Part shown: piece by piece, positions 1 to 39,376 of the stretch
Position numbering within the stretch: position 1 is the first letter of the stretch
Layout of the letters: every line of letters begins with the position of its first letter
DNA from: Octopus bimaculoides
Lineage: Eukaryota
Assembly: GCF_001194135.2 (NCBI RefSeq)
Contig: NC_069008.1
Location: forward strand, 2,725,021-2,764,396
Length of the DNA stretch: 39,376 nt
Direction: 5' to 3'
Made by a program: the position numbers and the translations under genes
Notes under the pieces: generated by a model
Databases searched by the model: none
What the model was told of the DNA's origin: nothing
Seen by the model: the letters and a program-made list of their open reading frames with translations, nothing else

Positions 1-34
<34 letters not shown>
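1..34. repeat. (TA)n microsatellite
   Basis: Direct reading. Confidence 0.95.
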
Positions 35-40
<6 letters not shown>

Positions 41-1558
41 ATCCGTTCTGTCTGTGCGCTTATAACTCGAGTATTGTTCATCCGATCGCGCTGAAATTTT
101 AAATATGGATACACGAGAGAGTAGGGCGTTCTGTAATCTAAAACGATTTTCAAAATTATTAGTTTCAAAGTGAGAATCGCTATTTTTGTAATTTTTTAAA
201 TCCTGTTTGTTCCGCCATTAAAAGCAACCAGTTGCTCAGACAGCCGGTACATACCATTTCGCTAGCAACAAGGGGAGTACAGGATGACAGTCAGCCAAAA
301 CCGTCGCCATGCTGTCTCTCTTATGACGTCCAATTCCCCTTGAAGTTGTATATTATATTGTGTTAAGAGATTCGTTATCAATCAATTATCCTTATTGAGA
401 AGAAACAGTCAAAAGTAACCACCCAATAGAATCACCAAACATCTCCACTACTTAACACCGTCCAAGTTAACCCTATTCACCTTTACATCTGACGTGAAAA
501 ACTACGAGGAAAGCAAAGCAGAGAAAAAAAATTGATCGCCATTAAAACGCGTAAAATTTTGAAGTTAATAATCTTAATCTTTTGTTACAGTTTCTCATTC
601 AAACTACATAATAGGCAAAATTGTCGGATAAAGACAGTAGGGTGTTTTGAGGGAGATTTGGTTGCTATTTCTACCAGGTCCAGCCTGAAGTGTTCGAAAC
701 CTTTTCATGGTCTTTCGGAGATAATTATGGCATGACAGTGTTATTCAAATTTTGAAGCTGAAATTTCATAAAGATAAGAATTAAATTAGCATCAATCTAT
801 CCTCGAAATTGACACTTTATGGACATATTCAGACCACGACCTTGTCTCAGTTTATTTCGGTCGTAGCCTCAGCAGTTTTCATTTCAATAATAAGTGTGAA
901 AAATAAACTAGTGAACTAAAATATACGATGTTGAACTAAATCTTTTAATTATGTCCTCGCATATTGCGGCTGTATTTTAATTTCTTTTCATTCATATAGT
1001 GGCGAGAATTTTCATTTTTCAATTAATATTGAAAGACTTCTCAAAAGAGTCCGATAATATGTAACACGCTGCCACTTTTCACAGCTCACTGGTCACTTAT
1101 CTCAGCCTCAGTTTGATTTTGCTAGTAATCTGTGCTTTTTTGTGCGAGCAATTCATATTAACAGACTAAATTACCCATAAAATAGATAAGTTTATCAAGA
1201 GGAAACAACCGTGACGATTACGAATCTGAAGGTGAACGCAACTTAGCGTAGTGATAAAGCGAAGTGATAAAGCGAAGTGATAAAGCAGCGAAGCGTAGTG
1301 ATAAAGCAGCGAAGCGAAGTGATAAAGCGAAGTGATAAAGCAGCGAAGCGTAGTGATAAAGCAGCGAAGCGTAGTGATAAAGCAGCGAAGCGTAGTGATA
1401 ATAGTGTGAAAGTTCGACCCAATCGTAAATATTGCAATAGCTATTTGAACTTTGGGTCTCATTGAACTGGCAACGAGGTTCAACCTCTTCTGCCGTGTAT
1501 TGTTTGAGGTGAAAAGATGTCTAATGCGCAAATTGAAAATATATTTTACAACTAAACA
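35..1558. mobile_element. Possible non-autonomous Helitron/Helentron-like repeat with internal minisatellite
   Basis: Begins beside a TA tract with ccgttctgtctgt...gcgctgaaatttt, motifs reminiscent of DINE-1/HINE cores, and carries an internal tandem array at 1245-1401. No clear termini identified. Confidence 0.3.
1245..1401 (+). repeat. Compound minisatellite of 13-bp (gcgaagtgataaa) and 21-bp (gcagcgaagcgtagtgataaa) units
   Basis: Direct reading; explains the low-complexity ORFs at 1166-1465. Confidence 0.9.
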
Positions 1559-1739
1559 NNNNNNNNNNCGGGTGTGTGTGTGTCCATGCGGGTGTGTGTG
1601 TGTGTGTGTGTGTGTGCATGCGCGCGTGTGTGTGTGTGTGTGTTGACACTTGCCAGCCCGCACTTCACGCATGTCAGTCGTCAGGTATGTATATGTATGT
1701 ATAGATGTGTGTATGTTTGTGTGTGTGTTTAATAACATC

Positions 1740-1845
1740 GGTTGTCAAGCAATGGTGGAGGGGACAGACAGACACACAAACACACACACACACATACGAC
1801 GGGTTTCTTTCAGTTTCCGTCTACCAAATACAACAGCTGTGTTCA
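1740..1845 (-). mobile_element. SINE family A, partial
   Basis: Matches 6645-6740 (atcggttgtc.agcaatg...ctttcagtttccgtctaccaaat). Confidence 0.75.
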
Positions 1846-1869
1846 GATGAAAGAGCTCTATGAGATAAA

Positions 1870-1923
1870 TCTACACATACATATACTAACCTGATTGGCG
1901 GTGACGCCGGGTATCTCTGCTAG
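1870..1923 (+). mobile_element. 54-bp mini-Helitron (5'-TC...hairpin...CTAG-3' between A and T)
   Basis: a|TCTACACATACATATAC...GGCG-gtga-CGCC...CTAG|t. The same 3' 21-mer (acgccgggtatctctgctagt) recurs at 25395-25415. Confidence 0.55.
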
Positions 1924-3098
1924 TTCGTTTATAATGTACTTATTAAAATTGTAGCCTAAGACTGCTAGAACATCAATGTGAACAAAGAAACTGTTTTGAA
2001 AATAGGATGAATGATTCTGAAAAGGCTCAAGTCTCGTCTATTGAGATAGCCGAAATGATTGCACTACAAACAAAATCTCATACTTTAGCCGAGTCAATTA
2101 TCTTGCCCGCTTGTGGAAAGATAGTTAACACCATGTTAGGTAATGAAACCGGGCAAGAAACAAGCAAGATTCCGTTCTCAAATAATACAATCCACAGGAG
2201 AATTATGAGTTTATCTGTTGATATAGAGGAAAATGTACAGAACAAACTTCAGAACTCAGTATTTGCTCTACAGGTTGACGAATCCACTGACATTAGCAAT
2301 TAAGTACAATTACATTTATTCGCTTTATTGATGGTAACCAAATCATAAATCAGTTCTTTTGTTGCGAAGAAATGCTACTCACTAAAAAAGGTCAAGATAT
2401 TTTTGGCATTCTATCTGCTTGCCTCGAAAAATGGAATTTATCCGGGAATACCGATGGGTCACCATATATGATAGGCTCTATTAAAGGTTTTGTATCTCTC
2501 GTACACCAGCAAAATCCTAATGTTATATGTACTCATTGCTTCCTACAAAGGGAGGTACTAGTTTCAAAAACAATACCAGTTGAGCTAAAGCAAGTATTAA
2601 AAACCAAGTTGTTGAAATGGTTGATTATATTAAAAGTAGGCCGTTGAAGTGTCGCTTATTTGAACAAGTTTGTGTTGATATGGATTCCCAGCACAAGCGC
2701 TTGCTTTTACACAAAAAAGTCAGATGGTTCTCAAAAGGTATGGTACTACGTTGCATACAAGAACTCCAGAACGAATTAGAAGCACTTTTTAAAGAAGGAA
2801 AATATAAACGCTTCTTGGAATATCTACAATGTGAATTTTGGGTTTCCAAGCTGGAATATTTAACAGAGATATTTGCACAACTTAATATCGTCAACACAAG
2901 TATGCAAGGTAGAGATGAAAACATTCTCACTTCGACAGATAAGCTGGTTTCATTTAAAAAGAAAGTTGTGATTTTGAAAAATAGAGTTGAAGGTGATAAC
3001 TTCGAAATGTCTCCCCTTAATACGTAAAAGCTGCACAAAACAGATGACCCCTATTTCATTTGAACATTTGACAAATCTGGAAGAAAAAAAAACTTTTA

Positions 3099-3313
3099 CG
3101 GAGATGTAATTGCATAGCAAGTGACCTGCTCTGAGGTCGTGTGCTGGAACTAAAACAATTGCAGCGTGGAAGGTATTTATAAGCCATTTAAGAAACACAC
3201 AAAAACCGTTAGATTCACTTCAACATTTAAATTTAATTAAATTTAAATGTTGAAGTGAATCTAACGGTTTTTGTGTGTTATTTGAAATGGCTTATAAGCA
3301 CCTTCCCCGCGGC
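3099..3313. mobile_element. 215-bp insertion with a 139-bp palindrome and 12-bp TSD, inside the hAT transposase (possibly a Penelope-like terminal fragment)
   Basis: Flanked by aaaaaactttta at 3087-3098 and 3314-3325. Removing it restores EHLTNLEEKKNFYFPSLNAEEYDWVRNPF. Perfect loopless palindrome at 3194-3279. Confidence 0.75.
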
Positions 3314-3904
3314 AAAAAACTTTTATTTTCCGTCATTGAACGCAGAAGAGTATGATTGGGTTCGAAATCCCTTCATAAAAATTCCATCTAATATTGGTCA
3401 GAAAATATGCGAAGAGGAATTGGCATTTATATCCAGTGATCGCAGACTTAAAATCAAGTATGCTGAGTTACCTGTTGATACATTTTCGATTGCTATTATA
3501 GGAGAATACCCCTTAGTATCAAAAAGATCTTTATCCGTTTTGATGAAGTTTTCCACATCGTATTTATGTGAGTTGGGATTTTCAATCCACGATAACATCA
3601 AATCCAAAAAACAAGAGAGAGGTTCCGTTGCATCGAGGAAGAAATGAGGATTTGTCTTTCTCAAATACGTCCCGATACTGAAAACGTTTCCAAAAAACAT
3701 CAAGTGCATGCTTCTCATTGATAACTTTGTTCCATATATTAAATAAAAGTAAATACATGCAATTTTTCTGCATTTTTAATTATTTATATATTACTTTATA
3801 GCTTATCCTATGCTAATATATATAAAACCCCTTTCGAATAAATTTAGAATTGTAATGAACGGCCGTGCTGACCAAAGGAGATGGCGACGAACGAAGAGAG
3901 GCTC

Positions 3905-4620
3905 CTTTTATCGCGTCGCACGGTCACCATACAAAAACATATATATGACATATGAAAGCTCGCAATGTGAGAGATGCGAGCAAGTGCCAGTAAAGGAATG
4001 AGAGAGTTACAGAGACAACCGTTAGATATATATAAAGAGTAGGTTTATTAGCATAGTGAACAGTGTGTCTGTGTGTGCGTGCATGCGGCAATATAAACAC
4101 TACAATGTGTATGACGGACCGTCGTGTAAAGAATGTGTATACAACAATGTGTGTAAGTGAGAGAGAAATACAGAACATGGAATAAGAGTCTGTGAGAGAC
4201 TATAAGCGTCGTAAACACAGAGTTAGAGAAATACCAGTTCATAGAAGAGTAACATAGGTAGAATGTCTGTAGAAGAAGTCGTGACCAAGGAGCAGAGCTG
4301 TGGTGTCACATGTTGTGTGTGAAGTTGAGCGTCGATGCTGCGACCGGTTACTTGGTACAGAAGATTCTCGCAGGTTGTTCTAGCTGTTAACTTCGTGGTG
4401 GAAACAATTCACTCAAACAGTGCCGAGATGAAACCGCTGTTGTTGCTGTTGGTGAGTGTACTCTGGTGGTGGTGCTGGTGCTGGTGACGACACTGTTGTA
4501 GACAGTAGATCGGTGGTGTTGGCGTTGTCGCTGGAAATTGGCTGGTTGGTGTGTGTGGTCTACGACCAGACCTGTTAAAAGGTCTGTTGTCGGAAACGCA
4601 GAAAAACTCTCTCTCACGTG
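3905..4620 (-). mobile_element. LTR-like segment with a PBS-like motif, nested in the hAT 3' region
   Basis: The minus strand has AATAAA near its 3' part followed by TGGTGACCGTGCGACG (about 3928-3913). Short inverted ends tgtgagaga (3966) / tctctcac (about 4617). No second LTR seen. Confidence 0.35.
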
Positions 4621-6229
4621 ACCTTATCTGAAGGCCACGATTGGACGGTATGCACCCTGGCGCGAATCAGAACTGGAGACATATGCCGCGCAAATAAGAA
4701 CCAATCAGGGTGGTGGACACAAGGGTGCAAGCGGCCGAAAGCTAGATGTTAGCCGCCACGTTATTATTTGTAATTGAATACCAGAGAGAAAGGTTTCACT
4801 ACAGAATTTATGTACGAAGTGCGCCAAAATATTTTGACTTCTTGTAAGGTGCGCCGTGACTAAAAAAAGGTTAGGAACTACTACTCTAACCCATCGCTTA
4901 CAAGAAACCTTCTATTACTTGCTTAAACAACCTCAAGTAATCCAAGATCAATTCGTTATACACACGTGAATGATTTTCTAACGAAACACTACCGTTGAAA
5001 CAAACCAAAGGGAAATAACTGATTCACTCTGTTTTCAGAGTAACTTCCCTTAGTATAGATTAGCTACAATGCAAATTAAGGTGGGGTGGTATATTTTTTA
5101 GCCCCGAGTAAGAACTGATTGAATCATTCATCCATGGAAGGGGACAAATATATTCTTAAACCCTCGACTTATTAAAAATATATTAATATAAAAAAAATTT
5201 CAATCATGAAAACAATTCATTATTAATTCTTTTATTAGAATATAACATTATTTTATAAGAACATAACATTATTTTATTACGCAAATAGTTTTAAAATATA
5301 TTTATTTGTGACAGATATGTTGCTCTTAATCCTTTGCTATTTTTATGTGCAAACAAAATTTCAAAATTTGAAGAAAATTTGTATTAAAATATTTTCTATA
5401 GTAGCAATTTTTTCAAGTTATAAAGGTAAATATAATAATTATAATAATAGAAGAATTAGCTGAAAAAAAAGTGGACCAAGATGAAAATTACGGGTGCGAA
5501 ATCGTAGAATATTCTGAAGTATTGAACTTGGGGAAGCATACAGAACAAGCAGTATTTGAACCCGGAAAAGTACAAAACAAGAAGAGAAGAAGAAAAAAAA
5601 AAAAGCAATATTGCAGCTGAAGTTAGAATTTGCTAAATAAATTCCCAAAATTCTTCATGAAATAACATGTGCACTGTTTTGCTCTTTATATTTTTTGGTG
5701 TTTTATTGCAATTTTTTAAAATTTAAGTTAATATTTTTAATTTAGAAATTTCTTTGTATTAAATTAAACATTTCTGACTTATTTTTCATTTTATTATGAT
5801 TATAGTATTCATTTCTTAACAAAACTGATCATTAAAAAAAATTAAATCATAAATATTGTGTTATAAAATTAAAATCATGTGGAATATATGTAATTCAAAC
5901 AAGTATAATAGAGTTTTTAAAAATCTCAAAGAAACAAACGAATTAATGTCTTTAAAGTTTGCATTATGTAATAACAAAGTCATTTTCTATTTACACCCAC
6001 TAATTTCATTTTTAAGCACTGAGGGCTTATAATTTTCAATTTTGCTTAAATTGTGTGATTAAAAAAAAATATATAAATTTGTAACATCAAATTTTTGATG
6101 TGTAAACATGCAGGCAATTAGTATTTTCATTAAAATTGAAAATAAAATGCTTCTTGAGCATTTTGATTTAAACTTTTAAGTAAAAATACAAAATATAAGA
6201 GACATTTATAAATAATTTAAGTTTACAAT

Positions 6230-6276
6230 TTATTTCAGGTGGATATATATGTTCAAGAAGTCAATCAGTCCATATC
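6230..6276 (-). CDS. Same gene, probable terminal coding exon (xYGLIDFLNIYIHLK-stop)
   Basis: Acceptor gtttgttgttatttttcag|. Phase-1 reading ends at TAA 6232-6230, overlapped by AATAAA and followed by AT-rich UTR-like sequence. This frame needs an unseen phase 2 to phase 1 exon upstream. Confidence 0.55.
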
Positions 6277-6477
6277 CTGAAAAATAACAACAAACATCCC
6301 AGTTACAACAATAAGAGTAACACGATCAAAAGCAGTAAGGACAACTACATTAGCAACAACAACAATACGAAAATGTTCATATTAATTTGTAACATATTTC
6401 GGCAGATTTGAACATGAATTTGATAATCGCTATTGCAGTGCACCTTTCGAAAACAACCTAAACCTTCTGACGACATA

Positions 6478-6798
6478 CTCTTTTACTCTTTTACTTGTTT
6501 CAGTCATTTGACTGCGGCCATGCTGGAGCACCGCCTTTAGTCGAGCAAATCGACCCCGGGACTTATTCTTTGGAAGCCTAGTACTTATTCTATCGGTCTC
6601 TTTTTGCCGAACCGCTAAGTGACGGGGACATAAACACACCAGCATCGGTTGTCGAGCAATGCTGGGGGGACAAACACAGACACACAAACACACACATATA
6701 TACGACGGGCTTCTTTCAGTTTCCGTCTACCAAATCCACTCAGAAGGCTTTGGTCGGCCCGAGGCTATAGTAGAAGACACTTGCCCAAGGTGCCACGC
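6478..6798 (-). mobile_element. SINE family A (abundant octopus-type SINE); head lost in gap
   Basis: Homologous to 22828-23040 and 34783-35042; tail cagtcaaatgactgaaacaagtaaaaga. Confidence 0.85.
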
Positions 6799-7522
6799 NN
6801 NNNNNNNNNNNNNNNNNNNNNNNNNNNNNNNNNNNNNNNNNNNNNNNNNNNNNNNNNNNNNNNNNNNNNNNNNNNNNNNNNNNNNNNNNNNNNNNNNNNN
6901 NNNNNNNNNNNNNNNNNNNNNNNNNNNNNNNNNNNNNNNNNNNNNNNNNNNNNNNNNNNNNNNNNNNNNNNNNNNNNNNNNNNNNNNNNNNNNNNNNNNN
7001 NNNNNNNNNNNNNNNNNNNNNNNNNNNNNNNNNNNNNNNNNNNNNNNNNNNNNNNNNNNNNNNNNNNNNNNNNNNNNNNNNNNNNNNNNNNNNNNNNNNN
7101 NNNNNNNNNNNNNNNNNNNNNNNNNNNNNNNNNNNNNNNNNNNNNNNNNNNNNNNNNNNNNNNNNNNNNNNNNNNNNNNNNNNNNNNNNNNNNNNNNNNN
7201 NNNNNNNNNNNNNNNNNNNNNNNNNNNNNNNNNNNNNNNNNNNNNNNNNNNNNNNNNNNNNNNNNNNNNNNNNNNNNNNNNNNNNNNNNNNNNNNNNNNN
7301 NNNNNNNNNNNNNNNNNNNNNNNNNNNNNNNNNNNNNNNNNNNNNNNNNNNNNNNNNNNNNNNNNNNNNNNNNNNNNNNNNNNNNNNNNNNNNNNNNNNN
7401 NNNNNNNNNNNNNNNNNNNNNNNNNNNNNNNNNNNNNNNNNNNNNNNNNNNNNNNNNNNNNNNNNNNNNNNNNNNNNNNNNNNNNNNNNNNNNNNNNNNN
7501 NNNNNNNNNNNNNNNNNNNNNN
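6799..7522. other. 724-nt assembly gap inside the gene; candidate location of a missing exon
   Basis: N run. It is the only unsequenced stretch between exon 13104 and exon 6276. Confidence 0.9.
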
Positions 7523-7645
7523 CGATTAAGCTGTTGGAACGACACCTTATTCTATCGACCGACGTTGATCGTATCATATTTGAAACTAGGTTAAGACATG
7601 GTAGAAATACTGCATGTGGAATTCTTCTGTCAGACTACCCCGTCA

Positions 7646-7771
7646 ATGATGATGATGATGATGATGATGATGGTGGTGGGGGGGGGAGGGGTTAGGGTTG
7701 TGTGGTGACGAAGAAGATGATGATGACGATGATGACGACGACTGCTACGACGATTATGTTGATGGTGATGG

Positions 7772-7803
<32 letters not shown>

Positions 7804-7852
7804 GTGATGATGGTGATGGTGATGATGATGATGATGATGATGATAATGATGA
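7646..7852. repeat. (GAT/GGT)n trinucleotide microsatellite
   Basis: Direct reading; source of the poly-D/M/H ORFs. Confidence 0.95.
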
Positions 7853-7854
7853 AG

Positions 7855-10578
7855 ACAGACATTTCCATGGAATTTGGCAGAGGTGAACCTAGTGAAGAGC
7901 AATTACATAATCGAATGGATGAAAGGCAAAGAGAAGAACTTTTTGGTTGACACTGAAAAAGATGCTTGAATATAGAGAGGAGAGAATTGTTAAATGGAAA
8001 AGAAGAAGAAACCGAAATAGCAAAAGAAATTGTGGAACGGATGATAAAGAAGGAAGGGCTATCAAATTTGAAGAACGTAGATAGGACAAAAATTGGGGGA
8101 TGGCGAGCGAGAGAAGTCAAGAAAGTCAAAGGCTGCATAGAAACCGCTGACATCGCTTAGACGAAAGAGTTGCTCAAAACAGCTGCATGTGTAACTACTA
8201 AACATCTCAGACTAAAAAAAAATCAGAATAAAAGGACACAAAAAAAGAACCATGGTGGAGAAAGGGAATGGTTAAAGAGTTTGCAGAACTGGGAAAAGAT
8301 AGGAATAGGTTGGTGAAACAATGTTGTTGGCACTCTGTCGCTTACGACGTCGCGGGTTCCAGTTGATCCGATCAACGGAACAGCCTGCTCGTGAAATTAA
8401 CGTGCAAGTGGCTGAGCACTCCACAGACACGTGTACCCTTAACGTAGTTCTCGGGGATATTCAGCATAACACACTGTGACAAAGCTGACCCTTTGAATTA
8501 CAGGCACAACAGAAACAGGAAGTAAGAGTGAGAGAAAGTTGTGGTGAAAGAGTACAGCAGGGTTCGCCACCATCCTCTGCCAGAGCCTCGTGGAGCTTTA
8601 GGTGTTTTCGCTCATTAAACACTCACAATGCCCGGTCTGGGAATCGAAACCGCGATCCTATGACCGCGAGTCCGCTGCTCTAACCACTGGGCCATTGCAC
8701 CTCCACGGTGAAACAACGAACAACAGAATAAATGAACAACAGAAGATGAATATTTCAGGGAGATGGTGTCTCACCACTCTTGTTTGGGAAATAACGAACT
8801 GCGGAATATTTGAATTAAAGATCAAATTGGAAACTGCGCAGACAAGAAATTGAAGTTGTGATTGAAGAGGATCAAACAAAGAATGACTGAAAAGTCAGGA
8901 AAGCTAGCAAAACATCACGGACGTACAGAACAACGGAATGTTCCAGACGAATCGGATAAAATTCGTCGAAAGGTTTGAGAAAGAAATTCAAGACAATGGT
9001 GTTATACAGAATAGGGGAGACTGTGTACCGTTTTGGAGTGGGATCTGGGATCGATCAGTTGTACATAATGATGAAGCTAATTGGATGGGAAAGTTGAAAT
9101 GAAGATGAAAGGTAAAAACAGACAAGAAAACATCACAATATCACAGACAGCAATGGAGAAACGAATTTTAAAAAATGATAAACTGGAAACCACCAGGTTC
9201 CGATGGATTGCAAGAATATTGGATTAAAGTATTTAGGATATGACATTTGAGAATTGGAAGCCAATTTTAAGAATTTCTGAATGGCGGGTGGGGACTGTTC
9301 CACTGTGGAATATTAATCTAGAGAGACGTGCCAAAAGGCAATGAAGTATCAAACTATCGACCAAAAATATATTTACCAACCATGTAGACGGGAGTAAAAG
9401 CTGACGAACGGTAAAATTTTGGAATGAGGCAATGTTATTACCAAATGGGCAGAAGGGTTGTAAACACAGGTCGAGGGGGACAAAAGAGCAAGTGTTAATA
9501 GACAACATGATACTAAAGATAGATAAAAAAAAAAGGGGGGCTGTGATATGATGCTTCATAGGTGGACAGGGAAAAGTATTGAGATATTTGGAGTGGCAGA
9601 GAATGTACAAAAATTGCTAAGAGAAAATCTGACAATCTAGAAAACGGAGTTTACATCTGGAGGAAAGTCAGTGAGTACAGTGAACAACAGAAGAGGAATA
9701 TTTCAGGGAGATGGTCTCTCACCACTCTTGTTTGTGATGATATTAATACTTCTGTCGATTGTACTGAGAGTTGCTAAAGCAGGATATGATTTCGGAAATG
9801 AATTGGGAATGGTTAATGGCGATTTAAAGCTTTATAGGGAAAATAAAGATCATCTTGGTACACAAGTGGACAGAGAAAGAATTGTTAGTAATGACACAGG
9901 CATGGAATATGGAATCAATAAATGTGTCATTTTGATACTGAAATAAAGCAGATTCGAGAACTTAAATTGCCAAATAATCAGATAATGGAAAGCTTAGAAG
10001 GAAATCAAAGATATAAGTATTTGGGAATCTTGGAATCAGATATAATCGAAAACAGAGAAATGAAGGAAACCATTTCAAAAGAATATTTTCCAAGGGTCAA
10101 ATTGATCTCATTTAAATTCTGGAAACATTGTAAAGGCAATAAATTCAAGGGCTGTATCGATTGTGGGGTATGTGGCAGGCCTTGTGAATTGGAACAAAGA
10201 AAAACTGTAAGATATTGATCAAACACTCGGAAAATACTGTGTACAAGGCTTTACATAAAAGGACAAATATGGACAGGTAGTACATGAAACGTAAAAAAGG
10301 GGAAAAGGGGATTGATTAGTGTGGGAGATTGTGTGAATATGGAAATGAAGTCTCAATCAGCATTTTAGCCAGAGTACTGAAGAATTGCTAGCAGTAGTAA
10401 GCAATGCAGACATATTAGGAGAAGGACAAACAAAAGATGAAGTCCTTGAAAAGAGAAAGCGAGATATTATGGAAAAGAAAACCAACAACATTTACACTTC
10501 TATTTATAAAGAATATTGAAACAGGAAGAGGCGAAGTCACTTGGAATTGGTTAGGAGAGGGAATTCTCACAAAAATGT
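7855..10578 (+). mobile_element. R4/Dong-clade non-LTR retrotransposon, degenerate, 3' part missing from this orientation
   Basis: RGIFQGDGLSPLLF, DLKLY, GMEYGINKC and YKYLGILE RT motifs, with many stops and frameshifts. Confidence 0.85.
8322..8706 (-). mobile_element. Full-length tRNA-derived SINE family B with 10-bp TSD
   Basis: Head gtggag..caatggcccagtggttag (A box) and ggtttcgattccc (B box); (caa)n tail; TSD ggtgaaacaa at 8312-8321 and 8707-8716. Confidence 0.9.
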
Positions 10579-10740
10579 TTTCTTTTGTATCTCACACCTA
10601 TGATGGAATTTAGGTGAGTTTCCTCTTGGTTCGCCAAATCAATATCTGCAACTTAAAAATAATTCAACACCTCCAAAAGGAGAATCTAGGTGTATGATTA
10701 CAAATATTAAGTAGGCGTGGCTATGTGGTAAGAAGCCTGT

Positions 10741-11590
10741 GACTTCGGCCATCCGAGCCCTTTCGATTGTTTTTCCGCCGTTGTATGTATTTAACAATCC
10801 AACCTTTTCTGTCCACTCCTCGATCCTCTTACCTGTTGTTCCTAAGGCTCCTATGACAATCGATCTTTAGATTGTTTAGATAAAATTATTCCATGTGTTC
10901 CAACGACCATCTTCCACTACTGTTTCATCGGGAGTTGAGCGCCCAGGAAAGAAAATAGTGGTACGATCTCACTTTTCTACAACCCCACAATCTGCTTATT
11001 TCCCTCTTCATGTCCTGGTATATATCGAACTTGTTGACTTCTTTCTTGTATCAAATGAACCAGCTACATCAATTATATAGCAAAAGCGCTCCCTTTTCTC
11101 AAGAACTCAGACATCTGGTTTGTTATATACTAGGATCTGTTTGGATAGGAAAGTCTGAAAGAAGTTTAACCTCATCATTCTCAGCCACGTCTTCGGGTAC
11201 ATGTTTATACCACTTGTATACTTCTTACACATTTCCTAGTGGTTGATCTCTGCAACATAATCATGTCTCCAAAACTTTTACTGTTTCTCTGCGAGTTTGG
11301 GACATTCACTTATTATGTGGGTTCACTACTTCTTCTCGTTCATCTCACAACCTGAACACATTGACACCTGCTCTGCAGTTTGCACTATCTATCCCAAGAA
11401 CTTCATCCTAAGATGCCAGGATTAATCCTTCTGTCGCCCATTTTTGTGAGAATTCCCTCTCCCAACCAATTCCAAGTGACTTCGCCTCTTCCCGTTTCAA
11501 TATTCTTCATAAATGGAAGTGTAAATGTTGTTGGGATTTTTTTCCATAACATCTTGCTCCCGGCAACTCCCTGCTTAATTAATTAACTAA
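10741..11590 (-). mobile_element. R4/Dong LINE 3' segment (CCHC/RHD and restriction-like endonuclease region), inverted
   Basis: Minus-strand remnants of C-x2-C, RHD-like and VIGALG motifs. 11439-11534 is 92/96 identical to the reverse complement of 10482-10577. Confidence 0.8.
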
Positions 11591-11679
11591 TCTTGTGTAT
11601 GTATGTTTGATGCACAGGCAGTTAGAGGATCCCTGCTTACGAAAAATATTTAGGTCGACCGAGTAGATCATAATTCTGT

Positions 11680-12430
11680 GGTCTGTGCAGCAAACGATCT
11701 TAAAGTATGGACAAACAACGCTCTAGCCAGATACGATCGCGATGGCCCGATTCGGTGTGTCCATATCCGCATTGTTAGATTCGGAAAATTCACTCGGTGC
11801 CTATCAAAGCCATCGGAAGAATCTGAACAGGTTTGTGTGACTTTTACAACCCCGACGAATATTTTCAGCAAAAGAATAAGTTTAAGACCACATGGTTGCA
11901 CCCTGCATCTAAAGAATGGCATATTCTGGATTACATCCTTGTTAGAGTGCGTGACACGAGGGGACAGCTACTTTTGAGAAATCTCGAGTTGCGCATGAGA
12001 AAGTAAAGAGGGATGTCAGGAAGGGCATCGCTGTTGCACTTCCAGAAGGTAAGGGTCTTCCTATGACGCTGACATGCAGTGTCCGTGCAAGACCCTGCCT
12101 CAGTAAAGCTGGACTCAAGAGTCGTCTTCGTAGTCATAAAGCGAGACCGGTGATACACAACCAGGCCGCTGGTGGTGGTGCTACACACCATACTAATCAT
12201 ACCTGTCAGGCATGCGGAAGGGAGTGTGATTCGGCGGGAGGACTTAAACGGCATGCAAAGATACATGAAGCCCAGTTACAACCACAGCCGGCTGTTGCCG
12301 GTAAAGGTTTTAGCTGCCAATTCTGTACGAGACATTGTAGATCTTTGGCTGGGCTAAAAAGTCACATTCGATCACAGCACCGATAACAGTTAAGCCTCGT
12401 GCGATGGCCATACTCGAGAACAAGGGGGCA
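11680..12430 (+). mobile_element. Internally deleted RTE-clade LINE: APE remnant joined to the C-terminus with three C2H2-like fingers
   Basis: KNKFKTTWLHPASKEWHILDYILVR (end of APE) joins directly to GTATFEKSR...CSVRARPCLSKAGLKSRLRSH, CQACGRECDSAGGLKRHAKIH, CQFCTRHCRSLAGLKSHIRSQH-stop; (ATGT)n tail. Confidence 0.8.
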
Positions 12431-12436
12431 GTCATC

Positions 12437-12467
12437 ATGTGTACATGTATGTATATATGTATGTATG

Positions 12468-12500
<33 letters not shown>

Positions 12501-12577
12501 TTGTGTCTATGTATGTATTATGTATGCATGTATGTTTGTGTCTATGTATGTTTGTGTCTATGTATGTATGTTTGTAT

Positions 12578-12653
<76 letters not shown>

Positions 12654-12810
12654 GTATGTATACATGCATATGTGTATGAATGGATGGATGGATGGATGGA
12701 TGTCTGCATGTGTGTGTGTATGTATGCTTGTATGTTGGTATGTATGTATGCATATATGTATGTATGTATGTGTGTATGCATATATGTATTAATGCATATA
12801 TGCCTGTATG
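12437..12810. repeat. (ATGT)n/(TA)n/(ATGG)n compound microsatellite
   Basis: Direct reading. Confidence 0.95.
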
Positions 12811-13103
12811 TATGTATTCTAAAACACTGCCGTTTATGAGCGCATAAACAAGTGAATCAGTTCAGTCCGTGTCCGCTTCATAAAATTATCTTCCACAGAA
12901 TGATGTAAGGCGAGCTTGACTTTGATTATAATAATAACAGGGATCTTTGATTATATTAATAACAGGGATCTTTGATTATAATAATAACGGAAATTAATTA
13001 CTCTAGATATAATTTATTGCCTGCAGATGATTAAAAGCATGTTGATTCCAGGATGTAAATGAACACAAACTATATAACATAAAAGTAATGAAAAATAGCT
13101 TAC

Positions 13104-13267
13104 TTATTTCCATGAACTGAAAACATATTAAAGTTGGTTGCGTTTAGATCAGTCCATGGGGAACTTATTAGTCTTGCATACTGAAACCAGTTATCGATGG
13201 TTGAATTACGTCCATCAAACAACAACGTTATAGCTTTCGCACCAAATTTGAGAGCTTCAAATTTCAC
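13104..13267 (-). CDS. Same gene, third coding exon (164 nt, phase 0 to phase 2)
   Basis: Acceptor tttcataatttcttag|, donor AATAA|GTAAGC. Reads VKFEALKFGAKAITLLFDGRNSTIDNWFQYARLISSPWTDLNATNFNMFSVHGN, with two N-glycosylation sequons (NST, NAT). Not in the ORF track because it has no ATG. Confidence 0.85.
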
Positions 13268-13377
13268 CTAAGAAATTATGAAATTGAGATACATAATTAT
13301 ATGTATAAGCATATTGTATGTGTAAGCATATATACAAACATACATTCGTACTTATATATATATATATATATATATAC

Positions 13378-13420
<43 letters not shown>

Positions 13421-13498
13421 AAGAGGGAGAGAGAGAGAGCGAAGTTTCATTGTTATAGCTACTCAGAGAGAAAATTCCAGGTTTGCAACTGGAAACGT

Positions 13499-13906
13499 CT
13501 CTGATGAGAACATTGACTAAACACTTCTTTCCCGGAGTTTAAAAAGGTCCCTGGGTCAAGCGAACTCTTAAGGATTCTTGCTCTCTCTCCTCTACCAAGT
13601 AAAGCATACGTCGTTTGCTCCCGTTGATATATATTTCCGCCTGTTCAGGGAGCTTCTATTTAATTATGTATGGCATGCTCTCCACTTTTAGGCGCCATAC
13701 GTGGCTGTCCAGGGAAGTGATGTTGCTCCTCCCCAATGTTGCTTAAAGTAGCTGCCCGCGGAACCGAGATATTTCCGTGTCTATACGCTGGATTTTTTAC
13801 AGCCGCTATTGTTTCCTTCGGGACCAGAGTTGACGAAAAATTCGCTTGACCCGGGGTCCTTTTTAAACTCCAGGAAAGAAATGTTTAGCTAATGTCTTCA
13901 TCAGAG
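13499..13906. repeat. Fold-back element with about 66-bp imperfect inverted arms
   Basis: 13499-13564 is an imperfect reverse complement of 13841-13906 (ctctgatga...tttaaaa.gg.ccc.gggtcaagcgaa). Confidence 0.8.
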
Positions 13907-14989
13907 ATATCTTTTGTTATAAGCTTGGAATTCCCCATTCGCCGATTAGAACCACGCCACCAACATCGTAAACCGTCCTCTAGTTGTAGAGAAGTTATGT
14001 GCCTCCAGCCATTTGTGTCTCACAAGTAACCTATACAGCTAAACGTTTTATAAGAACGAAACCAATGGTCACGCTCCATAACAATGGTCACCGGCCATAA
14101 CAATCAACCTTCTAGAAATATATTGCTGTTCTAATGTTTAAGAGTGTGTTTTTTGGAGTATCTATTGCTATGATCCAAATAAGCATAATAGGGAAACACT
14201 CGTAGGAATTTTAATAAAATTTCTATTCTTATGAGAGACATAGGTAGAGAATTAGAGAGATATTAATGCCTTAATTATCGGAATTATTATTCTGTTTTAT
14301 AATTGGTGCACCAGCATGACCGCAGCCACTTGGCTGAAACTCATAAATAAATAAATAAATAAATAGGTGCGGCGACCTTGTCTTCAGAGATAAGTAAAAC
14401 TACTTGTTATTGTTTTTGCTGTTGTTGCTTTTGTAGATATTTTCATTCCAGTTTCGATAAAACATACAAATATACACAATGCAGTATGCTTATGTATATA
14501 TTTATATATATATATATAGACGCGGCGTCTATACCATGTTTTATGATTTCATTAAGGGCAGCCGGCATGGCATAGAAGGGGACTCTATAACGGCATGACG
14601 TTTTAATGGAATGAATATCAGTGAAAAGTCGAGGTTCGACTTATATGAATTGTGTGTGTCATTGTCACTACAAAACAATTATTTTTAAAATTATTAAAAT
14701 CTTTTGGTATTTAGTTGCGTTACGTTCTGAATTACAATTCAGTTAGATTTAACTTCTTTCAGATTTCTAAAATCCATTGATATACGTATCAATGAAATAC
14801 TAGTACATAATTAATGACTTGTAGGTACACCGTATTTCGTTGTGCAACCATAATGTACTACGAAATATATTAAACGCTTTTATAAGTCAATACTGTGTTC
14901 CTAGCAGTGCTGATGAAGGACCAAGAACTCAAAACATGGCATATACACCCATTACCCATCGTTGTTTACATTAGACATACTCGGATAGG

Positions 14990-15390
14990 GTGGAGACGCA
15001 ATGGCCCAGTGGTTAGGGCAGCGAACTAGCGGCCATAGGATCGAGGTTTCGATTCCCAGACCTGGCGTTGTGAGTGTTTATTGAGCGAAAGACACCTAAA
15101 GCCCCACGAGGCTCCGGCAGGGCGATGGTGGCGAACCCTGCTGTACTCTTTCGCCACCACTTTCTCCCACTCTTACTTCCTGTTTCTGTTGTGCTTGTAA
15201 TTCAAAAGGGTCAGCCTTGTCACACTCTGTGTCACGCTGAATATCCCCCGAGAACTACGTTCAGGGTACACGTGTCTGTGGAGTGCTCAGCCACTTGCAC
15301 GTTAATTTCACGAGCAGGCTGTTCCGTTGATCGGATCGACTGGAACCCTCGTCGTCGTATGCGACGGAGTGCCAACAACAACAATAACAA
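14990..15390 (+). mobile_element. Full-length SINE family B
   Basis: A and B boxes, (caa)n tail, TSD ctcggatagg / ctcagatagg. Confidence 0.9.
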
Positions 15391-15743
15391 CTCAGATAGG
15401 AAACGTCATAACAAATCAATGTTAGCTATAATTTCTTTAGAAAAATCTGTAGAGATAACCTTAACAAGTGCATCTGTTCAATTTTGTTGACTGCTCTAAN
15501 NNNNNNNNNNNNNNNNNNNNNNNNNNNNNNNNNNNNNNNNNNNNNNNNNNNNNNNNNNNNNNNNNNNNNNNNNNNNNNNNNNNNNNNNNNNNNNNNNNNN
15601 NNNNNNNNNNNNNNNNNNNNNNNNNNNNNNNNNNNNNNNNNNNNNNNNNNNNNNNNNNNNNNNNNNNNNNNNNNNNNNNNNNNNNNNNNNNNNNNNNNNN
15701 NNNNNNNNNNNNNNNNNNNNNTTGTGTGTATGTGTGTACATAC

Positions 15744-15901
15744 CTTATCGATCGGAAGGTAGTTCCATGAGTCAATGAGTTTATTCCGGTAGGCGTATCT
15801 GTCTGTATTCCATGCTGAATGTGGACCTATTTTGAGGAAGAATTTATAAATATCCACTCGCGACTGCATGTCTACTCTATAGGCTTTTCGCCATGTATCA
15901 G
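15744..15901 (-). CDS. Same gene, second coding exon (158 nt, phase 1 to phase 0)
   Basis: Acceptor cttttatatttcag|, donor AAG|GTATGT. Reads (A)DTWRKAYRVDMQSRVDIYKFFLKIGPHSAWNTDRYAYRNKLIDSWNYLPIDK, in frame with both neighbouring exons. Confidence 0.85.
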
Positions 15902-15934
15902 CTGAAATATAAAAGATATTAGTTTCAAATTTTG

Positions 15935-16490
15935 AAATTTTGGCCAGCAATTTCGTGCGGAGGGTTTAAGTCGATTACATCGACCCCAATGCTCAACTGG
16001 TACTTATTTTACCGACCCCGAAAGGACGAAAGGAAAAGTCGACCTCGGCGGAATTTGAACTAAGAACGTAAAGAGACGGACGAAATGCTGCTAAGCATTT
16101 TGCGAGTTCTGTGCCTTATGAGATATAGGAATTATTAATGATAATAATATAATTATTAAAAATATAATTATAATTAGGCACAAGGTCAAGAGTTTTGAGG
16201 GAAAGAGTTTAGCCGTTACAGTTGACCCTAATACTTCACTTTTACCTTACTTTATCGTACCCAGAGGGATGAAAGGCAAAGTGGACACCTATGGGATTTG
16301 AACTTAGGTTGTAAAGAACAGAGACAATTAACTCAAGGAATTATCAGACATTCTATCAATTCTGCCTGCTCACCACCTGAATAATTTTGGCCCCAAGGCC
16401 AGCGGTTTACAGGTAGGGGTAATTCGATTATATCGAACCCAGTATTCAACTGGTACTTATTTCATCGAACTCGAAAGGGTGAAATAACTT
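15935..16490 (+). mobile_element. Three adjacent copies or fragments of SINE-like family C
   Basis: Recurrent gattacatcgacccc..t..caactggtactta...cgaaagga.gaaagg.aaagtcgac, also at 20085-20272 and 35050-35225. Confidence 0.75.
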
Positions 16491-17888
16491 TGAAGACATC
16501 CCTGCCATGGAAGAAGTTAAAGACCTCTGGAAAGATATCTGGAGAGATGGAAAGTCTTACAATGAAAATGCTGACTGGATTAGACGCACAGAAGGACCCT
16601 ACCAAAGTTTACAAGAACAAGGATGGGAAGACATCACAATAGCAGACCTAAGAATGACACTCACGATGGCTAATAATTGGAAATCCCCTGGTAATGATTG
16701 CGCGCCGAATTTTTGGTTCGGCTCACTCCTGTGCGCACGTGGAATGTTAGTCCAGTTATTCAATGAAATTATGAGAGATTCTACGAAAACATCTGATTGG
16801 TTAGCAAGAGGTATTACTTACCTACTCCAGAAGAAAAATGTAACTAAATCTCTCCAAAACTATCGGCCCATAACATGTCTGTCTACCACGTATAACATTT
16901 TAACGTGCATCCTCGTGGAGAAAACATACAAGTTTATGGAACAGAACGATATTTTTAACCCACTGAACAAAAGGGGTGCCGACGAGGCTCATATGGATGC
17001 AAAGACCAACTCTTAATCAATCGCATGATCTTTGAGAAACGCAGGAATCTCAGTTCTGCATGGATTGATTACAAAAAGGCCTTCGACGGCATACCGCATT
17101 CATGGATCTTGAAATCGCTGGATATCGTCCAAATTTCTCCTGTGATTTCAAACTCCCTGAAGTACAACATGTCAATGTGGAATACGAATCTTCAACTATA
17201 TTATTCTAAGAGTGTACTGACCACAAAAAATTTTAATATCAACTGCGGCATTTTCCAAGGTAATTCACGTTCACCTTTAATTTTATGGAAAGCCCTAATA
17301 TTCCTTAGAAGTGAACTTAACAGAACAGGATATGGAAATAAAATTAGCGACAAGAAAATAAGTCATCAATAGTATATGGTTGACTTAAAACTCTATGGCA
17401 AAGACGATAATGAGCTTGAAGGATTACTACGTACTGTGAAAGCATTCAGTGATGACATTGGGATGGAATTTGGTCTTGATAAATGCGCCAAAACCTCTTT
17501 CCAGAAATGGAAACTGAAGATCTGACATTCAGTGGACTTGGATGTTCACACAGTCATAAAAGAACTCGAGCAGAAATAAACTTACAAACACCTCAGAATA
17601 AATGAGGGTTCTGGCATTCAGCATGGAAGTATGAAAGAAAAGATCAGGAAGAAGTATTAGAGAAGAGTTCGAGCAGTCGTAAAATCCGAGTTAAATGCAC
17701 GTAACAAGGTGTTAGCTATAAATTCCTTAGCAGTTCCGGTTGGTATTTACAGTTTCAACGTGTTGAACCTAAATACGAGCGAAAAAAGGAAGATTGACAG
17801 AAAAATCCGTAAGTTGCTGACTTGCAATAAGATGCACCACCCAAAAGGCGGACGCAGATCCTCTTTACCTACCCAGAGCTCAAGGAGA
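16490..17888 (+). mobile_element. R4/Dong LINE RT region, ending in a minisatellite
   Basis: NYRPITCLST, WIDYKKAFDGIPHSWI, GIFQGNSRSPL, (Y)MVDLKLY, IGMEFGLDKCA, IDRKIRKLLT...RSSLPTQ/LYLPRAQG motifs. Confidence 0.9.
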
Positions 17889-18400
17889 TCAAGGCTTGAT
17901 CCAATCGAGGCTTGATCCAGTCGAGGCTTGATCCAATCTAGGCTTGATCCAATCGAGGCTTGATTCAGTCGAGGCTTAATCCAATCGAGGCTTGATCCAA
18001 TCGGGGCTTGATCCAATCGAGGCTTGATCCAATTGAGGCCTGATCCAGTCGAGGCTTGATCCAGTCGAGGCTTGATCCAGTCGAGGCTTGATCCAATCGA
18101 GGCTTGATCCAATCGAGGCTTGATCCAATCTAGGCTTGATCCAATCGAGGCTTGATCCAATCGAGGCTTGATCCAGTCGAGGCTTGATCCAATCTAGGCT
18201 TGATCCAATCGAGGCTTGATTCAGTCGAGGCTTAATCCAATCGAGGCTTGATCCAATCGGGGCTTGATCCAATCGAGGCTTGATCCAATTGAGGCCTGAT
18301 CCAGTCGAGGCTTGATCCAGTCGAGGCTTGATCCAGTCGAGGCTTGATCCAATCGAGGCTTGATCCAATCGAGGCTTGATCCAATCGAGGCTTGATCCAA
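17889..18400 (+). repeat. 512-bp minisatellite: 32 x 16 bp (tcgaggcttgatccaa) arranged as 2 x 256-bp higher-order repeat
   Basis: Variant units (tcta, gattcag, cttaat, tcgggg, ttgaggcc) recur exactly 256 bp apart, e.g. 18001/18257 and 18033/18289. Confidence 0.95.
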
Positions 18401-18409
18401 TATTGGCTT

Positions 18410-19612
18410 CAAAGCTGAATGCCAGAACATAATTTCGGCAATAAACTCACGCGCAGTCGCAGTAGTTTGTTATGGCGCTGGAATAACTGAAGCGGACTGA
18501 GGAGGAGCTAAAAGGGGTAGACAGGAAGTCAAGAAAGCTCCTAACGATTTTGGAGCCCATCATAGACGTGAAGACATTGATCGCCTACACATGAAAAGAG
18601 CAAATGGAGGAAGGTCACTGAGAAGTGTGGAAGACTGCGTACGTATCGAACTGGAGGGCTTCATGAAATACCTAGCCCAAAGTAAGGAAACTTTGCTAGT
18701 GTCAGTTAGGAACGAGGAAGTGTTGAAAGAATAGAAAAAGGAAAAAGGAAGGAAGAAGTACAAGAAGGACACGAAGAAGAATTACGCAACAAGGAACTAC
18801 ACAATCAATTCCATGTAGCCAAAACAGAAGTTGCTGGAAAAGGAACCCTAAAAAAAGAGACCGAAAGCACTATACTGGCAGCACAGGACCAAGCTTTGGC
18901 CACGAACTGGAAGGTCAACCTTAAAAATGATCAAGTGTCTCCGCTGTGTCGCCTCTGCAATAGAGTGGATGAAAGCATTTCCCATATCACAAACGAATGC
19001 CCTAGACTTGCCCAAAACCGCTACAATTTGCGGTGACACGACCAGGTAGCGAAAGTTCTCCATTGGAAACTGTGCGAAAAGTGGGGGTCAGAGAGAGGCA
19101 AGACGTGATATGAGTAGAAACCGCAGAGTGCGGGGAGTCGGAGACTAGCAAAATCCTCTAGGATTTCCCAATCCAAATAGATCGGATACAAGAGAATGAC
19201 AGAGCAGACCTAGCGGTGGTGGACAAGGTGGCCCACATATGCTATATGGTTGATGTTGCTCGCCCCTCTGACACACGAATAGTCAAGAAGGAAGGCGAAA
19301 AAAATAGATATATACAACCCTCTTAAGTATGAAATAACCCGGCTATGGAAAATGAAGAAGGTGAAGATAGTGCCAATCATTGTTGGGTCCTTGGAAACAA
19401 TACCAGAAGGTATCAAGAGGAATATAAAGGAAATCGGAATAGAGTGCCCAGTGGAACTGTTACAAAGGGTTTGCCTCCTTGGCATGCCCAGAATAATCAG
19501 GAAAGTATGAGATAATTGAAAAGAACGGATAGCATGGTAGCGTAGGCTGCAGGTAGCAAACTCGCTATGCATGCAAGACACCAGGAGCTCCAACAAAACC
19601 TGTGATAAAGAG
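18410..19612 (+). mobile_element. Second, divergent R4/Dong LINE: 5'-truncated, with CCHC finger, REL endonuclease and (AAT)n tail
   Basis: AINSRAV...DRKSRKLLT, ILAAQDQALAT, CRLCNRVDESISHITNECPRLAQ..HDQVA, ADLAVVDK, IIVGSLETI, LLGMPRIIRKV; tail at 19613-19748. Confidence 0.9.
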
Positions 19613-19637
19613 AAATAATAATAATAATAATAATAAT

Positions 19638-19688
<51 letters not shown>

Positions 19689-19698
19689 AACGATGATG

Positions 19699-19749
<51 letters not shown>

Positions 19750-19849
19750 GACTCTACCGTCGAAGACGATGCACGAGCATTCAGCTTTTGCCGAGTAACC
19801 TGCACAAATGATTTGTTTGTAATGGTCAAATGTTTGTGCCGCGTATTAG

Positions 19850-20045
19850 CTCACTCTCTCTCTCTCCATCAAATCGACATTGTCTGAACAGGTGTACTGT
19901 ATATGCCACGTGTGTCAGGTATCCAAGTGAAGGTAGAGCTACTGGAGATGAAGTGTTTCGCTCAAGAACACAACGCACCACCTGATGTCGGAAGTGAACC
20001 CACGATCTCATGATCCTGAGTACAACACCCTTACCATTAGGCCAA
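19850..20045 (-). mobile_element. tRNA-derived SINE-like family D
   Basis: Minus strand begins ttggcctaatggtaagggtgttg...gtgggttcacttcc, with A/B-box-like motifs. Confidence 0.6.
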
Positions 20046-20084
20046 TAGCAATAATAATAATAATAATAATAATCCTTTCTATTA

Positions 20085-20272
20085 TAGGCACTAGGCCTGA
20101 AATTAGGGGGAGAGGACTAGTCCATTACATCGACCCCAGTGTTTCACTGGTACCTACTTCATCAACTCCGAAAGGATGAAATGTAAAGACGACTTCGGCG
20201 GAATTTGAATTCAGAGCGTAGCGACGGATGAAACACCGCTAAGCATTTCGTCCGGCGTGCTAACGATTCTAA
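20085..20272 (+). mobile_element. SINE-like family C
   Basis: Homology to 15935-16105. Confidence 0.75.
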
Positions 20273-20290
20273 TAACAATGGTTTACTTAC

Positions 20291-20615
20291 CTTTATAAAA
20301 GGACATTTCGTTGCTGTCCTGTTCATTGGTCAGTTCCACCTTAACACCTTCCAGGTAAGTACTACAAAACTGACTTCTTTTGTTATAAGTGAAGAATGTT
20401 GCTTCACGGTTTAAAGCCTTGAATGCACATTCTGTTACACTTTGAGTTGAATAGGATAGTTGTTTGGAAGACCAGCCAATATCTATACAGGTATAGCCAG
20501 GGCCCAGATATCTGAAGGCGGTTTCCCTCTCTTCAGGGGTAACGATCGCGATATTTACAAGGGTTAAAAGCAACGCCGTAGTCACAGCTGGGCCGGTAAG
20601 AGTAAACTGGAACAT
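20291..20615 (-). CDS. Secreted PAN/Apple-like protein gene, first visible coding exon (signal peptide + PAN-like domain, 108 codons + 1 nt)
   Basis: Acceptor tttctctatttcag| lies 17 nt before the ATG (exon starts 20632), with A at -3. Translation MFQFTLTGPAVTTALLLTLVNIAIVTP...YTCIDIG...SVTECAFKALNREATFFTYNKRSQFCSTY...SFYK. Strong donor AAAG|GTAAGT at 20291/20290, phase 1. Confidence 0.85.
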
Positions 20616-21164
20616 TCTTGTCCTTGGATCTACTGAAATAGAGAAAGGAAGAGATACTGGGAGAGCAATAAGGGAAGATAGCAATGGCTGGTGGTAGAGA
20701 GGGTGGGGTAGATATGTATATAAGGAGATGTAATGAGAAAGAAGAGAGAGAGAGACAGAGAGAAAGGAGAAGGTTGAGAGGAAATGAGGGTCAGCAAACA
20801 AGTAGTGTTAGACGGGTCTCCGTTGTCCAGTTTTACACACCACCATTTGGCATTTTGGGTATCTTTAGCGACAAAGACTATTGGAAGTACTGAGAACAGT
20901 TTCCCAGTGTGAAGACACCATTCTCCTTCCCTCCTGCTAGTCTTAGATGCCCCGCAAATGGTCATAGGCTTTGATATCCCCCTGTTCTTATTTTCATAGC
21001 CCAGATTGATTGATCATTTGATTGATCATCATTGATATATTTTTTTCATAAATGATCGAGATGTCTCTCACGTTACAGATAATCTCGTTCCTATCCTTCA
21101 TAGTAACATCCTGACAGTTTGTCTTTAATCCGTTACCTTTCAAGACAAATATGTCCTTGATTAG

Positions 21165-21335
21165 GATTATTGTCATTTTTCAGTTGTCTTCTATTATTCA
21201 ATGCCCTCCTTTGTGTACAACTGTAGGCTTTCAGTGTATATACACTGTTTTGATTTGGGTTTTCTATTTTCCGTCGTATTGAAAATATTTTACGTAATAT
21301 ATGTGTAGTGCCCAATGGTGATATTTCTGCATGGT
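21165..21335 (-). mobile_element. R4/Dong LINE 3' end fragment
   Basis: MGTTHILRKIF matches the C-terminal GTAxILRKV motif. Confidence 0.55.
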
Positions 21336-22719
21336 GTATCTACGTGTTAGTCCTAGGGATTTCGTTATGCATTTCATTGCATCGTTTTTAATTATTCCCT
21401 TATTGTTATTGTTACTGGGATTTTAGCCATTTTAAACTATATTTACACTACCTTTTCTCTGTTGGTATTTCATAACGATTGCAATTCTTCCAGTGTATGA
21501 AAATCTCAAGTATTATTGATATTATTAAAAGGGATGGTAGAATGGATGAATTACAGCGGTGTTTGACTGAATGTTTTGTGTCTTTATGTCTTGAAGTCAA
21601 TAAAAATAGGACAAGTCACAAACCGAGGCAGAGAGGCTTTGTGCAGACAAACCATACTTATAGAGTTCCTTTGAAATGAAATAAGAATACAATAAATGGA
21701 AAGGTGCCTGAACACGCGAGAGGTATAGATGGTGTGGGCAGCAAACTACAGCGTTTATAGTTCCTGATATTACTTGCAATAAACCTTAAGCACCCAGATA
21801 TGTCTACAACACTACTACGACATCATCCATTCAACACCATCCATTCAACACCATCCTCATAAAACACAATCATTCTCACCCTTAAAACTTTTGAACACTA
21901 CTACAGCATCCTCCGCATAGCAGTATCCCATTCAGTGTAGGCACATGAATATACACATATATATATACAAAAGTGACACCAATCCTGCCGCAATCACAAT
22001 GCTGGGGTTCACACCATCATAGTTAAGAGTGGAACAGCAACCGAGACGACGTTCCAACACATACTCTGGGGTTCTTGAATAATCGTCCCCACCCTGCTTA
22101 TTAATTTCTCAGATTTTCTCCACATCCTACTGCTTTTATTCCACCCCCGCTTATTAATTTTTAAGATCCCCCCCTAACTTTTATTCCAACCCTCCCCCTT
22201 ATTAANNNNNNNNNNNNNNNNNNNNNNNNNNNNNNNNNNNNNNNNNNNNNNNNNNNNNNNNNNNNNNNNNNNNNNNNNNNNNNNNNNNNNNNNNNNNNNN
22301 NNNNNNNNNNNNNNNNNNNNNNNNNNNNNNNNNNNNNNNNNNNNNNNNNNNNNNNNNNNNNNNNNNNNNNNNNNNNNNNNNNNNNNNNNNNNNNNNNNNN
22401 NNNNNNNNNNNNNNNNNNNNNNNNNNNNNNNNNNNNNNNNNNNNNNNNNNNNNNNNNNNNNNNNNNNNNNNNNNNNNNNNNNNNNNNNNNNNNNNNNNNN
22501 NNNNNNNNNNNNNNNNNNNNNNNNNNNNNNNNNNNNNNNNNNNNNNNNNNNNNNNNNNNNNNNNNNNNNNNNNNNNNNNNNNNNNNNNNNNNNNNNNNNN
22601 NNNNNNNNNNNNNNNNNNNNNNNNNNNNNNNNNNNNNNNNNNNNNNNNNNNNNNNNNNNNNNNNNNNNNNNNGTAGAAAACAAATAGATGTATTAGTATA
22701 ATGCTCGGGAAGCGAAAAA

Positions 22720-22760
22720 GTCTTTAACGTTTCGAGCCTACGCTCTTCTACAGAAAGGAA
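22720..22760 (-). ncRNA. Degenerate hammerhead-ribozyme-like motif (Penelope-type terminus)
   Basis: CUUU-CUGUAGA-A-GAGC(GUAG)GCUC-GAAACGUU-AAAG. A6 of the CUGANGA core is U here. Confidence 0.45.
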
Positions 22761-22789
22761 CACAGAAAGAAACAAGGAGAGAAAAATGA

Positions 22790-22827
<38 letters not shown>

Positions 22828-22831
<4 letters not shown>

Positions 22832-23040
22832 GTTTGTGTGTCTGTGTTTGTCCCCCCCCCACCAGCGCTTGACAACTGATGTTGGTATGTTTATGTCCCC
22901 GTAACCTAGCGGTTCGGCAAAGAGACCGATAGAATACATACTAGGCTTACCGACTAATTTTGGGGTTGATTTGCTCGACTAGAAGGCGGTGCTCCAGTAT
23001 GGCCACAGTCAAATGACTGAAATAAATAAAAGAATCAAAG
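22828..23040 (+). mobile_element. SINE family A, 3' half
   Basis: Reverse-complement homology to 6478-6700. Confidence 0.8.
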
Positions 23041-25289
23041 AATATATGACCAAAAAACACGTAACAAGTAACCCCTTATGTTATAAAATAAATAGGATTT
23101 ATAAACTAAATAACGAATTCTGCTTTAAAAAAATCAAAGGTGACAGCCAGTCGATAAATTAAGTACCAGTTGAGTACTGTGGTCGATCTCATCGACTGAA
23201 CCCTCTCCCCAATAATTTCAGGCCTTGTGCCTAGAGTAGAAAATAATTTCTCTACGATTTGTCTACCAATCACCAACACAAATTCTACGCAAACTAAGAA
23301 CTTCAATGACGAATTGTTTATCCTTACAGGACAAACTTTTTACGGAATAAGGATTTAACAACATCAACACAACACAACTAATTTCTCTTTGAACATCATG
23401 GCAGAGAAAAGCGTATTTCGTGGTGCGACGCATGGAAATTATTCTGTAGAAGAAAAGCAGGCACTTGCTATTTGTGGGGAACAAATGCAAAGGGGAGTAT
23501 AATTCTGAATTAGGGCGAATGAAAGGGAAAACTTATTGGGATGCAATTTGGGGTAAGGTTTTACCAACTTAACCCCACGCTTTTCATCAGAAAAAAAAAA
23601 TTGGATTTTTCGCGTGGAATCAACTCACCTGACCTACTACTATGCCGCAGACAACTGAAAGCAAAATATCGCGAAATGGAGAAAGCAAAGATACTAGAAA
23701 TGTTAGTTAAAACATAGAATAAAATACCTACGCCCAATCGATCTGAGATGATGCAGATGCTACATCAAGCATGTGCAGATTATCAATGGCTCTGAATCAA
23801 GCACCTCGTCAGTCCGTCGATGCAAGAATTTCGTCTTGAGATGATGTAAAAGCCCTGCCCGAATACTATTCAGAGAATCATTGTTAATTTCTTTTCCTCG
23901 TTGTTACAAGTGCTAATTTCCGTACATACACCATCCAGTTACTGATTCCCGCCAAACTCCGTTCATTCCAACCTACCTTCTCATATGAATTTAAGCAAAT
24001 GTCTAACCCGCCTGCTTATTCCAACCTCCTCCTCCGCCGCCCCCATTATTTAGGACCCGAGAGTAAATAACTGGTTCTAAAAAATCATGGGGGACAACGT
24101 AGAAAATTTTAAAATGTTATACAGTTACCACTATACAATTACCGATTTTCCAACTCCCCCAACCCGTTTATTCCAACCCACCCGTTTATATGAATTTAAG
24201 CAAATGTCTAACCCACCTGCTTATTCCAACCCACCCCTATTATTTGGGGCCCGAGAGCAGTAGAATATAAGGAAATACAACTTACGTTTGGTAGAGATGA
24301 GGGTAACAACTGTATTTGAGGAAGTTAAGGGCTTTCCACTGTTCTCAACAATATCATCTACTTTCAGAATTATCACTGAATGTCCAAAAATGTCTGAATT
24401 ATTCACTGCAGCCGATTGTGTCTAACAACATCGCTAATCTCTGCCGCTGTCAGGACTACCCACTTCAATCAATAGCGTTCACGTTAATCAAGTGTGAAGA
24501 CGATTCTCATCTCAGGTTAAACTAAATATTTAATGACAAGCTATTGATTGCAGCCACGCTTCATTGATCAAACAAAAGATACATCTTTCTGAATTAACGG
24601 GTTTTTAAGATAGTGTAGGTGTTGTCATTGTTGTCATCGATTTAACTTAGCGATAGTCTTGTTTGTAGTTTGGATTTTAGGGTGTTATGGTTACGATGGT
24701 GATGATACTAAAAGGTGTTGATGTTGCAATGATGGATTTAGAGGTGGTGGTGAGGGTTGCGTTGTGGTGGAATGATTGTGGGGGTATCAGCGTGCTACTA
24801 GTGATGGTGATGCTGTAGGGGGGTAGAATTGGTGCTGGTTAGGGTGGTGATTGTTGGGGTAGCAGTTGTTGTTGTGGCGGTGTGGAGAGATATTAGTGAA
24901 TGATTTTTTTTTTGCTGTGGTTTGTGGTTGGGGGACATGTTTGCCCTGCTTTTATAGGGAGTTCATGGCTCAAATTAGTATGTTTTGAATAGGATTNNNN
25001 NNNNNNACATGTTTGCCCTGCTTTTATAGGGAGTTCATGGCTCAAATTAGTATGTTTTGAATAGGATTTGATTGGTAGAGGATAGTCACATGACTGGTCT
25101 TAGAAATTTTCGTATGTTCTCCGCTACTTCCATGTGCTAGTATCTAGTGACAATGTTTGGAGTCGTAAGTTAAAGCTGACATGGGTGACTGAGCAAGTCT
25201 AAACAATCAATGCTCTGAATGTTTGCCATCAAATGTTTGTAGAGAATGAACACATGATTAAGTTTATAACCTTTTGAACGTTTCCCGCT

Positions 25290-25378
25290 ACATCGATATA
25301 TGCCTTGAATTTCCACAAATATCTACGAGAAAACTGGAAACGTTACTTAGATGACTGCCTAATCCTATGGACGTACAC
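25290..25378 (+). mobile_element. Penelope-like RT fragment
   Basis: KYLRENWKRYLDDCLILWT (YxDD motif in Penelope context). Confidence 0.6.
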
Positions 25379-25388
25379 NNNNNNNNNN

Positions 25389-25415
25389 CGAGCAACGCCG
25401 GGTATCTCTGCTAGT
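25389..25415 (+). mobile_element. Helitron 3' terminus (rest lost in gap)
   Basis: agcaacgccgggtatctctgCTAG|t; last 21 nt identical to 1904-1924. Confidence 0.55.
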
Positions 25416-25972
25416 GCATGAATAATATTATAGATCCGAGAAACAGTTTTGTCTTGATTTGTGTATATACATATATGTATGTGTGTGTCTGTGTGTCCAT
25501 GCATGCATTCATATATACTTGTACATACATACATACATACATATATACATACATATATAAATGCATACAAACACACACATACACACATGAACGTATACAA
25601 ACAAACTAGTATGTACATTACATGACGAGAGGTCAAAACAATCAACTTCAAGTTACAACACATTATGTAATCCTTGATACACTTACATCTAAATATAATG
25701 AGAATACAAATCTGTTCACGGTTGAAATGAATTTGAAATGAGATCATTTGGGACACGCCTGAGCTGGTACGGAACAGCCACAGAAATTGTTTAGAAAGTA
25801 GCCGAGATCCCTTCGTCACGGCTGATTAAGAACAAAATGAAAATAAGGAAATAGTAACAGATTTCACATTGCAGTTCCAGTGAATTCCAAGATTAGGAAT
25901 TAAGGAACGGGGAAGGATGTAAAATGTATAAGGTTTTAAATGAGATTTGGTGGTAATCTTCCAGTATAGGGA

Positions 25973-26142
25973 GGTTGTTGGCACTCCGTCGTTTACGACG
26001 ATGAGTGTTCCAATTGATCCGATCAACGGAACAGCCCGCTCGTGAGATTAGCGTGCAAGTGGCTGAGCACTCCACAGACACGTAGTTCTCGGGGATATTC
26101 AGCGTGACACAGTGTGACAAGGCTGGCCCTTTGAAATACAGG
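25973..26142 (-). mobile_element. SINE family B, 3' part
   Basis: Homology to 8322-8500. Confidence 0.85.
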
Positions 26143-26239
26143 TATCTCATACTACTCACAAAACTAGTGAAATATGTTTCCAGGAAATTGCCGAATTACT
26201 ATCAAAAATATTCTGTAATAAGAGTTCCCTTTTTAACAC

Positions 26240-27600
26240 TCGACTTTTTTGCTCAATATGGTGTTCCGGATACCATAGTCTCAGACAATGGAACACAATT
26301 TACAGGATACAAGTTCAAGAAATTCTGCAAAATGCATGCAATCAAGCACATGTTTACCCCACCCTACCATCCGAGGTCAAATGGGCAAGCCGAACGGTTC
26401 ATAGATACTTTCAAGCGAGTGCTAAAACAAGCGAGGAATGAGTTAGGAAATGACAAAGCGCTAAGTTCTTAATGGTGTACAGCAGTGGTTCCCAAACTAT
26501 GAGTCGCGACCCACTGATGGGTCGCGAACGGAATCCTAGTGGGTCGCAAAAAGTTATAAAGTTACGCATTAGCTTTGATTAACTGCTGTCTATGGAGATA
26601 GTTCAAGACTCATGTTTTCAATACCAGACTGGTTGTTTTTATCAAGCAGTAGGCTTTTTTCACGAACTTAACAAATCAGAGGTGGTCATTTTCTCAAGTT
26701 ATTTATACATAACGAAGCAAAAGTTGATGATGGTATAATCATTGAGATATCTGAACACTTGAATAAGCTGAAAGAAAGTTTCGAATTTTATTTTCATGAA
26801 GAGATGAATACTATGCAACAGAAAAGATGGATTACGAACCCCTTTCAATCTGACTTGACGACTGGAATATCAACAAAAGCTGATGAGGAACTTATCGATT
26901 TATCCGAAGACTGTTCCTTGAAAATGATCTTTAACACCCGAAAATTGGTACAGTTCTGGGCATTTCTTCAAACCCCGTACCCAATCATTTCCACCGAAGC
27001 ATTAAAAGTACTTCTCCCTTTCGCCTCATCTTATAATGCTGAAGCTGGATTTTCAGCAATGGTTGGGATTAAAAGCAAATTTCGAAATAAACTGTAGCTC
27101 TCAAATTCTTTATGGCTGAAACTATCACGCATTGAACCTGATGTTAATTCTATTATTGAGCGTAGCAAGAAACAGGCTCATCCTTCTCACAGGCCTCAAT
27201 GAAAATGTAATCTGAAATAAATTTGTTTCTTTCATTAATGTTTTTACCCAGTAGAGTTAATTGGGTCGCCAAAAACTGGTGTCATAGATAGTGGGTTGCA
27301 TCTCTAAAAAGTTTGGGGACCACTGGTGTACAGAATAACGTTCAATCCGAATACCAGCTCAGGCAAGTTGCCTGCAGAGCTAATGTTCGCTCAAAGGATT
27401 AACTCGATCTTCGACAAATTGTTGTCAAAGGAAAAAAGCGTATAGAGAAAATACAAAAATTTCAACTGAACATGTTGATGTCGGAGACAAAGTCCATTTC
27501 AAAGTATACAAGAACGGTAAAGAGAGTTGGCGGGATGGTGTAGTGACTAAAAGAATTGGAAACGATGTATTTAATAAAAGGCCAACAATGGGAGCATGAG
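26240..27600 (+). mobile_element. Ty3/Gypsy integrase remnant split by a hAT element
   Basis: FAQYGVPDTIVSDNGTQF...TPPYHPRSNGQAERF...[insertion]...YRITFNPNTSSGKLPAELMF...WRDGVV. Confidence 0.85.
26483..27325 (+). mobile_element. 843-bp non-autonomous hAT/Buster element with intact TIRs and 8-bp TSD
   Basis: TIRs CAGTGGTTCCCAAACT / CAGTGGTCCCCAAACT; TSD GTGTACAG at 26475-26482 and 27326-27333. Carries only the transposase C-terminus (WITNPF...PFASSYNAEAGFS...QAHPSH). Confidence 0.95.
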
Positions 27601-27621
27601 TGACTTCTAAAAATCAGATGT

Positions 27622-27706
27622 TGTGCGTTGGCACTCCGTCGCTTACAACGTCGATGATTCCGATCAACAGAACAGCCTGCTCGTGAAATTAACGTGCAAG
27701 TGGCTG
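27622..27706 (-). mobile_element. SINE family B, 3' fragment running into a gap
   Basis: Homology to 8322-8415. Confidence 0.75.
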
Positions 27707-28140
27707 NNNNNNNNNNTATAATTATATTTTTATAATTATATACTTAAAAATTAATTTTACCGATATAGTGGGTTTTTTATATATTAACCACTGATATGAT
27801 CATTTTAATGATTATATCCTCAAATTATAAGTATAAATAATTTTGAATACTCAAGTCATCATATTATGATGCGTTACTATATTTACAACGTATGATTTCT
27901 GACATTAACCTCATGGCCGAGATGGGCGACTAGATGTAATGCATACGCGGGAAATTCATGTACATATTGGTCTCTGTACGCAAAGATTTATCGGTATGTG
28001 TATGTAATTTTCTCTTATATATTGTCGGTGTATCTCTACTGAGGGGTCTAAAGTAATCTTTATTACAGAGTACGAAATCTTCAGATATAGGATTCGGCCT
28101 TGGGTCATAAATACAGAACAAATTTAGCCGAAGAAATTTT

Positions 28141-28185
28141 TCTGCGCTGATGAACGGAAATAATCCGGAAATCGCGATACACAGA
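28141..28185 (+). ncRNA. Minimal type I hammerhead-ribozyme-like motif
   Basis: Stem I UCUGCG/CACAGA (one mismatch); core CUGAUGA; stem II CGGA(AAUAA)UCCG; GAAA; palindromic stem III AUCGCGAU; AUA cleavage triplet ending at 28179. Confidence 0.6.
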
Positions 28186-28578
28186 TATTGTTTTGAGTGG
28201 GGGTGCTAGATTCCCTTGTTCGAAAATCTAAGGACACAGATCGTGTCGTTTATAGCCAGCTGGAGCGATTTAGCCCCAGTTTCCTGGGTTTAAATTACAG
28301 CAACATTCGTCCTAAACCAGGACTACCATATTATGCTGGCAAACAATCTTTACTCAAAATTTAGAGTGGATTGTATGCATCGGACATTACTTCTATCGTA
28401 TCGGCGTTTGCTTTTCAGCGCCCTTGAAAAATATAATTATATTACATTTTTATAATTATATGCTTAAAAATTAATTTTACCAACATGGCGGTTTTTATAC
28501 GCTAGCTCCTGATATCATTTTAATGATTATATCCTCAATTTATACATACATATATACACATACTCACACACACACACA

Positions 28579-28628
<50 letters not shown>

Positions 28629-29007
28629 NNNNNNNNNNNNNNNNNNNNNNNNNNNNNNNNNNNNNNNNNNNNNNNNNNNNNNNNNNNNNNNNNNNNNNNN
28701 NNNNNNNNNNNNNNNNNNNNNNNNNNNNNNNNNNNNNNNNNNNNNNNNNNNNNNNNNNNNNNNNNNNNNNNNNNNNNNNNNNNNNNNNNNNNNNNNNNNN
28801 NNNNNNNNNNNNNNNNNNNNNNNNNNNNNNNNNNNNNNNNNNNNNNNNNNNNNNNNNNNNNNNNNNNNNNNNNNNNNNNNNNNNNNNNNNNNNNNNNNNN
28901 NNNNNNNNNNNNNNNNNNNNNNNNNNNNNNNNNNNNNNNNNNNNNNNNNNNNNNNNNNNNNNNNNNNNNNNNNNNNNNNNNNNNNNNNNNNNNNNNNNNN
29001 NNNNNNN

Positions 29008-29038
<31 letters not shown>

Positions 29039-29199
29039 GTATGGTGGTTATTTTCTCTTTATGCAGAGACTGACCACCGACTGTACCTACGCCTTAGATC
29101 TATCATGGCGTCTGATGTGGCTTTTTAAACCAGACAATGTTTTGAAAAGATACCCACATTCCGATTTGGACCACCAAGTGCTGCAGTTAAGTTCTGATC

Positions 29200-30250
29200 T
29201 TTGTGGATCTTAAAATGTTTTGATGCCCCCGTAAGATTTTGCAAACCTTATAGCATACATAGCATTGAAAATTGTGCGCAGATATAGAGGCAGAATAGTT
29301 GGTGGAGGTTCATGCATCAGCAAATGAGATTTGAGCTCAGCAAAAGAAAAGCATGGTCTGTCACAAACTGCACACAAAAAGGTCCTTGTGATTTACCTTC
29401 TCAATCGTAACATTCTTCTTTAAATCTCTCTTGAGTCTTGCATGGGTTACCCCGGCCTCTTCAAACGCTTTCACTCCACACTCCACACTTTTGTTTGCCA
29501 TCCAGCGCGATCAAAAGTAAAAGTTTCTATGCCCTCTGGATCCATTCCAAGTGACTTCATGGTAGTCCTTCTGCCGTCCTTAAACCTCTTTTTAGATTTT
29601 CACCGATGGCGTTCCCCTTCTGCATGCACACCATAAAACAGCTGTTTATGTGTGCGTTCATCCGCCATTCGAACAGTATGGCCACATCATCTCATTTGGT
29701 TTTCCAAAATCATTGTTTAAATTGACGCCTGCAGACGCAAGGACGTCTGTGTTTGGAGTAAAAGAATTCCATTTAATGTTTAAAATACGATGAAGGCATT
29801 TTTTGTGGAATTGTTCTAACAATTTAATATGCCTTTCATAACATGTCCATGTTTCAGAATACAGCAGAGATGGTAAGACAAATGATTTGTAAAGAGCCAA
29901 TTTTGTGTTGTTATTTATATATCGTTGGCGCCAAACGCGTGACTCCAAACCACCAAATGCTTGTGCTTCCCTTTGAATTTGCAGATGCATTTCTGTGCCC
30001 AGATTCCCATCATTTTGTACAGAGCTTCCAAGGTAGATGAAAGAATCGACAACTTCAAGTAACTTACCCTTAACAAAAAATTTATTGGGGTTGCAAACAG
30101 CACCACATGCAGATTGATGCATTACGACAGTTTTTTTCAAGTTGATGGTCAAGACAAAATCATCACAAGCTGAGTCAAATGCAGATACAAAAGATTGCAG
30201 ACCTGTTTCAGAATGACCTGACTAGATCGCAGTCGTCAGAGAATAAGAGA
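29200..30250 (-). mobile_element. RTE-clade (BovB-like) LINE, RT C-terminal half
   Basis: LLFSDDC, TINLKKTVVM, VDSFIYLGS, TKLALYKSFVLPSLLYSETW, FHKKCLHRILNIKW. Confidence 0.9.
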
Positions 30251-30425
30251 TCCCTAATGAGTGAAGTAAAAACCTTTCTTGGCGCGGGTGGGGCATTTGG
30301 GACATGCGTATGATGTGTCCCTGTGGTGGTTTGGTGGTAGTAATGGCAGTGTAGTGGTGGCATTTGTGTTGTGGTGGTAGTAAATGTGGTTTGTACTTGT
30401 TATTGTAGAGGTAATGGTTTATGTG

Positions 30426-30465
<40 letters not shown>

Positions 30466-31329
30466 NNNNNNNNNNNNNNNNNNNNNNNNNNNNNNNNNNN
30501 NNNNNNNNNNNNNNNNNNNNNNNNNNNNNNNNNNNNNNNNNNNNNNNNNNNNNNNNNNNNNNNNNNNNNNNNNNNNNNNNNNNNNNNNNNNNNNNNNNNN
30601 NNNNNNNNNNNNNNNNNNNNNNNNNNNNNNNNNNNNNNNNNNNNNNNNNNNNNNNNNNNNNNNNNNNNNNNNNNNNNNNNNNNNNNNNNNNNNNNNNNNN
30701 NNNNNNNNNNNNNNNNNNNNNNNNNNNNNNNNNNNNNNNNNNNNNNNNNNNNNNNNNNNNNNNNNNNNNNNNNNNNNNNNNNNNNNNNNNNNNNNNNNNN
30801 NNNNNNNNNNNNNNNNNNNNNNNNNNNNNNNNNNNNNNNNNNNNNNNNNNNNNNNNNNNNNNNNNNNNNNNNNNNNNNNNNNNNNNNNNNNNNNNNNNNN
30901 NNNNNNNNNNNNNNNNNNNNNNNNNNNNNNNNNNNNNNNNNNNNNNNNNNNNNNNNNNNNNNNNNNNNNNNNNTTAAGTAAGCCTGTTTGGTCATTAGAC
31001 CATTCACGGATGCACCTCTGAATTGAATGAAAGAAATCATAATGGTAGATGTTCCCTGCGTTGCTTGATTTATTTGGCGCAATAGTGAACATGCAGAGTC
31101 ATACGCCCACAGAATTATCATCGTTTTCCATTGGGACAATAGGTCGATCTGTAAAAAAAAACCGGCAGTATTTGAGTTTATTTTCCTTACCACATAACTG
31201 CTGACATGTGCTGTTTAGCAGATGGAAAGGTTGAGCCTAAAGATATAACATAAAGAGAAATAGTATTTTTGCCTGCTGTTTCGCTGGGTTGCACATACAA
31301 CATTATCTGAACAAAACATTTGATGAGTG

Positions 31330-31880
31330 GCCTGTGCAGAAAGGATGAAAAATGTAGTATCTGTTGCCTACCTTACAATTGGGGGCACTCAACGGAGAGC
31401 ATACTGTGAAGATTACGCAAATGAAATAAATAAGGTAGCAAGGGTATGGTTACCTGATGTTTTTCCTGTTTGCCGCATAGAGCAACATCCGTTGTTGTCT
31501 TTCCCTTGTAGTCTCCGTACCGCGCGCAGCAGCAGTTGTTGCAGCATCTCTTGTAAGTCGAACTGCGCGTTGTGCTACAGTCTTTGCAGCACGTGAAACA
31601 GCATTTGAGGAAGCATCTCCTGTAAGTCGAACTGCGCGTTGTGCTGCAATCTCTACAGCACGTGAAACAGCAGTAGGGGAAGCCTTTCTTCTTCGGCGTG
31701 CTGAACGTTGCTCGTTGCTCTGGGAGGCTCGTTGCGCAGCAATACGTTGCAACCGATCACAACGCTGCTCTTCACTTTCCCTTCTTCGCGCTGAAGCCAT
31801 CCTAAGTGCATTGAGAGAGCTCCCCCTGGCGGCGTCCTCGGCAGATTCATTTGCACGCACACGTTTACTTTTCTTAGCGA
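31330..31880 (-). mobile_element. Helitron-like ORF remnant with 23-aa STPR-type repeats
   Basis: RESEEQRCDRL, ETTRERQQRM; AQRAVRLT recurs with a 69-nt (23-aa) period at 31552/31621. Confidence 0.55.
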
Positions 31881-31896
31881 AGTTATAAAATTATCT

Positions 31897-31928
<32 letters not shown>

Positions 31929-33724
31929 TGTATGTATNNNNNNNNNNNNNNNNNNNNNNNNNNNNNNNNNNNNNNNNNNNNNNNNNNNNNNNNNNNNNNN
32001 NNNNNNNNNNNNNNNNNNNNNNNNNNNNNNNNNNNNNNNNNNNNNNNNNNNNNNNNNNNNNNNNNNNNNNNNNNNNNNNNNNNNNNNNNNNNNNNNNNNN
32101 NNNNNNNNNNNNNNNNNNNNNNNNNNNNNNNNNNNNNNNNNNNNNNNNNNNNNNNNNNNNNNNNNNNNNNNNNNNNNNNNNNNNNNNNNNNNNNNNNNNN
32201 NNNNNNNNNNNNNNNNNNNNNNNNNNNNNNNNNNNNNNNNNNNNNNNNNNNNNNNNNNNNNNNNNNNNNNNNNNNNNNNNNNNNNNNNNNNNNNNNNNNN
32301 NNNNNNNNNNNNNNNNNNNNNNNNNNNNNNNNNNNNNNNNNNNNNNNNNNNNNNNNNNNNNNNNNNNNNNNNNNNNNNNNNNNNNNNNNNNNNNNNNNNN
32401 NNNNNNNNNNNNNNNNNNNNNNNNNNNNNNNNNNNNNNNNNNNNNNNNNNNNNNNNNNNNNNNNNNNNNNNNNNNNNNNNNNNNNNNNNNNNNNNNNNNN
32501 NNNNNNNNNNNNNNNNNNNNNNNNNNNNNNNNNNNNNNNNNNNNNNNNNNNNNNNNNNNNNNNNNNNNNNNNNNNNNNNNNNNNNNNNNNNNNNNNNNNN
32601 NNNNNNNNNNNNNNNNNNNNNNNNNNNNNNNNNNNNNNNNNNNNNNNNNNNNNNNNNNNNNNNNNNNNNNNNNNNNNNNNNNNNNNNNNNNNNNNNNNNN
32701 NNNNNNNNNNNNNNNNNNNNNNNNNNNNNNNNNNNNNNNNNNNNNNNNNNNNNNNNNNNNNNNNNNNNNNNNNNNNNNNNNNNNNNNNNNNNNNNNNNNN
32801 NNNNNNNNNNNNNNNNNNNNNNNNNNNNNNNCCCTTTTTATTTTTTCTATAAAATAAACTATTGGTTCTTTTTGCTAGACTTCTATGTAACGATCAAGTA
32901 CTGGGATCGATGCTATCGACTAAACACTTTCTGCCAAAACTGATTGATGACTTGTGAAAATCGTTTCTGCTCTGCTTTTTGCGTTCTGTGTTCAAGGGTT
33001 CCGTAGGGATTACTTCGCTCGTCTTCGTTTAGTGATCCGTAAATTAAGTACTGTATCAGCACACTGAGATCGATGGACTCAAAACTGTGCAAATATTAGG
33101 AAGGCATTAAAATCCTCCTCCTCCTCCTCCTCCTCCTCCTCATCATCATCATCATCATCATCATTAGTAGCAGCAGCAGCACCGACAGCAGTAGGAGCAA
33201 TGTCCTAGCATATGAACTACAATTCATAAAAATCATAGATCCAGAAAATCAATTGATCGTAAGTATAACGTGTGTATGTGCGTATGTGTTTGCGCGCGTG
33301 TTTCATATGTGTGTGTGTGTGTGTGTGTATTTGTGTGTACACAGACATACATACACTAACAAGCATGTATAAACTTGATCTGCATCTGACAAACCAATTT
33401 CAAAGGACAGCTTAGATGAAGTATTCCTCGATACACTAGCTCAGCAAAAAATTCAGGATTTGAAATGACTCTAATGTGAGGTCTGTAAGAACCAATGTGA
33501 ACCGGAATTAAAACATCAACAACAATAGTATAAAGCGCAGAGAACATTAAGTGACGCAGGGAAGAGCAAAGATATACACCACGTGATTATCTATGAGGAC
33601 CAGGCGATGGCAACGAAAATGAGTGAAAACATATTCAAAACCCTGAAGCTTGTATATAATGTTCAACAGCCTCGTCCCAAACCTGTGAAACTGTGTCAGT
33701 GACAAGGTCGCAGATAGCGCGACG

Positions 33725-33970
33725 AAAATTGCTGTACTCTTCCACCACATCTTTCTCTCACTCTTACTTCCTGTTTCTGTTGTGCCTGTATTTCAAAGGG
33801 TCAGCCTTGTCACACTGTGTCACACTGAATATCCCCGAGAACTACGTTAAGGGTACACGTGTCTGTGGAGTGCTCAGCCTCTTGCACGTTAATTTCACGA
33901 GCAGGCTGTTCCGTTGATCGGATCAATTGGAACCCTCGACGTCGTAAGCGACCGAGTGCCAACAACAACA
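33725..33970 (+). mobile_element. SINE family B, 5'-truncated
   Basis: Homology to 15135-15390. Confidence 0.85.
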
Positions 33971-34782
33971 TATTCCATGAGGTTCTCTTGTTCCATTACA
34001 TAGGGTAAACTTTCATATTGTATGTATATTCCAGTAGTTTTAATTCTGGTTCCAAATAACTCCATCAGCCTTTCCTTTCTCTCTTCCTCCAATAAAACCG
34101 CTCTTTCGTCGGGTTCGAACATCTCATAATTCAGTTTGACTCCTATTAGATTTTTCAGTTTTGTTAATTCTTTATTTTTTTCTATCTCTACATCCTTTAG
34201 TAGAAGGGCTATAATAATAATAATAACAATAATTCTTTATTATTATTTTCGTTCCTCCTGTAAACCAAAATGGACTAATCTTGGTTATACAGTAACACAC
34301 GCGCACTTATTTTACATAAAACATTAAGTTTTACAATAAAGAAATCGAAATAGACTAAGCGATACGAAAACACCGAGATTTTATTATCAATATTTAATCT
34401 GGCCATTGTTACNNNNNNNNNNNNNNNNNNNNNNNNNNNNNNNNNNNNNNNNNNNNNNNNNNNNNNNNNNNNNNNNNNNNNNNNNNNNNNNNNNNNNNNN
34501 NNNNNNNNNNNNNNNNNNNNNNNNNNNNNNNNNNNNNNNNNNNNNNNNNNNNNNNNNNNNNNNNNNNNNNNNNNNNNNNNNNNNNNNNNNNNNNNNNNNN
34601 NNNNNNNNNNNNNNNNNNNNNNNNNNNNNNNNNNNNNNNNNNNNNNNNNNNNNNNNNNNNNNNNNNNNNNNNNNNNNNNNNNNNNNNNNNNNNNNNNNNN
34701 NNNNNNNNNNNNNNNNNNNNNNNNNNNNNNNNNNNNNNNNNNNNNNNNNNNNNNNNNNNNNNNNNNNNNNNNNNNNNNNNNN

Positions 34783-35042
34783 GCCGAACCGTGAAGTTAC
34801 AAGGACATAAATACACCAACATCGGATGTCAGACGGCGGTGATAGGACAAACGCAAAGACACCCCTCTCTCTCTCTCATATCCATTATGCCACGGGCTTC
34901 TTTGTTTCCGCCTGCAAAACCCGCTCACAGTTTTTTTTAGTCGGCCCAAGGCGAAAGTAGAAGACACTTTCCCAAGGTACCACGCAGTGGGACTGAACCC
35001 GGAACCATGTAGTTGGGAAGTCGGCTTCTTACCACACTGCCA
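34783..35042 (-). mobile_element. SINE family A, 5' part with tRNA-like head
   Basis: Minus strand gtggtaagaagc...ggttccgggttcagtcccactgcgtgg; overlaps in sequence with 6600-6798. Confidence 0.8.
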
Positions 35043-35049
35043 TTGATTT

Positions 35050-35225
35050 CAAATTTTGGCAGAAGGTTAGCAGTTTCGGAGGAGGCAACAAGTTCGGTGA
35101 CATCAACCCTCAATATTCTACTGGTACTGTGTGTCGACCTGAGCGGAATTTGACTTCAGAACATAAAGACGGACGAAATGCCACTAAACATTTTCCTGGT
35201 GGGATAACCATTCTGGCACCTTGTT
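35050..35225 (+). mobile_element. SINE-like family C, degenerate
   Basis: ctggtact...gcggaatttgac..cagaac.taaagacggacgaaatgcc.ctaa. Confidence 0.65.
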
Positions 35226-36049
35226 ACTTTGCGTACTTACATATATAATGATCATTCCCTTCGTATGCGAAGTTCAGATTCTCTTCATCGTTAATAATAC
35301 AAGATATAAGGACGCTACTAGCGTTCGAGGATTCTTTTTTTCCGTGTGTGTGTGTAATGGCCGCAGCCTAAAGATCGAAATAAAATATTAAACCTGTATT
35401 TACCTTAACTGTCTGTAATTTTGTGTTGTACTGCATTACAGAATGTCTGTAAATTTGTTTTTTAACCAGTGTAAAAGACTGATGCGAACTCCTTGTTAGG
35501 GTACATCAGCAAAGCTGTTAATATATTATAAAATTTATTACTATATTATTGTGCTTGTATATACACCTCTTTATTGCAGTTGGCGTTTTCCTTGTTGCTC
35601 TTGTAAATATAATTTCGATTTGAATAGTCACGATGTGTTAGCTGAACATGTATGTATGTTCCATTTCTCTTTACCGACCCAATGACTAATTAATATAACA
35701 GTTTCTGTGGGTCTTTTCCGTTGGTATCACAGTTTGAATTTTTAAAAATTAAGTGAAAATTTTCAAATTTGTAAATTTTCACATTGTCTTGGTTTTTTTA
35801 TTTTTTTTTTATTTTTTTATTGTTTCAGAATAATTTTAGAAACGTGTTACAAAGGTTTAAAATTTGATTTTTACCGTCAGTGCTAGCTTCCGCATTCTTT
35901 TTATCTCGGATTTCTTATTAGACAAGCTAATTTTTTTTATTAAACAAACTGTACTCTATACTATTATAGTTCAGTTCATGTAGAGAAAATTCGAAGACCT
36001 CAGTTTGATAAACTCTAAGAGTTTATCAAATTGGGATTTTCGTACCTCC

Positions 36050-36900
36050 TGCGGCACATAAACTCACAAACATACGAGTTCACCATGAAACGGTTGGTCT
36101 GACAGTGTCATCGTTTCTTCCCTCGTTTTTACTCGGGGTCCTTGCGCTTTTTATTTGAGTGTGGGTATCATCTTTCGAGTTAATAAACTCAGCAATGTGG
36201 TTCACTGTTCTGTCGAAAGTCATAACTAATTTACAGAAAGTGAAAGTAGGCCTTCTACAAATCTCACACAAAACTGAGCCGCTATTCTGATACGGCATCT
36301 CGTAAGGAAATACCTGTCTGATATCGCGACCCACTCCTCCGAAAAATCACTGTTCATCTGAGCACTCTTCCACGGTTGTATTTACACCTTGAAAAGACTG
36401 AGAGATGAAACCGTCATCCTAGGACCGCCTATTTGAATTGGGTTGCAGAACAGCTCCTCCGTATATATTTCACGAACATAGCCATTTTCATTTACAACTG
36501 TGCAGTGACTCCTCCCCAGTTCTTCAACGCAAACGGAACAGAAGTTAATTCCGTGGCCCACAAATAAAGTAAAAACAGTGTAGCCCTAAGAGGGTGTCAC
36601 CTTCCAGCCATCTATCTTTTCTGGTAGACACATATTCATGGCATCCTTTTTAGGAGCACTGCCAGTAAAATTTCCCGCGAAGCCTCTTCATCTGTCGTTT
36701 TGTGCATAACTTTTTTTCTCTTTTAAGGATAATCCCACTTCTCCTGCAATTAAAAAAGCGCATCCTCCTCTGTTTTCAATTTCTCCATACTCGAAAGGTC
36801 AAACGGAAACGAATCATTTAAACTTTTTCTTTTTAATTTTAGGTTGCCAGCAACATCTCTACGTTAGATTTTCTGTATTGAGTACACATCTAACATCATT
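36050..36900 (-). mobile_element. Merlin (IS1595/ISXO2-like) transposase pseudogene
   Basis: NPIQIGGP, KYNRGR, EQ(stop)FFGGVGRD and VNHIAEFINSKDDTHTQ motifs across frameshifts. Confidence 0.8.
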
Positions 36901-38039
36901 AGAAAATGGAGTTTTCGTGGATTCGTTCTGCCTTCAGTGACCTTAAGACGGTGATAGATCGTTTTCAAAAGCAGTGTCATCGCCACTTTTCGAATATTCG
37001 TGAAAAATTAAAATCTATGTTGACATGGAGATAGTGGAACGTTCTCACAATTGATCTCTTAATAATTTGATGATGGAGATCACACTGCGACCTGTGTTCG
37101 GACCAACATGGAATGCTGGTACAGAAAAACGTGTTACCATCACAAAAACCGCAGTTGCTGCAATCGTTATTGAACCGGAAATCTCTAATCCTCGCTGTTT
37201 GCTCGGCGTTGCCCGCTATGTAAATACGATATCTCTATATCACATATCGACATTTTGTTTAAACGTAAACTGTTTTTGTTTCTAAACGTACTTCCACAAA
37301 TGTAACCTAGATACAGTGTTGCGGAAATGCATGTGTGTTGAAACCGGAACGATAAATCGTGACCGGTTCACTTTATCAATTAGTTTGGTCTGATGTTCAT
37401 TAGTACAGATATTCAAACCACCACTTAAATTCTCAGTTATTTTACATGAATACACATACAATGTATATATGCTTCACTATGCATTGTGTAGCATGATGCA
37501 TTTTACATGTTTAATCTTTTACGTAAAGGTAAATTAAAATAACTTGTACAATATTTCGAGTAATAGTCTTTTTTTTTTTTTTTTCGTCTGAGACAACAGT
37601 CCAGATTGGTTTGAAAAATTTCTTACCCACATTTTGAATTTTTCGTCGACCATTTCGAAGCTGGTTAAGAAATTTTTTTAAAATTTTCATTTTAGCAGTT
37701 ATGGTTTTCTCTTACAAACCTTGATTTTGATGCTAGATAAAAGATTTTAAACTGTAATGTAAAAAGATTTTAAACTGAAATGTGAATAAAACTATCGTCA
37801 ATATCTTAAATTTTGTGTTTTTTATATTACGTGCATTTTGTGTATGTATGTATGTATGTATGTGTGTATGTATATACCTGTGTGAGGGTTGGCGGGTATA
37901 TATAATTTTTTCCACTGGTTTAAGCCATAGGCTGTAGCTATACTGTGGTGCCATCTTTCAGCGTGATTTGGTTTCGTTTAACTTTCTTTTTATGAAATGG
38001 TTAGATGGAGTTGTTTCTTTTTTCTTTCTGCGTCCTGCC

Positions 38040-38215
38040 ATGATAAGGCTTTATCCGATATCTCATAAAAATTTGTCCAGACTTTCTTTCGAAGCCCTTC
38101 TCATCGACTACTCGCAAATTTCTGAGGTTGTTTAGCAGTGTTGATTACTTGTAGACCTCTTAAAACTCGAGCTGTTGCAGTACTGGGCCCTTCTTCTAGA
38201 CGAAGACAACTTACT
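38040..38215 (-). mobile_element. Possible CR1-clade LINE 3' fragment
   Basis: LNNLRNLRVVDEKGFERK..LDKFL.DI resembles the CR1 C-terminus. Confidence 0.35.
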
Positions 38216-38439
38216 TCAGGACAGTGGAATGGTAAATGTTGAATTAAGAACATGCATGGGGGGGGGGTCGTAATGGATGGCGCATTCGCATGAAATCAAT
38301 AAAGCGTACGAGAGGACAGCCAAACTAAAAACTAGGGCTTTAATTTTCTCTGAGAAAACAAAAATAAACTATGCAGAATAGATGCTAACGCGTATGGTGG
38401 GCCGTTTGAGAATAGCAGGCTTCCCCGCACACAAATGAT

Positions 38440-39376
38440 AGTATAAACCACGAAGCCAAACGGTTAGCTAGTGATCTAGGTTTAGCTGTCAAGTTGGAAT
38501 TCGTAGCTAATGCATCTGTTACCTTCAAAGATCATAAATCAAACTTTTCCACCAACCCAAAGTGCTGACTGATTAACCTAACTTTATTGGAAATTGGGTT
38601 GTGGAGCAAACATATTTTGAGAAAGATTAATGATGACATGAGGAAGACATCCCATCTTTCCTTATAGCCTAAAATCAATGAGGTAAATTCATGGTTTAAG
38701 GGAAACCAGGATAGAGGCAGGACAAATTTTACCCAATTCGGTATTGTAAGTCTATATCAAAAGGGTTATTGGAAAGGGCACTTATTTCTGCTAAGGAGTT
38801 TACTGACGTTAGTGAAAGAGATACAGAGTTAATAATGCACTTTAACAAAACTTTACTGTTCAACAAAAGTTCGACTTCAGTCAAACAAACTGACCTAGGA
38901 CCTGGAAGGTATCCTTCGACGTTGTGTGAGAGGAGCATTCGACAGCACGGCTATCTGCGATCTCATAAGATCATACATATTGAACACCTTAAGAGGCTCC
39001 CGTTAGTCTAATTTGGTCTATAGAGATGATGCTTCAGTCATCTCCTGAGATGCAAACGTCTTGAGAAATCTGGACAGGCTTAGGAAGAACCTGATTAACG
39101 CCCTTCGTCTTAAGGTTCCGATTGAAACCAACCTTAGCGTAGTTAACTTCTTAAATGTTATGCTTGATTTGGGAACCGATTCATACAGGCCATACTGCAA
39201 GCCAAATGTATTTTAACACAGCCTCCTGTCATTCGCTTTTTGTGCTTAAAAACCTGGCGAAGGGTGTCACTAAGACGATTTTGAACTTGTCCTCACAGAC
39301 ATCTTTGACGCTGCAGCCCCCTATTACAATGAAGCTTTGGCTGCGAGTTTAAGGACATCACCTATATGCCGGAAAC
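38440..39376 (+). mobile_element. Penelope-like retroelement RT pseudogene (continues past the window)
   Basis: INHEAKRLASDLGL, TFKDHKSNFSTNPKC*LIN, SKHILRKIN, YRDD, VNFLNVMLDL..DSYRPYCKPN. Confidence 0.85.

Follow-up and report, generated by a model that had tools for sequence, protein, structure and literature searches.

A minus-strand gene of Octopus bimaculoides encodes a hydrophobic leader, a part that by predicted fold is a divergent PAN/Apple domain, and a C-terminal module of about 190 amino acids without a curated family model, and its coding exons diverge between octopus species far faster than its introns. The gene lies in a window of 39,376 nucleotides, the whole stretch of DNA that was analyzed (contig NC_069008.1), and all coordinates below are counted from its first letter. 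Our overall reading, which we hold with good though not full confidence, is that of an octopod gene with five coding exons, the fourth of which would be hidden by an assembly gap, whose product joins a PAN domain to a remote relative of the fibrinogen-related domains, whose mature part is diversifying, and whose role may be one of recognition. The features on which the argument turns are as follows.

20291-20615, minus strand: coding exon 1 (325 nt), ATG at 20615; codons 1-27 are the leader and about 28-108 the PAN/Apple-like part
17888-18401, strand not given: satellite with a 16-nt unit, an intron repeat
17025-17372, plus strand: reverse-transcriptase fragment in intron 1 (Pfam RVT_1, E 0.0011; 19.1 bits, below the cut-off of 29.6)
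15744-15901, minus strand: coding exon 2 (158 nt), profile positions 5-76, the start of the C-terminal domain
15500-15721, no strand: assembly gap in intron 2
13104-13267, minus strand: coding exon 3 (164 nt), profile positions 72-125; ends in phase 2
6799-7522, no strand: assembly gap of 724 N between exon 3 and the terminal exon, probable site of exon 4
6230-6276, minus strand: terminal coding exon 5; acceptor AG at 6278-6277, phase 1; TAA stop at 6232-6230

When the sequence was re-read, the first three coding exons and their phases lay where the original prediction had placed them, with GT-AG borders throughout: the acceptors end in TTTCAG and TCTTAG, the donors of exons 1 to 3 read GTAAGT, GTATGT, and GTAAGC, and the joined exons (647 nt) yield 215 codons plus 2 nt, free of stops and frameshifts. 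The spliced product matches, with 100% identity, a public 216-aa protein of O. bimaculoides, NCBI LOC106880665, whose recorded coding range (20615-13100 of the window) consists of exactly these three exons and whose UniRef name is “Apple domain-containing protein”; the gene had been described as hidden, which it is not. Homologues of the window protein reach E-values down to 1e-64, which rules out a chance open reading frame. The locus is thus a genuine protein-coding gene, already annotated as LOC106880665, and a literature search on its gene identifiers and on the domain and motif names found no publication on this protein family. The introns contain transposon debris, as had been reported (i.e., the reverse-transcriptase fragment, the satellite, and SINE-like copies). 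The gap at 15500-15721 begins 22 nt beyond the exon 2 donor and is therefore purely intronic; no coding loss was seen there, the protein alignments across the junction of exons 2 and 3 being unbroken in all paralogues.

The N-terminal hydrophobic leader of the original prediction is present at codons 1-27 of exon 1. It has a 17-residue hydrophobic stretch (residues 9-25) that is conserved among paralogues; judged by eye, it is a putative signal peptide, though it may instead be a signal anchor. The window protein is presumably secreted; exon 3 carries N-x-S/T sequons, and the partner domains found in relatives are exclusively extracellular. The PAN/Apple assignment for the segment that follows was borne out in two ways: by Foldseek on the model of a paralogue and by Pfam PAN_1 in relatives with the same architecture. 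The fold test was run on paralogue P0003, which is 46-48% identical to the window protein and whose N-terminal ∼80 aa superpose on the HGF N domain, plasminogen PAN, SML-2, apicomplexan MIC4, and Eimeria PAN (probability 1.0, E 3e-3 to 4e-2). A Pfam search of the window protein itself at E≤10 returned no match, PAN_1 included. PAN_1 (PF00024) scores 13.5 bits in P0003 against a cut-off of 21.4, and it scores 38.5 bits in the relative P0054, one of the same-architecture proteins that exceed the threshold; 22 of the 82 family members are matched. PAN/Apple proteins usually have two or three disulfides, whereas the window protein has one cysteine pair (C63 and C84) that is conserved across the octopus paralogues, together with a C43 unique to this gene. 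On the basis of the modeled fold, we assign the N-terminal part to the PAN/Apple domains, of which it is a divergent member.

How fast does this protein change? The comparison covers one species pair, the O. bimaculoides window and the O. sinensis locus, which are colinear over more than 15 kb of O. sinensis contigs. Exons are 74.1% identical between the two, and their flanks are 90.8% identical (Fisher p 8e-24); exon 2 is 64% identical, with intron flanks at 93% and 91%. For the leader, dN is 0.017 and dS is 0.097; for the mature part, dN is 0.396 and dS is 0.313, with dN not significantly greater than dS. Accelerated evolution of the mature product is known from other gene families, such as conotoxins and snake venom phospholipase A2, which resemble the octopus gene in that the signal peptide (putative in octopus) and the introns are conserved while the mature region is hypervariable; the octopus product differs in being a folded two-domain protein rather than a small peptide, and the likeness is drawn from a single species pair.

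Synonymous divergence (dS) in the mature part is roughly threefold that of the introns, which selection alone does not account for. We posit that the mature part may be diversifying, both between species and among paralogues, by positive selection, by paralogue exchange, or by both, a pattern characteristic of immune, venom, and reproductive proteins. Could the excess in the exons be wholly nonadaptive instead? Exons may have been exchanged among paralogues (gene conversion, mosaicism), or the copies compared may be nonorthologous ones with similar introns; we take this account seriously, although we would bet against it. The raised dS of the mature part favors it; one O. bimaculoides paralogue (P0005) shows a mosaic pattern, nearly matching the window over the 3′-terminal two thirds of exon 3 yet only ∼50% identical to it in exon 2; and in O. 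sinensis there is a pair of close copies (P0002/P0186 and P0004+P0164), 72-83% identical to each other. However, the unique intron flanks are 88-96% identical and colinear, which argues for common descent of the whole locus, while a more distant paralogue, L002, has no intron alignable with the window. Both O. sinensis copies are equally distant from the window protein (51-53% identical), and the leader, encoded in the same exon 1, keeps an intron-like rate. Conversion and selection can, moreover, coexist. L002 versus L004 or L005 was considered as a second pair for the exon/intron contrast and was rejected as not orthologous because the matches are limited to exons and repeats.

The second feature of our reading is that the LOC106880665 model is probably incomplete, with exon 4 in the gap at 6799-7522. 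The window product (P0001) spans profile positions 5-125 of 198 only and hence ends mid-domain; according to the domain model, the part that is missing amounts to 5 of 12 beta-strands and a conserved cysteine pair. The domain segment with the conserved Cys...GW...Cys is absent from the readable exons, and exon 5 supplies the terminal strand. A comparison of gene structures gives five coding exons in P0003/L002, in P0007/L004, and in P0164/L003 of O. sinensis. Exon 4 occupies L003 10149-10317 in O. sinensis and is found in all complete paralogues; its expected counterpart would have ∼169 nt, about 56 codons, and would encode ...VDRSFxIGYFGDxCxxDRGW...C.... The residues relevant to the Ca2+ and acetyl-group sites of fibrinogen-related domains would fall in the segment that exon 4 is expected to encode.

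Exon 5 encodes (G)YGLIDFLNIYIHLK and then a stop, which an AATAAA hexamer overlaps; the range given in the original prediction began at 6230, the final base of this stop codon. The exon is homologous to the last exons of O. sinensis P0164 (GYGLLDYMALYIHLN) and of P0003; its acceptor tract is conserved, it has 11 of 15 residues in common with O. sinensis, and it corresponds to the last beta-strand of the domain family. At the other end of the interval, the NCBI model runs past the exon 3 donor into a TAA and so ends in ...GNK, and O. sinensis retains both this donor and the sequence that flanks it. Taken with the structures in relatives, from which we infer splicing of exon 3 to 4 to 5 in O. 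bimaculoides, these features are consistent with a gene of five coding exons in which exon 4 most likely lies inside the gap and in which the end of the public 216-aa model, reached by read-through of the exon 3 donor, would be either an artifact or that of a short isoform.

The alternative is that exon 4 is truly lost or rearranged, leaving only a truncated product of 216-220 aa or a decaying pseudogene, and we judge it rather unlikely. No candidate for exon 4 was found in the readable window, in any frame, by tblastn with three paralogues (E≤10) or by an unfiltered six-frame profile HMM search. The single-copy anchors between exons 3 and 5 are incompletely colinear with O. sinensis, which makes rearrangement or true loss possible; a direct splice of exon 3 to exon 5 would break the frame (AA+GATATGG... 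gives K I W T D and a stop); the current NCBI model ends after exon 3, with a conserved AATAAA at 13018-13013, 86 nt into intron 3; and the newer annotation likewise cuts off the model of a second paralogue, LOC106873528, after exon 3. Against loss, the 724-N gap starts exactly where the unique pre-exon-4 block of O. sinensis ends: this single-copy block, at 7715-7523 of the window, abuts the gap, and its O. sinensis counterpart precedes exon 4 by 736 nt. Exons 1 to 3 are free of stops and frameshifts and have intact splice sites, the terminal exon retains its acceptor, phase, open frame, and O. sinensis residues, and a domain cut after 7 of 12 strands would, as modeled, be unlikely to fold. 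A weak tblastn match on the plus strand (31067-31231, E 0.002) was also considered as exon 4 and was dropped, having no profile support. If exon 4 does lie in the gap, as we prefer, LOC106880665 (216 aa) probably lacks ∼70 residues through an assembly gap and is unsuitable for use as a full-length sequence.

The C-terminal module has no Pfam match, in keeping with the original prediction, and NCBIfam likewise gave no match on octopus and Littorina members. A family profile built from 82 members (198 positions) matches P0001 at E 3e-33, and in a six-frame scan of the window it matches exon 3 at E 8e-20 and exon 2 at E 1e-8. Homologues of the module comprise 756 cluster representatives at E≤1e-3, from molluscs, a brachiopod, echinoderms, hemichordates, amphioxus, and metagenome proteins with bacterial-type domains; there are 1-4 copies per protein, beside ZP, EGF, Sushi, C-type lectin, TSP1, and GPS/7TM domains. 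The original prediction likened the module to a domain of “uncharacterized” proteins of molluscs and cnidarians. The molluscan half of that claim holds and extends to other marine invertebrates, but none of the roughly 35 members that were traced to a source was cnidarian. The suspicion of a lineage-expanded family is borne out to the extent that octopods have several paralogues, and from their sequences the octopod family is one of ∼290-aa putatively secreted proteins made of a leader, a divergent PAN/Apple domain, and the C-terminal module; one complete paralogue, LOC106873068, has 296 aa.

What kind of domain is this? The original prediction drew no tie to any known superfamily; a remote one, to the fibrinogen-related domains, can be drawn here. 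Modeled alone, from a shallow alignment of 21 rows, the domain gives a confident structure (pLDDT 88, pTM 0.86) with 12 beta-strands that weakly resembles fibrinogen-related domains. Nearly all of its top 50 PDB fold matches are fibrinogen-related (E 0.02-0.4, TM 0.30-0.39, RMSD 8-10 Å), none of the PDB matches reaching E≤0.001, and the same matches recur with an independent octopus model (P0003). In metagenome members, the NCBIfam “fibrinogen-like YCDxxxxGGGW” element (127 bits) sits directly before the domain and overlaps its first strand, and the first strand of the module (W-x-L-V-F-K/R) aligns with the GGWTV strand of these proteins. A profile of the metagenome members finds fibrinogen, tachylectin, intelectin, and tenascin chains in the PDB with E down to 6e-10, the matches being restricted to the fibrinogen-like A subdomain and the first strand. 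This A subdomain occurs only in metagenome members (P0092, P0127, P0139, and, in part, P0061); with its cysteine pair and YCDM...GGGWT motif, it is absent from octopus and other animal members. We propose that the C-terminal module may be a remote offshoot of the fibrinogen-related superfamily that lacks the N-terminal A subdomain.

Among known systems, the fibrinogen-related proteins (ficolins, tachylectin-5, angiopoietins, FGL1, and molluscan FREPs) are extracellular, ∼200 aa, and beta-rich, like the module, and they share its C-terminal placement in secreted multidomain recognition proteins. They are its best, though weak, fold matches (TM < 0.4), and they differ from the octopus and other animal members in having the A subdomain, its motif, and a Pfam match. 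Intelectins, or X-type lectins, offer a similar plan in which a fibrinogen-like N-terminal segment is followed by a divergent remainder, and intelectin-1, XEEL, and a serum lectin are matched by the metagenome-member profile at E of about 1e-9. These matches, however, are confined to the A subdomain and first strand missing from the octopus protein, and the leading fold matches of the domain model include no intelectins.

Might the module be an independent fold that resembles fibrinogen-related domains by convergence or only superficially? We think this improbable, at perhaps one chance in a few. The low TM and high RMSD values favor it, as does the silence of sequence searches: the 82-member profile found nothing in the PDB at E≤10, and Pfam Fibrinogen_C (PF00147) left the window protein and the octopus paralogues unmatched and matched 1 of 82 family members. 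In the metagenome members, too, the fibrinogen-like matches go no further than the first strand. Yet fibrinogen-related domains make up nearly all of the leading fold matches, a second octopus model returns them independently, and the metagenome GGGWT strand is the first strand of the module, in one continuous unit. The late Cys...GW...Cys of the module stands, presumably, at a position comparable to C...GGWW...C of fibrinogen, which we count against an independent fold.

In our reading, the PAN/Apple and C-terminal domains could both serve as ligand-binding modules, and the protein, once secreted, would act as a soluble recognition or binding protein. Shown directly here are how the gene is built, the family to which it belongs, its domain layout, and the unequal divergence of exons and introns; its secretion, its binding of ligands, and its biological role are inferred. 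A bolder proposition, which we regard as speculative and on balance doubtful, is that this is an octopod family of secreted PAN and fibrinogen-derived proteins in which the mature regions are actively hyperdiversified while leader and introns are conserved, built on a widespread domain that no database has named. Were it true, cephalopods would have in this family their own equivalent of diversified recognition or effector families like the FREPs of snails and the toxins of cone snails.

The unnamed module is present in hundreds of invertebrate and metagenome proteins, and defining it would aid the annotation of many that are now “uncharacterized,” including ZP-domain proteins, adhesion GPCRs, and lectin-domain proteins. 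For octopus biology, the conserved leader and introns set against a hypervariable mature region provide a lead to a rapidly evolving, putatively secreted system, which may be immune, salivary, or reproductive.

The original prediction proved correct in its three exons, which have GT-AG borders and splice into 215 open codons:

20615-20291, minus strand: coding exon 1, with the ATG start and donor GTAAGT
15901-15744, minus strand: coding exon 2, with an AG acceptor and donor GTATGT
13267-13104, minus strand: coding exon 3, with an AG acceptor and donor GTAAGC

Together these exons amount to 647 nt (i.e., 215 codons plus 2 bases) without a stop. The gene is not hidden, as had been supposed, given that its product is 100% identical to the annotated "uncharacterized protein LOC106880665 [Octopus bimaculoides]" (216 aa), which UniRef names "Apple domain-containing protein." The recorded coding range of LOC106880665 (chromosome CM046628.1, GCA_001194135.2) is exactly window 20615-13100, and the window, which derives from that assembly, shares its N runs. 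Residue 216 and the stop of the annotated model arise by read-through of the exon 3 donor (GGA AAT AA/G TAA).

This annotated model is, in our view, probably truncated by an assembly gap, which is a new point of this analysis. Exons 2 and 3 correspond to positions 5-125 of the 198-position profile of the C-terminal domain, and exons 4 and 5 encode 5 of its 12 strands plus a nearly invariant Cys...GW...Cys segment; the 216-aa product is an incomplete domain and cannot be whole. Relatives (the Octopus sinensis copies P0002/P0186 and P0164, the paralogue P0003, P0007, and P0172) extend 65 to 80 residues past the end of the window product, and their genes have five coding exons. The last of these is present in the window:

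6276-6230, minus strand: terminal coding exon 5, acceptor AG at 6278-6277, entered in phase 1, reading (G)YGLIDFLNIYIHLK and then a stop

Its acceptor is preceded by a conserved pyrimidine tract, and the O. sinensis counterpart reads GYGLLDYMALYIHLN. Exon 4, about 169 nt in relatives, had no match in the readable window sequence, either by tblastn (E<=10) or in a six-frame profile scan run without filters, and a direct splice from exon 3 would put exon 5 out of frame. A single-copy block at 7715-7523, adjoining the gap at 6799-7522, has its O. sinensis match 736 nt ahead of exon 4; we thus expect exon 4 inside this gap, whose 724-N length is an estimate only, or just past it. A second single-copy block (10960-10875) does not keep its O. 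sinensis order, which makes it possible that the locus is rearranged or that exon 4 is truly lost in O. bimaculoides. The other gap, at 15500-15721, costs no coding sequence: it starts 22 nt past the exon 2 donor, inside intron 2, and paralogue alignments run unbroken over the exon 2/3 junction.

Could a short product also be made? An AATAAA hexamer at 13018-13013, 86 nt past the exon 3 donor, is kept in O. sinensis, and read-through of that donor meets an in-frame TAA in both octopus species; a short isoform via intronic polyadenylation after exon 3 is thus conceivable. The current NCBI model of the O. bimaculoides paralogue LOC106873528 (XP_014776404.2, 242 aa) likewise ends by exon 3 donor read-through, making truncated models recurrent in this family; exons 4 and 5 are present in its older version (XP_014776404.1, 294 aa).

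Repeats and transposon remnants lie in and around the gene. Intron 1 holds a satellite (17888-18401; 32 copies of the 16-nt unit ATCGAGGCTTGATCCA, 92% matches) that creates spurious long ORFs on the minus strand, in which "LDWIKPRLDQASIGSS" units recur. A SINE-like element (about 150 nt) lies right past the exon 1 donor (20270-20119) and upstream of exon 2 (16103-15966), and tandem runs of it occur in the O. sinensis intron (contig L006, 3620-4687 and 6791-7478). Beyond the gene are transposon remnants at 26104-26472 (+), 26759-27097 (+), and 29658-30152 (-), among them an integrase core (rve, E 1e-8), a hAT dimerisation region (E 3e-4, just under the curated cut-off), and an ORF that resembles a reverse transcriptase tail by eye and had no match in a Pfam search. 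An Arg/Ala-rich ORF of 136 aa at 31450-31860 (-) has a sub-threshold Pfam STPRs match (E 4e-5, 24.4 bits versus a cut-off of 27). An exon 3/4-like tblastn match to P0002 at 31067-31231 (+), which directly follows an N gap, has 32% identity (E 0.002) and no family-profile support, and the similarity is thus probably chance.

The predicted domain layout was confirmed. Residues 1-27 (MFQFTLTGPAVTTALLLTLVNIAIVTP), hydrophobic, kept among paralogues, and modeled as a low-confidence helix, are read as a putative signal peptide. The PAN/Apple region (residues about 28-108) had no Pfam match in the window protein itself; the assignment is backed by the AlphaFold model of paralogue P0003 (46-48% identical), which superposes with probability 1.0 on PAN/apple structures (HGF N domain, plasminogen, Sarcocystis SML-2, Toxoplasma MIC4, and Eimeria PAN), and by Pfam PAN_1 matches, some above threshold, in 22 of 82 family members.

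The C-terminal domain begins at about residue 105 and spans about 190-200 aa. It was rightly called unnamed in that neither Pfam nor NCBIfam has a model for it, but it is probably a distant relative of fibrinogen-type domains. An exhaustive search with profiles turned up 756 cluster representatives at E<=1e-3 (364 at E<=1e-10), with one to four copies per protein, frequently C-terminal, beside ZP, EGF, Sushi, C-type lectin, TSP1, GPS/7TM, and FG-GAP domains. Named sources are molluscs (Octopus, Argonauta, Littorina, Pomacea, Elysia, Pecten, and Argopecten) together with Lingula, Ptychodera, Saccoglossus, Acanthaster, Anneissia, Amphiura, and Branchiostoma; further members are metagenome proteins without a name, whose partner domains are of bacterial type. 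The profile had zero matches to PDB sequences at E<=10. A confident model of the domain alone from a Ptychodera member (pLDDT 88, pTM 0.86; 21-row alignment, octopus sequences included) gave PDB fold matches that were all weak (E 0.02-0.4, TM 0.30-0.39) and almost all fibrinogen-related: ANGPTL3, ficolins, FGL1, angiopoietin-2, fibrinogen beta/gamma, tenascin, and MFAP4. The octopus model gives these matches too, ranked under PAN matches. In the metagenome members P0092, P0127, P0139, and partly P0061, the element C..G..SGVY.vDPdg....VyCDMt.dGGGWT, which is the NCBIfam "fibrinogen-like YCDxxxxGGGW" domain (127 bits), stands directly in front of the module, and its GGGWT strand is the module's first strand (W-x-L-V-F-K). 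A profile of complete metagenome modules matches solved chains of fibrinogen, tachylectin-5A, tenascin, angiopoietin, FIBCD1, intelectin, and collagen C-propeptide (E down to 6e-10), over profile positions about 3-65 only. Based on these weak fold matches and this sequence bridge, we place the module, putatively, on a distant branch of the fibrinogen-related superfamily; in animals it would have lost the A subdomain. It falls outside the Pfam fibrinogen family as defined.

Paralogues lie on the same O. bimaculoides chromosome (LOC106873528 at 11.88 Mb and LOC106873068 at 14.96 Mb), LOC106882098 is an additional one, and P0005 and P0011 (UniParc ids, species unstated) may be further copies. In O. 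sinensis, the counterpart of the gene shares contig and orientation with P0003 and sits about 27 kb upstream of it. Two copies in the same O. sinensis assembly (P0002/P0186, and P0004+P0164 of contigs L006 and L003), one on a chromosome and the other on unplaced contigs, share 72-83% protein identity and may represent recent paralogues or highly divergent haplotypes. Among the papers searched, none mentions these genes.

Across its exon-bearing blocks, the window is colinear with two O. sinensis contigs, L006 (exons 1-2) and L003 (exons 2-5); no intron of the more distant paralogue locus L002 was alignable to the window. The exons are less similar than their flanks.

Identity to O. sinensis, exon versus flanks
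Exon 1: 78%; flanks 91% and 88%
Exon 2: 64%; flanks 93% and 91%
Exon 3: 73%; flanks 96% and 89%
Exon 5: 80%; flanks 91.5% and 90%
Pooled: 74.1%; flanks 90.8% (Fisher p 8e-24)

Inside exon 1, identity is about 95% in the leader, against 62-83% in the remainder.

Nei-Gojobori estimates, one species pair
Leader: dN 0.017, dS 0.097, ratio 0.18
Mature part: dN 0.396, dS 0.313, ratio 1.27
PAN part: dN 0.411, dS 0.237, ratio 1.73
C-terminal domain part: dN 0.386, dS 0.37, ratio 1.04

For this species pair, amino acid replacement thus runs at about four times the intron divergence. The raised dS and the mosaic similarity of the window protein to P0005 suggest that, in this pair, exchange among paralogues contributes to exon divergence. 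We infer that the gene functions as a secreted recognition protein, and its hypervariable mature region, as seen in one species pair, is a further new point of this analysis.
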